In this document: positions 1 to 64,000 of the stretch, piece after piece
How the letters are laid out: every line of letters starts with the position of its first letter
How positions within the stretch are numbered: the stretch's first letter is position 1
Assembly: GCA_963666345.1 (NCBI GenBank)
Contig: OY762721.1
Location: 3,072,001 to 3,136,000 of the forward strand
From: Desulfatiglandales bacterium
GTDB taxonomy: Bacteria > Desulfobacterota > DSM-4660 > Desulfatiglandales > Desulfatiglandaceae
Reading direction: 5' to 3'
Length of the DNA stretch: 64,000 nucleotides
Program-made: the position numbers and the translations under genes
Notes under the pieces: model-generated
Told to the model about the DNA's origin: nothing
The model's input: only the letters and a program-made list of their open reading frames with translations
The model's database searches: none

Positions 1-1
1 T

Positions 2-805
2 TTATTTGAACTGGGCTCAAGCGGAATCGCCTCGGAAAATCTCGAGGAAAAGCGTCTTTTTGCCTACATCCCTCTTCCGGCTGATCAGGAGGATATAAGG
101 CGGCGTATTGAGTTTTTTCTGTCTGAATTATCCGTCATCTTTCCGGACATAAGCAGGCCGATCCTTGAAATCGGCAGGATCCAAGATCAGGACTGGAACA
201 GCAACTGGAAAAGGTTCTTCAAACCAAAGGAGGTTACTCCTGAGCTTTTGATCCTGCCGGCCTGGGAACAGGTGCCTGACAACTATAAAAAGAGGATAAT
301 ACGGATGGACCCGGGCCCGGCCTTCGGCACGGGCCAGCATTCAACCACAAGCATGTGCCTTCGCGCGATGGAGTTGGTCCGCAGGAAGGAGGGGTGGAAC
401 ATGCTGGATGTGGGCACGGGAAGCGGGATACTTGCGATCTACGGTGCCATGCTGGGGGCGTCCGCCGTAAAGGCCATCGACATAGACCCTGAAGCGCTCA
501 GATGGGCTGAAAGAAATATCGGGCTCAATGATGTCGCCGGGTCAATTGCGCTTTCATCGGATTCCTTATATGACATCAGGAAAAAATACTCTGTGGTCGC
601 GGCCAACCTGATACTGAGTGAAATAGAAAGGATGTTCCATTATCTTCATCGTGTGACGGCGCCGGGCGGGAGTATAATCCTCTCCGGGGTCCTGAGGGAG
701 CAGGAGGCAACAGTTGAAGGTCTGTGCGGTGATTACAACCTCGTCAAAGCACAGAACCTTTATGATCAGGAATGGGTATGCCTTATCAGGGAAAGACAAC
801 CTTGA
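2..805 (+). CDS. prmA: Ribosomal protein L11 methyltransferase (5' truncated by window)
   Basis: Frame open from base 2; DWNSNWKRFFKP, DPGPAFGTGQHSTT, LDVGTGSGILAI motifs; upstream of rsmE. Confidence 0.95.
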   Translation, partial: LFELGSSGIASENLEEKRLFAYIPLPADQEDIRRRIEFFLSELSVIFPDISRPILEIGRIQDQDWNSNWKRFFKPKEVTPELLILPAWEQVPDNYKKRIIRMDPGPAFGTGQHSTTSMCLRAMELVRRKEGWNMLDVGTGSGILAIYGAMLGASAVKAIDIDPEALRWAERNIGLNDVAGSIALSSDSLYDIRKKYSVVAANLILSEIERMFHYLHRVTAPGGSIILSGVLREQEATVEGLCGDYNLVKAQNLYDQEWVCLIRERQP

Positions 806-965
806 CGGCTTAGTAAAAAGTCCAATCCCGCGACACGCGGGATTATGCTTCATCTTTCGTCATTGCGGCGTACTATGTGTACGCCTCATTCCTCAAGACT
901 TGCAAGCCTTGCATTTGGAGCTTTTTCGTTTGCCGTCTGAATTTTGTTTTTTTACGAATTGATCA
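803..965. repeat. ~160 bp MITE-like repeat (TGA...TCA ends, 4-bp TSD ACCT)
   Basis: Highly similar inverted copy at 10105-10258; ACCT at 799-802 and 966-969. Confidence 0.8.
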
Positions 966-998
966 ACCTCCGGCTTCGTCTGAAAGTGGATAAGTGAA

Positions 999-1754
999 AT
1001 GCGGCGATTTATTGTTGAAGAAATACTGGAAAACAGGTCTCATGCAAGGATAAGATCAGCCGAGGCGAGACACATTTCACGTGTTCTCAGGATGGGACCG
1101 GGCGAAAGGATCATCCTGATCGACGGTAAAGGCCTGCGCTTTGAGGCCGTGATAGAATCCGCCTCTTCAAAAGAGGTGGCTGTCCTGCTTGAAACCCCGC
1201 TTCCCGCTCCTCCCCCATCCCCTGTTGAGATTACCCTTTGCCAGTGTCTTATCAAACCGAGACTAATGGACCTGGTGGTTCAAAAGGCATCTGAGCTGGG
1301 TGTTGACTCGATAATACCGTTTACGGCCGAACGTACGGTGGTAAGGCTTGATTCGAGGAACAAGGCTGAAAAAAAGAGGCACTGGATGGAGATAACCCGC
1401 GCTTCGGCCGCTCAAAGCGACAGGGTAAGCCCCGCGCTTATTGATGCCCCTGTGCCGTTTGAAGATATGATGGAACGGTTCGGGAGTGAAGACGGATTCA
1501 AATGCATATTATGGGAACAGGAAAGATCCGTAAACCTCAAGACCCTTCTGAAGTCTTCACCTGATAAGACCCGGTTTACAGGTGTTGTGGGGCCTGAAGG
1601 TGGGTTTACGGAAAACGAGATATGCCTTGCAAGGGAGGCCGGTTTCATCTCTGCTTCACTGGGGCGAAGGGTATTGCGTTCGGAAACCGCAGGCATCGCG
1701 CTTGTGGCCCTTATCCAGTATGAATGGGGGGACCTGGGGTTGTGCGGATTCTGA
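999..1754 (+). CDS. rsmE: 16S rRNA m3U1498 methyltransferase
   Basis: HISRVLRM, VGPEGGF, LGRRVLRSETA SPOUT motifs. Confidence 0.95.
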   Translation: MRRFIVEEILENRSHARIRSAEARHISRVLRMGPGERIILIDGKGLRFEAVIESASSKEVAVLLETPLPAPPPSPVEITLCQCLIKPRLMDLVVQKASELGVDSIIPFTAERTVVRLDSRNKAEKKRHWMEITRASAAQSDRVSPALIDAPVPFEDMMERFGSEDGFKCILWEQERSVNLKTLLKSSPDKTRFTGVVGPEGGFTENEICLAREAGFISASLGRRVLRSETAGIALVALIQYEWGDLGLCGF

Positions 1755-1780
1755 TCCGACAGTCAAAGGGGGAAAGAAGT

Positions 1781-2377
1781 TTGAGAAAGCGTAAATATGA
1801 GATAACGGATCAGGTTGAAATTGAACAGATACTGTCACGCTCAAACATAGGGCGGCTTGCGACCAGGGGAGAGGACGGGTTCCCATACATTGTTCCGGTA
1901 AATTTTGTGAACATGGAGGGCAAAATCTATTTTCACTGCGCAAAGGCCGGGGAAAAGCTCGACAACATAAGTCTCGATTCCAGGGTATGCTTTGAGGTGG
2001 ATATCCCCCTTTCCTACCTGGATGCGGGTTTTGACCGGTCAGCATCCGCCTGCAGGGTGACCCAGTTTTATCAAAGTGTCATAATCAGGGGAAACGCGGC
2101 CATTGTAAGGGATGACAATCATAAGCTTTCGGCCCTTAACGCCCTGATGAAAAAGCATGAAAAAGGCCGGGGCTTTGAACCTGTTGAAAAAGGGCATGCA
2201 GGTTTCAAGGCGTGCGAGGTGGTAATGATAACTCCCGTATCGGTGAGCGCAAAGTGCAACCTGGCGCAGGCTGAAACAGGTAAAAAGAAAGAAGAGATTT
2301 CTCAATACCTTTTTGAGCGCAACCTTGAGGGCGACAGAAACACATCCGCCCTTTTGAATGAAGACGAAGAATATTAA
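1781..2377 (+). CDS. Pyridoxamine 5'-phosphate oxidase-like / NimA-family flavin-binding protein
   Basis: GRLAT..PYIVPVNF..IYFHCA..GEKLD..VCFEV..YQSVIIRG; TTG start at 1781 inferred. Confidence 0.85.
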   Translation: MRKRKYEITDQVEIEQILSRSNIGRLATRGEDGFPYIVPVNFVNMEGKIYFHCAKAGEKLDNISLDSRVCFEVDIPLSYLDAGFDRSASACRVTQFYQSVIIRGNAAIVRDDNHKLSALNALMKKHEKGRGFEPVEKGHAGFKACEVVMITPVSVSAKCNLAQAETGKKKEEISQYLFERNLEGDRNTSALLNEDEEY

Positions 2378-2391
2378 AAAGGAGAAAAGAC

Positions 2392-3096
2392 ATGTCCGGT
2401 ACTATTAGATGGCTTGGCCACGCATTTGTCGAATTTGTGACCTCTGATGACAAGGTGATTCTCTTTGACCCCTGGACCAAGGATGACGGAAACCCCTCCT
2501 GCCCCTTGAATATAGATGAAATAAGGAGGGCCGATCTGGTTCTGATAAGCCACGACCACTTCGACCATGTCTCCTCTGCGGCAGCGATTTGTGAAAATAC
2601 GGACGCGCTTCTTGGAGGTCCGGTCCAGACCATGAGGAAAATGGCGGAGGAGGGATTCAATGAAGACCGGATTGTAAACTTCGGACACGGCTACATGGTG
2701 GGAGGAGGAGTATCCCTTGACTGGGTCAAGGTAATAGCGACTCCCGCGTTTCATTCGTCTGACACGGCGTGCGCGATCGGTACTATTGTGAAGGTATCGG
2801 ACGGAACCACGGTCTATCACGCAGGCGACACGAGCGTTTTCGGCGATATGGAGCTGTTCGCAAGACTGTATCCGATAGATGTGGCGATCCTTCCGATAGG
2901 CGGCGTGTTCACCATGGACGCGTACCAGGCGGGCGAGGCGGTCAGGATGATAAAGCCCGGGACGGCGATCCCGATCCACTACGGCTCTTTTCCGATAATA
3001 GCAAAGACGGCAGATGAGTTCATAAACCAGTGCAGGGAAAAGGCCCCGGAAGTGAACGTCGCCGTTCCTGCGGCGGGAGAGGTCCTGGAGATATAA
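2392..3096 (+). CDS. Metal-dependent hydrolase, metallo-beta-lactamase fold (UPF0173-like)
   Basis: WLGHA, SHDHFDH, YHAGDT, PIHY motifs. Confidence 0.9.
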   Translation: MSGTIRWLGHAFVEFVTSDDKVILFDPWTKDDGNPSCPLNIDEIRRADLVLISHDHFDHVSSAAAICENTDALLGGPVQTMRKMAEEGFNEDRIVNFGHGYMVGGGVSLDWVKVIATPAFHSSDTACAIGTIVKVSDGTTVYHAGDTSVFGDMELFARLYPIDVAILPIGGVFTMDAYQAGEAVRMIKPGTAIPIHYGSFPIIAKTADEFINQCREKAPEVNVAVPAAGEVLEI

Positions 3097-3151
3097 GCCA
3101 CTGCGGTTTAATCCCGATTGGATTATGCGCGGACCGAACAAGGAGATCCAT

Positions 3152-4381
3152 ATGAACAATGGCTCGATGAAAAAGGTCAAAGAGCTGATCAAAAAGGGCG
3201 TCGACATTCCAGGTGCCGATAACATCCTTTTGGGAGACGAGGTGGATGTGAAAAAGATCTCGGCAAAAGGTGTCACGATCTACCCGGGATGCCGAATATT
3301 CGGCCAGGACACGGTTATATCTGAAAATACCAGGATAGGTTATGAGGCCCCAGCAACGATTGAAAACTGCCGCCTGGGTCCCGGGGTTGAACTAAGGGGA
3401 GGTTTTTTCAAGGGTTCGGTGTTCCTGGAAAGGTCATACATGGGCTCGGGCGCCCATGTGAGGGAGGGATGTCTTGTCGAAGAACAGGCAGGAGGGGCGC
3501 ATTGCGTGGGATTAAAGCAGACCATCCTTTTCCCTTTTGTAACCCTGGGAAGCCTGGTAAATTTCTGCGACTGTCTCATGGCAGGTGGAACAAGCAGAAA
3601 AGACCACAGCGAGGTAGGAAGCTCGTTCATACATTTCAATTTTACCCCTGACGGAGACAAGGCAACCCCTTCCCTGATCGGCGATGTCCCGGGGGGGGTG
3701 ATGCTGAACCGGCCTCCGATCTTTCTCGGAGGGCAGGGGGGGCTGGTAGGACCGGCGAGGATCGGGTTCGGAAACGTCGTGGCTGCGGGCAGCATGCTTC
3801 GAAAGGATTTTCTTGAGGAAAACAGGCTCATAGTCACAAAACCTCACAGGGGAATCGTAACCGAGTTTTCGCCGGGGCAGTACCAGGGACTGGCGAGGAT
3901 TGTTAAAAACAACATCATCTATCTTGCAAATCTTGTTGCGCTTGAAAAATGGTATATGAACATCAGAAAACCGTTTTTCACCGCTCAGGAACTGGGGGGC
4001 CTCATGTTTGAAGGCGCACTGAAAACCCTTGTAACGGCAAAAAAGGAGAGGTCAAATAGGCTCTCGGCCATGGTGAAAATGATCCCCATTCCTGAAAAAA
4101 AGACCGGCAGGGCGGAGACGCTTTTCAGGGACCTTCATCATAATATCAAAGACATTTGCGAGGTTTTTACAGAGTATTCGCCGGACGGGCTGATCCTGGA
4201 ACTTCAGGATGAATTTTGCGGGGCCTTTGAAAGACAAATGGAAAAAGGCCCCTCCAATTACATCGACGCGGTACAAAGTCTTTCCGCAGGGCAGGTGAAA
4301 GCGGGCGTTGAATGGCTCAACCGGATCGTAAGCGATTTATGTATGAAAACCGGCAGGTATGTCCCATCCGTAAGATTCTGA
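3152..4381 (+). CDS. GlmU-related left-handed beta-helix (hexapeptide repeat) protein
   Basis: Hexapeptide-like repeats resembling the GlmU acetyltransferase half; AAGGAG RBS before 3152; precedes glmM. Confidence 0.6.
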   Translation: MNNGSMKKVKELIKKGVDIPGADNILLGDEVDVKKISAKGVTIYPGCRIFGQDTVISENTRIGYEAPATIENCRLGPGVELRGGFFKGSVFLERSYMGSGAHVREGCLVEEQAGGAHCVGLKQTILFPFVTLGSLVNFCDCLMAGGTSRKDHSEVGSSFIHFNFTPDGDKATPSLIGDVPGGVMLNRPPIFLGGQGGLVGPARIGFGNVVAAGSMLRKDFLEENRLIVTKPHRGIVTEFSPGQYQGLARIVKNNIIYLANLVALEKWYMNIRKPFFTAQELGGLMFEGALKTLVTAKKERSNRLSAMVKMIPIPEKKTGRAETLFRDLHHNIKDICEVFTEYSPDGLILELQDEFCGAFERQMEKGPSNYIDAVQSLSAGQVKAGVEWLNRIVSDLCMKTGRYVPSVRF

Positions 4382-4452
4382 ATCCGATTGAAGTCGCGGC
4401 TGTGCATGTTCCTTTAAAAAAAGAAATCAGATATTTTTGAGATATCATTTGT

Positions 4453-4765
4453 GGACCATCTCCAAAAGTGTTGATCTAAATGAAGGATTCGAGGGGTCAA
4501 GGGTTCGAGGTATGAGAGGAAAACGACTTTAGGGTGTGTGAGATTTCTCTATATTGCATATGGTTCAGTCTGTGAATTGGAAACCCAGGCCATGATATCA
4601 GGTGACTTGGGTTATAAAAAAACAAAGGCTTCAGGAATTAAGAGGGAAATCGGGGATGTCGAGACAATGCTCAAAGCGATGATCAAATCCCTGGAAAGAA
4701 AACCCTTGAATCCTTGAATCCTGGAACCCTTGGACCCTTTCTCCCAACTAATTGGGAGAAGAACC
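4453..4765 (+). mobile_element. ISL3-like non-autonomous element with deleted four-helix-bundle gene remnant
   Basis: Ends GGACCATCTCC...GGGAGAAGAACC; 8-bp TSD TCATTTGT/TGATTTGT; internal sequence matches the 3' half of the 17112-17474 gene. Confidence 0.8.
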
Positions 4766-4803
4766 TGATTTGTAAACTCCGGTCCAGGCAAGGAGATCGT
4801 TTA

Positions 4804-6150
4804 ATGGGTAAACTCTTCGGCACCGATGGAATAAGGGGGAAGGCCAATAAATCACCCATGGACGGGCCCACGGCCTTTAAGGTGGGCGCCGCGCTTACGC
4901 GGATACTGAAAAGGAAAAACCGGAGACCCGTAATAGTTGTATCAAAAGATACAAGGATCTCAGGGGACATGCTGGAAGGGGCGCTTGTATCCGGCATCAC
5001 TTCCATGGGTGGGGATGTCTGCCTGACCGGCATTTTCCCTACACCGGGGGTCGCTTTTGCCGCAAGGGACATGAACGCGGACGCCGGTGTCATGATTTCG
5101 GCATCCCACAATCCCTTCCATGATAACGGCATAAAAATTTTTTCCGGAAAGGGTTTCAAGCTTTCAGACGAGGAAGAAAAAGAGATGGAAGAGGGCATCC
5201 TCAACAGCTCGTTCTCAGACAGCCTTCCGGAGCCTGAGGAAATCGGGACGCTTGTGGCCGTTGAAAATTCAGGGCAAAGATACATAGAGTTTGTAAAGAG
5301 GGGCTTTCCCATGCTTTCCCTCAAAGGAGTGAGGATAGTCCTTGATACGGCAAACGGGGCCACCTTCAGGACGGCGCCTGAGGCGTTCAGGCAATTGGGG
5401 GCGCAGGTCAAGGTCATCAACGATGAACCGGACGGGCTCAATATAAACGAGAGATGCGGTTCACAGCATACCGAAGGGCTCGGAAGGGAAGTGGTGAAGG
5501 ACGGGGCCTTTATGGGGCTTGCCTTTGACGGAGACGGAGATCGTCTCATAGCGGTCGATGAAAAAGGAGACGAGATATCGGGTGATCAGTGCATGTTCAT
5601 ATGCGCCATGAATCTGAAGACGCAGGGGCTTTTGAAAAACGATGTCCTGGTAGGCACGGTAATGAGTAACCTGGGTTTGAGGCTTGCTTGCAGGGAAAAG
5701 GGGATAAAATTTCATGCCTCAAAGGTTGGGGACCGATATGTAATGGAGGACATGAAAAGTCTTGGGGCCGTACTGGGTGGAGAACAGTCGGGGCACATGA
5801 TATTCCTTGATCACCACACCACGGGAGACGGGATTATCTCGGCGCTTCAGCTTGCCTCGGCCGTGATCTCTCAGGGAAGCCCGCTGAGCAGGCTCAAGAA
5901 TATGATCCATATCTATCCCCAGAAACTGATCAATGTCGAGGTAAAGAGCAGACCGGATATCTTGAAAATACCTGAGATCGCCGCGGTAATAAGTGAAGTG
6001 GAAAAGACCCTGGGGGACCACGGCAGGGTGCTTGTCAGGCATTCGGGGACCCAGGATATGTGCCGCGTTATGGTGGAGGGCCCGGATGTGGAGATAACCG
6101 GAATACACTGCTCAAAGATAGCTGAAAAGATCAGATCGGTTTTAGGGTAG
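4804..6150 (+). CDS. glmM: Phosphoglucosamine mutase
   Basis: KLFGTDGIRG, ISASHNP, AFDGDGDR, GGEQSGH. Confidence 0.95.
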   Translation: MGKLFGTDGIRGKANKSPMDGPTAFKVGAALTRILKRKNRRPVIVVSKDTRISGDMLEGALVSGITSMGGDVCLTGIFPTPGVAFAARDMNADAGVMISASHNPFHDNGIKIFSGKGFKLSDEEEKEMEEGILNSSFSDSLPEPEEIGTLVAVENSGQRYIEFVKRGFPMLSLKGVRIVLDTANGATFRTAPEAFRQLGAQVKVINDEPDGLNINERCGSQHTEGLGREVVKDGAFMGLAFDGDGDRLIAVDEKGDEISGDQCMFICAMNLKTQGLLKNDVLVGTVMSNLGLRLACREKGIKFHASKVGDRYVMEDMKSLGAVLGGEQSGHMIFLDHHTTGDGIISALQLASAVISQGSPLSRLKNMIHIYPQKLINVEVKSRPDILKIPEIAAVISEVEKTLGDHGRVLVRHSGTQDMCRVMVEGPDVEITGIHCSKIAEKIRSVLG

Positions 6151-6226
6151 AGGGGGGCTCACAAGTCCAAACCTTAGAGCGGAAAATATTTGCCGGTCGG
6201 CTCAGACGAAGATGAGGCGGTACCTG

Positions 6227-6700
6227 TTATAGAAGAAAACCGTCCCAGTCTATTTTTTTGAATGTGTTGTGGAGGAAGTGGTCGTCTTCTACCACCTCAA
6301 AGGTGAGATTCTTGAATATCAAGGGGGCCGCTTCCCGTACCTTTTCAAGGGGTATGACGTCATCGTGGCTGCCGTGAAAAATCCAGGCAGGTACTGATAT
6401 CGTCCTGTTTTTCTCAGGTATGTGCTCCATCAGGTTAAGGGCCGGGGCAAGCAGCACCATCCTGGAAATTTTATCCTCATTTTCCATCGCGAACAGGGTC
6501 GCCATGAGTCCGCCGAAACTTGAACCCACAAGCGTTATCTCGGATGCATCCGAAAGAATAGAATTGAGTTTATCCATCCTCTCAGGAAGATTGCCGGTAA
6601 ATGTGGGAACTATGATATCGGCATACCTTTCGTTGAAGTATACCGACTTTGTTCCCTTATTGCTGCTTTCAAGACCGTGAATGAATATCTTTACCGGCAT
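6227..6700 (-). CDS. Alpha/beta hydrolase (YqiA/YcfP-like esterase)
   Basis: FIHGLES, GSSFGG nucleophile elbow, HGSHDDV, DH. Confidence 0.85.
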   Translation of the reverse strand: MPVKIFIHGLESSNKGTKSVYFNERYADIIVPTFTGNLPERMDKLNSILSDASEITLVGSSFGGLMATLFAMENEDKISRMVLLAPALNLMEHIPEKNRTISVPAWIFHGSHDDVIPLEKVREAAPLIFKNLTFEVVEDDHFLHNTFKKIDWDGFLL

Positions 6701-6717
6701 TTGACCCCCAAAAGATT

Positions 6718-7185
6718 CTAGCTGATTTCTATGATTTCATAACTCAAGACCCCTGCAGGCGTTTTTGCCGTGAACTCATCACCCTCTTCTTTTCCCAGCA
6801 TTGCCCTGCCCAGGGGGGAAGTCACGGATATCTTACCCTTTTCCGGATCAGACTCATAGGGGCCTACCAGCCTGTAGGAAACCTCTTTATCGGTCTGCAG
6901 GTTCAGGAGAACTATCTTACGGCCGAAGAACGCACCGCCCCCGGTTGATCCGTCAGGCTCGATTACCTCCGCCCTGCCTATTACGGATTGAAGCTCGTTC
7001 ATCCTTCCCTCTATAAAACCCTGTCTTTCCTTTGCCGCATGGTATTCCGCGTTTTCACTGAGATCCCCGTGCGCCCTTGCTTCTTCTATCGCCTTGATGT
7101 TATTGGGCCTTTCAACCTTTACAAGGTCTTTAAGCTCCTGCTTCAGCTTTTCAAGACCCTCCCTTGTAAAAGGAACCTTTTCCAT
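6718..7185 (-). CDS. greA: Transcription elongation factor GreA
   Basis: ARAHGDLSENAEYHAAKE, ISVTSPLGRA; start trimmed to MEKVPFT. Confidence 0.95.
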   Translation of the reverse strand: MEKVPFTREGLEKLKQELKDLVKVERPNNIKAIEEARAHGDLSENAEYHAAKERQGFIEGRMNELQSVIGRAEVIEPDGSTGGGAFFGRKIVLLNLQTDKEVSYRLVGPYESDPEKGKISVTSPLGRAMLGKEEGDEFTAKTPAGVLSYEIIEIS

Positions 7186-7221
7186 CTGAGTGCCACTCCC
7201 TGCTTGATTGTCTAAATGAGT

Positions 7222-7267
7222 AAAAAAAACCACGGGCGAGGCTAATTTCAAAAAAGCGTCCCCGTGG
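7222..7267 (-). terminator. Intrinsic terminator-like hairpin in greA leader
   Basis: CCACGGG...CCCGTGG stem followed by T8 on minus strand, ~37 nt before greA start. Confidence 0.6.
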
Positions 7268-7453
7268 CGGTGAATCATATTCCAGACTGATTTATTATAT
7301 TTAGCCTTATGATATTATTGTTATCTTGTCAAGTGCCTTTTGGCGCTATTGCATGAAGATTATTGAATTCTGTTTCCCCGGTCCTCAAAATTTTCCTGTC
7401 GTGTGTTTATACTGAAGTCAAATTAAGGTCACTGATTGGTTTCCGCATATAAT

Positions 7454-8248
7454 CTATCTTATCTCGATGAGATGCTGTCGAATCTGCCGATATGTCTCAG
7501 ATGCCGATACAAGCAGATGCCCGTCTATCTTGTCGCCGTTGAGATATTCATTCAGCGAGATCCCGGTTCCATCCATCTTGCGCATTTTGAGACCGGCTGC
7601 CTCGATAATCAATCCCGCGGCTGCCAGGCCCTTATATGATTCATTGGCAATTATCGCGCCTTCCGCCCTGCCGGTGGCCGCGTAGCACAGATGCGCCCCG
7701 GTGCATCCCAGGTCACGGATCTTGCCGGGGAAGGAACAGCGGTAGTGCTGATGAAATCTGGAATAGGTAAAAAGCAGGCTTTCATTATTAATATCGTTAA
7801 AAGCGGACTGATCTATTTCAACGTCTCCCCAGTGGGCCTTTTTGCCGGCCTGTGCATGAAAAAGATCTCCGGTGGCGGGCATGAAAAACAGACCGTAGAC
7901 AGGCCAGAAGTTTTCCAGCACCGCAATGGACATCCCCCAGATCGGGATACCCGCCTGGAAATTGGCCACCCCGTCAAGGGCATCGAAAACCCAGAGGTAG
8001 CGGTTTTCTTCATGCGAATATTCTCTTTCATCCTGATTGTTCATAAACATCTGATGCTCAGGGAATCTTTCATGCAATCCGGATTCAAAGCGGTCGTTAA
8101 GAAGAAGCTCCGCCTCGGTTACCAGATTTTCATCAAACTTTTTGCCCTTGTCGCCCTTGCCGTACAAGGAAAGGGCTGAATCACCCGCGCCTTTTATAAA
8201 GTCTACTGCAAAACGGGACAGCTCAACAATCGTGTGATCCTTTTCCAT
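7454..8248 (-). CDS. Inositol monophosphatase family protein
   Basis: LVTEAE, WVFDALDGVANF, RDLGC, AAAGLIIEAAG; some catalytic motifs divergent. Confidence 0.8.
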   Translation of the reverse strand: MEKDHTIVELSRFAVDFIKGAGDSALSLYGKGDKGKKFDENLVTEAELLLNDRFESGLHERFPEHQMFMNNQDEREYSHEENRYLWVFDALDGVANFQAGIPIWGMSIAVLENFWPVYGLFFMPATGDLFHAQAGKKAHWGDVEIDQSAFNDINNESLLFTYSRFHQHYRCSFPGKIRDLGCTGAHLCYAATGRAEGAIIANESYKGLAAAGLIIEAAGLKMRKMDGTGISLNEYLNGDKIDGHLLVSASETYRQIRQHLIEIR

Positions 8249-8295
8249 TATGCCTCCTTTTCGGGTTATCTGTTTTCCCTGGTTGTACGCAGTCT

Positions 8296-9438
8296 TTATC
8301 CCAGGATGGATCTTGATATAATTGTCTTTTCCATCTCCTTTGTGCCTTCGTAGATCTCAAGTATCTTGGCGTCGCGGTAGAGGCGCTGAACCTTGTACTC
8401 ATCTATATACCCATAGCCTCCATGAAGTTGCAATGCCTCATTGGCACAGCCGACCGCCATTTCAGCGGAAAACCATTTGGCCATCGCGATGAGTGCGGGG
8501 TCTACTTTGCCGCTGTCAACCTTCCAGGCGGCCTCATAGTAAAGGTTTTTCGCAGCCCTTATCCTGGTGGCCATCTCCGCTATCTTGAACTGAGTGACCT
8601 GGTAGGATGAAAGAGGAGACCCGAACTGACATCTGGACTTGACATGACGAACGGATTCTTCAAGGGCCGCCCTTGCAAGTCCGACCGCCTGAGCGCAGAT
8701 ATGAAGGCGCGTCCTGTTGAAAAAGGACATCAACCGGCTGAATCCCTCTCCCTCCCCGCCTATGAGCCTGTCCGGGCCGATACGCAAATCCTTAAATGCC
8801 AGCTCCGCCGTGTCCGAGGCCCTTATCCCCATCTTGCCTCTTATCTTGGTGGATTCATACCCCGGATTGTCGGAGTTAATGAGAAAAAAGCTGTGCATCT
8901 TGTGCCGGTTTTTGCCGTCCGGATCCGTGAGGCAGAAAACAATGATGTAATCGGCCAGATTGCCGTTGGTTGTAAACATCTTGGATCCGTTCAGTATCCA
9001 GCCGTCCCCATCCCTTTGAGCCGCAGTTACGGCCCCGGTTACGTCGCATCCGGCATCAGGCTCCGTGATTGCCGTTGCGATGACAGCCTCTCCCGATACA
9101 AGTCCCGGCAGTACCATCATCTTCTGCTCTTCACTGCCGAAAAGAAGGAGGAGTTCAGCCCCGAACGTGGTAGAGAGAATCGCCTGACCGATTCCCGGTT
9201 CAACCGCCCAGAATTCCTCGGTGATGAGGCAGTGTTCAAGGAATCCGTATCCGGCACCCCCGTATTCCTCATCTATGAATACACCGACAAAGCCCAGCTT
9301 ACAGGCCTCCTTCCAGAGCTCAAGGTCGAATGTTTCTTCTCTGTCGAACTCAAGTGCCCTGTCCGGGAATTCACCAAGGGCGAATTCCTTGGCAGCCCTT
9401 ACGATATCCTTCTGTTCTTTTGATAGGGTAAAGTCCAT
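8296..9438 (-). CDS. Acyl-CoA dehydrogenase
   Basis: AITEPDAGCD, LNGSKMF, GKMGIRASDT, LHGGYGY, IYEGT. Confidence 0.95.
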   Translation of the reverse strand: MDFTLSKEQKDIVRAAKEFALGEFPDRALEFDREETFDLELWKEACKLGFVGVFIDEEYGGAGYGFLEHCLITEEFWAVEPGIGQAILSTTFGAELLLLFGSEEQKMMVLPGLVSGEAVIATAITEPDAGCDVTGAVTAAQRDGDGWILNGSKMFTTNGNLADYIIVFCLTDPDGKNRHKMHSFFLINSDNPGYESTKIRGKMGIRASDTAELAFKDLRIGPDRLIGGEGEGFSRLMSFFNRTRLHICAQAVGLARAALEESVRHVKSRCQFGSPLSSYQVTQFKIAEMATRIRAAKNLYYEAAWKVDSGKVDPALIAMAKWFSAEMAVGCANEALQLHGGYGYIDEYKVQRLYRDAKILEIYEGTKEMEKTIISRSILG

Positions 9439-9449
9439 TTTTCTCCGGA

Positions 9450-9851
9450 TTACGGGTTAATCTCTCCTGCTCCCCTTAGTGTCCCGCTGACAAGGGAAGC
9501 AGCCATGCCGCCACAGCTGAGAATGAAAAAGATGATCAAAGCGGATTTCATGCCTTTCAAGAAAAAATGGTGGTTTTGAGAGGTTATTTCAACTCTCCCA
9601 ACATACAGGGCGAATATGAGTGCAGCAACCCCCATGCTTGTCATCATTCCAACAAGACGCATGGTCCCCCCGCCTGACGCAATGACGTAGGACCCGGTTT
9701 CCACGGAACTCATGATTGCGTTAGTCTTGAATGTATCCCGGATTGCAGGAATGGCGATATTTATGGAAGAACCCATGAAGGGAGTCAGAAAGGATGTAAG
9801 TGTTGCTGTAACAAGTGCTGAATTTTTTTTAGAATTTTTGTCCGTTTTCAT
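9450..9851 (-). pseudogene. Internally deleted MFS (DHA2/EmrB-like) transporter
   Basis: N-terminal TM1 (SFLTPFMGSSINIAIP) fused at NAI to C-terminal MSSV..GTMRLVG; only 133 aa. Confidence 0.75.
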
Positions 9852-10104
9852 TTAACCTGTAAAAAAAAGAGAAAGAAAAACATGACAAATTATTATTGCC
9901 GGTCCGGGATAAATTATAGTTTCCGTATCGTCTGCAACTGAGTGGCCGTGCGTCTTCTTCAAAGAGATTGGAGAAGTATCAGATCTTCTCATTTATTGGA
10001 ATGCCTGTCAAAGTGAATATGGACCCTGATACACCATCAAGAGTTGATACGGCAATCCGCTCATTGCTCCCCGGTGCCCGCATGTCAAAATCCTGAGTCA
10101 TGTT

Positions 10105-10258
10105 TGATGACATCGTAACAAGTCAAAATTCAGACGGCAAAGTAAAAAGTTCCAAATGCAAGGCTTGCAAATCTTGAGGAATGAGGCGTACATATAGTAC
10201 GCCGCAATGAAGAAAGATGAAGCATAACGCAGCAGTTGGACTTTTTACGAAGCCGTCA
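10105..10258. repeat. Second copy (inverted) of the 803-965 MITE, 4-bp TSD TGTT
   Basis: Reverse complement matches 803-965; TGTT at 10101-10104 and 10259-10262. Confidence 0.8.
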
Positions 10259-10888
10259 TGTTTGATTGCGCCTTGATCATGTGGTGGATTCGGAAAAGGA
10301 TGGATGCCGCCGGGTGAAAAGGAAAATCTACCGGACAATGCCCGCCTCTTTAATGAAAAGGCGGGCATATGTAGGGCAGGTTTAGTGCGCCGGGCTCGCA
10401 TTCCTGACGCACAATCAGAACAAGGAGGTAAGGTTTCTCTCAAGTTCATTGACCTTATCTAATGCATTTACCGTGCCGTTAGCGAGGTGTTTTAATTTTA
10501 CCAATAATTAATGCATGTTAGGCTTTGCAAGGAAATTCCGGTTTGTAATTTAATATGGAATATTAGAAAATCTTAGAGCTGTTTTTTGAAAAATTTCGAA
10601 ATGGCGAAGCCTTCCGCCTGTGATCTTTTCAAGACGGTGCCCGGAAATCAAGATCGTGAGTCATGATCGATTGCGCCTTGATCGGCAGGTGGATTTTGGT
10701 TTGCATATCTGTCTTGATAAGGTTGAACAATGCGGCTAATGTATTATAGTTAGAGTACATCCGGAAATACACCATTTCCGGATGTTGCTTTCAGCCGTCG
10801 GCTGTCAGCAAGGGGCCGACAAGATGATATTCCGAATGTTTTGCTGACTGCTGAGAGCTGATTGCCGATAGCGTGAGTCCATGAATTT

Positions 10889-11206
10889 GGTTCTTCTCCA
10901 ACTTGGTTGGCGAAGAGGGTCCAGGGACCCAAGGAGTCAAGGGTTTATTTTCTAAAGGCTTTATCAGCATTTTTAACAATTTATTGATCTCTGTCTGCCT
11001 TATGTTATTTGAGAATTTTTAATTTATTCTATATATCTGAAAAGCGTTCGTAGGATTTCCACAAAAGCTTTAAATCTTTGTAATGCTTTAGGGGGTTTAT
11101 CCGCCGTTTCAATGGAGCACTTGAATCCTACGAGCTCTCAGCCGCTTAAACAAGAAGGATTTCTTTATTTAGCCCTTTTTAACACCAACTGATCGGGAGA
11201 TGACCC
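10889..11206 (-). mobile_element. ISL3-like non-autonomous element (non-coding cargo), nested in another repeat
   Basis: Ends GGTTCTTCTCC / GGGAGATGACCC; perfect 8-bp TSD ATGAATTT (10881-10888, 11207-11214). Confidence 0.8.
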
Positions 11207-11287
11207 ATGAATTTTAATTTATGGACAAGCATTAGTCACACTGTCAAACAGACCGGTTTTTTTTACTGAAAAGGGGAGATCACGGAT

Positions 11288-12184
11288 ATGGAATGCGCCA
11301 CCTGCGACGATGGAATGCATTATGAAGGAAACTGCATAAGGCCGCCGAGTGAGGCCATGAGCATCCTGATTCAGGTAACTCTCGGCTGTTCCCATAACAA
11401 GTGCACCTTCTGCGGCACCTACAAGGACAAACGTTTCACCATAAAGGATGATCGCATAATAATGAGCGATATCCTTTTCGCCTCAAAATACATGAAAAGA
11501 CAGGACAGGGTATTCCTTATGGATGGTGATGCCCTGATAATACCGCAGAAAAGGCTGGTGTGGATACTGGAGAAAATAAGGGAGCATCTGCCCTGGGTAA
11601 AAAGGGTGGGGGCTTACGCGAATGCAAAGAGCATAAGGATGAAAAGCCTTGAAGAGCTTAATGAGTTAAAGGATCTGGGCCTCGGTATCCTTTACCTGGG
11701 GGTGGAAAGCGGAGACCCTGACACCCTTAAGGCAATATGCAAGGGCACCGGTGCCCAGAATCTCATAGACATGGGCAGAAAGGTTAAGCAGGCGGGAATG
11801 AAACTTTCCGTTACAGTGCTTCTGGGCATTGCAGGCAGGCAGCGTTCCCTTGAGCACGCCAGGGCCACCGGCGCCCTGCTGAGCCGTATGGACCCTGATT
11901 ACATAGGGGCACTGACCGTTATGCTGATACCGGGAACCCCTCTTTACGCGGATTTTAAAAGGGGAGCTTTTGAGCTTCCCACGGAAACGGAGCTGCTTCT
12001 GGAACTGAGAGAGATGATCGCCCACACAGATCTGACAAGGGGCCTGTTTTTTTCAAACCACGCCTCAAACTATCTTCCCGTGCGTGCCAGGCTGCCCAGA
12101 GGGAAACAGGACGCCCTTGATCTGATCGACAGGGCCTTGAAAGGGGAGGTGGGGCTGAAGCCTGAGTGGATGCGCGCCCTTTAG
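11288..12184 (+). CDS. Radical SAM protein
   Basis: CSHNKCTFC CxxxCxxC, LYLGVESG, SNHASNY. Confidence 0.9.
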   Translation: MECATCDDGMHYEGNCIRPPSEAMSILIQVTLGCSHNKCTFCGTYKDKRFTIKDDRIIMSDILFASKYMKRQDRVFLMDGDALIIPQKRLVWILEKIREHLPWVKRVGAYANAKSIRMKSLEELNELKDLGLGILYLGVESGDPDTLKAICKGTGAQNLIDMGRKVKQAGMKLSVTVLLGIAGRQRSLEHARATGALLSRMDPDYIGALTVMLIPGTPLYADFKRGAFELPTETELLLELREMIAHTDLTRGLFFSNHASNYLPVRARLPRGKQDALDLIDRALKGEVGLKPEWMRAL

Positions 12185-12192
12185 GCCTTCTA

Positions 12193-12615
12193 TTACTTCC
12201 AGGCCCTTTCAAGGAGCGCGAATATGTCGCCCGGTATTTCAACCGCCCGGAAGCGCTGCGGGTCCGAGACATCCATGCATACCCTTTGCTCAAAGCCTTC
12301 CAGAAGTCTCAGGCCGCCTGCCGACTCAACGATTTCGTGCCTCAAAAGGATCCCCTTTTTTTCAAGTTTGTCGATCGAGGTGGTTATCCGGATCTCCTGG
12401 TGGTATTTCCCGGGCCTGAAATAACGGCATGAGGTTTCAGCCAGGCCGAACAGGATGTTCCTTTCCTTCCATAGATCTCCCATGGTGAGGTGAATGGATT
12501 CAAAAAAAAGATGGCCGCATGCGTCTATCCACTCATAGTAGCGGGGGTAGAAGACAATGCCGAGAGAGTCGAGATCTCCCCACATGATCCTTTTTTCAAC
12601 TGTGTTTGATTTCAT
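12193..12615 (-). CDS. Acyl-CoA thioesterase (4HBT/YbgC hotdog family)
   Basis: WGDLDSLGIVFYPRY motif. Confidence 0.9.
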   Translation of the reverse strand: MKSNTVEKRIMWGDLDSLGIVFYPRYYEWIDACGHLFFESIHLTMGDLWKERNILFGLAETSCRYFRPGKYHQEIRITTSIDKLEKKGILLRHEIVESAGGLRLLEGFEQRVCMDVSDPQRFRAVEIPGDIFALLERAWK

Positions 12616-12660
12616 TTATAAGGCCCTTTTTAAGCGATTGCCGGCAAGGCCGCCTCTTTT

Positions 12661-13380
12661 TCAGATGATCCTTTCCGGATGGCTGTAGCAGTTAAACCCG
12701 GCATCCCTGCAAAATCCGACGGTTGTTATCCCTGATTTTTCCCCCAGGGCAGCACCCCCCGAGGTAGCGGCTGATATGGATGCGACAATCGGTATCCCGG
12801 CAGTCACTGCCTTGGCGACCATATCCTCTGCCAGGCGACCCGAAACGGCAAGCCAGCAGCCGGACAGATCAATGCCGTTTAACAAGGCAGCGCCAATGCA
12901 TTTGTCCACTGAATTGTGCCTGGCAATGTCTTCGGACAGGCAGAGGGCCTTTCCTGATATGGAAAAGATTACAGCCGAATGGGTGCACCCGGATGTCTTA
13001 AATACCGGCATGTCTGCCAGCACCTTTATCCCCTCCAGTATGACCCCCGGTGCTATAAAGGGGCCTTCACCGCCATGGACGGCCTTTTTACCGGCATCTA
13101 ACAAATCTTCCGGGGCCGGATGGAACCTTTTGACTGAAACCAGTCCCTTGTCCATCTCAATGGTTTCAAGATCAGCCGGGCCTCTTATGAGACCCCTGGA
13201 AAAGAGCAGGCCTACGGTGAATTCCTTTATCTGGGCAGGGGATAAAACCGCCCTGCAGTAGGCATGTCCGTCCACCCGGATCGACAGGGCGTATTCAAGG
13301 GCGATCCTGTCTTGCCTTTCCTCCACCACGCCGGATGAGGAGAAGCGTTTAATGGGACACTCAATGGTCAATCCGCTCAT
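12661..13380 (-). CDS. fdhD: Formate dehydrogenase accessory sulfurtransferase
   Basis: SGCTHSA, EDIARHNSVDK, SGRL..MVAK, YSHPERI. Confidence 0.9.
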   Translation of the reverse strand: MSGLTIECPIKRFSSSGVVEERQDRIALEYALSIRVDGHAYCRAVLSPAQIKEFTVGLLFSRGLIRGPADLETIEMDKGLVSVKRFHPAPEDLLDAGKKAVHGGEGPFIAPGVILEGIKVLADMPVFKTSGCTHSAVIFSISGKALCLSEDIARHNSVDKCIGAALLNGIDLSGCWLAVSGRLAEDMVAKAVTAGIPIVASISAATSGGAALGEKSGITTVGFCRDAGFNCYSHPERII

Positions 13381-13404
13381 AGGATGCTCCCCTGCTGCAC
13401 GGTT

Positions 13405-14379
13405 TCAGTCAAATATCGCCTGAACGAACCGCGCCGGATCAAAGGGCCTGAGATCTTCGACTCCTTCCCCGATTCCTATGTATTTTATGGGGATACCGAG
13501 TTGATGTGAAATGCCGACTACTATCCCTCCCTTTGCGGTTCCGTCAAGCTTGGTGAGAATTATGCCTGTGACTCCGATCGAGTTGTTGAACGTCTCTGCC
13601 TGTGAAATCGCGTTCTGGCCGGTAGTGGCGTCAAGCACGAGCCATATCTCGTGAGGCGCGCCCGGTATCTTCTTTGAAATCGTCCTCTGTATCTTCTGCA
13701 GCTCCTCCATCAGGTTGGTCCTGGTGTGGAGCCTTCCGGCCGTATCTATCAAGACCGTGTCCGTTTTTCTCGCAAGGGCGGCCGAAAGGCCGTCAAATAC
13801 CACGGCCGAAGGATCGGCGCCCGTGTCCTGCCTTATGACCTCAGCCCCGCTCCTTTCCCCCCAGATGCACAGCTGCTCGACCGCCGCGGCCCGGAATGTG
13901 TCGGCTGCAACCAGTATCACCTTTTGCCCGTCGGATATCATGCGCTTTGCCGACTTGCCTATGGTGGTTGTTTTTCCGACTCCGTTTACACCGATCACCA
14001 TTATTACCCTGGGTTCCCCTTGTAAAGGCTCGCATTGCTCCTGAGGATCAAGATGAAGGAATGAGACCATCTGCTCCCTGAGAGCCTTTTTCAGGGCCTC
14101 AGGGTCCTTGAGTTCCCTTCTGGCGATCTTTTCCTGAACCGTATCGATCAGTTTCTGAGTGGTAATGACTCCGATATCAGAGGTGAAAAGGATCTCTTCG
14201 ATGTCTTCGAGCAGGTCTTCTGTTATCTCCTTTTTACCGAGAAAAAGCCGGTCGAGCCTTCCGGCGATATTTTTCTTTGTCTTGAAAAGTCCTTCCTGCA
14301 GGGTTTTGAAAAGTCCCTTGCCGTTTTTATCCTGGCTCTCGGGTGTGTCTTTGTCTTTTTTTCTGAACAGCTTTATCAT
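13405..14379 (-). CDS. ftsY: Signal recognition particle receptor
   Basis: [34 protein letters not shown]. Confidence 0.97.
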
Positions 14380-15004
14380 TCCGTCCCTTTTTCTCCATGT
14401 TGAATTAGATAGTGCTGATCCGCAAACCCCCGCTTTTTTGCCGGTTCAGGGGAATCGGATGAAAATCAAGCCTTTAAAGGCGTAAAAATGCGTACCATGA
14501 AAAGACTCATTAGTCCAGTATCCTTTGTTCATGAACCGGGAACCGGCAATAGCTTGTAGAAATTGTGGGAGTAAGCAAATTGATATTATACAGGCAAAGC
14601 GGGCTGCCGGCCATTCGGAGGTATTGCGCCTCAGGACTCTTTTCTTCGACCTTCTCTATTTTTGACGGAGAAGTGACCGCATCCATGGGCTTCTGTAAGC
14701 TGCATCTAAACTGTTAGGGCAGCCTGGAGGGAAGCCCTGTATGCGGCCACTGCGTATTCCTGTGGTATTTTTTTGTGAGATAAGGCAGAAGAAAAGAGCC
14801 CAGAGGCGTTTGCTTGTGCACCTATACCCGTTGGTACAATAGAATGGGGAGGCTTGTGAATAAAGTGAACCGGGAACAGGCAATGAGCCTGTAAAGGTGT
14901 GGGAGTGAGTGAAGTGAAGGGAATGTGCCGCAGGCACCGGAGGTTCCGAGCGGTCAAACAATCAATAAAAAAACCGGTGCAGCCGAAAAGGTTATTTCCT
15001 GTTT

Positions 15005-16501
15005 TTAAGCCCGCATCCGTGCTGCTGCGGCCTTTTTTCGATCCATGATAAGGGGGACAGCTATTGTAAGGGCCGTCAACACGATCAGTGCCACGCATAG
15101 GGGACGGGTGAAAAGAATCCCCAGATTACCGTCGCCGAGGCTCATGGTCTCACGGAGCCGGTTCTCCATGATTTCACCCAGCACCACTCCCATTACCAGA
15201 TTCACCACAGGCCACTTGAGCCGGAGCAGGATGTATCCGAGCACCCCCATTACAATGGCCACTCCCGCGTCAAAGAGCCTTGTATTGACCGCGTATATGC
15301 CCACCACCGATATCACCATAATGGTCACGGCCAGGAGCCTGCTAGGGACCTTCACGATCATTGCAAATGGCCTGAGCCAGATTACAAGCATGACAAAGGC
15401 TGCGATATTTATGAGAAACATCGACCAGTAAAGGGAGTTTATCAGGACAGGTTCCTTTACAAGCAGCAGGGGGCCGGGGTAGATCCCGTTTATGGTAAAT
15501 ACTCCGAGTAATACCGCGCTTAAGGCATCCCCCGGGATTCCAAGGGTGAGAAGGGGGATCATGGCGCCCGCAGGCACGGCGTTGTTGCCGGCTTCAGAGG
15601 CGATGCAGCCCTCGGGGGTGCCTTTGCCGAAAAGATGCTTTTCCCTGGAAAGACGTTTTGCCGCGTCATAGGACATGAAAGAGGCAAGGATGGAGCCGGT
15701 TCCTGGAAGAAGGCCCACAAAGGTACCTATTACGCCTGAACGCAAAAGGGTCTTCCAGTAGCGAAGGGCTACCAGGAGTTTTGAAAAATCAAGGGTGCTG
15801 CGGCTCAGCTTCATCTCTTTTGATTGAAGTATTTCCCTCTCAACGAGAATAAGTGTCTGCCCTATACCGAACAGACCCAGGCATATGGGTACGATGTGCA
15901 ATCCGTTCTGCATAAAGAGGGTGCCGAAACAGAATCTTTCGCTCAATGTGGCTCCGTCTATTCCGACCGTGGAAAACCAGAAACCGAGGCCCAGAAGCAT
16001 GAGACCCTGGGCCAGTTTGTCCCTGAATGCCATCACCACAAGCACCACACCGAAAGTGGCAACCGCGAGGTACTCGGGAGGCCCGAAGCTTGCGGCAACA
16101 TGGGCAAGAATGGGGGCCAGAAAGACCAGGATTACAACACTTATTATGCCCCCGCCGAAGGAACCGAGCAGGGCCGCTGAAAGCGCGGTCTGGGCCTCTC
16201 CCCTCTGAGTGAGCGGATACCCGTCAAAGCTGGTAATCAGGGAAGAGGGAACCCCGGGTGTACGCATGAGCACGGCAGGAACGGCTCCTCCGAAATACCC
16301 CCCGCAGTAAACCCCCAGAAGAAGAGACATGGCCACCTCCGGGCTGAAGGCGAAGCTGAACGGCAGAAGTACAACCATGCCTACCATCGGGCCCAGGCCC
16401 GGAAGTATCCCAACCACAATGCCTACGAAGGTGCCGAAAACAAGCGCGACAAGATTACCTAAAGAAAAGGCCGAATAAAATCCCGCAATCAGATGTTCCA
16501 A
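15005..16501 (-). CDS. tctA: Tripartite tricarboxylate transporter large subunit
   Basis: GILPGLG, FDGYPL, EAGNNA..GAMIPLLTLGIPG. Confidence 0.92.
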   Translation of the reverse strand: MEHLIAGFYSAFSLGNLVALVFGTFVGIVVGILPGLGPMVGMVVLLPFSFAFSPEVAMSLLLGVYCGGYFGGAVPAVLMRTPGVPSSLITSFDGYPLTQRGEAQTALSAALLGSFGGGIISVVILVFLAPILAHVAASFGPPEYLAVATFGVVLVVMAFRDKLAQGLMLLGLGFWFSTVGIDGATLSERFCFGTLFMQNGLHIVPICLGLFGIGQTLILVEREILQSKEMKLSRSTLDFSKLLVALRYWKTLLRSGVIGTFVGLLPGTGSILASFMSYDAAKRLSREKHLFGKGTPEGCIASEAGNNAVPAGAMIPLLTLGIPGDALSAVLLGVFTINGIYPGPLLLVKEPVLINSLYWSMFLINIAAFVMLVIWLRPFAMIVKVPSRLLAVTIMVISVVGIYAVNTRLFDAGVAIVMGVLGYILLRLKWPVVNLVMGVVLGEIMENRLRETMSLGDGNLGILFTRPLCVALIVLTALTIAVPLIMDRKKAAAARMRA

Positions 16502-16507
16502 TATAGT

Positions 16508-17002
16508 CTACCCCATGAACAGTTCCCAGAGTATAGGCGTAGGGAACCAGACATCCAGAAAATACTTGAATACCCCGTATAGAATAGCGGTTACAACTGT
16601 GGGTATTCCGAAAAGCTTGCCGGGCGAACGCTGCTCTACCAGCCACAGCCCGGTGAAAAGAAAGGCCCAGGTGGAAATCTCCAGGCCTATATAGACAAGT
16701 CCCGCCAGATAAAGCACGAGAAGTCCGAGGATACGCAGGCCCTGAAGGGGCTTACCCTGACCGTCAAGGTCCCAGGATGCACCGGCCTGCGGACGCACCA
16801 TACGCCAGATCGAAGGCAGTGCCGCTCCCAGCATCAGGGAAAGAATCAGAAGTGGAAAGATCAGAGGGCCTTTGTAAAAGGGATCCGGGCCGGTGGTGTC
16901 GACGTTCCATTTTATGGTTATTAAAAGGCCTAGGGCAAACAGGCCCAGCACCGTTCCGAAAAGATCATGTATCCTGCTGGATGAATTATACTTATCCGTC
17001 AA
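16508..17002 (-). CDS. tctB: Tripartite tricarboxylate transporter small subunit
   Basis: 4-5 TM segments, GPLIFP motif, between tctC and tctA. Confidence 0.85.
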   Translation of the reverse strand: MTDKYNSSSRIHDLFGTVLGLFALGLLITIKWNVDTTGPDPFYKGPLIFPLLILSLMLGAALPSIWRMVRPQAGASWDLDGQGKPLQGLRILGLLVLYLAGLVYIGLEISTWAFLFTGLWLVEQRSPGKLFGIPTVVTAILYGVFKYFLDVWFPTPILWELFMG

Positions 17003-17062
17003 AATCGCTATTTCCTTTTGACCGGAGGGGGAAACCCCTCCGGTTTTATGGTTTCTACTTTA

Positions 17063-17543
17063 GGTCTTTCTCCCAACTAGTTGGGAGAAAGGGTCCAAGG
17101 ATTCAAGGATTCTAGGGTTTGCTTTCCAGGGATTTGATCAACGCTTTAAGCATTGTCTCGACATCCCCGATTTCCTCTCTTAATTCCTGAAGGCTCTCTT
17201 TTTTTAAATAACCTAAGTCACCTGATATCATGGCCTGGGTTTCCAGTTCACAGACTGAACCATATGCAATATAGAGAAATCTCACATACTCTATAGTCGT
17301 TTTCCTCCCATATCCTTCTGCAATATTCGATGGTATGGAAACAGCAGATCTTCTGATTTGGGAGGTCAAACCGTACCGCTCATCTTTTGGAAAACTTCTC
17401 GTTTCTTTATAGATATGTAAACAAAGCGCATACGATTTTTGCCAAACGTTTAACTCTCTATAATTTTTAAGCATTTCACTGGAACCCGCGAACCCTTGGC
17501 CCCTAGAATTTTTCTTTTGGATCAACTCTTTTGGAGATGATCC
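17063..17543 (-). mobile_element. ISL3-like non-autonomous element carrying intact four-helix-bundle gene
   Basis: Ends GGTCTTTCTCCC / GGAGATGATCC; perfect 8-bp TSD CTACTTTA (17055-17062, 17544-17551). Confidence 0.85.
17112..17474 (-). CDS. Four helix bundle protein (23S rRNA IVP / Avd-like family)
   Basis: YRELNVWQKS..FPKDERYGLTSQIRRSAVSIPSNIAEG..FLYIAYGSVCELETQ. Confidence 0.92.
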   Translation of the reverse strand: MLKNYRELNVWQKSYALCLHIYKETRSFPKDERYGLTSQIRRSAVSIPSNIAEGYGRKTTIEYVRFLYIAYGSVCELETQAMISGDLGYLKKESLQELREEIGDVETMLKALIKSLESKP

Positions 17544-18497
17544 CTACTTTATAATACCCAGTTCCTTCATGATCGCGCCGAAGTTGGCCAGCTCACTGTC
17601 CATCTGTTTGCGGGCCGCTTCCGGGCCTGTCGGGTGGGGGATAACTCCCACCTTTTTGATGACATCCTTTATATCATCCATTGCCATGACCTTGAAAAAG
17701 GTATCGCTGAGTTTCTTGGCTATATCATCAGGGGTTTCGGCCGGCACGAACGCACCGAACCAGATCGAGTAGGCGTCACCGAAGCCCTGTTCCGTAACGG
17801 TTTGCGCGTCCGGATAATTAGGGAGCCTGTCGGGAAGCATGCAGGCCAGGATCTTTATTTTTCCGGCTTCAATATAATCCTTCAGCGCGGGGGTGGAAAA
17901 GGTTATTACATCGGCATCACCCTTTACAACAAGCAGGGGGTTAAGTTTCTTATAGGCTGTTTCTTTCCATTTGAAGCCCCCGATCTTGGCCGCATTCATC
18001 GCGATAAGGGTTGGCACGGCCCCAAGTCCCCAGTGGGCGAGCTTCAATTCATGATCTTTTCCATATTCCGAGAGCTCTTTCAGGTTGCTGTAGGGGGCGT
18101 CCGCCCTGCAGGCCAGTGTGAAAGGGGAAGACCAGATAAGGCCCAGGGCCTTCAGGTCCTGATTTTTGTAGGGGGTCTTTCCCCTCAAGACCTGAGTGAT
18201 CATAGGGCCGATAGAGATAAGGCCCAGGGTATAGCCGTCCGGCCTGCTTTTGGCCAGTTCATTGGTCGCGAGGACCGCCCCTCCGCCCGGTTTGTTGACG
18301 ACCTTTACCGGCACACCCAGTTCCTTTGCCATATGCGGCGCCATGGCATTAGCCACCATGGTGGAAGGATCATTTCCCGCAGGCCATGGGATCATGATCT
18401 TTATCGGTTTTTTCGGCCAGTCCGCCGCTGCGGGACCTGCAAAGGACAGGCAGATAAAGGCTGCAAATACTGCTAAAGCTAACACACGTCTGGACAT
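17544..18497 (-). CDS. tctC: Tripartite tricarboxylate transporter substrate-binding protein
   Basis: Signal peptide, WPKKPIKIMIPWPAG, VVNKPGGG, PDGYTL. Confidence 0.92.
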   Translation of the reverse strand: MSRRVLALAVFAAFICLSFAGPAAADWPKKPIKIMIPWPAGNDPSTMVANAMAPHMAKELGVPVKVVNKPGGGAVLATNELAKSRPDGYTLGLISIGPMITQVLRGKTPYKNQDLKALGLIWSSPFTLACRADAPYSNLKELSEYGKDHELKLAHWGLGAVPTLIAMNAAKIGGFKWKETAYKKLNPLLVVKGDADVITFSTPALKDYIEAGKIKILACMLPDRLPNYPDAQTVTEQGFGDAYSIWFGAFVPAETPDDIAKKLSDTFFKVMAMDDIKDVIKKVGVIPHPTGPEAARKQMDSELANFGAIMKELGIIK

Positions 18498-18723
18498 AAA
18501 TTCCTCCTTTAAAATTGAGTTAAGCTGATTTGGTTATAACGCTTTCAATTTATTTCACAGTCATTTTATTATATTTAAAGGGGTCATACAATCAAAATTA
18601 AGAATTCCAAGGCAGTAAATTGTCAATAGGCGTTGAAAATTGACCCATCATCGGCGTCCAAAATTGACCCACCCCTGAGAAAAAAATATGGTTAAATAGT
18701 TGAGTAGTTGATCCCTTCTTTAT

Positions 18724-19455
18724 CTATGAAGCTGCGTGTTTCATTCTCCAGCTTTCGTTACCTGTTTCTATAATTTCACAATGATGAGTCAACCGATCAA
18801 GCATGGCCGTAGTCATTTTTTTATCTCCAAAGACTTGGGGCCATTCACCGAAGGTCAAGTTGGTGGTGATTACTATGGATGTCTGTTCGTAGAGTTTTGA
18901 TATAAGATGAAAGAGCAGTTGACTGCCGTTTTTGGAAAAAGGCAGATAACCCAGTTCATCGAGGACCACAAGATCAAATCGAAGTAGTCTTGCTGTGATT
19001 TTGCCGGCCAATCCAATCATTTTCTCCTGCTCAAGCTCATTTGCCAGATCCACCAGGTTATAAAACTTGCACTTCCTGCCATTCCTTATGGCCTGGGCCG
19101 CTATAGTTATGGCTAAATGGGTTTTGCCCGTACCGGTGCCACCTACAAAAATCAGGTTGATATGTTCGGCTATAAAATCACCCTGATAAATAGACCTAAT
19201 CTGGGCTTCATCAACACAGGCCCCGTTAAAATCAAAGCCATCGATATCTTTAAGGACAGGAAACCTGGCCTGTCCCATACGATATCGGATACTCCTTATA
19301 TATCTTTCGGCAGCTTCAGCCTTGAGCAGTTCCAGGATTACCTTTTCAGGCGTTGAATGGCTCTTGCGTCCATTGGAGACAACTTCATCATAAATGGACT
19401 GCATACCCCGCAACTTTAGTTTTTCCATCTGGTCCATGATATCATTGCGCAGCAT
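18724..19455 (-). CDS. istB: IS21 helper ATPase
   Basis: [27 protein letters not shown]. Confidence 0.95.
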
Positions 19456-20959
19456 GGTATCCCTCCCTTACCAAACGTTCATAGCGGCGGCAGTCTGCTA
19501 TGGGCTCTTGCTTGAGAATCAGATGGGAGGGGATACCCAAATCAGGCGTGCAATCCTGATCCTGATCCCTGTTTAAAAGATTGAGAACCACCTCTTTACT
19601 TACGGCCCTTATCTTTAGGGCCTCCTTACAGGCTTTACTTACAGCCTCAAGTCCGTAGAAAGGAACAGCATTTAGAATGGCCACAAACTGACGGTCCCAG
19701 TCGGAAAAACGGTTTTGAAGCCCATTTAGGACGCCTTCGACAGGATCGGGAAGTTGCCAGTCTTTAAAGGGGGCTCCATTACGGAGAGCCCCGGGCTTAC
19801 GTTCAAGGACCGGGACATAATGCCAGGGATTAAAAATAGTCTTGTTCTTTCCAAAATGCCTATCATGCTCTCCTACGATACAACCGTTATTTACTATCAC
19901 TATCCGATCGGCATATACTCTCATATAGACCGCTTTACCCACCTGGCTGCAATTAACGCTGTATCGGTTCCGGTCATAGGTTACAAGTGAGCTGGGGGTA
20001 ACCCTGGCTGGACGTTGTGCATATCCATCAAAGAGAGGTGGTAGATTTATCAGATAGGGTCTCTCTTCACTGTAGACCTGCCAAACCGTCTTATCAGATA
20101 TTGTTGGATGCTTACGGGTCTTTGCCCAGGTGATGCATTGTTCTCTAAGCAGCTCGTTTAGGTGTGTGAAATCCCTGGCCTTGATTCGGGGAGTGAAAAA
20201 TCTCCTTCTGACCACACCTACCTGGTTTTCCACCTGACCCTTTTCCCAACCTGCAGCAGGGGTGCAGCTTACCGGTTCAAATAAATAATGGGAACACAGT
20301 TGGCTGAAGCGGCTGTTGAACTGTCTTTCCCTTCCTCCCAGGATCTTGTTAACCACTGTTTTGAGATTGTCATAGATGCCTTTACGGCAAACTCCCCCAA
20401 AAAACTCAAAGGCCCTGATATGGGCATCAAACACCATCTCCTGGGTTTCTCTGGGGTAGGCAATACAAAGGAAGTAGCGGCTGTGACATAACCTTATATG
20501 TGCAACCTTTGCCTTTACTCTGCTTCCGTCCAGATCTACCCACTCATGACTCCAGTCAAACTGAAAGGCTTCTGCAGGATCAAATACCAAAGGTATAAAT
20601 ACCTCCTTTGGCAAGCTCCTTTGATCCTGGCGCCATCTTTGAACATATCTCCGTACGCTGTCATAGCCACCTTCGTAGCCGTTGAGTTGCAGCTCTTCAA
20701 AAAGTATCTGGGCTGTCCTGCGCAGTTTTTTGGGCAGTTTCTCGTCTTCTTCCAGAAAGCCTTTCAGCATGTCTATAAACGGCCCCAGCTTGGGTCTTGG
20801 CTGGTTGCTTCGTTCGTACTGAAAAGATGTTTCTCCGCTCCTTATCGCCTTTTTTACTGTATTTTTGCTAAGGCGCAGATCCTTCGCTGTCTGACGTATG
20901 GATTTGCCATCTCTGAGAACAGCTAATCGTATCTTACGGATTGTTTCCACTGTGAGCAT
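19442..20959 (-). CDS. istA: IS21 transposase
   Basis: HTH N-terminus, [18 protein letters not shown]. Confidence 0.95.
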
Positions 20960-21660
20960 CCCTTTCCGCCTCCTTCTACCATAGTCACAGCAGAATAGAA
21001 GGCTTTCAGGGGTGGGTCAATTTTGGACGCCGATTCGCCCTATAGGTGGGTCATTTTTGCATGCCGATTCACACAGTAAATAATATCCATTACCATTTCT
21101 CTGTCAACCATTTTAGCAGAAAACCCCTTTTATTGCCTCCGTTAAGGATTCGTTTCCTTGTCTGCAGGCGTAAGGGTCTTTAAGCGGAGCCCGGGGGATA
21201 CCTTTTCCCTCTGGCCTAAGAGGCATAACCGGTGAAGCATTATTGCAGATTCACCTGTTTCAGCATCTTACAATTAAACTGTTCAAGATTCATATCATTT
21301 ATTGAAGAAGAACGCATGGCCCAGGATACTGCCTGTCCGCACCGGGCATGTCACCATCCTGTACTGATAAGCAAAGTACGTACCATCAGGTTCGCCAGAT
21401 TTATTGATTCGCTATGCTTCGAAAATACAGCCTGTTAGGCTGCTATCCTCCCCATGATGTAATTGGGGTAACCGTTTGCACGTGTCAGTTTTTTTAACAT
21501 GATGAAAAAAAATGATAAGGCCTGAAGCACGGGGAGATAAAAGTCTCTTCTCCCCGTGATGAATTGTCTGCTCCGGGCATGTCTTTTTTTAACGATTGGG
21601 CAAAATTCAATCCCCGGACATTGCCCATAAAACCGGTTTCTCCTTTTCAAGCCTGTTTGA

Positions 21661-23076
21661 TCAGCCGATCGGCTCAAAGCGGGCCTGGAAAAATCTCAGA
21701 TATTCCGGCTCGTAGACCATTTTCAAGCCCCTTGTCTGCTCCCGTTTGTCGTAGACGGCCTTGATGCTCTCGGCAACTACATCCATGTGGGCCTGCGTAT
21801 AGACCCTGCGCGGAATGGTTACACGCGTCAGCTCCAGGGCGGGATGCCTGTGATCCCCCGTCTTTTCGTCACGGCCGGCGCTTACAATGCCCCGCTCCAT
21901 GGTGCGCACGCCAGAGTCCAGATAGAGCTGCGCGGCAAGGGTTTGGGCGGGGAACTGCTCCTGAGGGATATGGGGATAAAATCGCCTGGCATCCAGGAAT
22001 ATGGCGTGACCGCCCACTGGTTCGACAATGGGGACCTCCCAGTCGAGGAGCAGTTCCCCCAGATAGCGGACCTGCCTTACACGTGATGCCACGTGTTCAT
22101 CCTGCACCATTTCCTCGATCCCCAGGGCCACCGCCTCCATGTCGCGGCCCGCCATTCCCCCGTAGGTATGAAGGCCTTCGTAGACCACCACCATGTTTCT
22201 GGCTTTTTCAGCCACTTCAGGATCATTGACCGCCAGCCAGCCGCCTATATTGACGAGATTGTCCTTTTTTGCGCTCATCCAGGCCCCGTCAGTGTATCCG
22301 CAGAATTCACGCAGGATCTGGGCGATGCTCTTTTCCCTGTAGCCTTCCTCCTGCTCCTGGATAAAAAAGGCGTTTTCAGCCATTCTTGTGGCATCCAGAT
22401 AAATCCTGATGTCGTAGCGGTCGCAGAATCGACGCAACTCCTTTACGTTTGCCATGCTGACCGGCTGACCTCCAGCCATGTTAACCGTGCCTGCAAGACT
22501 TACATAAGGGATTTTACCGGCACCGACCTTGTCGACAAGTGCCTGAAGTTTATCCAGGTCGACATTGCCCTTGAATAAGTTCCGGTTGGCAGGGTCGTGG
22601 GCCTCATCTACGATAACATCCACAAAGGTCCCTCCGGCCAGTTCCTGGTGAAGCCGGGTGGTGGTGAAATACATGTTGCCCGGTATATAGTCGCCTTTGG
22701 AAATAACCGCGCGGCTTATCAGGTGTTCCGCTCCGCGGCCCTGGTGGGCCGGGATGACATTTTGATATCCGTAGTATTTCCTGATGGCCTCTTCGAGGTG
22801 GTAGAAGTTGCGGCTGCCCGCATAGGCCTCGTCACCAAGCATTATGCCGGCCCATTGACGGTCGCTCATGGCGCTTGTGCCGCTGTCTGTAAGCAGGTCG
22901 ATGTATACATCTTCCGAATGCAGCAGAAATGTATTGTAACCGGCCTGCTGGATCGCAAGTTTGCGGGCTTCGGGGTGAAGCATGCGGATCGGTTCGACCA
23001 TCTTTATCTTCCAGGGCTCTGCCCAGGACCTGCGTCCGTATTGCTGCCCCATGGTTTTGTATATTGATTCTGACAT
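21661..23076 (-). CDS. tpl: Tyrosine phenol-lyase
   Basis: DLLTDSGT, GDEAYAGS, SAKKD PLP lysine; TPL-type MYFTTTR, MERG, LRFF (tryptophanases have FDTT / LRHF). Confidence 0.88.
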   Translation of the reverse strand: MSESIYKTMGQQYGRRSWAEPWKIKMVEPIRMLHPEARKLAIQQAGYNTFLLHSEDVYIDLLTDSGTSAMSDRQWAGIMLGDEAYAGSRNFYHLEEAIRKYYGYQNVIPAHQGRGAEHLISRAVISKGDYIPGNMYFTTTRLHQELAGGTFVDVIVDEAHDPANRNLFKGNVDLDKLQALVDKVGAGKIPYVSLAGTVNMAGGQPVSMANVKELRRFCDRYDIRIYLDATRMAENAFFIQEQEEGYREKSIAQILREFCGYTDGAWMSAKKDNLVNIGGWLAVNDPEVAEKARNMVVVYEGLHTYGGMAGRDMEAVALGIEEMVQDEHVASRVRQVRYLGELLLDWEVPIVEPVGGHAIFLDARRFYPHIPQEQFPAQTLAAQLYLDSGVRTMERGIVSAGRDEKTGDHRHPALELTRVTIPRRVYTQAHMDVVAESIKAVYDKREQTRGLKMVYEPEYLRFFQARFEPIG

Positions 23077-23111
23077 AAGACCTCCTGGATTTTGAGTTTT
23101 AGGTGCTACCG

Positions 23112-23570
23112 CTATTTTACAGGAATCTCAGTAGAGCTTTTGACCTCGTTGAGCACAAGACTGGTATAGATGCGGGCCACCCCGGGTATGGGCGTCAACC
23201 TATTTACCAGAAAATCCTCCAGGCCCTTGGTGTTTTTCGCCACCACCTTGAGGAGGTAATCATAATCCCCTGTTACATGGTGGCATTCAAGAACCTCGGG
23301 CATCTGTTGAACCGCCTCGTGAAAACCGGCAACCTGCTCCGTATCGTGCAACTGCAGGCTTATACGCACGAAACAGCACATGTCATAGCCCATGCGATGC
23401 CGGTTCACCAAGGCCGCATATCGGTCAATAAAGCCGGATTCTTCCAGGTGCCTCACCCGTGCCAGCGTGGCCGGCGGAGACAGATTCACCCGCCTCGCCA
23501 GCTCCGCGTTACTGATTCGCGCATCCGTCTGTAAAATTCCCAAAACAGCGATATCTATTTCATCAAACAT
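23112..23570 (-). CDS. Lrp/AsnC transcriptional regulator
   Basis: DARISNAELARRVNLS, ECHHVTGDYDYLLKV; start trimmed to MFDEID with GGAGG RBS. Confidence 0.93.
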   Translation of the reverse strand: MFDEIDIAVLGILQTDARISNAELARRVNLSPPATLARVRHLEESGFIDRYAALVNRHRMGYDMCCFVRISLQLHDTEQVAGFHEAVQQMPEVLECHHVTGDYDYLLKVVAKNTKGLEDFLVNRLTPIPGVARIYTSLVLNEVKSSTEIPVK

Positions 23571-23955
23571 GATTACCTCCGAAGAATTAAATGAAAGACA
23601 CGGCTTATTGTCAATAATATTATTAAGATTGCTAAAAATTAAAAATAATAAATTGTAAAATAGAAGGTTAACCGTATATTGTTCCGATGTCAATGCTTGC
23701 AGCCGGCAATACGCAAAAGAATAGCAGGCGGTTAATTTTGACGGCTCTGTAAGAACTCCGACTTCTCGGTTAGGTTTAACCTTTCCGGTTCTTCTTCAAT
23801 CTAGCTGTGTAAAAAGGTGGTGTTGCTCTGAGATTGTCTTGACCAACGAGGTCATCAGGGCTTTGCTTTTTTTGCACATAAATCTGTGCTTGAATGCACA
23901 TGAAATTGTGCAATTGCCACAAAGCCCCTGTATCCTTAATCCCTTATTAACCCCT

Positions 23956-24578
23956 TTAAATAACCCCTTAATCCACCAGTTTTACTGGTGGGTCCCAGCT
24001 ATGCTAAGCGGGTAGCGTGGTGGTGACAAAAAAAGAATACCTCCATAATATCGGGGTAGGTGACCCTGAAGATAAAAGGAGGTATTCAATGAATGATTTT
24101 AGAAAATTAGCACATGCGATCTGGGATTGCAAATACCACATAGTTTGGTGCCCGAAATATCGATTCAGGATTCTGAAAGGTGCAGTAAGAAAATCAGTCT
24201 GTGAAATTATAAAGCAGCTGTGCGAATGGAAGAAGCTTGAAATTCTGGAAATGAATGTCCAGAAAGACCATGTGCATCTTGTGATATCAATACCACCGAA
24301 GTTATCGGTTTCGGAAGTAACAGGTTTTTTGAAAGGCAAATGCGCCATAAAGATCTTTGATAGGCATCTGGAGTTGGAAAGGCGGTACTGGGGAAGGCAT
24401 TTTTGGGCGAAGGGATACTGTGTCAGTACCATAGGACTGGATGAGGAGAAGATCAGAAAGTATGTCAAATGGCAGTTGGAAAAAGATAAGCGCATGTAAT
24501 TGCCTAGTATAAGGATGTAAATGTTACCCTTTTAGGGTCACCTTTTAGTCCACCCCTTTTAGGGGTGGTTGTTAAATT
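23956..24578 (+). mobile_element. IS200-family element, copy 1
   Basis: 623 bp matching 33003-33625; subterminal hairpins CCACCAGT-TTT-ACTGGTGG and CCACCCCT-TTT-AGGGGTGG. Confidence 0.9.
24089..24499 (+). CDS. tnpA: IS200 Y1 (HUH) transposase
   Basis: YHIVWCPKYR, DHVH, FWAKGY, YVKWQ. Confidence 0.95.
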   Translation: MNDFRKLAHAIWDCKYHIVWCPKYRFRILKGAVRKSVCEIIKQLCEWKKLEILEMNVQKDHVHLVISIPPKLSVSEVTGFLKGKCAIKIFDRHLELERRYWGRHFWAKGYCVSTIGLDEEKIRKYVKWQLEKDKRM

Positions 24579-24650
24579 ACCGGCTTTTGCTGAAATACAA
24601 TCTAGTGGCATACCTCTTGAATGCTATTTCTTATAAAGGGGGTGATGAAA

Positions 24651-24863
24651 ATGACGGGATGGTATGGGGATCAGCTTCTTTCAGAGCGTGAAAGGACTAT
24701 TGAATACAACAGGGGTCTTAAGATGGGCCTTTGGCTTCTTAAAAAGAGCAAAATCCTGCCCCTGGATTTTCTGATCAATGCCCTGGAAGAAGAAATCAAG
24801 AACAGTGAGCTTGAGCATACTGAAATGCTTTTGAGGTTTCACTTAAGAGATCCGTTACACTGA
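24651..24863 (+). CDS. Small hypothetical protein
   Basis: ORF with G-rich RBS-like sequence; no recognisable motif. Confidence 0.45.
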   Translation: MTGWYGDQLLSERERTIEYNRGLKMGLWLLKKSKILPLDFLINALEEEIKNSELEHTEMLLRFHLRDPLH

Positions 24864-24912
24864 AAAGGAAGACTCATTCAATGATTTAAGAGAACAATGA
24901 GCTTACTTTTAA

Positions 24913-25049
24913 TATCTTCACAAAAAGGCATTAAAGTATAAGTATATCAAGCGTTCATTTATTTATGCTTGTTGCATTAAATAAATACAACCGGAGTCAC
25001 CCATGAAGTAATCAGACCCCGTTTCTCGGATAGAGAGGTGGGGTTTTTT
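24913..25049 (+). ncRNA. Candidate small RNA unit, copy 1 (promoter + hairpin + terminator)
   Basis: Near-identical to 28484-28617; two hairpins, last followed by T-run. Confidence 0.45.
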
Positions 25050-25140
25050 ATTTTTATAGGCGAATACCCTCTAAGACATAAACTGTTGAATAATGAAAGA
25101 ATGATTGAATTTCAAATACTGCCAGGCACTGCTGAAGGTG

Positions 25141-25264
25141 CGCTACGACGTCCGCACACTCCAGAGACTTTCTTGGCCATACTGATGGCAAATCGACGAT
25201 GATTTACACCCATGTGCTTAATCGTGGACCATCCGGTGTTAAGAGTTCCGTCGATGAATTTTGA
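25141..25264 (+). pseudogene. intI: Integron integrase C-terminal remnant
   Basis: Translates (one frameshift) RYDVRTLQRL/LGHTDGKSTMIYTHVLNRGPSGVKSSVDEF*: box II plus the HVLNRG tail typical of IntI. Confidence 0.8.
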
Positions 25265-25427
25265 GATAATTAACAAGGTTTTTATACGGGTCCGTATATA
25301 CAATGTTGGAAAGCCATAGCGTTAGTTCAAGGCTTTCCGAAATTTCAGTTTACAATCTCAGCATTTTCTTTCTGAGGTAATTTAAAATCGCCTTGACAAT
25401 CTGTATCCTATAGGAAACACTTAGGGC

Positions 25428-25727
25428 ATGAAATTCAGACTCCGAAGTACGAAACAATATGACAAGTGGTTTTCCAAACTGAAAGAGTCAACGGCAAAAA
25501 TAAGGGTTTTGGCCAGACTCAATCGAGTTGAAAACGGCAATTTCGGAGATTTTAAGCAAATCAGCCCCAGCGTGTTTGAGTTGCGCTTTTTCTTTGGCGC
25601 TGGTCTCAGGATTTACTACACAATCCAGGACAGCAAGGTGGTTTTGCTACTGGCCGGTGGTAACAAGTCCAGCCAGGAAAAAGATATTGAAAAGGTCTCT
25701 GAGCTTTTGAAAGAATTGGAGGATTAA
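25428..25727 (+). CDS. RelE/ParE-superfamily addiction module killer protein
   Basis: RVENGNFGDFK, ELRFFFGAGLRIYY, LLAGGNKSSQEKDI. Confidence 0.9.
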   Translation: MKFRLRSTKQYDKWFSKLKESTAKIRVLARLNRVENGNFGDFKQISPSVFELRFFFGAGLRIYYTIQDSKVVLLLAGGNKSSQEKDIEKVSELLKELED

Positions 25728-25730
25728 ATC

Positions 25731-26009
25731 ATGAAACTTAAAACAAAATCTTTTGATATTGCCGAACATTTGAATACCCCTGAAGAGATTCGCGGTTTTC
25801 TGCAAGAGGTTGCTGCTACTGGCGACGAATCCGACTTCATCCACGCTTTGAATACCGCTGCCAGAGCAATAGGCATGACCGAGGTCGCTAAAAAAGCCGG
25901 AGTCACCCGCGCAAGCCTGTATAAATCTCTTGCCGAAGGCGGCAATCCAAAATTTATCACAATCAGCAAAGTAACAAAGGCCCTTGGCTGTAAGATAGCT
26001 GTTTTGTAA
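25731..26009 (+). CDS. HTH addiction module antidote protein
   Basis: FDIAEHL, ARAIGMTEVAKKAGVTRASLYKSL..GNP. Confidence 0.9.
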   Translation: MKLKTKSFDIAEHLNTPEEIRGFLQEVAATGDESDFIHALNTAARAIGMTEVAKKAGVTRASLYKSLAEGGNPKFITISKVTKALGCKIAVL

Positions 26010-26020
26010 AGGGTATGTGG

Positions 26021-26059
26021 GGTAATGCCGTAGATGTCAATTATGAAGATTATCATTAG
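26021..26059 (+). pseudogene. higB: HigB toxin C-terminal remnant
   Basis: [12 protein letters not shown] directly before higA; DYH* is the usual HigB terminus. Confidence 0.7.
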
Positions 26060-26070
26060 AGGTGAATGCC

Positions 26071-26358
26071 ATGCGTATGCACAATCCACCACATCCTGGA
26101 GAAATAATACGGGAAATGTGTGTTGAGCCCCTTGGATTAACAGTAATCGATACTGCCAAAGCGTTGAAAGTGACACGAAAGACTCTTTCAGGCTTGTTGA
26201 ACGGCAGAGCGGGAATTAGTCCCGGGATGGCACTACGGTTATCAAAAGTTTTTGGACGTACACCGGAGGGCTGGATGCGTCTGCAGTTGCAGTATGATTT
26301 GTGGAAGGCTGAACAGTCCTTCGACATAAGTGGCCTGAAACGTATCAAAGCTGCGTGA
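26071..26358 (+). CDS. higA: HigA/VapI antitoxin
   Basis: [35 protein letters not shown]. Confidence 0.92.
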
Positions 26359-26372
26359 CTATAAGCAGCATC

Positions 26373-26505
26373 AGATAACCAATCGCTCGAGAGGGACCGG
26401 GCTTACCGTGCGGCGTTTTCGGAAAAATACGGTTTTAAAAAATGAAAATATTTATTTGAGGTCTCTGGGTTAAAGAAGCCCGGCCCCTCAGCTCTATTGA
26501 TGGCA
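26373..26505 (+). other. attC-like site
   Basis: AGATAAC...GAGAGGGACCGGGC / GCCCGGCCCCTCAGCTC...GATGGCA imperfect palindrome after stop codon. Confidence 0.6.
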
Positions 26506-26572
26506 CGGACGCTACGCGCCGTGCCATCGGCCCCGCGTATTATCATCCGCATGCTGTCCGGCGCTGCGCGCC

Positions 26573-26656
26573 GGCCATCAAGCGGATGCAGCGGTCGGTC
26601 ATCCACGCGAGCAAGCTCGCGCGTTCGCCCGCCGCTGATCCGCGGGGCCGTTGGGT
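26573..26656 (+). other. attC-like site
   Basis: GGCCATC AAGCGGATGCAGCGG...CCGCTGATCCGC...GTTGGGT. Confidence 0.7.
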
Positions 26657-26660
26657 TTTT

Positions 26661-27437
26661 ATGAAGAAATTGCGAAACAGATACATTTTCTTGGGAATTG
26701 TAATATTTATTACAACGACAGGATCTCTTTTATACCCTAAATATATTAGCCTGAAGGCCAAACTTACTCATGAGTTCGATTTGACGGTTCAAGGCGCTTC
26801 TTTAGCCTTTAATGAGTCAGTTAACAGGCATGTAGATTATCTTAACCAAAACCTTGATGAATCATTTAGAAATCTTGAGTTGTCATTGATTAGCCAGTCA
26901 GAAGAGCTGGATAGTTACCTGAGCAGAATGTCCCAGGGAGAACCCGATGTTATGGAAAAAGTGTCAAATACATTTGAGGCAGCTTATAAAAAGCATATTT
27001 ATCCTGCCATCGTTGATTTTGAAAAATCATACGAAAATGAACTTGCCCAACTGGAAGAGGGATTGTTAATACGTTTGAATCATTCAATTTCGATTGGTAG
27101 TTTTAAGACTAAATCTATTGGATTGAATCAACCTACATTAAGAGTTACAAATATTCTTCGATCCCCGAAGGGTCTAATCATAAAGGTAGTTGATGATTCC
27201 TTTGAATGGGTTCCTATAGTTGGTGATGCATGGGGATTTCTAAAGATAGTATATGATCCGCGAAAAGAAAATATTGAAAATAAGATTGTTGAGGTTACAG
27301 ATGCTCTCAGATCTTCAATAAATCACAAACTCTTAAAATATTCTACACTTACCCCCTCCCATATAGAGAAGGTTTGTAGGGATTCTTTTAATGGTAAATC
27401 TGCAGCTATTTATTATATATATCTGACTTATTTTTAG
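26661..27437 (+). CDS. Membrane-anchored helical hypothetical protein (cassette gene)
   Basis: N-terminal TM segment; starts just after GTTGGGT core site; AT-rich. Confidence 0.7.
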   Translation: MKKLRNRYIFLGIVIFITTTGSLLYPKYISLKAKLTHEFDLTVQGASLAFNESVNRHVDYLNQNLDESFRNLELSLISQSEELDSYLSRMSQGEPDVMEKVSNTFEAAYKKHIYPAIVDFEKSYENELAQLEEGLLIRLNHSISIGSFKTKSIGLNQPTLRVTNILRSPKGLIIKVVDDSFEWVPIVGDAWGFLKIVYDPRKENIENKIVEVTDALRSSINHKLLKYSTLTPSHIEKVCRDSFNGKSAAIYYIYLTYF

Positions 27438-27449
27438 GAAATAATCCCT

Positions 27450-28223
27450 ATGCTTAATCAAGTAAATAAAATGGGTTTCCTCCGAAGAAGTATTATTTAT
27501 TTTTCGGCATTTTTCATGCTTGTTGGATTTAGCTATCCAGCAGAAGCTGGATTTTTGTCAAAAATAGGAACGGGAGTTTTAAAGATATTTACCAAGTTTA
27601 CAAAGAAAGAAGCCGACGAGCTGGGTGAAAAAGGAGTTAAGAAATCCGTGAACAAACATACAGATGATGTCGTAAAGAAGGGAGCAATAGGGCATCCTGC
27701 AAAGGTTGGCAAAAAGGAATTCTATCCGAAGGGCGAAGAGGCACTTAGGTCTAAAGGTTACAGATATCTTGACGGTGATAAAGCCATAAAGGGTAAAGGA
27801 AGAGCTCATCGTAGAAAGCCCGACTATATTGCAGAAAAGGATAATAAAGTTGTAATTGGTGAAACGAAGTCCCCAGACGAACCGCCAACTTCTTCTAGCT
27901 GGAGGCATCGACAGCCTAATGATAGCCAAGAGATGGCAAATGTACGTGCAGATGTGGCTGCAAGTGAGAAGGCCGGAAAGCTTGATCCAGAGGTAGGCGG
28001 GCATGAGATTATTATTAGAGGACAAATTCCAGACTATGCAAAAAACATAGGGAAGACATATGATATGCCTGTTGATGCAGCAGGGAAAAAGATTATGGGA
28101 GGTTATACTGTTGATGCAAGCCAGGGGAAAAATGTCGAGCAAGCCTTAAAGAACTGCGGAAAAAAAAGTTATGAAAAGATTGATAATGGAAATGGGTCAA
28201 TTACATATGTATTTAAGTTATAA
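27450..28223 (+). CDS. Exported protein with putative PD-(D/E)xK nuclease motif
   Basis: Signal peptide ending AEA; KPDYIAEKDNKVVIGETKS. Confidence 0.6.
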   Translation: MLNQVNKMGFLRRSIIYFSAFFMLVGFSYPAEAGFLSKIGTGVLKIFTKFTKKEADELGEKGVKKSVNKHTDDVVKKGAIGHPAKVGKKEFYPKGEEALRSKGYRYLDGDKAIKGKGRAHRRKPDYIAEKDNKVVIGETKSPDEPPTSSSWRHRQPNDSQEMANVRADVAASEKAGKLDPEVGGHEIIIRGQIPDYAKNIGKTYDMPVDAAGKKIMGGYTVDASQGKNVEQALKNCGKKSYEKIDNGNGSITYVFKL

Positions 28224-28483
28224 GCAAAACTCAACAAATAAAGGATTAGTTCCGAGTCGAGGAACGAGTGCTCGGAACTAATCCATGGTTCAAGAAGCGG
28301 CGGAGTATAGGGAAAAAGGTTGATAGTTGCAGGACGGTTTTGCAGGTCAGGTCATGGAAAAGATCCAAAAGAAAATTTTTAAGAGACGGTCGATGCCAAA
28401 TCAAGTGATTCATAGACATAAAAATCCTGATTAAATCGGTTAAAAACCGGCATCCGGGCACAGAACAATCAACTTGCTTTTGG

Positions 28484-28617
28484 TATCTTGACAAAAAGGC
28501 ATGAAAGTATAAGTATATCAAGCGTTCATTTATTTATGCTTGTTGCATTAAATAAATACAACCGGAGGCCCCATGTGGAAATCAGACCCCGTTTCTCGGA
28601 TAGAGAGGTGGGGTTTT
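28484..28617 (+). ncRNA. Candidate small RNA unit, copy 2
   Basis: TTGACA at 28488; hairpins ATTTATTTATGC/GCATTAAATAAAT and ACCCCGTTTCTC/GAGAGGTGGGGT-TTT. Confidence 0.45.
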
Positions 28618-28656
28618 GTTGTCTATGCCTTTGATTTTAACTTACAAAGCTATTCT

Positions 28657-28780
28657 GGATCATCTCCAAAAGAGTTGATCCAAATAACGGGTTCTTTGCT
28701 CCGCTTACGCTTCGCTCAGTCCCACTACTTCGTAGCGGGTTCCCGGTTTCAACGGGCCAAGGATTCAAGGTCCCCAGTGG
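28657..28780 (+). mobile_element. Solo left end of the ISL3-like element family
   Basis: GGATCATCTCCAAAAGAGTTGATCCAAA matches the 17543 end; GGATTCAA repeat follows; no right end seen. Confidence 0.65.
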
Positions 28781-29061
28781 CATACTTTGAAATTGCAGAG
28801 AGTTAAACGGTTGATAAAGAACGTATATGCCTTGCTTGCATATAACAAAACGTTTTTTTTAAAGATGACTGGTGCGTTTTGAACTCCCAAATCATAAAGT
28901 TAAGAAGGTACCGTAAATATGATCGGCGAATTTGCACAATTTTCAGGGCAACTGTGCACAGGTTTTTGTGCAAAGGCTTGTTCCAAAGTGGTGCAGAAGG
29001 ATTCAATAAACGGGGAATAATTCTCACTACTCACTAGTTAGCCCGAAAAAGAGGAATTAGT

Positions 29062-29715
29062 ATGAGACAGAACGTTAAAGACTTTGCAAGCATAGTAAGC
29101 ATAACGTTACCAACCCTTGAACCTATATATGAATTTGGTTCATTTCAAGTACCTGAGCAGATAGGGTTTGCGGATTTGCGTCCGTTATTCCGCAATAAAG
29201 AATATATTGGTTGTGACATGCGAGAAGGCCCAGGCGTTGATAAGATATTGGATTTACATGCGATTGACATCCCTTCTGAATCCGTTGGAACAGTTTTGTG
29301 TTTTGATACACTGGAACATGTTGAATATCCCCGTAAGGCATTAGAAGAGATACATCGAATACTTAAACCTAATGGAATTGCAGTAATTAGTTCTGTTATG
29401 GATTTTCCTATTCACGATCATCCCTATGATTATTGGCGATTCACACCTGAAGCATTCAAATCAATTTTGAAGCCCTTCGATAAGTCTTTCGTGGGATTTC
29501 AAGGTAATGAGAGTTTTCCTCATACAATAGTAGGAATTGGCTTTAAAAATGATAAGCCTTCTTTAACAGAGTTTACAGAAAAGTACGCAAAATGGCAGAA
29601 AGCCGATAAAAAATCGATTAGACAAATAGTTCTAAAGCTGACACCGCCGATATTTATTCCAGTAATAGCAAGTCTTTATAGAACCGTCACTGGGCTAACA
29701 AGGCGCTCCACCTGA
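29062..29715 (+). CDS. Class I SAM-dependent methyltransferase (cassette gene)
   Basis: DTLEHVEYP, RILKPNG, PYDYWRFT; bounded by GTTAGCCC (29037) and GGGCTAAC (29692). Confidence 0.85.
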   Translation: MRQNVKDFASIVSITLPTLEPIYEFGSFQVPEQIGFADLRPLFRNKEYIGCDMREGPGVDKILDLHAIDIPSESVGTVLCFDTLEHVEYPRKALEEIHRILKPNGIAVISSVMDFPIHDHPYDYWRFTPEAFKSILKPFDKSFVGFQGNESFPHTIVGIGFKNDKPSLTEFTEKYAKWQKADKKSIRQIVLKLTPPIFIPVIASLYRTVTGLTRRST

Positions 29716-29763
29716 CCGCTACTCCGCTGCGCTACATAGCGGCAGGTGATCTCGATGCTAGGC
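29692..29763 (+). other. attC site
   Basis: GGGCTAAC AAGGCGCTCCACCTGACCGCT...AGCGGCAGGTGATCTC..GCTAGGC. Confidence 0.85.
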
Positions 29764-30682
29764 ATGGCATGTGACTAGCAGGGTGAAAGTCCCTGTACCA
29801 GGTGTTCGCGGAGCCTAAGGTTAGGAGAAGGGCAAGGGCGTCGTCGTGAGGCGGGGTCTGGAGGAAGCCCAATCCAAAAGCGCGGGGCGACGTATCACGC
29901 CGTTGGCGTGACGCAAGCGCTCACCGGATCTGAGGTGTGGTACGTCCGGGGCGAGTGGGCACGTGACCACGAAGCCCTCCATCCGCAATCGGGGCGTGCT
30001 TTATAAATCCGGCGTTTACGCGCGGAAAGCTCTGTGTCTTACCCCGGGAGGTCTCCATTGTGCCTTTTGAGAAGTCGCGTGCGACGGAATTTTGGCTGAG
30101 AATTGAGCAATCAATTCTGACCGCAATGGAGAAGTCAGCAGAGGGCATAGTAGTCTAGGAAGTCACGCTAATGCATGATTGGGAACGAGCTGTGAAAGAG
30201 CGGAGGATTCACCCGACGAAGGCCCGAACGGTTAGAGAGAGCAAGTAGGCGTTCGTGCAGTAGACATTAGCTTACCGGCGCTCAAGCGTGGTCGCTTACT
30301 GTTGAGTGAACAAATTGTATGCTGTGCTGAATTAACTGAAAACTCAATGGTTGGTCGCTGTTTGTTTATATTTGCATGCAGGAAAAGGGCTTTCCACTCC
30401 TGATCGGTAAGGAAAGTTGAGCAGGGTGTTGTCGGATCGGTACGAGCGATCAAGGTAATCATGAAGATCCTCCAAGCTACAATGCTCATAACTGTGAGGT
30501 ATTTTGCCAGCCGATCGGCATGCCCTAGCCGACATGATTCGACCCTAATGAAGTACATTTCAATTCGCCAGCGTAAGCAGTACCACAAAACTTTTTCATA
30601 AGCACCGAACCGCCGTGGTACGTGATCCGTATGCCAGGTGGTGTGGGAGGGGGGAGGCCGTGAGGCCCCTCCCTATCCCGAT
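29757..30682 (+). mobile_element. Group IIC intron remnant lacking RT ORF
   Basis: GGGTGAAAGTCCC, GAAGTCAGCAGAGGGCATAGTAG, GAAGGCCCGAAC; domain V/VI GAACCGCCGTGGTACGTGATCCGTATGCCAGGTGGTGTGGGAGGGG...CCTATCCCGAT. Confidence 0.85.
30346..30604 (-). pseudogene. IS4 transposase fragment inside the intron
   Basis: Inverted copy of ~35160-35450 with small deletions. Confidence 0.85.
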
Positions 30683-31027
30683 TAGTGCCCAGAAGAGATG
30701 AATTGTTCCGCAGCTGCTGCGAGGAGTTCAGAACGTTTCAAACCATGTTTTCCCCTATACTCATCTACATCATTGAGAAGAGATTCAGCCAGGGAAGATG
30801 ACATTAAATCGTTTTTTGGGTTCATTGATAATTTGGCTTTTTGGCTTAGGAATCGGTTTACCATGTTTTTTGGCAGTCTCGATCCATAATTTCATAGCTG
30901 TTTCTATTTCTTTAAGAGCTTCTTCTGGAGTTTCGCCAAAAGCTGAGCATCCTTTAAGCTCTTCGATTTCAGCTATGTAATCACCATCGCCTTCGGGGTC
31001 GGGGAAAATTTTTAAGGTATATTCCAT
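30682..31027 (-). pseudogene. hicB: HicB antitoxin, frameshifted before its RHH domain
   Basis: ELKGCSAFGETPEEAL..GKPIPKP in one frame; SLAESLLNDVDEY..KRSELL in another; shift near 30795. Confidence 0.8.
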
Positions 31028-31183
31028 AATTACTCTCCACGTTTCAATAATTTTAATCGCTTGCTTTACCTGATAAGTTTTAGATCCATAATTTCAGTGA
31101 GCATCCTTTAAGCTCTTCGATTTCAGCTATGTAATCACCATCGCCTTCGGGGTCGGGGAAAATTTTTAAGGTATATTCCATAA

Positions 31184-31420
31184 TTACTCTCCATCAATAA
31201 TTTTAATCGCTTGCTTTACCTGATAAGTTTTAGCAGTGCCATCTCTCTTTTTTTGGATATTAATAGGTGTTTCGATAACTGGATGAACAAAAATATGATG
31301 ACTCCCACTTACGCGATCAAGGGAAAATCCATTATCTTCCAGCCAGCTTATAAGATCTTGGAATTTTACGTTTTTCGGATTCCTTCTGATCTTTCGATGT
31401 TTTTTATCAGTTTTTGTCAT
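31184..31420 (-). CDS. hicA: HicA toxin
   Basis: GFSLDRVSGSHHIFVHP, AKTYQVKQ. Confidence 0.9.
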   Translation of the reverse strand: MTKTDKKHRKIRRNPKNVKFQDLISWLEDNGFSLDRVSGSHHIFVHPVIETPINIQKKRDGTAKTYQVKQAIKIIDGE

Positions 31421-31501
31421 AATTTAAGAAATAGGATTTTCCATTTTTCAGATAATTATAGTGTGTAATTACACATTTGTCAAAATAATAATCACAAAGA
31501 A

Positions 31502-31566
31502 GCACTAACATCCTGCTGCAAGGGGTGGCGCATAAAAATGCGCCACCCCTGGGAAGACCGTTATCT
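31502..31566 (+). other. attC site
   Basis: GCACTAAC..AGGGGTGGCGCAT AAAA ATGCGCCACCCCT..GTTATCT. Confidence 0.8.
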
Positions 31567-31595
31567 GATTAATATATGGAAAGTGTTTGGAAAAA

Positions 31596-31988
31596 ATGGA
31601 AATTGATTATCGAAACTTTTTTAAGGAATGGAAAAATTGGGAGGAATTTGAACCACAAATTGATGGTATCAATGGAGTGTATGCATTTCGATTAATGAAA
31701 GCCTTTGGCAGGCTTAATGGTAAATCGAGCATTTTGTATATCGGAAAGGCAGAACAGAATCCCGAAAGGAACAAAAGACCCGGTATCTGGCACCGCTTAA
31801 AGAATTACCGGCAAAATAATAAGGGTGCATCAGAAAGATTGAAGGAGATAGAGGCTCATTTTGAAGGTAGACAGTTTATAGAATATGCTTATGAAATTTC
31901 CGGAAATCCACGTGATACAGAAAAAAGTTTATTGGAAAGCTATTACAAAATGCACTTAGAGTATCCGCCACTTAACAGGAACTCATGA
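31596..31988 (+). CDS. Small GIY-YIG-like nuclease (cassette gene)
   Basis: GVYAF..LYIGKA..RL..E..YPPLN motif order. Confidence 0.7.
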   Translation: MEIDYRNFFKEWKNWEEFEPQIDGINGVYAFRLMKAFGRLNGKSSILYIGKAEQNPERNKRPGIWHRLKNYRQNNKGASERLKEIEAHFEGRQFIEYAYEISGNPRDTEKSLLESYYKMHLEYPPLNRNS

Positions 31989-32161
31989 ATTTAGCACAAT
32001 ATGTCAAATAACATGCTGCTGGTAGTTATGTAAAGTGGGACGTCCTTAAACAATCAAATAAGTCAAGGTAGAATGAAAGAATGGGGGCTGAATCTACACT
32101 CTTAACAAATGACAGGATAGATACCTGATGCTTGAAAAATACATAAAGATCTTTTTAAACC

Positions 32162-32275
32162 TGCGGACAGACCATTATGCGTGCCCATATTCACTTGATT
32201 CCGAGATAAGACGGCGATAGCCCGAATCCCAGAGGCGGCGTAAGGGGCGTCATACCTGACAAGATGGCATATTGG
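32162..32275 (+). pseudogene. HIT-family protein C-terminal remnant
   Basis: CGQTIMRAHIHLIPR*DGDSPNPRGGVRGVIP. Confidence 0.7.
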
Positions 32276-32393
32276 AAGAACTTAGTGTGAGTTCAAGGCT
32301 TTTCGAAGTTTCAGTTTGCGATCTCAGCGTTTTCTTTCTGAGGTAATTTAAAATCACTTTGACTATTTGTATCCTACGAGATACACTTAGGGC

Positions 32394-32522
32394 ATGAAAT
32401 ACAAACTCCGAAGTACGAAACAATTATGACAAATGGTTTTCCTACTGGCCGGTGGTAACAAGTCCAGCCAGGAAAAAGATATTGAAAAGGTCGCTGAACT
32501 TTTGAAAGAATTGGAGGATTGA
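32394..32522 (+). pseudogene. Internally deleted copy of the 25428 toxin
   Basis: 5' and 3' ends of the toxin joined at TGGTTTT microhomology. Confidence 0.85.
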
Positions 32523-32525
32523 ATC

Positions 32526-32804
32526 ATGAAACTTAAAACAAAATCGTTTGATATTGCCGAACATTTGAATACCCTTGAAGAGATTCGCGTCTTTCTGCAA
32601 GAGGTTGTTGCTACTGGCGACGAATCCGACTTCATCCACGCCTTGAATACCGCTGCCAGAGCAATAGGCATGACCGAGGTCGCTAAAAAAGCCGGAGTCA
32701 CCCGCGCAGGCCTATATAAATCTCTTGCCGAAGACGGCAATCCAAAATTTATCACAATCAGCAAAGTAACAAAGGCCCTTGGCTGTAAGATAGGTGTTTT
32801 GTAA
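32526..32804 (+). CDS. HTH antidote protein, second copy
   Basis: Near-identical to 25731-26009. Confidence 0.85.
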   Translation: MKLKTKSFDIAEHLNTLEEIRVFLQEVVATGDESDFIHALNTAARAIGMTEVAKKAGVTRAGLYKSLAEDGNPKFITISKVTKALGCKIGVL

Positions 32805-33002
32805 AGGGCATTTCAAGAACATATTTTCAACCGTGTAAACGACTTTCCAACAACTGCAGTATAATTGGGGTCGCCGAGATAACCATCTTAAATAAGGCTA
32901 AAATGCCGGAATTTTGAGCATTTTTTGACAACAGGTCCTTTTGGAATGATTAACATGTGTAATCAATAGGTTGGCGTGACCCCAAATTCCACAAATTCAC
33001 CA

Positions 33003-33625
33003 TTAAATAACCCCTTAATCCACCAGTTTTACTGGTGGGTCCCAGCTATGCTAAGCGGGTAGCGTGGTGGTGACAAAAAAAGAATACCTCCATAATATCG
33101 GGGTAGGTGACCCTGAAGATAAAAGGAGGTATTCAATGAATGATTTTAGAAAATTAGCACATGCGATCTGGGATTGCAAATACCACATAGTTTGGTGCCC
33201 GAAATATCGATTCAGGATTCTGAAAGGTGCAGTAAGAAAATCAGTCTGTGAAATTATAAAGCAGCTGTGCGAATGGAAGAAGCTTGAAATTCTGGAAATG
33301 AATGTCCAGAAAGACCATGTGCATCTTGTGATATCAATACCACCGAAGTTATCGGTTTCGGAAGTAACAGGTTTTTTGAAAGGCAAATGCGCCATAAAGA
33401 TCTTTGATAGGCATCTGGAGTTGGAAAGGCGGTACTGGGGAAGGCATTTTTGGGCGAAGGGATACTGTGTCAGTACCATAGGACTGGATGAGGAGAAGAT
33501 CAGAAAGTATGTCAAATGGCAGTTGGAAAAAGATAAGCGCATGTAATTGCCTAGTATAAGGATGTAAATGTTACCCTTTTAGGGTCACCTTTTAGTCCAC
33601 CCCTTTTAGGGGTGGTTGTTAAATT
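33003..33625 (+). mobile_element. tnpA: IS200-family element, copy 2 (tnpA 33136-33546)
   Basis: Matches 23956-24578; identical translated ORF. Confidence 0.92.
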
Positions 33626-33755
33626 CATCAAATTCCACAAATTCAAGGATTGCCAAGGCTGTTTGTCAAACCGGCTTAATCAACCGAACCGCCCTGGTAC
33701 GTGATCCGTATGCCGGGTGGTGTGGGCTTACTATTACCCATAAGTCTAGACGATT

Positions 33756-34067
33756 TTATCGCCGAGTTTCTTCCTTAAAAGCCTCAATATTTGCCTCAAC
33801 AAGTTGCTCGATCAGTTTCCTTAGTCGGGCATAATTGGCGATCATCTTTCGCATTCTGGTTAACTGGTCTCTTTTAACATAAACGCTACGTGTTTTTTGT
33901 TGGCTATCCTTATAGGTCAGCCGATATGCCATCCGGGATGACTTTTTTGAGCATATGCATCTCGCTCTGTTGCATGTGGAACAAACGCTTGTAATCGACC
34001 CGCGAACAAATTCAGGGAATTGGGCTAATTTTTTTAAAAGATCATTTCGTTTTTTGACAGGATTCAT
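33756..34067 (-). CDS. IS passenger protein, basic and Cys-rich (DUF6788-like)
   Basis: RGSITSVCSTCNRARCIC..YRLT..SVYV; divergent from the transposase, inside the TIRs. Confidence 0.65.
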   Translation of the reverse strand: MNPVKKRNDLLKKLAQFPEFVRGSITSVCSTCNRARCICSKKSSRMAYRLTYKDSQQKTRSVYVKRDQLTRMRKMIANYARLRKLIEQLVEANIEAFKEETRR

Positions 34068-34148
34068 CCTTGACACCTCCCTATCGTAATAGTAGACGTA
34101 TATAATACGTCTACTATACAAATGTCAACTTTTAATGGGAGGCGTTCA

Positions 34149-35594
34149 ATGAACCCAAAAAATAGATCAAGTTGGGCGGCGGAAGAGTTTGCAGAGGTCA
34201 AGCTCGGAGATAAAAGACTCGATGCAAGGCTGATTAAGCTGTGTGATAGATTTTCGGATGCTCCAGAGAGCCCCATCAACCAAGCATGCGTGGATTGGGC
34301 AGAGACCAAAGCTGCTTATCGTTTTTTTCAAAACAACAAAGTTGAGGTTGGTAAGATGTTGGCGGCCCACCGATGTAAAACAGCTCAGCGTACTAAGGAA
34401 CACAAAACGGTTCTTGCACTCCAAGATACCAGTTATTTTGTCTATACTGACCATCCGAAGACCGAAGGACTCGGGAAGATGTCTTTAAAGAAGGGTAAAA
34501 ACGTGAAAAATATCTATTCCAACGGCCTGATAATGCATACATGTCTGGCTGTAACAACTAAAGGCCTCCCACTCGGACTGTTGGATCAAAAAATATTTTC
34601 ACGGAAACTCCGGAAAAAGGATAACAAAAAAGCAAAACCTCACGCCAATCTCCCGATAGAGGAAAAGGAAAGCTATAGATGGCTTGAGGCATTAGAAAAC
34701 ACTAAGGAATTAACAGGTTGTACCCGAATCGTCACAGTCTGCGATCGAGAAGCCGATCTATACGATTTCTTTATGCGTAGCCATCAAATCAATGCCCCTG
34801 TCCTCGTTCGAGCAAACGTAGATAGGATTATAAATCGTAAATCCCGTTATGCAGAAAAGAATGTCGAAAAACTTTGGGAGAATATGCGAAAACAGCCTGA
34901 TTCAGGTTCTTACGTGGTAGAAATCGCGAAAAGGTCTAAGTCGAAGCATGCCAAAGAAAGGGAAGCACGCACCGCGATGGTCTCTGTACGTTTCGGCTCT
35001 TTTACCCTCAATCCTCCCCGCAATAGTATCAGGCACAGCACTGAGAAACTTCCAGACATTGAGATGCACGCAGTCTATGTTATAGAAACAAATCCGCCTG
35101 ATAGCGAGGAAGCTATCGAGTGGATGCTCCTGACCAATCTTCCAGTCATGTCGTATGAAGATGCTTATGAAAAAGTTTTGTGGTACTGCTTACGCTGGCG
35201 AATTGAAATGTACTTCAAGGTCTTAAAGTCCGGTTTTAGGGTCGAATCATGTCGGCTAGGGCATGCCGATCGGCTGGCAAAATACCTCACAGTTATGAGC
35301 ATTGTAGCTTGGAGGATCTTCATGATTACCTTGATCGCTCGTACCGATCCGACAACACCCTGCTCAACTTTCCTTACCGATCAGGAGTGGAAAGCCCTTT
35401 TCCTGCATGCAAATATAAACAAACCTATACCGAAAAAGCCACCAACCATTGGTATTGTAGTCATCTGGATTGCAAAACTAGGAGGTCACCTAGCCCGAAA
35501 AAACGATGGGCCTCCTGGTACTATCACATTATGGAGAGGATGGAAGCGTCTTGCAGATCTGAGTGAAGGCTTGAAACTGGCGGATCAGCTATGA
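34149..35594 (+). CDS. IS4-family DDE transposase
   Basis: LGDKRL, QDTS, CDREAD, EWMLLTN, YCLRWRIE..FKVLKSG, PGTITLWRGW. Confidence 0.95.
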   Translation: MNPKNRSSWAAEEFAEVKLGDKRLDARLIKLCDRFSDAPESPINQACVDWAETKAAYRFFQNNKVEVGKMLAAHRCKTAQRTKEHKTVLALQDTSYFVYTDHPKTEGLGKMSLKKGKNVKNIYSNGLIMHTCLAVTTKGLPLGLLDQKIFSRKLRKKDNKKAKPHANLPIEEKESYRWLEALENTKELTGCTRIVTVCDREADLYDFFMRSHQINAPVLVRANVDRIINRKSRYAEKNVEKLWENMRKQPDSGSYVVEIAKRSKSKHAKEREARTAMVSVRFGSFTLNPPRNSIRHSTEKLPDIEMHAVYVIETNPPDSEEAIEWMLLTNLPVMSYEDAYEKVLWYCLRWRIEMYFKVLKSGFRVESCRLGHADRLAKYLTVMSIVAWRIFMITLIARTDPTTPCSTFLTDQEWKALFLHANINKPIPKKPPTIGIVVIWIAKLGGHLARKNDGPPGTITLWRGWKRLADLSEGLKLADQL

Positions 35595-35755
35595 TACTTA
35601 TGGGTAATAGTAAGGTGGTGTGGGAGGAGGGGAGTTGCGAGGCTCCTCCCTATCCCGATTAACCGTTTGGAAATTTCCCCCTTGCCAAAAGCTTTTTTAT
35701 GATCTATATTAAGACCAATAAAAAAACATAATATAGCACATTAAAGGAGTTGAAA

Positions 35756-36007
35756 ATGGAATCGGTTTTAGCAAAATGTTCAGCAAGTATTTCAGAGCTA
35801 AAAAAGAATCCCTCTTCTCTTATCCAACAAGCAGAAGGCGAGCCTATTGCTATTCTGAACCACAATAAGCCGACTGCATATCTTATTCCGGCTGATACAT
35901 ACGAAATAATGCTTGAGCAGATAGAAGATTATCACCTGGGCTTAATCGTCAAAGAACGTCAGCATGAAAAAGAGTATGCTGTCGAGGTGAACCTCAATGA
36001 GTTATAG
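35756..36007 (+). CDS. Phd/YefM (StbD-like) antitoxin
   Basis: ASISELKKNP, PIAILNHNKPTAYL. Confidence 0.9.
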   Translation: MESVLAKCSASISELKKNPSSLIQQAEGEPIAILNHNKPTAYLIPADTYEIMLEQIEDYHLGLIVKERQHEKEYAVEVNLNEL

Positions 36008-36277
36008 GCTTAAATTCCTTCCATCGGCATTAAAGGAATGGAAAAAACTCGATAACTCCTTGCAACCCCAATTAAAAAAAAACTTGCTGAGCGATTTGAA
36101 AATCCACGAATTATTTCTGCTAAACTTTCGGGATTTGAAAATCACTACAAAATCAAACTAAGAGCAAGCGGTTATCGACTTGTATACGAAGTTGTTGATG
36201 AAGAACTTATCGTGTATGTGATAGCTGTTGGAAAACGAAAGAGGAATGTCGTCTATAAAAAAGCAAAAAATAGATGA
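35997..36277 (+). pseudogene. relE: RelE/StbE toxin with frameshift in A9 tract
   Basis: MSYRLKFLPSALKEWKKLD.. then YKIKLRASGYRLVYEV..VIAVGKR in shifted frame; A9 at 36074-36082. Confidence 0.85.
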
Positions 36278-36280
36278 TTT

Positions 36281-36407
36281 CGGTTGACAAAACGCTGCAG
36301 CCGACCCGGGTGAGCGCGGCTTTCTTATAGTCCTTTGTTTTTGATAAAATTTGGCTTTTACAACGTACTCGGCAATTTTCCCCGGTGGGCTGAGCTTAAC
36401 GTTATGC
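36281..36407 (+). other. attC site
   Basis: CGGTTGAC AAAACGCTGCAGCCGACCCGGG...CCCGGTGGGCTGAGC..GTTATGC. Confidence 0.75.
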
Positions 36408-36605
36408 GCCTTGCGACGAAAGCAAAACATTCCTTTATTTGTGGTTGTGCGGAGGTGTAGTTTGGTTTAGCAGAAGCGGCCAAGGATATGAACTACCCTT
36501 GTCCGCCCAAATCGCCGTAGCGGGTGTTAACTGATGGATTGCCTATCGGCATTTGGTCTTGCCGTTTGTCAGTTTATTCGTGAAAGGTTGCTATGTACTT
36601 GCTGT

Positions 36606-36881
36606 TTACTTCAAATCCATCTTTTCGGGTTCACACAAGAGGCCCGGATTGATAGCCGTCTTTCCGCAATTTTTGCACGAATACCGATTATTGTTGACAC
36701 GATTTTGGCAGGCTTGGGGTGGAGGCAGATCTTTTGAGCCGCACCAGTCTGCTTTGGTGATCCTTCCGGCAGGGTTACATATATTGTTTTGATCCAAGGA
36801 TACGGCACCGCAGTTGCCGCAGTAGAACGCCTTGGTGTCTTTAGGCAGAGGCGTGTGTTTTTTCATGTCAGCTTCAGTCAT
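36606..36881 (-). CDS. Small Cys-rich protein (two CxxCG..C units)
   Basis: YCGNCG..IC and YSCKNCG..LC; AAGGAG RBS. Confidence 0.65.
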   Translation of the reverse strand: MTEADMKKHTPLPKDTKAFYCGNCGAVSLDQNNICNPAGRITKADWCGSKDLPPPQACQNRVNNNRYSCKNCGKTAINPGLLCEPEKMDLK

Positions 36882-37097
36882 CTACAAATCTCCTTTTAAG
36901 TTCAACCATTTAATAAACCGGGGCTTCCCATATCAAGTTTAACTCATGTAATCTACCTTCTGTGGAGTTATTTCCCATTATGTTCTATTTGCGCTTGGCC
37001 GTCAACAACTGGCAATGAATCGGTGCTGAGCATTTCTTCCACCACGGGTTTCTTGCAGATCGAACAGCACCTTCGTTTGACAAGTAGTACCAGTGGG

Positions 37098-37301
37098 GGC
37101 ACATAACAACTCATTGGAGCCGACTGCAATGGGCGTGCACCCCTGAGTCTGGCCCATTTCCAAAACCCGCTTCCGCTTCAACTTTGCGCTCGACAAACGG
37201 TTGACTCTGAATCATGTCGTCAGTTACACTGGCACCAATGAAGTGGGCGCAAATGCTCGATTAGCTTGCACCCTTTCATCGGCTCAATTCGGGCGTTAGG
37301 G
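37098..37301 (+). other. Long attC-like site
   Basis: GGCACATAAC AACTCATTGGAGCCGA...TCGGCTCAATTC..GTTAGGG. Confidence 0.65.
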
Positions 37302-37335
37302 CGTAGGAGCTTAGCAATTCTCTTAATGAATAGCC

Positions 37336-37896
37336 ATGACAGTCTTCGATGATATCCGGCTTGCATTATTCATCGCCACAATTGTGGTAATGACGTTCAT
37401 TTCACGGAAGACTATCCTCAATTTCCGATCACACGGATTCTATCGGTTCCTTGCGTGGGAAGCAATCGCTGCACTAATCATTTGGAACTTGCCTCATTGG
37501 TTCTCTGATCCTTTCTCCGTCAAGCAGTTGATATCATGGATATTATTAATTGTATCTGTTTATGTTCTATGGCAAGGGGTGTCGCGGCTTCGCGCAGCGA
37601 AACGATCCAACAGTCGCAGCTCGAAGGAATTGTATGCCTTTGAACGGACATCAGAACTCGTAACCTCAGGAATCTACCGCTATATTCGACATCCACTCTA
37701 TACTTCCCTGTTTTACCTCGCATGGGGGGCATTTCTTAAGGAGATTTCATGGGTTTCCATCATTCTGATAATCATGGCAAGTTTATCACTATTTGCCACT
37801 GCCAGAGCTGATGAGCACGAGTGTATTCAATATTTTGGTGATCGGTACAAAGAATATATGGAGGGCACGAAAAGATTCATTCCATTCGTATTTTGA
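37336..37896 (+). CDS. Isoprenylcysteine carboxyl methyltransferase-family membrane protein
   Basis: LVTSGIYRYIRHPLY, DE..FGDRYKEY..RFIP. Confidence 0.88.
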   Translation: MTVFDDIRLALFIATIVVMTFISRKTILNFRSHGFYRFLAWEAIAALIIWNLPHWFSDPFSVKQLISWILLIVSVYVLWQGVSRLRAAKRSNSRSSKELYAFERTSELVTSGIYRYIRHPLYTSLFYLAWGAFLKEISWVSIILIIMASLSLFATARADEHECIQYFGDRYKEYMEGTKRFIPFVF

Positions 37897-37916
37897 CTCT
37901 ATGCAACTGCCACTGA

Positions 37917-38319
37917 GGGGTCGGTGAGGGGTCGGGAGGGGTCGGGGTCGGGCCATGGTAACACTCTGAAATAACTTCGAAAGACGACTGAAAAGGGCCT
38001 GAAATAGGGTCTATATTGCGTTTTTTGATACCAAAAAGGGCATTATAGGTTCTTGGTGATGGCAAGAGCAAAAAGACATTTGAGATGAAAAGAGGATCGA
38101 TGGTGTAGGGCGCACCTGTTTTTAGAGATGTCGAATTCGCTTTTGCTTGGAGGCGCAGTCGTCAGAAAGATAAAACAATCCGGAGAGGGCTATGAGCTTC
38201 GAGAGCCTGTAAATCCCTATATCGTCAATTTTGAGGCTGAAGACGGCGATACAGGCCTTGAAAACAGGTATTTTTGGAATGATTAACATGTGTAATCAAT
38301 AGGTTGGCGTGGCCCCCAA
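37917..38319 (+). repeat. GGGGTC...GCCCC-bounded remnant (probable Y1/REP-associated transposase tail)
   Basis: Shared with ~42880-43140 and ~32930-32985; encodes EGYELREPVNPY..ENRYFWND*. Confidence 0.55.
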
Positions 38320-38548
38320 GTATCAGAAAGGTGATGACTAAAGGATCATAAAACCATACACACAAACCACTAGCTTCTACAATATGTGAAGCCAGGAAAA
38401 TGGTCTGAACCGTCAACTAGCAGCATCCGGACATGGACTGCCAACTTCAATTGGACTTTATCTACAGAGTCGTTGGCATCCAGCAAATTTTTCTTGAAAT
38501 ACACCAAAACAACCTATATTTTGTGTATATGTGATTGGAGGTGATCAT

Positions 38549-38749
38549 ATGGGCAGAACAAACGTGGTGATTGATGATAATCTGGTCAATGAATGTCAAA
38601 AATTGACCGGAATTCGTACACGGCGCGCTCTTATAGACTACGCGCTACATGAGGTGCGACGCCGTGGTCGTCAGAAACGATTGCTTGAACTGAAGGGCAC
38701 TATCAAATGGGAGGGTGACCTTACCGAGTGGCGGGAGGCTCGTGATTAA
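38549..38749 (+). CDS. vapB: VapB antitoxin
   Basis: RTNVVIDDNL..LLELKGTIKWEGDL; stop overlaps vapC start. Confidence 0.88.
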   Translation: MGRTNVVIDDNLVNECQKLTGIRTRRALIDYALHEVRRRGRQKRLLELKGTIKWEGDLTEWREARD

Positions 38750-39138
38750 TGGTGCTTGTCGATACATCAGTTTGGATCGACTTATTTGCAGGCCGTAACG
38801 AGTCACATGTGATGTCACTTCAGGAACTGATCGAGAGTGAAGAGGATTTGTCACTCTGTGGAGTTATCCTTGCGGAAGTTCTCCTAGGTATCCGTTCTGA
38901 TGCAGATTTTACCAAAACAAAGGAGTATCTTGGCGACCTTATTTTCCTGCCCATGCGGCAAGCATCATTTGTAAAAGCAGCTGAGCTCTATAGGTCCCTT
39001 CGAAAGAAAGGGGTTTCAATTCGGAAACCAGTTGATTGTATGATTGCTTCTGTTGCAATTGAGTACAATATCCAACTGCTTCACAATGACCGCGATTTCA
39101 ACCATATTGCCAGGCACTCAAAGCTTAGAATATTTTGA
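38749..39138 (+). CDS. vapC: VapC PIN-domain toxin
   Basis: LVDTSVWID, DCMIA, LLHNDRDF. Confidence 0.92.
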   Translation: MVLVDTSVWIDLFAGRNESHVMSLQELIESEEDLSLCGVILAEVLLGIRSDADFTKTKEYLGDLIFLPMRQASFVKAAELYRSLRKKGVSIRKPVDCMIASVAIEYNIQLLHNDRDFNHIARHSKLRIF

Positions 39139-39144
39139 TTGAAA

Positions 39145-39273
39145 ATGCCAACCACAGTTTGGAGAGGGACCGGGAAAACTGGGCCGTTTTTGGCCAGTCT
39201 TTTCATTGCTTCTTCTCTGGCTGTCTCTTCATTCAGTGGTAATCGGTCCCGGTCTCTCAAACTTAAGTTTGCA
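39145..39273 (+). other. attC site
   Basis: ATGCCAAC..AGTTTGGAGAGGGACCGGGA...TCCCGGTCTCTCAAACT..GTTTGCA; pairs with GTTGGCAT at 38472. Confidence 0.75.
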
Positions 39274-39292
39274 ATCATCACAGGAAATCTAA

Positions 39293-42200
39293 ATGAAGAC
39301 AAGTAGTATTGATTCAACAAAAATCGACGGCAATCGAAGCATCAGGCAAGGTGGAACATTTATCCGGGCAATTACATGCTTAATGCTCCCGGTAATCATC
39401 TCTATTCTGTTGATGGGCCTTCCTTCGGTCGGGCATGGAACCGAGGATCCCCTGACACCTGAGGAAAGAGCCTGGCTGAAGCAGCATGACGAGAAGATTA
39501 TTGTAAATAATGAAGCAGGCTGGCCGCCGATTATAGATAGGGATAACGATGGCAATTCGTTTGGAATTGTTATGGATTATCAAAGATTGATTGAAAAGAA
39601 GCTTAATTTTAAGTTCAAAATGGACAAGTTGGACAGCTGGAAAAACTTTATGGAGAGGTTTCGTAAAGGAGAAATTGACGTAAATAATAATCTTCAAAAA
39701 TCTCCTAAGCGAACTGAATATGCACTTTTTACAAAGCCCTATATAGAGATTCCAAATGCCATCATCGTCAGAAAAGAAAATAAAAGCGTTCTCACCTTAG
39801 AAAAGATGCGTGAAATGAAAATCGCGGTTACCAATGACTTTGCCATTCATGGCTACATCAAAAACAATTATGATTATTTACAACTCATACCGCTTGATGA
39901 TGATCTCAGTTGTTTGCTTGAAACCTCCACCAAAAACGTAGATGCAGCGGTCGTGAATCTGGCTGTTGCATCATTTATTATAGAAAAGATGGGGATAGCC
40001 AACCTTCGCGTCGCAGGATATGCCGAGTATACAAATGCGCTCTGTTTTGCGTCAAGAAAGGATTGGCCGATCCTGAACCGGATACTGGATAAGGGACTTA
40101 ACCTCATCAGCCAGGCAGAAAGGAAAGCCATTTACAGAAAGTGGATCTCTTTGAGATATATACCTTTTTACAAAACCCGTAATTTCTGGATCGTTTCCTG
40201 TAGCGTAGCCGCGGCAGTTATAGCAATTATCATTATGATACTTGTTTGGAATCGAAGTCTGAAAAGGCAAATTGAGTTACGAACAGAGAAACTTGAAACA
40301 ATCAATGTTCAATTGAAAAATGAGATAGATGATCGCAAGAAGGCGGAAGAGTCACTAAAGGAGAGTAAAGATAATTATCGCATTTTGTTCGATAATGCCC
40401 CCGACTTAATTATCGTAATCAATACTGAAGGAATTTTTCTTGATTTAAATAAAAAGTTTGAGCAAGAAAGCGGTTACAGCCGAGAGGAGATGATAGGGAA
40501 AAGTGTCTTCACAAGCGGGATATTAACAGAATCATCTGTTAATTTATCAATACCTTACTTTGAAAAGCTTCTTGCGGGGGGGAAACGGGCCTTACTTGAA
40601 ATTGAAGGTGTGACAAAAGGTGGCAGTAAAGTTCCTTATGAGCTAATGGCGGTTCCTATTAAGAAAGATGGTAAGATAGTGGCAGCTCAGGCGACACTGA
40701 GGAATATGACCGATCGCAAGCAGGCGGAGGAGGAAAAAGATAAGCTGCAGGAGCAGCTGTCCAGTGCTGTGGAAATGGCCCGTCTGGGCCATTGGGAGTA
40801 CGACGTCGCCAAGGACCTCTTCACGTTCAATGACCATTTCTACAAAATATTTCGCACCACAGCCAGGCAAGTCGGAGGGTATACGATGTCATCGGCTGAA
40901 TACGCCCGTCGATTTGTCCATCCTGACGATATGACTGTTGTCGAAGAAGAAAATCGAAAAGCTATTGAAGCAACCGATCCCAACTTTAGCCGACAACTGG
41001 AACACCGAATGGTTTATGCCGATGGGACGGTCGGCCATATCACCGTTCGGTTTTTCATCATCAAGGACGCCCACGGTAGGACGGTCAAGACCTATGGCGT
41101 GAATCAAGATATTACCGAGCGCAGGAGGACGGAGGAGGCGTTACGGAAGAGCGAGGAGAAATACCGGAATATTCTTGAAAACATTGAAGATGGCTATTAT
41201 GAAGTAGACATTGCTGGAAACTTTACTTTTTTTAACAAATCAATGTGCAAGATCCTTGGATATTCAGCCGATGAGTTAATGGGCAAGAATAATCGTGAGT
41301 ACACGGATGGAGAAAATGCAAAAAAGATTTTTCAGGCCTTTCATGACGTGTATCAAACAGGAATAGCCACCAAGGCACTTGATTGGAAACTTATCAGAAA
41401 AGATGGTTCCGAGTGTTTTGTCGAAACGGTGGTGTCTCTTGTAACGGATTTAAATAACAACAAAGTGGGATTTAGGGGAATCGCCAGAGATGTCAGTGAA
41501 CGCAAGTCTATCGAAGCACAGCTTCACCAAGCACGAAAAATGGAGTCAATCGGCACCCTGACAGGCGGCATCGCCCATGATTTTAATAACATTATGGGTA
41601 TTATTGTTGGAAACACGGAACTGGCTTTAGATGATGTCCCGGAGTGGAACCCGGTTCATTCCAACCTTGAAGAGATCAAAACAGCCAGCCTAAGGGCAAC
41701 AAATATAGTAAGGCAACTTCTCAGCTTCAGCCGCAAGACCGACCAGAAACTGCAACCCATGGAAATTGCCTTAGTCATTAAAGATGCACTCAGATTTTTG
41801 CGATCAACGATTCCAACCTCCATAGACATTCAGCAGGATATTCGAGCCACGGATGAAGCTATTCTTGCAGAGCCAACCCAGATCAACCAGATCATGATGA
41901 ACCTGTGCATCAACGCTTCCCATGCCATGGAAAAAACCGGCGGAAATATTGCAGTCAATGTGGAAAAGGTGATTCTGGACGATAGTTCGGCCAAAGACTA
42001 TCCAGATTTGAGAAGCGGCAAACATGTCAAGGTAACGGTAAGCGATACAGGCCCGGGAATAGACCCTGCAATCATCGACCGAATCTTTGACCCCTATTTT
42101 ACCACCAAGGAAGTGGGAAAAGGCTCAGGCATGGGCCTTGCTATGGTGCAAGGCATTGTCAAGAACCTTAGCGGAGCGATTTTGGTTGACAGTAGGCCCG

Positions 42201-42658
42201 GCCAAGGCACTACTTTTACGATGCTTTTTCCACTGATTGAAGGAAAAACAGCGGTTGAAACAGAAACAATACAGGTGCTTCCCAGGGGAAGTGAAACCAT
42301 ACTATTCGTGGATGATGAACTGTCGATTGTAAAGATGGTGCGGAAAATGCTCGAGCGCCTGGGATACAAAGTCGAAACCTCCATGACGCCGCAAGATGCT
42401 TTGGAACGGTTTCGCCTGAATTCCGATCAGTTTGATTTAGTCATTACTGATATGACTATGCCGCAGATGACCGGTGTTAAGCTGTCTGAAAAGATAATGG
42501 AAATCCGAGAAGATATCCCAATCATCATCTGCACGGGGCATAGTGCCCTTGTCGATGAAGAAAAGGCGAAAGAATTAGGTTTAGCCGCCTATATCATGAA
42601 ACCAATAAACATGTCAGTAATCGCGCAGACCATTCGGAAGGTGTTTGACAAAAAATAA
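39293..42658 (+). CDS. Hybrid sensor histidine kinase (periplasmic binding domain, 3 PAS, HisKA, HATPase, REC)
   Basis: GGIAHDFNN, NLCINA, DTGPG, FTTKEVGKGSGMGL, FVDDE, TDMTMP. Confidence 0.93.
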   Translation: MKTSSIDSTKIDGNRSIRQGGTFIRAITCLMLPVIISILLMGLPSVGHGTEDPLTPEERAWLKQHDEKIIVNNEAGWPPIIDRDNDGNSFGIVMDYQRLIEKKLNFKFKMDKLDSWKNFMERFRKGEIDVNNNLQKSPKRTEYALFTKPYIEIPNAIIVRKENKSVLTLEKMREMKIAVTNDFAIHGYIKNNYDYLQLIPLDDDLSCLLETSTKNVDAAVVNLAVASFIIEKMGIANLRVAGYAEYTNALCFASRKDWPILNRILDKGLNLISQAERKAIYRKWISLRYIPFYKTRNFWIVSCSVAAAVIAIIIMILVWNRSLKRQIELRTEKLETINVQLKNEIDDRKKAEESLKESKDNYRILFDNAPDLIIVINTEGIFLDLNKKFEQESGYSREEMIGKSVFTSGILTESSVNLSIPYFEKLLAGGKRALLEIEGVTKGGSKVPYELMAVPIKKDGKIVAAQATLRNMTDRKQAEEEKDKLQEQLSSAVEMARLGHWEYDVAKDLFTFNDHFYKIFRTTARQVGGYTMSSAEYARRFVHPDDMTVVEEENRKAIEATDPNFSRQLEHRMVYADGTVGHITVRFFIIKDAHGRTVKTYGVNQDITERRRTEEALRKSEEKYRNILENIEDGYYEVDIAGNFTFFNKSMCKILGYSADELMGKNNREYTDGENAKKIFQAFHDVYQTGIATKALDWKLIRKDGSECFVETVVSLVTDLNNNKVGFRGIARDVSERKSIEAQLHQARKMESIGTLTGGIAHDFNNIMGIIVGNTELALDDVPEWNPVHSNLEEIKTASLRATNIVRQLLSFSRKTDQKLQPMEIALVIKDALRFLRSTIPTSIDIQQDIRATDEAILAEPTQINQIMMNLCINASHAMEKTGGNIAVNVEKVILDDSSAKDYPDLRSGKHVKVTVSDTGPGIDPAIIDRIFDPYFTTKEVGKGSGMGLAMVQGIVKNLSGAILVDSRPGQGTTFTMLFPLIEGKTAVETETIQVLPRGSETILFVDDELSIVKMVRKMLERLGYKVETSMTPQDALERFRLNSDQFDLVITDMTMPQMTGVKLSEKIMEIREDIPIIICTGHSALVDEEKAKELGLAAYIMKPINMSVIAQTIRKVFDKK

Positions 42659-43230
42659 TTCCGCGTCAATGATTATCCCTGTACGTAATAAAATAGAGAT
42701 TGACTCTTGAGTGTCTAAGGGTCGTCATCCGCCTGCTTTTATTGGTAAACCTTAAGAAAGGGGCAGATATGACCCGAGAGATGATAAGACCATGGCATGA
42801 AGGTTTCCCCCCCCAGGACTTTGTCAAAGGCTTCAAACCCATCCCCTTTATATAGACCTTAAACCCGCTTAGGTCCGTGGTGACGGCAAGAGCAAAAAGG
42901 CATTTGAGATGAAAAGCGGATCGATGTTGTTGGGAGCACGTGTTTTTAGAGATGTCGAATTCGCTTTTGCTTGGAGCCGCAGTCGGCAGAAAGGTCAGGC
43001 AATCCGGAGACGGCTATGAGCTTCGAGAGTCCGTAAATCCCTCGTCAATTTTGAGGCTGAAAACGGCGATACAGGCCTTGTGAAAACAGGTATTTTTGGA
43101 ATGATTATCATGTGTAATTACCAGGTTATCGCGACCCCAAGTCTCCACCCTATCCTGATTGGCCTAACTTAATCGGTGACCACATCGCTCAAAATGGCTA
43201 TACTTAGGCTATACATTAGGAGGTGATCAA

Positions 43231-43428
43231 ATGCTTACAAAAATTCAGAAATGGGGAAATATCCAAGGTCTTCGTCTTCCCAAAAATTTGCTCAATGACG
43301 TACAGCTTGGGGTCGGTGATGATGTGGATATCAGTGTAAAAGACGGTGTAATTATTGTCACACCAGCCAAAATGGTCCGTGGCTTCTTATGTCCCAAACC
43401 AAGGGGATATTATCGCATTCACCTTTGA
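43231..43428 (+). pseudogene. mazE: MazE/AbrB antitoxin lacking its normal C-terminus
   Basis: KIQKWGNIQGLRLPK AbrB domain, then runs out of frame into mazF after VRG. Confidence 0.75.
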
Positions 43429-43717
43429 TCCCCAATCCGGTCACGAACAAAAAGGGCGACGTCCTGCTTTAGTTGTCAGTAAGGAGCTGTTCAATCGAAG
43501 TACCGGTTTAGCTATTGTGTGTCCTATTACAAATACACAGTGTGGTTTTCCATTTCATGTCCCTATACCAAAGGACAGCAGGCTAACAGGTTTCATTATG
43601 GTTGAGCAAATTAAATCAGTTGATTTTAGAGCCCGGCGTGCCAAACGAATTGAGCAGCACAGCAATGATGAATTGCTTTCTGAAGTCCTGTCTATACTGG
43701 ATGCCTGCATTTATTAG
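43379..43717 (+). CDS. mazF: MazF/PemK toxin
   Basis: YVPNQGDI..FDPQSGHEQKGRRPALVVS, CPIT, EQIKSVD; GTG start inferred. Confidence 0.9.
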   Translation: MASYVPNQGDIIAFTFDPQSGHEQKGRRPALVVSKELFNRSTGLAIVCPITNTQCGFPFHVPIPKDSRLTGFIMVEQIKSVDFRARRAKRIEQHSNDELLSEVLSILDACIY

Positions 43718-43719
43718 GC

Positions 43720-43821
43720 GGCCAACCTAAGGGTCAACAAGGACCAGCTTTTCCGGCTTGCTTCAAATCCGGCCTGTTACCCAGGCAGTGTGCCGGGCAT
43801 TGCACGTAGCTAGTGAGGTGC
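43720..43821 (+). other. attC-like site followed by group II intron 5' stub
   Basis: GGCCAAC..GGGTCAACAAGG..CCTGTTACCC then GTGTGCCGGGCATTGCACGTAGCTAGTGAGGTGC from 43788. Confidence 0.6.
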
Positions 43822-43852
43822 TCCATGCCGAAAGACTGGGAAACGGATATTA

Positions 43853-44050
43853 TCATCTTCCCCCGGTCGGAAAGGCCATCTCGTCGCACCTCCAGCAACC
43901 CTGCTCCCTGAAGTCTTTTTCAGGGTCGATACCCTTATCACAAAGCCATCCATATCCGTCCCTGTCCTTGAAAAACTTCAATGGCCGCGCCGGTTTGTGG
44001 GTATCGGTTGTAATCTTTTCTCTATCGTCATAATAAGTTTCCTCTGCCAT
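43853..44050 (-). CDS. 65-aa hypothetical protein (WLCD..GCWRC)
   Basis: AAGGAG RBS; sigma-54 promoter upstream. Confidence 0.7.
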   Translation of the reverse strand: MAEETYYDDREKITTDTHKPARPLKFFKDRDGYGWLCDKGIDPEKDFREQGCWRCDEMAFPTGGR

Positions 44051-44110
44051 GGTAATCTCCTTTATTGTCTGGGGTTGAGGTTGAATCACGCCCTGTTCAT
44101 TTTATATATG

Positions 44111-44126
44111 AGCACAATCCGTGCCA
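44111..44126 (-). promoter_or_regulatory. Sigma-54 (-24/-12) promoter
   Basis: TGGCACGGATTGTGCT, GG-N10-GC. Confidence 0.8.
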
Positions 44127-44271
44127 GGGAAACGGATTCGGCTGAACAATAAATTGTCCCGGTATTTCAGGAAGATATGATGCCAAAAGGCAGGGGATAA
44201 GAAAGGGGGAAACAATCGTTAAATGCAACTTCGCTACCTGTTACGGATTTACCGGTTGCAATACTGCTTCC

Positions 44272-45660
44272 TTATTTTGCCCTGTTGGAACTGCCCACCT
44301 GTTCAGGCGGCCTGATGTCGAGCTTTTTCATCTTGCGGAACAGCGTTGTCTTGTGGATTTTCAGCTCTTTGGAGGTGGCGAGTCGATTCCATTTATTCTT
44401 TGTAAGAACTGATATGATGAACTGCTTTTCCACTTCAGCCAGGCTGGAAGCGGTGCCCATATTTTCTGTCCGGGGTCGCAGCGATTCGGGTAAGTGCCTG
44501 ACCCGGATTAAATTGCCGGGGCACAGGACGCAGCCATGTTCAATGATGTTTTCCAGCTCCCTGACGTTTCCGGGGTAATCATGGCTCATCAGTATGGTTA
44601 AGGCATCAGGGGAAATACCGTTGATATCTTTGTCGTGAAGGGCTGAAAATCGCCCGATGAAGTGATTTACGAGTAACGGCACATCTTCCATCCGTTCACG
44701 AAGCGGTGGAATTTCCAGCTTGATTACATTAATCCTGTAATAGAGGTCCTGCCGAAATGTCTTTTTGGCAACCATCAATTCCAAGTCACGGTTTGTTGCA
44801 GTGACAATTCGAACATCGGCCTTCACGGAACGAACACCACCCAGGGGTTCATATGTTTTTTCCTGAAGTACGCGGAGGAGCTTTATCTGAAGGAGCGACG
44901 GGAGGTCCCCGACCTCGTCAAGGAACAGCGTGCCCCCTTCGGCCAGGGCGAAACGTCCAGGCTTGGCCTTGACGGCACCGGTGAAGGCGCCAGCCTCGTA
45001 CCCGAAAAGCTCCGACTCTATAAGCGTTTCCGGAAAACCGCCGCAGTTTATGGCGACAAACCGTCTTTTACTACGTCTACTGAGGTTGTGAAGGGCACGG
45101 GCGAAAACCTCCTTGCCCGTTCCACTTTCACCCGTTATCAAGACGTTGCTCTCATTCAGGGCTATGGTAGGCAGGATGTCCAGGATCTGTTTGATTTTGT
45201 TGTTTTTGCTGATAATATCTTCAAAGGTATATGTCTTTTCTATTTCTTTTCGCAGCTCTTCAACGTGTCTCAGATCCCGGAAACTCTCCACCCCACCGAT
45301 CAGTCTGCCTTGTCTGTCTCTGAAAAGCGCCGTGGAAACGCTTATCGGGATCTGCGCCCCCTGTCTATTGGTGAGGTACACCGTAAGGTTTACGACCGGT
45401 CTGCCGGTTTCTATCGTATACTGTATGGCACAGGCATCTCTGCAGATGTTTGATTTAAAAACCTCATAGCAGCGGCGCCCCAGCGCCTCCGAGCGCGGTA
45501 TGCCTGTGATTTTCTCTGCAGCGCGGTTAAAGCAGGTAATACGCCACTCACGATCCACAGTAAAAACTCCCTCGCTTATACTGTGAATTACCGCCTCAAA
45601 ACGCTCAGGCGACGGCTCGCCCAGAAAAGCCGCTGAATTGAGTCTGTCCTTTTCCGTCAT
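44272..45660 (-). CDS. PAS-domain sigma-54-dependent transcriptional activator
   Basis: GESGTGKE, ESELFGYEAGAFTGA, FLDE, PGNVRELEN, Fis HTH. Confidence 0.95.
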   Translation of the reverse strand: MTEKDRLNSAAFLGEPSPERFEAVIHSISEGVFTVDREWRITCFNRAAEKITGIPRSEALGRRCYEVFKSNICRDACAIQYTIETGRPVVNLTVYLTNRQGAQIPISVSTALFRDRQGRLIGGVESFRDLRHVEELRKEIEKTYTFEDIISKNNKIKQILDILPTIALNESNVLITGESGTGKEVFARALHNLSRRSKRRFVAINCGGFPETLIESELFGYEAGAFTGAVKAKPGRFALAEGGTLFLDEVGDLPSLLQIKLLRVLQEKTYEPLGGVRSVKADVRIVTATNRDLELMVAKKTFRQDLYYRINVIKLEIPPLRERMEDVPLLVNHFIGRFSALHDKDINGISPDALTILMSHDYPGNVRELENIIEHGCVLCPGNLIRVRHLPESLRPRTENMGTASSLAEVEKQFIISVLTKNKWNRLATSKELKIHKTTLFRKMKKLDIRPPEQVGSSNRAK

Positions 45661-45765
45661 TTTTCCCTTTCACATTCCACCGTCTGCGGCTGACCGAGAG
45701 CAATACCGTGTGGTTGCCGGAACGACTTGCGTCGTAAAACCAGGGGTGGAAGGCGCCCTTTCAAT

Positions 45766-47640
45766 CTAAGGAGTGGCATTATATGAGTGTCCCCTGGTCA
45801 ATGTCTCCATCCGCTTTTTTGAATATCCCAGGATTTCCCAGGCCTCTTTGTAGACCGGCCTTCCGTCCCTGTTAAAGGGATCAATAAGGATTTTTCGATT
45901 AAAAAAGGGAGAAGGCTTTAAGTGGCAGTCTTTACACCCTTTGGATCCGAGGGCAAATTTGCCGCTGACCACATTATGGCTGAGATCAAAGGGTTCGCAG
46001 CATTTGAACCCCCCGTCGCGCGTAGGCATTAGAGCCTTGTTCAATTGATTGTGATCGAGATAATATATCATGCCGCCCTTTACCAGAACAGGCGAGTGGT
46101 ACACGATCCGGCACCCGAATCTGTCCTTGCCCTCTGATATGGCCTTGAGGTATGTCGTTATTTCTTCCGCAGTGTTTACCTGTTTTGATCCGTTTAGCGC
46201 CTCCAAAAGGGCATAGTTGGTGATGGAAAAATTGTTCTTGGGTCCGGCTCCGGTGAAGTCCCTGATTCTCCACAGGACAATGGGGATAACACGATGAGAA
46301 GACCTGTCCCAATCTCCCCACCATACGACCTGCATAGGGTCAACCGGCTTGATCTTTCCTTTGTATTTTACAAACGCGGGGCACCAGCTGCTTTTCGGAA
46401 ACCTTCGGCAGGATTGAGCGGGATTCAGGGGATCATTAGATAAAAAATCCGAGGTCAGGTATCGGATACTGTGTCCTGTTGTCGCGTTGTCCATTACTGA
46501 AGTGGCTGCGTTGATTTTGTACGGGATATGACATGTTTCACAAGATATTTTATCGATATGCAGATCCGGGAATTTATGATCAGGTCTCGGCGCACGGCTG
46601 TCCGCTCCCTTTAAATGACAATCCGCACAGCCCTTCATGCTCACATCAATATCATCCCTTACGGACCCGACCAGTATGTCACCCTTGGCAATTTCATGAT
46701 TTTCACCGCCGCTGTGACAGTATGTGCATGATAGATTTTTTGCCTTGTGGACGTCTGTTGCGGCATCCCAGCTTCTGCCTCTTTTCATGCCGTCAGGCAT
46801 GACATGACAATTCCAGCAGTTTTCGTCAGGGACCTCTCCGGTTATGGATGCGGCAAGATCCGCCGGGTCGGCGACCCCCGTCTTTGTGTAATCAAGGCCG
46901 AATGAAAGGGCTTTAGCAGGCAGTGAAGGAAGGGCCGGTTTAGACGCCTTGAGATCGCGATACCATCCGGCCCCCACCATGGGTGCCTCGTAAAAAAATC
47001 CTCCTCTAAGGGCGAGCGTCCGTGCTTTCCAGTCATACCCTTTGAGGTGGCAGCTCAGGCAATCAGCCTCAATCACGCCGCTTTTTGTCCAATTTGATTG
47101 ATAATAGTCACCGTCAAGATAATTATCGCCTCTGGGTATGATATTATTGGCGGGGTCTCTTGCGAATTCATCGTAGCGATTTCCCTTGCGGTCATACTCG
47201 CCTGGCCCACCTCCCGGATGGCAGACGCCGCAGGTCTTTGCCCAAAAATACGATGACTTGTCAATGTCACAGCGCCTCATGTTTACCTTCCTTGCCAACT
47301 GGCTGGAATCCGAAGAGGGGGGTCACCACTTGCCGTACATGCCGCGTGAAATCAGCCAGGGGTTTTTGGAGTCCATGTCGTCCCTGACGATTATATTGCC
47401 CGCAGCATCGGTTCGACCATGTTGAAAGTGATAGGCGTTGGTTATGGCGTCATAATCATGACATTCCCCGCATGTGTTTTTGGGGCTGTAAGGGATGTTG
47501 CTCTCAAGCGGTATTTCATTTCCATCGTAATCCATCAGTATGACTTCCGGATGGGGTGCCTTCTCAGAAGCCTCGGAAACGGGAAACAAAAAGGGCATCA
47601 ATAACGTCCACAAAATAAAAAGAAAGCCAGATTTTCGCAT
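45766..47640 (-). CDS. Octaheme cytochrome c with in-frame UGA (putative selenocysteine 106), 624 aa
   Basis: Signal peptide + CGECH in the first ORF; GKW-TGA-PPSSDSSQLARK continues in frame into the second ORF with 7 more CxxCH. Confidence 0.75.
47288..47308 (-). promoter_or_regulatory. Putative SECIS hairpin
   Basis: UUCC-A-GCC-AGUU-GGC-AA-GGAA; apical loop begins 23 nt after UGA and has G at its second position. Confidence 0.5.
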
Positions 47641-47808
47641 GGGGAGACTCCTTTCACAGTTGGTTTAAACCGGTTTTCCTTTTATCGTACAGGTCCGGTG
47701 CCGTGAAATAAAAAAAGAAACCGCTATGGATCGGAAGATATATAAGGCTTCAATCCCGCAAATGATAAAGCCGCCCTTTCTCCGGTTCGGTGTTCGATCC
47801 TTCGGAAT

Positions 47809-48471
47809 TTATCTCCTGTGTAATTGCTCTGCCTGATCCAGAAGAAGGGACTTGAAATGATCAAGCTTTACGGGATATCCCTGGATCGGAATCCCCATCC
47901 AATCGGAGTACTCCAGGAATTTCTCCGGGTTTTTAGCCATATACTTTTCAACATATCCGATTGCATCAAGTACGATCGCACCTCCCGTATGCCGGGGAAA
48001 ATTTTCATTGGCAAGCCCCTTGTCCCAACCTTTGAAGACATTGTGCCTGAATTTGATCCAGCCGGGCGTCATCCACCAGATTTTTTCATCGCCTGCCACC
48101 TCCCGAGCGATTTGTTCACGTTCCGCTTCACCGGCGATCATATCCATGCAGTGTGTCGCCTCAATTCTCGCCACACCCGGGCCTTGCTCTTCAATGACTT
48201 TGCGCATGGTGCGAGCGGGCTCCTTGGCGTTGACGTAACAGAACTTGCCCCCGTATACTACGAGGACCTTGTCCACCTTTTCCTTTGCCTTGTTGATTTG
48301 CTCAATGAGTTGATGTTCCAGTTCAGGGACATCTTCATGGAGCCCGGGCGTTGTGAAAAACAGATGATGAGTATCCAGAAAGCCTTCCTCCTTTAAATGG
48401 TTCAGTTCCATAATCAAAGTGCCGCACGAGACCACCGCAATATCAGAAAAGGACACCTGGTTCATTTCCAT
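47809..48471 (-). CDS. DUF1638-like protein
   Basis: VVSCGTL, PGLH, VVYG..C, HCMDM, WWMTPGW; start trimmed to MEMNQ after AAGGAGG. Confidence 0.7.
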   Translation of the reverse strand: MEMNQVSFSDIAVVSCGTLIMELNHLKEEGFLDTHHLFFTTPGLHEDVPELEHQLIEQINKAKEKVDKVLVVYGGKFCYVNAKEPARTMRKVIEEQGPGVARIEATHCMDMIAGEAEREQIAREVAGDEKIWWMTPGWIKFRHNVFKGWDKGLANENFPRHTGGAIVLDAIGYVEKYMAKNPEKFLEYSDWMGIPIQGYPVKLDHFKSLLLDQAEQLHRR

Positions 48472-48527
48472 ACCTCCTTTCAGGTTGAGGATTGGATAAT
48501 CCTTACCTAATTCCCTGTTCATATATA

Positions 48528-48543
48528 GGCACAATCCATGCCA
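48528..48543 (-). promoter_or_regulatory. Sigma-54 (-24/-12) promoter
   Basis: TGGCATGGATTGTGCC. Confidence 0.8.
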
Positions 48544-48830
48544 ATGAAAACAGGCCGGTCTATCCGAGAGATTATCGCAGGTATTTCAGCATTATACAAA
48601 CGCCTGCGATGAAAACTTAAAATGGGGGAAAGCAAAGGGATGCAATATTGCTACCTTTTAGCCTGCCTACGATTGCAATATCGCAACCCTATTTTCCCTG
48701 GCAATATTAAGCAAAATAGAAGAATGGAGAAAGAAACCGGGGCTGCCCTGACAAAAAGATATTGACAGGAAAGGCCGAGAGGAGTTAATAACTTAATAGT
48801 TTAACTAAACGTTTAGTTTAACTTTCAGGC

Positions 48831-49517
48831 ATGGGCTCACCTTTGAAAGGAGAAAAAGTGAGGGACAAAAAGAGGCGGGAGACTGTTAACGTCATACTGG
48901 ATGCGGCCACGGAAGTGTTTGCAGAGGTGGGTTTTGCGGGTGCTCGCGTCGATGAGATAGCCGTAAAGGCCGGAGTAAACAAGGCCATGATCTATTACCA
49001 CATAGGGGACAAAAAGACCCTTTATGCGAAAGTGCTTCAAAGGGTCTTTAAAAAGACTACGGATACCATTTCTCACGATATAAGAGACGATCGTTCACCT
49101 GAAGAGAAACTTGGTACCTATGTCGGAAACATGACATCGGCAATAGAAAACAACCCGCATATCCCTCCTATCATGCTGAGGGAACTGGCCTCGGGTGGAA
49201 AATCGTTTCCTCCGGTCGTTGCCGAGGATTTTTCAAATCTTCTTTCCACCCTCTGCGGCATCTTAAGTGATGGAGTTGATAAGGGCGTTTTCATAGAGGT
49301 TTCCCCTCTGATCCTCCATTTGATGATAGTCGGTACCTTTGTTCTCAGCAGGCGGGTCGATGTCCTGACTGAACAGGTTGAGGCAAAAGGCGCCTTGCGT
49401 GAAGCCATGAAGGGAGAAGGTCCTGAAACCGTTTCGGATCTGATAAGGCGGATACTGCTTAACGGTATAATAAAAAGGGATTCAAGGATTCCAGGCTCCG
49501 AGGGTTCAAGTGGATGA
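48831..49517 (+). CDS. TetR/AcrR regulator
   Basis: ILDAATEVFAEVGFAGARVDEIA..AGVNKAMIYYH; palindrome AACTAAACGTTTAGTT upstream. Confidence 0.92.
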   Translation: MGSPLKGEKVRDKKRRETVNVILDAATEVFAEVGFAGARVDEIAVKAGVNKAMIYYHIGDKKTLYAKVLQRVFKKTTDTISHDIRDDRSPEEKLGTYVGNMTSAIENNPHIPPIMLRELASGGKSFPPVVAEDFSNLLSTLCGILSDGVDKGVFIEVSPLILHLMIVGTFVLSRRVDVLTEQVEAKGALREAMKGEGPETVSDLIRRILLNGIIKRDSRIPGSEGSSG

Positions 49518-49592
49518 TATTTAAGAATGGTATCGCTGCATCATCGAATCTTCTATTGTTTGTATGAACATATTTTATAGATTAAAAAATAG

Positions 49593-49978
49593 GGATCATC
49601 TCCAAATTAGTTGGTCGATGATCAGGATTCAAGGATTCAAGGATTCAAGGGGTCGAGGGGTCGAGGGGTCGAGGGGTCGAGGGGTCGAGGGGTCGAGTGA
49701 AAGACTTAATAATTACGATAATATGAACGTAGCCCAATATTATATTATGTCAAGACTCTATATCGCCCATAGATGGAATATAAGGCCGTTAAAGTAAATA
49801 ATGCCATCTTTTGAGCTTTTTTTATCTAAGAGTCGTGTGCTTGAGGTAAAAAAGATAATTAGTTCTTGTACTTAAATATCTTTTACTTACAGATAAAACG
49901 ATTAAAAAAAACAAACACTTGAATCCTAGAACCCTAGAATCCTTGGCCACTTTCTCCCAACTAATTGGGAGAAGAACC
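49593..49978 (+). mobile_element. ISL3-like non-autonomous element with expanded 8-mer repeats
   Basis: GGATCATCTCC...GGGAGAAGAACC; 8-bp TSD AAAAATAG (49585-49592, 49979-49986); (GGATTCAA)3(GGGGTCGA)6. Confidence 0.85.
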
Positions 49979-50120
49979 AAAAATAGAACCCCAATCAATT
50001 TTTCTTTGTTTTTGACTCAGGCACTTGGCCTCTTGACTCCAGGAACACTTGGACCCTCTTCGCCAACTAAGTTGGAGAAGAATTAACGACCCCGGAAGAT
50101 AAATTAAAGGTGAAAAGGAC

Positions 50121-51308
50121 ATGAAAAAGCTCATAAGGATATTACTCCTGATCCTCATAGTGGGCCTTGGGTTCTGGGCATACCACTCCTTTATCAAGGG
50201 CCATGGCAGGGATGATTCGTTAACCCTTTCAGGTAATATAGAGGTTACCGAGATTCGACTCGGTTTCAAGGTCTCCGGACGGATGACCGAGCGTCTTGTA
50301 GATGAGGGAGACATCGTAAGAAAAGGACAACTCGTGGCCCTGCTTGAAAATACTGATGAAAGAATAGCGGTTTCCGAGGCCGGGGCAAGACTTTCCTACG
50401 CAGAGGCGGTTGTCTCGGAGCTAGAGGCGGGCAGTCGAAAGGAGGATATAAGAAAGGCCCTGGCAATGGTGAGGGAGAAAACCGCCAGGCTCCGGGAGCT
50501 TCAAAAGGGATTCCGGAGCCAGGAGATAGAGGCGTCACGCGCTGAAGTCGAAAGGGCCAGAGCATTACTTGAAGGGGCCGGGTCTCAGCTTGAACTGGCA
50601 AGGGCGGATTATGAACGCTACAAAGACCTCAGAAAGCAGGGGGTTGTCAGCGAAAGCGAATACGATATCGTTTACAGGAGGTTCGAATCCGCTCTCAGTT
50701 CTTATGAGGAGGCAGGGGCGGGGCTCAGGAGCGCCGGGGAAAATCTGGATCTCAGACAGGAAGGAACCAGATCCGAACGAATAGCACAGGCTCGTCAGGC
50801 CCTTGAGCAGGCAGAGGCAAACTATGAGCTTGTAAAGACCGGCCCCAGGATCGAGACCATTGAACAGGCAAGGGCCCAGGCCGATGTCGCCCGCGAAGCA
50901 CTTCGCAGCGCTCAACAGAAACTCATCTATACAAAACTCTTTTCCCCTTCAGACGGTATCGTCCTGTCCAAGGCGGCCGAGCCGGGTGAGTACGTCAACC
51001 CCGGTTCTCCGGTCATAACCGTGGGCGATCTTGATAATGTGTGGCTCAGGGCCTATGTGAATGAGAAAGACATGGGCCTGGTGACCCTGGGCCGGGAGGT
51101 TGAGGTCACGACGGATGCCGGCCCCGGGAAAATCTACAAGGGAAAACTCACTTTCATAAGCAGTGAGGCGGAGTTTACCCCAAAGTCGGTCCAGACCTTT
51201 GAGGAGCGTGTGAAATTGATGTACCGGATAAAGGTGAGTATACAAAATCCAAACCGGGAGCTTAAGATAGGGCAGCCTGCCGACGCAAGATTCAGGACCG
51301 GAAGGTAG
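50121..51308 (+). CDS. HlyD-family membrane fusion protein (YbhG-like)
   Basis: SGNIE, lipoyl half motifs, coiled coil, AEFTPK. Confidence 0.92.
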   Translation: MKKLIRILLLILIVGLGFWAYHSFIKGHGRDDSLTLSGNIEVTEIRLGFKVSGRMTERLVDEGDIVRKGQLVALLENTDERIAVSEAGARLSYAEAVVSELEAGSRKEDIRKALAMVREKTARLRELQKGFRSQEIEASRAEVERARALLEGAGSQLELARADYERYKDLRKQGVVSESEYDIVYRRFESALSSYEEAGAGLRSAGENLDLRQEGTRSERIAQARQALEQAEANYELVKTGPRIETIEQARAQADVAREALRSAQQKLIYTKLFSPSDGIVLSKAAEPGEYVNPGSPVITVGDLDNVWLRAYVNEKDMGLVTLGREVEVTTDAGPGKIYKGKLTFISSEAEFTPKSVQTFEERVKLMYRIKVSIQNPNRELKIGQPADARFRTGR

Positions 51309-51312
51309 GCCC

Positions 51313-53244
51313 ATGGCCCGCTTTCACACGGCAATAGAGGCCAAAGGCCTTACAAAGCGCTTTAATGAGCTTACCGCGGTTGACGGGCTGTCCTTTGAAG
51401 TCGGACCGGGTGAAATCTTCGGACTCGTAGGGCCTGACGGTGCCGGAAAATCCACTACCCTCAGGATGCTGACCGCTATCCTGACACCATCGGAAGGGAC
51501 CGTACGGGTCGCAGGCTGTGACGTGACCGAAGACCCCCTCGGTGTAAAGGACAGGATCGCATACATGAGCCAGCGCTTTGGCCTGTACATGGACCTCACG
51601 GTAAGGGAAAACATAGAATTCTACTCGCGCCTTTACAATGTCCCCAAAAAAGGCAGAAAAAAGCGAATCGAAGAACTCCTTGACTTCAGTTACATGTTAC
51701 CCTTCAAAAACCGGAGAGCGGGAAACCTTTCAGGGGGAATGAAACAGAAACTTCAACTGATCTGCGCACTTATCCATACCCCGGAGGTCCTGCTGCTGGA
51801 TGAGCCTACGAACGGGGTCGACCCCGTAAGCAGGAGGGATTTCTGGCGCATCCTTTACCGGTTGTTGAAGCAGGGTGTCGCCATAGTGGTTACTACCGCG
51901 TATATGGACGAGGCTGAAAGATGCGGCAGGGTGGGACTGCTGGACCACGGCAGACTCCTGGCTGCAGGGTCCCCATCCGATGTAAGGGGCCTTGTAAAGG
52001 GAAAGATAATCGCCGTTCGAAGCAGTGAGGCGAGAAAGGTGAGCAGGCTGTTTTCCAGGAAAATGAGATCTGAAAGCATCAATGTGTTTGGAGATAATGT
52101 CCATGTCTTGACCTCCAATCCGTATGATACGGAAAGACAAGTGAGAGAACTGCTTGAAGCCGGGCGGATTCCATGGAATGAAATCCGAACTCAGGCCCCT
52201 TCCATGGAGGATGTCTTTGTCAGTATACTGGGAGGCAACAGTGACAAAAAAGAGATCAGGATGAAAGGAAGGGAAATTGTAAAACAGGAAATAGAAAAAA
52301 CTTCGAAGGAAAATGACTCACATGCCGTGAGCGTGAGCCGGCTTACAAAGCGCTTCGGTGATTTTACAGCGGTAAACAGCGTGAATTTTGAAGTGGCAAG
52401 AGGTGAGATATTCGGATTTCTGGGGCCTAACGGCGCGGGTAAAAGTACCGTGATAAAAATGCTTTGCGGTCTTCTTCCTCCAAGCGAAGGAAGCGGCACG
52501 GTTCATGGATTCGATGTCAATACCCAGTCCGAACAGATCAAACGCCACATAGGGTACATGAGTCAGAAGTTTTCCCTATACGAAGACCTTGCGGTCGAGG
52601 AAAACATAGATTTCTACGGCGGAATTTACGGGCTCAAAGGAGGTCGTCTTGAACAGCGAAAGGCCTGGGCGGTTGAAACGGCAGGCCTTAAAGGACATGA
52701 AAAAGATAAAACCTCGATCCTGAGCGGGGGATGGAAGCAGCGCCTGGCCATGGCCTGCGCCTGCCTGCACCAGCCTCCCGTGATATTTCTCGATGAACCC
52801 ACAAGCGGGGTGGACCCTCTGAGCCGCAGGCGCTTCTGGGACCTTATCTATGAGATGGCGGAGGCCGGAACTACGATTTTTGTGACCACCCACTACATGG
52901 AAGAGGCTGAGTACTGTGACCGGATAGCCCTCATATTCAGAGGCGACATGATCGCTCTCGGAACACCGGCTGATCTGAAGACAAAAAGAATGCGCCATAA
53001 GATACTCGATATCAAATGTCCCGATCCTGAAAGGGTGCTCGAAGCTCTGAGTTCCTTGAAATCGGTAAGGGACGCGGCCCTTTTCGGAGCGGGCATTCAC
53101 GCGGTTGTGACAGATGATGAAAAGGCTCTCAGCGAAATCGGCTGCGAACTCAAAAGACTTGGTTCCGAGCCCTATGAAATTGAAAAACGCTCTCCCACAA
53201 TGGAAGATCTCTTTGTATCTCTTATCGAAGAGGCATCCAAATGA
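51313..53244 (+). CDS. ABC transporter ATP-binding protein, two NBDs (YbhF-like)
   Basis: Two Walker A, LSGG and DEPT sets. Confidence 0.95.
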   Translation: MARFHTAIEAKGLTKRFNELTAVDGLSFEVGPGEIFGLVGPDGAGKSTTLRMLTAILTPSEGTVRVAGCDVTEDPLGVKDRIAYMSQRFGLYMDLTVRENIEFYSRLYNVPKKGRKKRIEELLDFSYMLPFKNRRAGNLSGGMKQKLQLICALIHTPEVLLLDEPTNGVDPVSRRDFWRILYRLLKQGVAIVVTTAYMDEAERCGRVGLLDHGRLLAAGSPSDVRGLVKGKIIAVRSSEARKVSRLFSRKMRSESINVFGDNVHVLTSNPYDTERQVRELLEAGRIPWNEIRTQAPSMEDVFVSILGGNSDKKEIRMKGREIVKQEIEKTSKENDSHAVSVSRLTKRFGDFTAVNSVNFEVARGEIFGFLGPNGAGKSTVIKMLCGLLPPSEGSGTVHGFDVNTQSEQIKRHIGYMSQKFSLYEDLAVEENIDFYGGIYGLKGGRLEQRKAWAVETAGLKGHEKDKTSILSGGWKQRLAMACACLHQPPVIFLDEPTSGVDPLSRRRFWDLIYEMAEAGTTIFVTTHYMEEAEYCDRIALIFRGDMIALGTPADLKTKRMRHKILDIKCPDPERVLEALSSLKSVRDAALFGAGIHAVVTDDEKALSEIGCELKRLGSEPYEIEKRSPTMEDLFVSLIEEASK

Positions 53245-54377
53245 TAAGCCTTAATCGATTTTACGCTATCGCGCAAAAGGAATTCATACATATTGTCAGA
53301 GACTGGCGAAGTCTCTTCCTAGCGTTGGCTATCCCCATGGTCCTCATACTTCTTTTCGGTTACGCCCTAACCCTGGATCTCAAAAATGTCCCCACCATAG
53401 TGCTTGACAGGTCGGGCTCACCTCAAAGCCGCCGGCTTTTGAGTCTCTTCGACGGATCTCCCTATTTTTCTATAACGCGGTTCTGTTATGATTACAGGGA
53501 GATCGAAGATGCCCTTGACAGGGGAAGGGCGATGCTGGCGATTGTCATACCGGGCGATTTCAGCAGAAAGCTTCTTTCCGGTAAGAATGTGAAGATCCAG
53601 GTCCTTGCGGATGGAAGCGACGCAAACAGCGCCCGGCTGGCACTGGGCTATGTGAAAAGCCTTGCAATGATATATTCGGAAAAAATCCAGGCCGAAAGGG
53701 TCAGCCTGGCAGGTAAAGACAGTGTCGCCACTCCCGTAAGACTCAACTTCAGGGCCATGTACAACCCCGACCTGAGAAGCCAGAACACCATAATCCCCGG
53801 AATACTGGCAGTGGTTATGGTCGTAATCGCCGCCATGCTTACGAGTGTTACGGTCGCCAGAGAATGGGAGACGGGCAGCATGGAACAGCTCATAAGCACC
53901 CCGGTAAGGGTGCCCGAACTGGTCCTTGGCAAGGTGGGTCCCTACTTCATAATCGGCATGGTCGATGTCGCAATTGCCGTTTTTATGGGACGCTGGCTTT
54001 TCGAAGTTCCCCTTAGAGGCAATGCAGGCCTTCTTTTTGCGGTGGCGGCAATATTTTTGACCGGGGCGCTTTTTTTCGGCATGCTTCTCAGTATCGTTCT
54101 AAAGACCCAGGTCCTTGCCAACCAGATGGCCATTCTGGGAAGTTATCTTCCTACCCTGCTTTTGAGCGGGTTTGTATTTGCAATAGAAAACATGCCGCAC
54201 CCCATTCAGATCCTTACATATATAGTGCCTGCAAGGTATTTCATAGCCCTTTTAAGGGGTATTTATCTGAAAGGAATCGGGCTTGAGACATTGTGGTTAA
54301 ACGTCCTTCTGCTGACCCTCTACGCGCTTATAATGGTCATCCTGGCAAACAGGAAGATGAGACTTTCCCTGGAGTAA
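53241..54377 (+). CDS. ABC-2 permease (YbhS-like)
   Basis: KEF..RD, YNP, REWETGSMEQL..TP. Confidence 0.92.
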   Translation: MISLNRFYAIAQKEFIHIVRDWRSLFLALAIPMVLILLFGYALTLDLKNVPTIVLDRSGSPQSRRLLSLFDGSPYFSITRFCYDYREIEDALDRGRAMLAIVIPGDFSRKLLSGKNVKIQVLADGSDANSARLALGYVKSLAMIYSEKIQAERVSLAGKDSVATPVRLNFRAMYNPDLRSQNTIIPGILAVVMVVIAAMLTSVTVAREWETGSMEQLISTPVRVPELVLGKVGPYFIIGMVDVAIAVFMGRWLFEVPLRGNAGLLFAVAAIFLTGALFFGMLLSIVLKTQVLANQMAILGSYLPTLLLSGFVFAIENMPHPIQILTYIVPARYFIALLRGIYLKGIGLETLWLNVLLLTLYALIMVILANRKMRLSLE

Positions 54378-54380
54378 AAT

Positions 54381-55508
54381 ATGCTGGAACGGATTAAAAG
54401 GATGCTGGTTAAGGAGTTCCTTCAGATGCTGAGAGACCCCCGTATGAGGGTGGTGGTATTCGGCGCCCCCGTCATCCAGATGACCGTTCTTGCCTTTGCC
54501 CTGACAACTGACGTGGATCGGATAAAGATGGCGCTTATCGATTCGGACAGGAGCCCTGCCTCCAGACAGATCGTCGAGAAAATGACATCAAGCGGCCATT
54601 TCGAAATCCATGAACTGCCTGCCAAAGGGGCCGGCGACCGGCTTCTTGATGAGGGATCGGTAAGGGCGCTTATGCATCTGCCCGCGGGCCTTGGAAACGA
54701 TCTTAAACGGGGAGAAAGCGCAGGCATACAGCTGCTGGTAGACGGAACGGACAGCAACACTACCTCTATCGTACTGGCATATGCCTCTCAGATCATACAG
54801 GAATATTCAAACCGGCTGCTTGCCGAAAATCTGGAAAAGGCCCCGGGCCTTTCCGTGGTGCCGGGCCGAATCGAGATAGAGGCGCGCGCCTGGTTTAATC
54901 CGAACCTGGAATCCAGGTACTATTATGTGCCCGGACTGATCGCTGTTATGCTGCTTCTCGTCAGCATGATACTTGCCAGCATAGCGATAGTTAAAGAAAA
55001 GGAGATCGGGACCATCGAGCAGATAATGGTCACACCCATAAGCCGCCTCGAATTCATACTGGGAAAGACCATTCCCTTCATGATCACCGGTTTTATAACA
55101 ATGACGATCATGTTTATGGTGGCCATGCTTATATTCGGTATCCAGGTCCAGGGCAGCTGGCTGCTTCTGTATATACTTACCGGAGTTTATCTCGCCGGCA
55201 ATCTGGGCCTTGCCCTCCTTGTAAGCGCCGGGTCCTCCACACAGCAGCAGGCCCTGTTGACCGCCTTTTTGATCCTTATGCCCTCCATCCTTCTAAGCGG
55301 TTTCATGTTCCCCATAAGCAACATGCCTGAGCCCGTGCAGTATGTCACGTTTCTTAATCCGATGAGCTGGTATCTCGAGATATTGAGGGGCGTAGTCATG
55401 AAGGGGGTAGGCATAGAGTCCCTGTGGGGCCCTGCAGCCGCGCAGTCGGTCCTGGCATTCCTTGCAATTCTGACCGCCTCTCTGAGATTTAAGAAGACCC
55501 TGGAATAG
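54381..55508 (+). CDS. ABC-2 permease (YbhR-like)
   Basis: WFNPNL, KEKEIGTIEQ..TP, LLSGFMFPI. Confidence 0.92.
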   Translation: MLERIKRMLVKEFLQMLRDPRMRVVVFGAPVIQMTVLAFALTTDVDRIKMALIDSDRSPASRQIVEKMTSSGHFEIHELPAKGAGDRLLDEGSVRALMHLPAGLGNDLKRGESAGIQLLVDGTDSNTTSIVLAYASQIIQEYSNRLLAENLEKAPGLSVVPGRIEIEARAWFNPNLESRYYYVPGLIAVMLLLVSMILASIAIVKEKEIGTIEQIMVTPISRLEFILGKTIPFMITGFITMTIMFMVAMLIFGIQVQGSWLLLYILTGVYLAGNLGLALLVSAGSSTQQQALLTAFLILMPSILLSGFMFPISNMPEPVQYVTFLNPMSWYLEILRGVVMKGVGIESLWGPAAAQSVLAFLAILTASLRFKKTLE

Positions 55509-55733
55509 GCAGTAAACCCGTCACCGGGGCCTGTTTTTCCCGCATAGCCCGGGAAAGACTCTCCCTTGCCTGCAGGTAATAGGACTGGAAATGTGAAGGC
55601 TTCCGTGGTAATCTCCCTGCATTAATTTGTGCACGCCCGGCCTGGCAGGATGAAATTTTTGCCCCTTGAGTTTTTCCCGGGTGAGCCTTCAAAGGTTCTT
55701 TTTGATTAACAATAATTGATGGTATTTCAGATT

Positions 55734-57647
55734 ATGCAGTCAAAGTGGGAAGATATTTATGAAGGCAAAAGGGTCACCCTTGAAAAGGCGCTCCAAGCCG
55801 TAAAAAGGGGGGCAAAGGTATTTATCGGGACGGCGTGCGCAGAACCGCAGTTTCTTTTTAACGGTCTCATAGAAAACGCCTCCAACCTGAGAGGGGTGGA
55901 ACTGCTGCACTTTGTCACCCTCGGGAAAAAGCCCTATAGTGAAAAGAGATTCGACTCAAGGTTCCGCCACAACGCATTTTTTGTGGGACCCAACAGCCGC
56001 GATGCCATAAATCAGGCAAGGGCCGATTATACGCCCGTTTTTATCTCCGAGATCCCCGACCTGTTCAGGCGGCGGATCGTATCTCTTGATGTGGCGTTGG
56101 TGCAGACTTCCTACCCCGACACCCATGGATTCGTGAGTCTCGGCATATCCGTGGATATTGTAAAGGCTGCGGTCGAATCATCAAAGGTAGTCATTGCCCA
56201 GGTAAACAGGCATATGCCCCGGACACTTGGTGAAACATTTATCCATTTAAGCGAACTCGACTTCATAGTCGAGCATGATGACCGGCTGGTTGAATTCGAA
56301 TATCCCGAACCTGACGAAGTCGGCATGAAGATCGTAGCCAATGCCTCAAAACTCATAAATGACGGGGACACCATCCATGCGGGGTTCGGTCATCTTCCCT
56401 ATGGCGTGCTGTCCCGTCTCAAGGGCAAAAGAAACCTCGGTATCCATACCGAAGTTATGAGCGACGCCATAATCGATCTTATAGAGTGCGGCGCGGTTAC
56501 GGGAAAATACAAATCGATCAACCCGGGAAAAGTAGTGTGCAGCTTTTGCATAGGAACGGAGAGGACCTATGAATATGTTAACGATAACCCACGAATTGCC
56601 TTTTTCCCTGCCGAGTATGTCTACAATCCGATCATAATAGCAGGAAATGACAGGATGGTTTCCATCGGAAGCGCGCTCGAGGTTGATCTGAGCGGTCAGA
56701 TCTGCTCCGAGTCTAAGGGCTTTCACTTTTACAGCGGAATAGGGGGAAGACTCGATTTTATAAGAGGCGCGGCCATGTCCAAGGGGGGGAAGTCGATCAT
56801 AACCCTTCCTTCCTCCACAAAGGACGGCACCCAGTCAAGAATAATGCCGCACCTTCAGGAGGGCTCCAGTGTAGTGGCGACCAGGGGCGATGTCCATTAC
56901 GTTGTGACCGAATACGGGATAGCCTATCTGCACGGCCGTTCGATAAGGGAAAGGGCCATGGCCCTTATAAATATAGCCCACCCCAAATTCAGAAAAGAAC
57001 TCCTGGAAGAGGCCAAAAGAAGGGCGTACGTCTACCCTGACCAGATCTTTATCCATACCAGGACCCATCCCTATCCGGAAGAGGAAGAAACGAGTGTGAA
57101 ACTGATTGACCATACCAAGGTGACCATACGCCCGGTAAAGCCGACGGATGAGCCGCTTCTTCAGGATTTTTTCTACTCGCACTCCGATGAAACCATTTAC
57201 AGGCGATATTTCCGCTCCGTACGCGCGATGCCTCACGCGACCGCCCAGACGCTTGTTAACGTGGATTACAAGGATACCATGGCACTTGTCGCCACCCTGG
57301 GTGCCATAGGTTTTGAAAGGATAATCGGGGTGGGCCGCTATGGGGCTGAATCCGACAGACCTGGCATGGTCGAGGTGGCCTTTACTGTACACGAAGATTA
57401 CCAGGGCAAGGGCCTTGGCGCCATACTCGTCAAGCGCCTTGAGGACTACGCGCGTCGTAAGGGCTTCAAGGGGGTGTCGGGGTATCTTTTTCAGGACAAT
57501 ACAGCCATGTTGAAGATTTTTGCAAAACAGGGCCCTTATCACGGAGAAGATTTCGAAGACGGTATATTGAGGGTCTGGCACATGTTTGATGAAAGGGAAG
57601 AGGCGGATAAGACACAACAGGCCCGGAAGGAACCGACTCCCAAATGA
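55734..57647 (+). CDS. Acetyl-CoA hydrolase/transferase fused to C-terminal GNAT
   Basis: LGIHTE, SGIGGRLDF, VVTEYG; YQGKGLG in GNAT domain. Confidence 0.9.
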   Translation: MQSKWEDIYEGKRVTLEKALQAVKRGAKVFIGTACAEPQFLFNGLIENASNLRGVELLHFVTLGKKPYSEKRFDSRFRHNAFFVGPNSRDAINQARADYTPVFISEIPDLFRRRIVSLDVALVQTSYPDTHGFVSLGISVDIVKAAVESSKVVIAQVNRHMPRTLGETFIHLSELDFIVEHDDRLVEFEYPEPDEVGMKIVANASKLINDGDTIHAGFGHLPYGVLSRLKGKRNLGIHTEVMSDAIIDLIECGAVTGKYKSINPGKVVCSFCIGTERTYEYVNDNPRIAFFPAEYVYNPIIIAGNDRMVSIGSALEVDLSGQICSESKGFHFYSGIGGRLDFIRGAAMSKGGKSIITLPSSTKDGTQSRIMPHLQEGSSVVATRGDVHYVVTEYGIAYLHGRSIRERAMALINIAHPKFRKELLEEAKRRAYVYPDQIFIHTRTHPYPEEEETSVKLIDHTKVTIRPVKPTDEPLLQDFFYSHSDETIYRRYFRSVRAMPHATAQTLVNVDYKDTMALVATLGAIGFERIIGVGRYGAESDRPGMVEVAFTVHEDYQGKGLGAILVKRLEDYARRKGFKGVSGYLFQDNTAMLKIFAKQGPYHGEDFEDGILRVWHMFDEREEADKTQQARKEPTPK

Positions 57648-58999
57648 CGGCAAAAATCAAATCGGTTTTCATATGTCAGAACTGCGGGTACCAGACTCCC
57701 AAGTGGATGGGCAGATGCCCTGACTGCGGTCAGTGGAACTGCATGGTAGAAGAGCTTGAGGAAAATGAAAAGGCCGTCAAAAGGCCGTTTCTTAAGGGCC
57801 GTCCAAAGGGTATAAACAATATATCCCTTGTGTCCGAGATGAGGCTCAAGACCGGCATGGATGAATTCGACAGGACCCTGGGCGGGGGAGTAGTCCCCGG
57901 CTCCCTTATCCTTATAGGTGGAGATCCGGGCATAGGAAAATCCACCCTGATACTCCAGGCGGCGGAAAGACTGGCACAGAAGGGGCTTGTTTGCCTCTAT
58001 ATCTCAGGAGAGGAATCACCGGCGCAGATCAAGCTCAGGGCTGAAAGGCTGAACGTTAATTCCGAGAACCTCTATGTAATAACCGGAACCTGCATCGAGG
58101 CCCTATTTGAGGAGGTGGAACCTCTAAAGCCCGACCTGATGATCATAGATTCGATACAATCGGTCTACACCGATTCCCTGAACTCGGCCCCCGGCAGCGT
58201 AGGTCAATTGAGAGAGACCTCATCACGGCTCATGGTCTTTTCAAAGGAGACCGGCATCCCGGTGTTTCTGATAGGCCATGTAACCAAGGAGGGCGCGATC
58301 GCAGGTCCCAAGGTGCTCGAACACTTGGTAGACACGGTCCTCTATTTTGAAGGGGAAAGAGGGCATCTTTTCAGGGTCCTGAGGTCCGTGAAAAACCGTT
58401 ACGGATCAACTAATGAGATAGGCATCTTTGAGATGAAAGACAGCGGCCTTGCCGAGGTCGGAAACCCCTCCAGGCTTTTTCTGGAAGAGAGGCCGCAGGA
58501 TGTCTCAGGCTCCGTGGTCATCCCATGTATCGAGGGAACCAGGCCCCTGCTGCTGGAGATACAGGCCCTGGTCGGCCCAAGCCCCCTGGGCATGCCCAGA
58601 AGGACCACCCTGGGTGTTGATCACAACCGGATATCGCTGCTGGTTGCGGTGCTCGGAAAAAAGATGGGTCTGGAGCTTGGAGATCAGGACATATTCGTCA
58701 ACGTGGCAGGCGGCCTGAAAGTGGATGAGCCTGCAGCAGATCTGGGTATAATATCGGCCATGATATCCAGTTTCCTGGACAGGCCTGTGGAAAGGCATCT
58801 GGTCATGTTCGGTGAGGTCGGTCTTGCAGGAGAGATCCGGGGGGTAAGCCAGCCTGAAATGAGGATCAGGGAGGCGCGGAAACTGGGGTTTTCAAGGTGC
58901 GTCCTGGCCAAAAGCAATCTTGAAGGGTCGGCTTCCATCAAGGGTATGACACTTGACGGGGTGGAAACGATAAAGGAACTCTACGACATACTTTTTTAA
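57644..58999 (+). CDS. radA: DNA repair protein RadA/Sms
   Basis: C4 zinc finger, GDPGIGKST, KNRYG, GEVGLAGE. Confidence 0.97.
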   Translation: MTAKIKSVFICQNCGYQTPKWMGRCPDCGQWNCMVEELEENEKAVKRPFLKGRPKGINNISLVSEMRLKTGMDEFDRTLGGGVVPGSLILIGGDPGIGKSTLILQAAERLAQKGLVCLYISGEESPAQIKLRAERLNVNSENLYVITGTCIEALFEEVEPLKPDLMIIDSIQSVYTDSLNSAPGSVGQLRETSSRLMVFSKETGIPVFLIGHVTKEGAIAGPKVLEHLVDTVLYFEGERGHLFRVLRSVKNRYGSTNEIGIFEMKDSGLAEVGNPSRLFLEERPQDVSGSVVIPCIEGTRPLLLEIQALVGPSPLGMPRRTTLGVDHNRISLLVAVLGKKMGLELGDQDIFVNVAGGLKVDEPAADLGIISAMISSFLDRPVERHLVMFGEVGLAGEIRGVSQPEMRIREARKLGFSRCVLAKSNLEGSASIKGMTLDGVETIKELYDILF

Positions 59000-59134
59000 C
59001 GGCCCCACCGAACCTGCCGGCCGTTTAAGATCAGGTTTGCCGGTCTTGGGCAGGCACCTGATACGTAACCACCTTTTCGGAAAATCCCTTAATCTCCACA
59101 GGCGGTTTTTTTGACAGGGGCCGGGGATTTTACC

Positions 59135-59450
59135 CTTTTCGATCCTCTCCCTTTCGGAAAGCCCCCTTATCATGCGGTTGCCTGCATCCCCCAGATCCCC
59201 GATCTCGTCATTTGAAAAGACCTTTATCCTCGTGGAAAAATCCCCCTCCCTTACCCTGCCGACGACTCCGAGTATCTCATTGAGAGGGTTGAGGATCGAT
59301 CCCTCCACCAGAGAATTCAATCTCAGCGCGATAAAGAAAAAGACGCCCACCAGAGCGGCGGCGAACATAAGGATCTCTTTTGCCAGTTCATAGGGCGATA
59401 TGGGAAAGTCTTTGAGCTCCAGGAGTGTCAGAAGCAGGGCCTCTCTGGTT
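59135..59450 (-). pseudogene. TM-HAMP fragment of a signalling protein
   Basis: ILNPLNEI..VREGDF..SNDEIGDL..NRMIRGLSERERI with no output domain. Confidence 0.65.
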
Positions 59451-60099
59451 AATCCCTCCATCTTACCAGTTCACCGATGGGGGCGCGTTCAGACCTTGCC
59501 ATGTTGATTTTTCCTTCAGGGTCGGGGTAGCCTATGGCTATCCCTATTACCACCTCTTTTTCATCAGGAAGGCTTAATTCTTCCTTTATATCCTCGTCAA
59601 AGGCTGTGATTATTCCGATCGGGCATGTGCCAAGCCCCTTTGAGTGGCAAACCAGGAGAAGATAGCCCACAAATACCCCCAGATCGGTCAGGCGCGCCTT
59701 TGAAAATACCTTGTCAATAGTGACAATTACGGCGGTGGGAGCTCCGTAGAAATTGCAGCTGCCTTCATTGATGAAATCCTGAAACTTCTTCTCAGCCGGC
59801 AGATGCGGAAGCATAACCTCCAAAAGCCCCCTCTGCCTGTTTATGAAGTATTGCTGAAGGGGGTTCTTTGCTCCGGGACCGCAGGAGATATTTCTTTCTT
59901 TCATTCTTTTTACCAGCAGGCGGCTGAGCCTCTTTTTCTCCTCGCCCGATACCACCGTAAGTTCCCATGGCTGCAGATTAATCGCGGAAGGGGCCCTGGC
60001 GGCGATAGTAATAATCTCCTCCAGCCTCTGTCTTTCGACAGGTCTTGCCAAAAAAGCCCTTGTGCTTCTTCTTTCTCTTATCGCACTAATCAGTTCCAT
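59449..60099 (-). CDS. Nitroreductase family protein
   Basis: RRSTRAF, APSAINLQPW, FYGAP, GLGTC, IAIGYPD. Confidence 0.92.
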   Translation of the reverse strand: MELISAIRERRSTRAFLARPVERQRLEEIITIAARAPSAINLQPWELTVVSGEEKKRLSRLLVKRMKERNISCGPGAKNPLQQYFINRQRGLLEVMLPHLPAEKKFQDFINEGSCNFYGAPTAVIVTIDKVFSKARLTDLGVFVGYLLLVCHSKGLGTCPIGIITAFDEDIKEELSLPDEKEVVIGIAIGYPDPEGKINMARSERAPIGELVRWRD

Positions 60100-60242
60100 A
60101 TGGTTCCTCCCTGCTCAGCCGGCACAATTTCAACTTGAATTGTCAATGAGACCATCACTGAAATGCGGCCATGTCAAAGGCAACTGCGGCTTTACGGATC
60201 AATAGATATCAAAAGGATCTAATCATTGCCGCCGAATATCTA

Positions 60243-61979
60243 CTAAAGGGAAATCTTCAGAAGGGTATAACCCTTTTCCGACAGGACAGCCTTTATCTGC
60301 TCCGGGATTTCCAGATCCGTCGCCATGATCCTCTTCCCCTGTTTGTCGGAAAAAACGATTGAAGAGAGACTGATTTTGATGTTTCTTTTCTCTTCTCTTG
60401 CCGAAGCCGATATATAATTTGGAGACGGGTCATATTTTACACTTAGAAAATCGAGGGTGCGGGATACCATTTTTATCGGGTCTGTTTCTTCGGCCAGGGT
60501 GAGAACCGAAAAACCATGGTCCTTTAAAAGGGCTGTCATTTCATCTGAAAGGCCGCTGAAATCTATGATCGCCTCTGTGCCTTTCAGTTTAAAGAGAATG
60601 TCGGCCTTTATTATTACACTGAATCCGGCCTTTTCGCTTTGAACCGCAGGTATATCCTCCCTGGAGGTAAAGGAGTGGCCACTGAGACCAAGGATTGTCT
60701 CTATAAGTTCTCTGGCTCCATTGACGGAATCAAGCTGCGTGATCTCCCTATTGTCAGGGGATGTTTCCCCCTCTTCCGGGTAGTCTACTACCCTGACACC
60801 CACCTGCTCAAGGTATTCCCTCACTGCGGCGGGAGTCGATGGAGTATCCTTGCCTCTGAGTGTGATTACCGCAACTTCGGGATCAGCTCCGGGGCCCTTT
60901 TCAGAGGAGACCACTACCCAGTCTCCCGTCAGGATAAGGGGGATCTCTTTCCCCAGTTTATAGGGCTTACCATTCTTGTAGACCCCGGCATAATTACACG
61001 CCGAAAACGCCTTTTCCAAGGCCGCCCTTAAGTCGTCTCCTTGGGCAAGTTTTATGATCCGGTAGTCCTTCCACCTCGATTGGATGAGTTTGGACATCTT
61101 CTCAGGGAGAAGACCACCAATGTCGCAAATGACCTGGATGCCGTTTTTCAGATTTATTATGGGAAATGCCTCTGCCTTGAGATTGATCTGCCCCTCTGAT
61201 TTCAGGGGGACAAAGTGCTCCCCTGAATCCACCCATTGCTCTCCCATCTTGAGAAATATTTGCTTCATGGCCTCAATAACGGCCCCTTTGCCGCTTCCAA
61301 GAGGCAGCGAACCCCCCTTTTCTTCCTGAAACGGTCTTTTTTTAATAGGTTTTCTGAGGATTTGAGGGGAATAGATCGGCAGTCTGATAAACTGTCCCGG
61401 ATATACCCTGTCGAGGTTGTCAATGGACGGATTCAGTTTCTTTACAATCGTAAGGTACTCTTTAAAAGTATCTTCATCGGAGATGTCGTATCTGGCATCT
61501 ATGACCTTGCTTATGGTGTCGCCCGGTCTTATGGTGTAGCTTTCAAAGCTGGTGTCCTTCAACTCCTTGAGAGGTTTTACTTCCTCTATGGGGGAGATCT
61601 CCTCCTGAAATCCCCCGACTGGTAAAATCTTGAGGGGAATGATAATCTTTTCACCCGGGTGCACCAGGTCGAGATTTTCAAAGGAGGCGTTCAGCTCTTT
61701 CAGGGTGTGGAGAATCTCGGCGACCTGGCGGTTATCAAGCAGGCCCTTGTTTCTCAGTACCTTATAGATGTATTCTCCCTTCTTAATCGTGTGAACCTCG
61801 GTGAGCACCTTCTTGTCGCCCACTTTGCGGATGCTTTTGTCCACCTCCGCGGTCTTGACAAGGGATATGGAATAGGTCTTTTCTTCTTCTGCATTACAGA
61901 CAGGGCAGGAAAAAAAGGATAACAGCATTACCATCAAGAGGTATACGGGAAACTTTAAAAAGGGGAGGCATGTGTTCAA
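60243..61979 (-). CDS. Exported protein with two LysM domains
   Basis: HTIKKGE..LN..LDLVHPGE and YTIRPGDT..LNP..LDRVYPGQ. Confidence 0.85.
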   Translation of the reverse strand: MNTCLPFLKFPVYLLMVMLLSFFSCPVCNAEEEKTYSISLVKTAEVDKSIRKVGDKKVLTEVHTIKKGEYIYKVLRNKGLLDNRQVAEILHTLKELNASFENLDLVHPGEKIIIPLKILPVGGFQEEISPIEEVKPLKELKDTSFESYTIRPGDTISKVIDARYDISDEDTFKEYLTIVKKLNPSIDNLDRVYPGQFIRLPIYSPQILRKPIKKRPFQEEKGGSLPLGSGKGAVIEAMKQIFLKMGEQWVDSGEHFVPLKSEGQINLKAEAFPIINLKNGIQVICDIGGLLPEKMSKLIQSRWKDYRIIKLAQGDDLRAALEKAFSACNYAGVYKNGKPYKLGKEIPLILTGDWVVVSSEKGPGADPEVAVITLRGKDTPSTPAAVREYLEQVGVRVVDYPEEGETSPDNREITQLDSVNGARELIETILGLSGHSFTSREDIPAVQSEKAGFSVIIKADILFKLKGTEAIIDFSGLSDEMTALLKDHGFSVLTLAEETDPIKMVSRTLDFLSVKYDPSPNYISASAREEKRNIKISLSSIVFSDKQGKRIMATDLEIPEQIKAVLSEKGYTLLKISL

Positions 61980-62430
61980 GTCTTATCCTTTTTGGGAGCA
62001 GTGGTGAAATGATAACCGAAGATCCTTGGGTTTAATAATAGATAGGAGCTTCAGAAAATGTCAATATCATTCAAGATCGACCGCTTGTTTCATTATGGAA
62101 AACCGTGAGTCATTTTATGTTGTTTTTTTTGAGCGGCAGGGTTCCTTGCTTCAGCCGGCGGAAAAACCCGGCATGGCCGGTCCTGTGGGCCGGGATTCTA
62201 TGGCTCACTATATATTGATGATTCAGGTACAGGTCGATACATTATGTGGTATTTTAGCTTTACATCCGCATCTTGATATGATAAAAAATATCTGCTTAGC
62301 GGTTGCTGGCAGGTCCCTTTCCGGAGGCAGCTACTTATCCTGATCAGGCAGTGAAAATCGCCCGATTTTGACGGATTTTCAGTTCACTGCGGGAAAATTT
62401 GAGAGGCAACCAGGGGCATCGGAGGAGGTT

Positions 62431-64000
62431 ATGAGGATCAACAGGCTTTCAATACTCGGTTTCAAGTCGATAATGGACCGGGTTGAAATAAAATTTCCAC
62501 ATGGAATAAGCGGAATAGTAGGCCCCAACGGTTGTGGAAAAAGCAATATCGTCGACGCGATAAGGTGGTGCATGGGCGAGCAGAGTCCCAAGCAACTTCG
62601 CGGTCGGCAGATGGAGGATCTCATATTCAGCGGCACCGGGGATTACAAGCCGATGGGCATGGCAGAGGTATCTCTTGCCTTTGCAAACGGCGACGGCTCC
62701 TTTCCGGAGGCCTATGCAAACGAGACGGAACTTACGGTAACCAGGCGTTTGTACAGGTCGGGGGAAAGCGAGTACCTTATTAACAGCATGCCTTGCAGAC
62801 TCAAGGACATAGCCGAGATATTCATGGATACGGGCCTTGGAAACAGGGCCTACTCGATCATAGGCCAGGGTCAGATAGGCACTATCCTGGAACAGAAACC
62901 GGAGGAGACCAGGGTAATGCTGGAGGAGGCCGCAGGGATTACCAAATACAGGAAAAAGGTGGAGGCCTCCAGGAAAAAGATAGAACTTACGGAGGCCAAC
63001 CTGCAGAGAGTCGAAGATATAATGGGAGAGATCGAACGGCAGGTGAGGTCTCTCAAAAGGCAGGCCTCCAAGGCCAGACGCTACAAACAGCTGTCTGAAA
63101 AGATAAAGGAACTCGAGCTGATAATGCACGCAAATAACTACAATCAGCTCAAAGAGAAATCGGGCGAAAAACTCAAATCAACTGAAGAACTTGTTCAAAG
63201 AGAATTCACTCAGCAGACCGAATTGAGCAAGCACCAGACGGACGTCGAGGGGATGAATCTCAAGCTTGATGAGATGGATTCCTCTCTTTCAGGCCTTAGA
63301 AAGGCCCATTTCCGTTTGAATGAAAAGGCGAACAGAAAGTCGTCCGAGCTGGAAGGCCTTCAAAGGGAAATGGGGATGCAGGAAGAACTCGAACGAAAGC
63401 TGGTTCAACAAGAGGAGGATCTCAAAAGAAAACTTGTTGAACTTAGATCGGAAAGAGAGAAAATCAAAAAGGAAATTGATGCGAAAGACAAGGCCTGCGA
63501 TGAACTTGAAGGAGAAATCGAGCTCAAGAAAAACCTGCTTAAAGGACGCAGAGAATACCTCAATTCAGCTAAGGATGAGTATGAAAAGGCAAGAGCGGAG
63601 CTTGCGGAGGGGTCCAACAAGGAAATCGGACTTGATCACAAGTCGGGCTATCTAAGGAAGATGATCGACCAGATCAGTGACAACAGATCCAGATTGGAAA
63701 ATGATCTGGATGAGATCGAGGAAAAAACGGAAAAGATCCTCGCGGCATCGGAAAAAAAAGTCCAGGCAAGAGATTCTACGAATCAAAGACTGTCCGATAT
63801 AGAGCGGTCCACTGAAGATCACAAGCTCAAGCTGGAAAAGTATGAGGATAAGAAAAACAGCCTTGAGGCCGAGCTGAAAGCAAGGGAAAAGGAACTGAAC
63901 CTGAGTCAATCCAGGCTCTCAAGCCTTAAGGCCCTGACTGAAAGTTTCGAAGGATACAAGGTCGGAGTCAGAACGATAATGAAGGCCCAGGACTTCCAAC
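62431..64000 (+). CDS. smc: Chromosome segregation protein SMC (3' truncated by window)
   Basis: GFKS, VGPNGCGKSN, GEQS..LRG, IIGQG, EEAAG, coiled coil; GGAGG RBS; absent from the ORF track because there is no stop in the window. Confidence 0.95.
   Translation, partial: MRINRLSILGFKSIMDRVEIKFPHGISGIVGPNGCGKSNIVDAIRWCMGEQSPKQLRGRQMEDLIFSGTGDYKPMGMAEVSLAFANGDGSFPEAYANETELTVTRRLYRSGESEYLINSMPCRLKDIAEIFMDTGLGNRAYSIIGQGQIGTILEQKPEETRVMLEEAAGITKYRKKVEASRKKIELTEANLQRVEDIMGEIERQVRSLKRQASKARRYKQLSEKIKELELIMHANNYNQLKEKSGEKLKSTEELVQREFTQQTELSKHQTDVEGMNLKLDEMDSSLSGLRKAHFRLNEKANRKSSELEGLQREMGMQEELERKLVQQEEDLKRKLVELRSEREKIKKEIDAKDKACDELEGEIELKKNLLKGRREYLNSAKDEYEKARAELAEGSNKEIGLDHKSGYLRKMIDQISDNRSRLENDLDEIEEKTEKILAASEKKVQARDSTNQRLSDIERSTEDHKLKLEKYEDKKNSLEAELKAREKELNLSQSRLSSLKALTESFEGYKVGVRTIMKAQDFQ

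Follow-up and report, generated by a model that had tools for sequence, protein, structure and literature searches.

The stretch 47640..45766 on the minus strand very probably represents one gene for an exported octaheme cytochrome c, in which the UGA of codon 106 would be translated as selenocysteine (Sec) by SelB and tRNA-Sec, and whose product falls into a family that is sister to octaheme tetrathionate reductase (OTR). Judged by sequence comparison, the cytochrome is almost certainly a real selenoprotein. The window, that is the whole stretch of 64,000 nucleotides that was analysed, also contains a possible regulator of this gene. Coordinates of all features within the gene refer to the minus strand.

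Joined reading frame and the codon-106 UGA

When TGA was read as U, the complete gene (45766..47640, including the terminal stop codon) formed a single frame of 624 codons plus stop, and U106 was the sole codon of this frame read differently from table 11. The 105-residue ORF (47323..47640) ended with GMYGKW directly before the TGA (47323..47325), and the 510-residue ORF (45766..47298) continued in the same frame. The original prediction had joined these two ORFs into one protein of 624 residues with eight CxxCH motifs and a TGA at codon 106, and each of these elements was found as claimed. In related loci, tblastn matches covered residues 1–616 of 624 in one frame, and the reading frame across the TGA was always kept in homologous loci. 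Cys-type and other non-Sec homologues were single polypeptides of about 600–650 residues.

By inspection of the translation, the full-length N-terminus (MRKSGFLFILWTLLMPFLFPVSEA) showed a charged n-region, a hydrophobic core, and SEA. Residues 1–24 (MRKSGFLFILWTLLMPFLFPVSEA, 47569..47640) therefore form a probable Sec-type signal peptide, and homologues also carry N-terminal hydrophobic segments. The 510-residue ORF started with LARKVNMRRCDIDK and had no hydrophobic stretch by inspection, which agrees with the earlier claim that the downstream ORF has no signal peptide of its own.

The window shares this TGA (GMYGKW-TGA-PP) with 18 of the 25 loci of close relatives covering the column, and the protein sequence on both flanks of the TGA was conserved in related loci. 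Among distant relatives (33–45% identity), 13 genes with a TGA were retrieved, and every one had it at this position. In the 52-sequence alignment, column 106 was occupied by Sec (29), Cys (9), or another residue (14), and the Cys forms were GKWCP, GGRWCP, and GGNWCS. A quick ML tree showed Sec in all four major clades. Among 401 sampled genomes of the phylum, 45 had a homologue, with one in-frame TGA in 25 of 47 matches. Ser (TCA) was observed at the column in the close relative L030, and a whole sister clade had Ser, Met, Gln, or Phe. This result indicates that the Sec residue is dispensable in those lineages. Sec at codon 106 had been proposed with the expectation that homologues would show either Cys or a conserved in-frame TGA at this column, and the alignment contained both.

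Contigs from an RNA library flank the UGA on both sides (47141–47313 and 47409–47512). As they do not bridge it, they demonstrate neither read-through nor a single transcript.

Hairpin, Sec machinery, and other readings of the UGA

Bacterial SECIS elements have a characteristic geometry with an apical loop containing G/U, and the accepted range for the distance from UGA to loop is 16–37 nt. The hairpin UUCC-A-GCC[AGUU]GGC-AA-GGAA occupied nt +15 to +35 after the UGA (47308..47288, codons S112–K118). Its loop (47300..47297) started at nt +23, with 22 nt between the UGA and the loop, and so the G-containing loop lies exactly where it had been predicted. The nucleotides GATTCCAGCCAGTTGGC were almost invariant in 20 sequences, and the consensus fold of these sequences was the SECIS-type hairpin. 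Synonymous variation was lowest here: residues 109–115 gave the lowest value of 282 seven-codon windows (0.19, compared with a gene mean of 0.695), and the five lowest windows started at residues 108–112. Distant Sec clades kept the AGUU loop and the GCC/GGC (or CGC/GCG) pairs, and their lower stems differed in sequence yet still paired (UUCGA/UCGAA, UUUC/GAAA). In all 27 sequences of one comparison, 22 nt separated the UGA from the loop; the hairpins of the five clade-C genes, which this count omits, were taken from a separate comparison and showed 16 nt. CAGTTGGC was found in all 32 Sec genes but in only 4 of 15 non-Sec homologues still encoding Q-L-A; the latter count omits 9 of the 24 non-Sec loci, which the Q-L-A regex missed.

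The hairpin is short, with seven pairs and an internal loop, giving about −5 to −8 kcal/mol in the window's clade. Folding of the first 60 nt behind the UGA was no better than that of shuffles (z +1.2). Compensatory changes were observed in 0 of 8 pairs within the close clade, and covariation appeared only between clades. The SECIS element called for in the original prediction is present as a conserved SECIS-type hairpin. An Rfam scan of 47150–47420 gave no match at E ≤ 10. The element is unusually small and overlies the conserved Q-L-A-x-K motif, so programs that predict SECIS elements could usefully be tested on it.

The genome contained selA (609 bits), selB (394 bits), selD (372 bits), and tRNA-Sec (74.6 bits), all above curated cutoffs, so that the Sec machinery whose presence was to be confirmed is complete. 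The selD gene is itself of the Sec type with its own TGA, and two fdhA genes, also of the Sec type, have one TGA each.

Read-through without Sec, by a near-cognate tRNA inserting Trp, Cys, or Arg or by a programmed event, is very unlikely. The hairpin has bacterial SECIS geometry with a G/U-containing apical loop, and its sequence is tied to the TGA, as the counts for Sec genes and non-Sec homologues given above indicate. The alternation of Sec and Cys at the column is a classical selenoprotein signature, and the genome carries the full Sec machinery together with other Sec genes. These observations have to be set against the thermodynamic weakness of the hairpin and against the tolerance of Ser, Met, Gln, Phe, Tyr, and Arg at the column in some lineages, both of which would suit a Sec-independent event.

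It is very unlikely indeed that the region holds two genes, the first stopping at the UGA to give an exported monoheme protein of 105 residues and the second giving a heptaheme protein of 504–510 residues from TTG115, GTG119, or ATG121. An SD-like AGGAAGG located 5 nt upstream of ATG121 could permit internal initiation, but the invariance of the R/K-K118 codons, together with the 3' arm of the hairpin, accounts for this sequence. The gene callers' start is the one given in many database entries (P0002, P0003, and P0009 begin with MRRCDIDK); in 3 of 16 relatives, however, codon 121 has TTA or ATA in place of a start codon. The downstream product, having no signal peptide by inspection, would be unable to reach the periplasmic heme-attachment machinery. 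The always intact frame across the TGA also argues against two genes, as do the homologues carrying Cys or a different residue in column 106, which are single polypeptides.

That the TGA arose through faulty sequencing or assembly, or through a recent nonsense mutation that made the gene a pseudogene, has practically no probability. Nothing beyond the stop codon itself speaks for it. The same TGA stands in 18 independent assemblies of close relatives and in the genomes of 13 distant ones, the flanks are conserved as protein while silent sites elsewhere in the gene vary, and a 6676-base contig of another public run, which may be the source of this DNA, contains the whole gene with 0 differences.

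The 32 closest database clusters were 400–507 residues long, and those with a name were called 'hypothetical protein'. They are shorter than 624 residues and signal-less, which bears out the expectation that automated annotation would split the gene. Because these clusters are truncated, the enzyme is miscounted when the cytochromes of sulfate-reducing bacteria from sediments are inventoried or their metabolism is modelled, and routine annotation overlooks selenoproteins such as the cytochrome of 47640..45766. NCBIfam release 20 has no model covering the family. A term search of the main text of a 2026 review (PMC13188914) returned ExtKL, the GSU2204-family, UshA-like, and TIGR04315 by name, and the cytochrome family was not found there. 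Within NCBIfam release 20 and that main text, the family is therefore uncatalogued, although widespread.

Heme sites, gene neighbourhood, and proposed mechanism

The eight CxxCH motifs started at C57, C137, C194, C275, C305, C338, C367, and C569. The heme 1 motif, CGECH (C57–H61, 47458..47472), did not vary in either alignment, of 56 and of 52 sequences. The heme 2 motif, CGVCH (C137–H141, 47218..47232), holds the probable catalytic heme, by analogy with heme 2 of OTR. Heme 3, with the motif CLSCH (C194–H198, 47047..47061), was assigned from the translation and alignment. The motifs of hemes 4–7 (CWNCH 275, CTYCH 305, CADCH 338, and CETCH 367; 46528..46818) form a core common to OTR. The heme 8 motif, CKDCH (C569–H573, 45922..45936), was assigned from the translation and the hhalign alignment. 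Outside the motifs, the alignments showed seven conserved His residues for eight hemes.

Lys118 (47287..47289), the probable equivalent of OTR Lys56, was invariant in alignment A3 and is a candidate distal ligand of heme 2. Cys124 (47269..47271) was present in 13 of the 17 members of the window's clade and aligned with the OTR Sec/Cys column. Cys510 (46111..46113) was invariant in the window's clade (17 of 17) but not beyond it. The Cys547–Cys548 pair (45997..46002), located in a clade-specific insertion, was also found in 17 of 17 members. Structure prediction gave a mean pLDDT of 64, and residues 94–119, the critical segment with Sec106 and Lys118, were below 50.

Next to the gene, a sigma-54-dependent activator with a PAS sensor domain (Pfam) was found at 44272..45660 on the minus strand. 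It is a possible regulator, and similar activators adjoin the cytochrome gene in six other loci. The sigma-54 consensus TGGCAC-N5-TTGCA with up to two mismatches was not found in 47641–47808, upstream of the gene; in the whole window it gave 13 matches, compared with 16.8 expected by chance. As the upstream region has no such consensus, control by the neighbouring activator is unsupported at the promoter level.

In the window and 12 close loci, the neighbours varied among sigma-54/PAS activators, GAF, Usp, cytidylate-kinase-like, diadenylate cyclase, and DUF1638 genes. These 13 neighbourhoods had no conserved operon partner, no quinol dehydrogenase, and no arsenic genes. The gene neighbourhood was considered as a clue to the substrate and rejected, because it is variable in the window's clade. 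An arsenic island was observed at 3 of the 10 distant loci examined (L093–L095, all of the GGRWU clade), and not in the window's clade. Among the same 10 loci, one adjoins an ExtI-type porin and one adjoins the TsoB selenoprotein; these too are outside the window's clade.

We propose that the UGA at codon 106 is decoded by SelB and tRNA-Sec, directed by the GCC-AGUU-GGC hairpin on its UUCC/GGAA lower stem. An N-terminal signal peptide would direct the 624-residue product to the periplasm, where it would receive eight c-type hemes. Seven of these may be bis-His hemes acting as an electron relay. Heme 2 would be catalytic with Lys118 as axial ligand, like Lys56 of OTR. Sec106, located 12 residues upstream of Lys118 in the same loop, might act as a nucleophile or redox-active residue at heme 2, and in the window's clade it may cooperate with Cys124, Cys510, Cys547, and Cys548. 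In this dsrA-carrying anaerobe, the enzyme would most likely act in the periplasm and reduce a compound of sulfur or selenium or a related inorganic substrate.

A more far-reaching proposal is that Sec was recruited independently at a second position of the OTR loop, that in the window's clade Sec106, Cys124, Cys510, and Cys547–Cys548 together make up a centre of a new type next to a Lys-ligated heme, either a selenium-sulfur relay or a metal-binding site, and that the substrate is novel among characterised multiheme reductases. We regard this proposal as speculative and rather unlikely. If the second-position recruitment were true, it would define a large, unnamed selenoprotein family.

Comparison with OTR and MccSep

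OTR (Shewanella oneidensis SO_4144, PDB 1SP3, TIGR04315) is likewise a soluble exported protein with eight CxxCH hemes. In a Foldseek search 1SP3 was the sole match at E ≤ 0.001 (E 1.8e-5), obtained with a query model of low quality (mean pLDDT 64). With the same low-quality model, VIA-align against 1SP3 gave Z 9.6 and an rmsd of 5.3 Å over 218 residues, and the next match had Z 2.8. The alignment by hhalign with 12 true OTR proteins had a probability of 98.6% (E 7e-16) over hemes 4–8. The motifs DCLxCH and CxTCHIP and the distal His residues are in register in both families. The resemblance to OTR that the original prediction saw in these two motifs, among other features, is borne out by the fold match and the profile alignment.

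The TIGR04315 score was 35.7 bits, compared with a cutoff of 375, and this weak match was limited to residues 252–379. The cytochrome's own genome had no TIGR04315 match at E ≤ 1e-20. A sequence search of the PDB with the family profile gave chance-level matches only, and neither OTR nor MccSep appeared at E ≤ 10. On these fold and profile comparisons, the cytochrome is placed in a sister family of OTR, outside the NCBIfam OTR model.

Both families have Sec or Cys between hemes 1 and 2, and both have an invariant Lys 19 residues before the heme 2 motif. The N-terminal hhalign (39 columns, probability 83%) placed K118 opposite the lysine of the LGK motif in true OTR proteins. In OTR, Lys56 is the heme 2 lysine ligand, as described in PMC3769277, and the invariant Lys118 probably matches it. 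This match would place Sec106 in the catalytic loop, in a column differing from that of the OTR Sec/Cys. The latter column aligned near C124 and not U106, with a probability of only 83% for this alignment. The original prediction had read the OTR-like layout as GK followed by Cys/Sec before heme 2; the kinship held, but the lysine is more likely K118 than that of G103–K104, and the OTR Sec/Cys falls near C124.

Among the true OTRs of the phylum, 28 of 67 above-cutoff matches had one TGA, and the Sec stood in the motif LGK-x8-F-U-I in the five TGA genes inspected. TIGR04315 is a GenBank-annotated selenoprotein family according to the main text of the 2026 review (PMC13188914). Sec106 precedes the conserved Lys by 12 residues, and the OTR Sec/Cys follows it by 9. 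Since they are on opposite sides of this Lys, the two selenocysteines are probably not at the same position. Compared with OTR, the cytochrome is also about 190 residues longer with large insertions, its N-terminal third aligns weakly, and the invariant Cys510 and Cys547–Cys548 are added in the window's clade.

MccSep/ExtKL (Geobacter sulfurreducens GSU2937-2936, NF040886) is a Sec-containing multiheme polysulfide reductase, as described in PMC13510729 (Sci Adv 2026). It is a periplasmic multiheme cytochrome c whose gene was likewise annotated as two ORFs split at the Sec-UGA, and its Sec lies beside a catalytic heme whose distal ligand is not His. Pro follows Sec in both proteins (D-G-U-P in MccSep and K-W-U-P in the cytochrome). 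There are also several differences: MccSep has five hemes compared with eight in the cytochrome, a C-terminal Ig-like domain carries its Sec, which is thus not between hemes 1 and 2, and His and Cys ligate its catalytic heme, for which Lys is the candidate ligand in the cytochrome. The cytochrome did not match NF040886 at E ≤ 0.01, and no match was found in the genome. As far as sequence goes, it is unrelated to MccSep/ExtKL.

By analogy, MccSep is the best working model for the Sec chemistry of the cytochrome. After MccSep, the cytochrome would be a second, unrelated scaffold with Sec placed beside a catalytic c-type heme. It offers a direct test of Sec-plus-heme chemistry as a general way to reduce compounds of sulfur, selenium, or arsenic in the periplasm.

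Joined reading frame and its TGA codon

The cytochrome gene (47640..45766, −) was read as a single frame of 624 residues with TGA translated as U, and U106 (TGA at 47325..47323, −) was its sole departure from translation table 11. In the ORF listing this frame appeared as a 105-aa ORF ending in GMYGKW-TGA (47640..47323, −) and a 510-aa ORF starting with LARKVNMRRC (47298..45766, −). The joined protein contained eight CxxCH motifs, with the first Cys at residues 57, 137, 194, 275, 305, 338, 367, and 569. By inspection only, its N-terminus was shaped like a Sec-type signal peptide, and none was seen in the 510-aa ORF. The frame, the heme count, and the missing downstream signal all agree with the original prediction.

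A protein database search (5.8 billion proteins) gave 1305 hits. The closest 32 clusters (59–90% identity) were all 400–507 aa long, and the query was covered only in its downstream ~80%; gene callers therefore cut the close relatives (the window's clade) at the same place. The gene was split in all database entries examined for this clade, as had been expected of automated annotation, and more distant hits (43–47% identity) were full length (~600–650 aa). Inside the cytochrome gene, codon 121 is an ATG with a Shine–Dalgarno-like AGGAAGG 5 nt before it (47269-47289, −), a sequence that results from the codons for R117–K118 and, in the hairpin described below, the 3′ arm. This is probably why gene callers start the shortened protein at MRRCDIDK.

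From species-representative genomes, 29 related loci were fetched and 27 were read in frame, omitting L041 and L049 (C-terminus only). The Sec column was spanned by 25 loci, and 18 of them carried TGA in GMYGKW-TGA-PP; the remaining ones had Cys (GKWCP, three), Tyr (two), Arg (one), and Ser (TCA, locus L030). In a phylum sample of 401 genomes, 45 contained a homologue (E ≤ 1e-30), and 25 of 47 matches had exactly one TGA. All 13 distant TGA genes fetched (33–45% identity to the window protein) placed it in the same alignment column, within motifs such as GKWUPP, GGRWUTPAP, and GKFUPPSF. At this column, an alignment of 52 sequences had 29 Sec, 9 Cys, and 14 other residues, so the Cys or in-frame TGA anticipated for homologues was found. 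In a quick ML tree, Sec was present in all four major clades, and Cys or other residues formed nested groups. One close relative (L040:3630-4335) had the conserved TGA plus TAG and TAA stops past match residue 184; either gene decay or a misassembly close to the end of the contig may account for these stops.

SECIS-type hairpin and probable Sec decoding

In 20 aligned sequences a near-invariant GATTCCAGCCAGTTGGC was located 12–28 nt past the TGA. The consensus fold of these sequences gave a SECIS-type hairpin, UUCC-A-GCC[AGUU]GGC-AA-GGAA (47308..47288, −), with its loop 22 nt past the UGA, in line with the small hairpin that the original prediction had placed 23 nt after this codon. The hairpin is small, folding of the 60 nt past the UGA was no better than that of shuffles (z +1.2), no compensatory changes were found at any hairpin pair within the close clade, and an Rfam scan of the region gave no match.

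Among 282 seven-codon windows of 16 full-length genes, synonymous variation was lowest at residues 109–115 (0.19 vs a gene mean of 0.695), and the five lowest windows all started at residues 108–112. In distant Sec clades the loop was again AGUU and the apical pairs were GCC/GGC, or CGC/GCG in two; the lower stems differed in sequence and kept their pairing (UUCGA/UCGAA, UUUC/GAAA). Between UGA and loop, 27/27 sequences had a spacing of 22 nt and the other five a spacing of 16 nt. The loop codons encode Q-L-A, and non-Sec relatives conserve this protein motif as well. At the nucleotide level, CAGTTGGC occurred in 32/32 Sec genes vs 4/15 non-Sec genes, the other non-Sec genes using CAATTAGCC, CAACTGGCA, CAGCTTGCC and so on; nine more non-Sec loci, unmatched by the pattern, lay outside this count. 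The Ser variant L030 was one of the four and looks like a recent Sec loss. The synonymous minimum, the stem pairing in distant clades, and the linkage to TGA are three independent observations that point to RNA-level constraint on the hairpin despite its small stem. Two loci of a non-Sec sister clade (L065, L069) had Phe at the Sec column and an almost intact GAUUC(G/A)AGCCAGUUGGC, which resembles a relic SECIS and would point to secondary Sec loss in their clade.

The host genome encoded selA, selB, selD, and tRNA-Sec, all over curated cutoffs, and thus the Sec genes that the original prediction had called for. Outside the window, selD (C1:620342-621268, locus L010) had an in-frame TGA and encodes a Sec-type SelD. 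Two fdhA paralogues, also outside the window (C1:1867344-1869350 and C1:1854383-1856389), contained one TGA each, and both had a SECIS with loop GGUCU 18 nt past the UGA, a geometry comparable to that of the cytochrome hairpin.

The ATG at codon 121 and the AGGAAGG ahead of it would permit two separate proteins split at the UGA. This is unlikely, since the downstream product would have no export signal, 3 of 16 relatives have TTA or ATA at codon 121, and the Cys-type and non-Sec homologues are all single polypeptides. Read-through of the UGA with no Sec inserted agrees poorly with the alternation of Sec and Cys at the column and with the strict hairpin–TGA linkage. A sequencing error or fresh pseudogene was excluded by the TGA conservation across relatives. 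An independent public sequencing run, which may nonetheless itself be the source of the window DNA, covered the whole gene and showed no difference. The cytochrome is thus very probably a genuine selenoprotein, with Sec at residue 106 as originally predicted, supported by the conserved TGA, the Cys counterparts, the hairpin, and the Sec machinery.

Kinship to octaheme tetrathionate reductase and candidate heme ligands

Pfam and NCBIfam scans gave generic multiheme matches only. The best NCBIfam match was the octaheme tetrathionate reductase (OTR) family TIGR04315, below cutoff (35.7 bits vs 375). The ExtKL/MccSep model NF040886 did not match the window protein, nor did the GSU2204 model NF041027 at E ≤ 0.01. 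The AlphaFold2 model was mediocre (mean pLDDT 64, pTM 0.62), and its sole solved relative was Shewanella oneidensis OTR, 1SP3 (Foldseek E 1.8e-5). VIA-align of the model with 1SP3 gave Z 9.6 and rmsd 5.3 Å over 218 residues (next match Z 2.8). A profile of 12 true OTR genes (above-cutoff TIGR04315 matches) from the same phylum aligned over hemes 4–8 with a probability of 98.6% (E 7e-16), and this brought the distal histidines and CxTCHIP into register. These results place the protein within the OTR superfamily and outside the NCBI-defined OTR family; fold match, profile probability, and shared CxTCHIP uphold the OTR likeness of the original prediction.

True OTRs are often selenoproteins themselves: 28 of 67 above-cutoff matches in this phylum had one TGA, and TIGR04315 appears as a GenBank-annotated selenoprotein family in passages of a 2026 review (PMC13188914). 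Five true OTR genes were read, and each had its TGA at the U of LGK-x8-F-U-I, a position ten residues ahead of heme 2. According to a passage of PMC3769277, S. oneidensis OTR binds heme 2 at C74xxC77H78, with Lys56 as its ligand. A profile comparison of the N-terminal third, weak at 83% probability over only 39 columns, placed the OTR LGK lysine on K118 and the OTR Sec/Cys column at or near C124. K118 was invariant in 56 sequences and is 19 residues ahead of heme 2, a spacing shared with the OTR alignment. On this weak N-terminal alignment, Sec106 would share a loop with the lysine, 12 residues ahead of it, and occupy another position than the Sec of OTR. Seven conserved non-motif His (H30, H71, H298, H315, H355, H361, H555) for eight hemes fit a Lys as the eighth axial ligand.

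Cys residues specific to the window's clade were C510, C547, and C548 (17/17 members) and C124 (13/17). Three distant clades (loci L052–L068) had Cys in place of H30 (HPE motif; 47551-47553, −) in 4/5, 9/9, and 5/5 sequences, and one clade had Cys at His361 as well; judged from sequence, heme ligation in these clades may have changed from His/His to His/Cys. In the GGRWU clade (L054:436-2358, +) the first heme motif was CGTAGCH, with four residues between the Cys instead of the usual two, which leaves a count of seven CxxCH in this clade.

Gene neighbourhood, proposed mechanism, and known systems

The cytochrome gene was flanked by a DUF1638 gene directly upstream (47809-48534, −) and a PAS/sigma-54 activator. 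Similar activators adjoined it in six other loci, the remaining neighbours varied, and no sigma-54 promoter consensus was found upstream of the gene. Locus L022 had an 80%-identical DUF1638 gene ~1.4 kb downstream of its cytochrome gene, absent from the other loci examined. Elsewhere in the window, a PIN-domain gene (38749-39138, +) and a MazF/PemK-type toxin gene (43355-43717, +) are probably toxin–antitoxin modules; between them was a 1121-aa hybrid histidine kinase with periplasmic solute-binding and PAS domains (39293-42658).

Among ten distant loci examined, arsR, acr3, and arsC flanked three, all of the GGRWU clade. One of these (L095) had an ExtKL/MccSep gene (L095:8834-9730, +; NF040886, 380 bits) directly downstream of the octaheme relative, so two distinct Sec cytochromes were adjacent within an arsR/acr3/arsE-like island. 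One further locus was beside an ExtI-type porin, one beside a TsoB selenoprotein, and five were without such context. Arsenic genes were absent from the window-clade loci examined, and an arsenic function was therefore not carried over to this clade; gene context gave no substrate clue. In L042 (Ignavibacteriales) and L043 (Zixibacteria), a very large frame with 21 CxxCH adjoined the Cys-type homologue; these two phyla may therefore have a cluster of several cytochrome genes. The host genome encoded dsrA, and the host is therefore an anaerobe of the sulfur cycle.

Gene structure, Sec-coding signals, and OTR homology were observed; beyond these, we infer a mechanism in which the protein would be a periplasmic reductase. 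Seven bis-His hemes would pass electrons to a Lys-ligated heme 2, and Sec106 beside this heme may serve as nucleophile or redox partner.

No description of this family turned up in literature searches, and the supplements of PMC13510729 and PMC13188914 may list it. Sec multiheme cytochromes are already known; examples are MccSep/ExtKL and proteins of the GSU2204 and OTR families. The best-studied analogue of Sec-at-heme chemistry is MccSep of Geobacter, described in PMC13510729 as a pentaheme selenoprotein whose Sec attacks polysulfide or selenite at a His/Cys heme. MccSep and the window protein are unrelated. The window family falls outside both the OTR (TIGR04315) and ExtKL (NF040886) models, and its Sec occupies a different place from those of OTR and MccSep.
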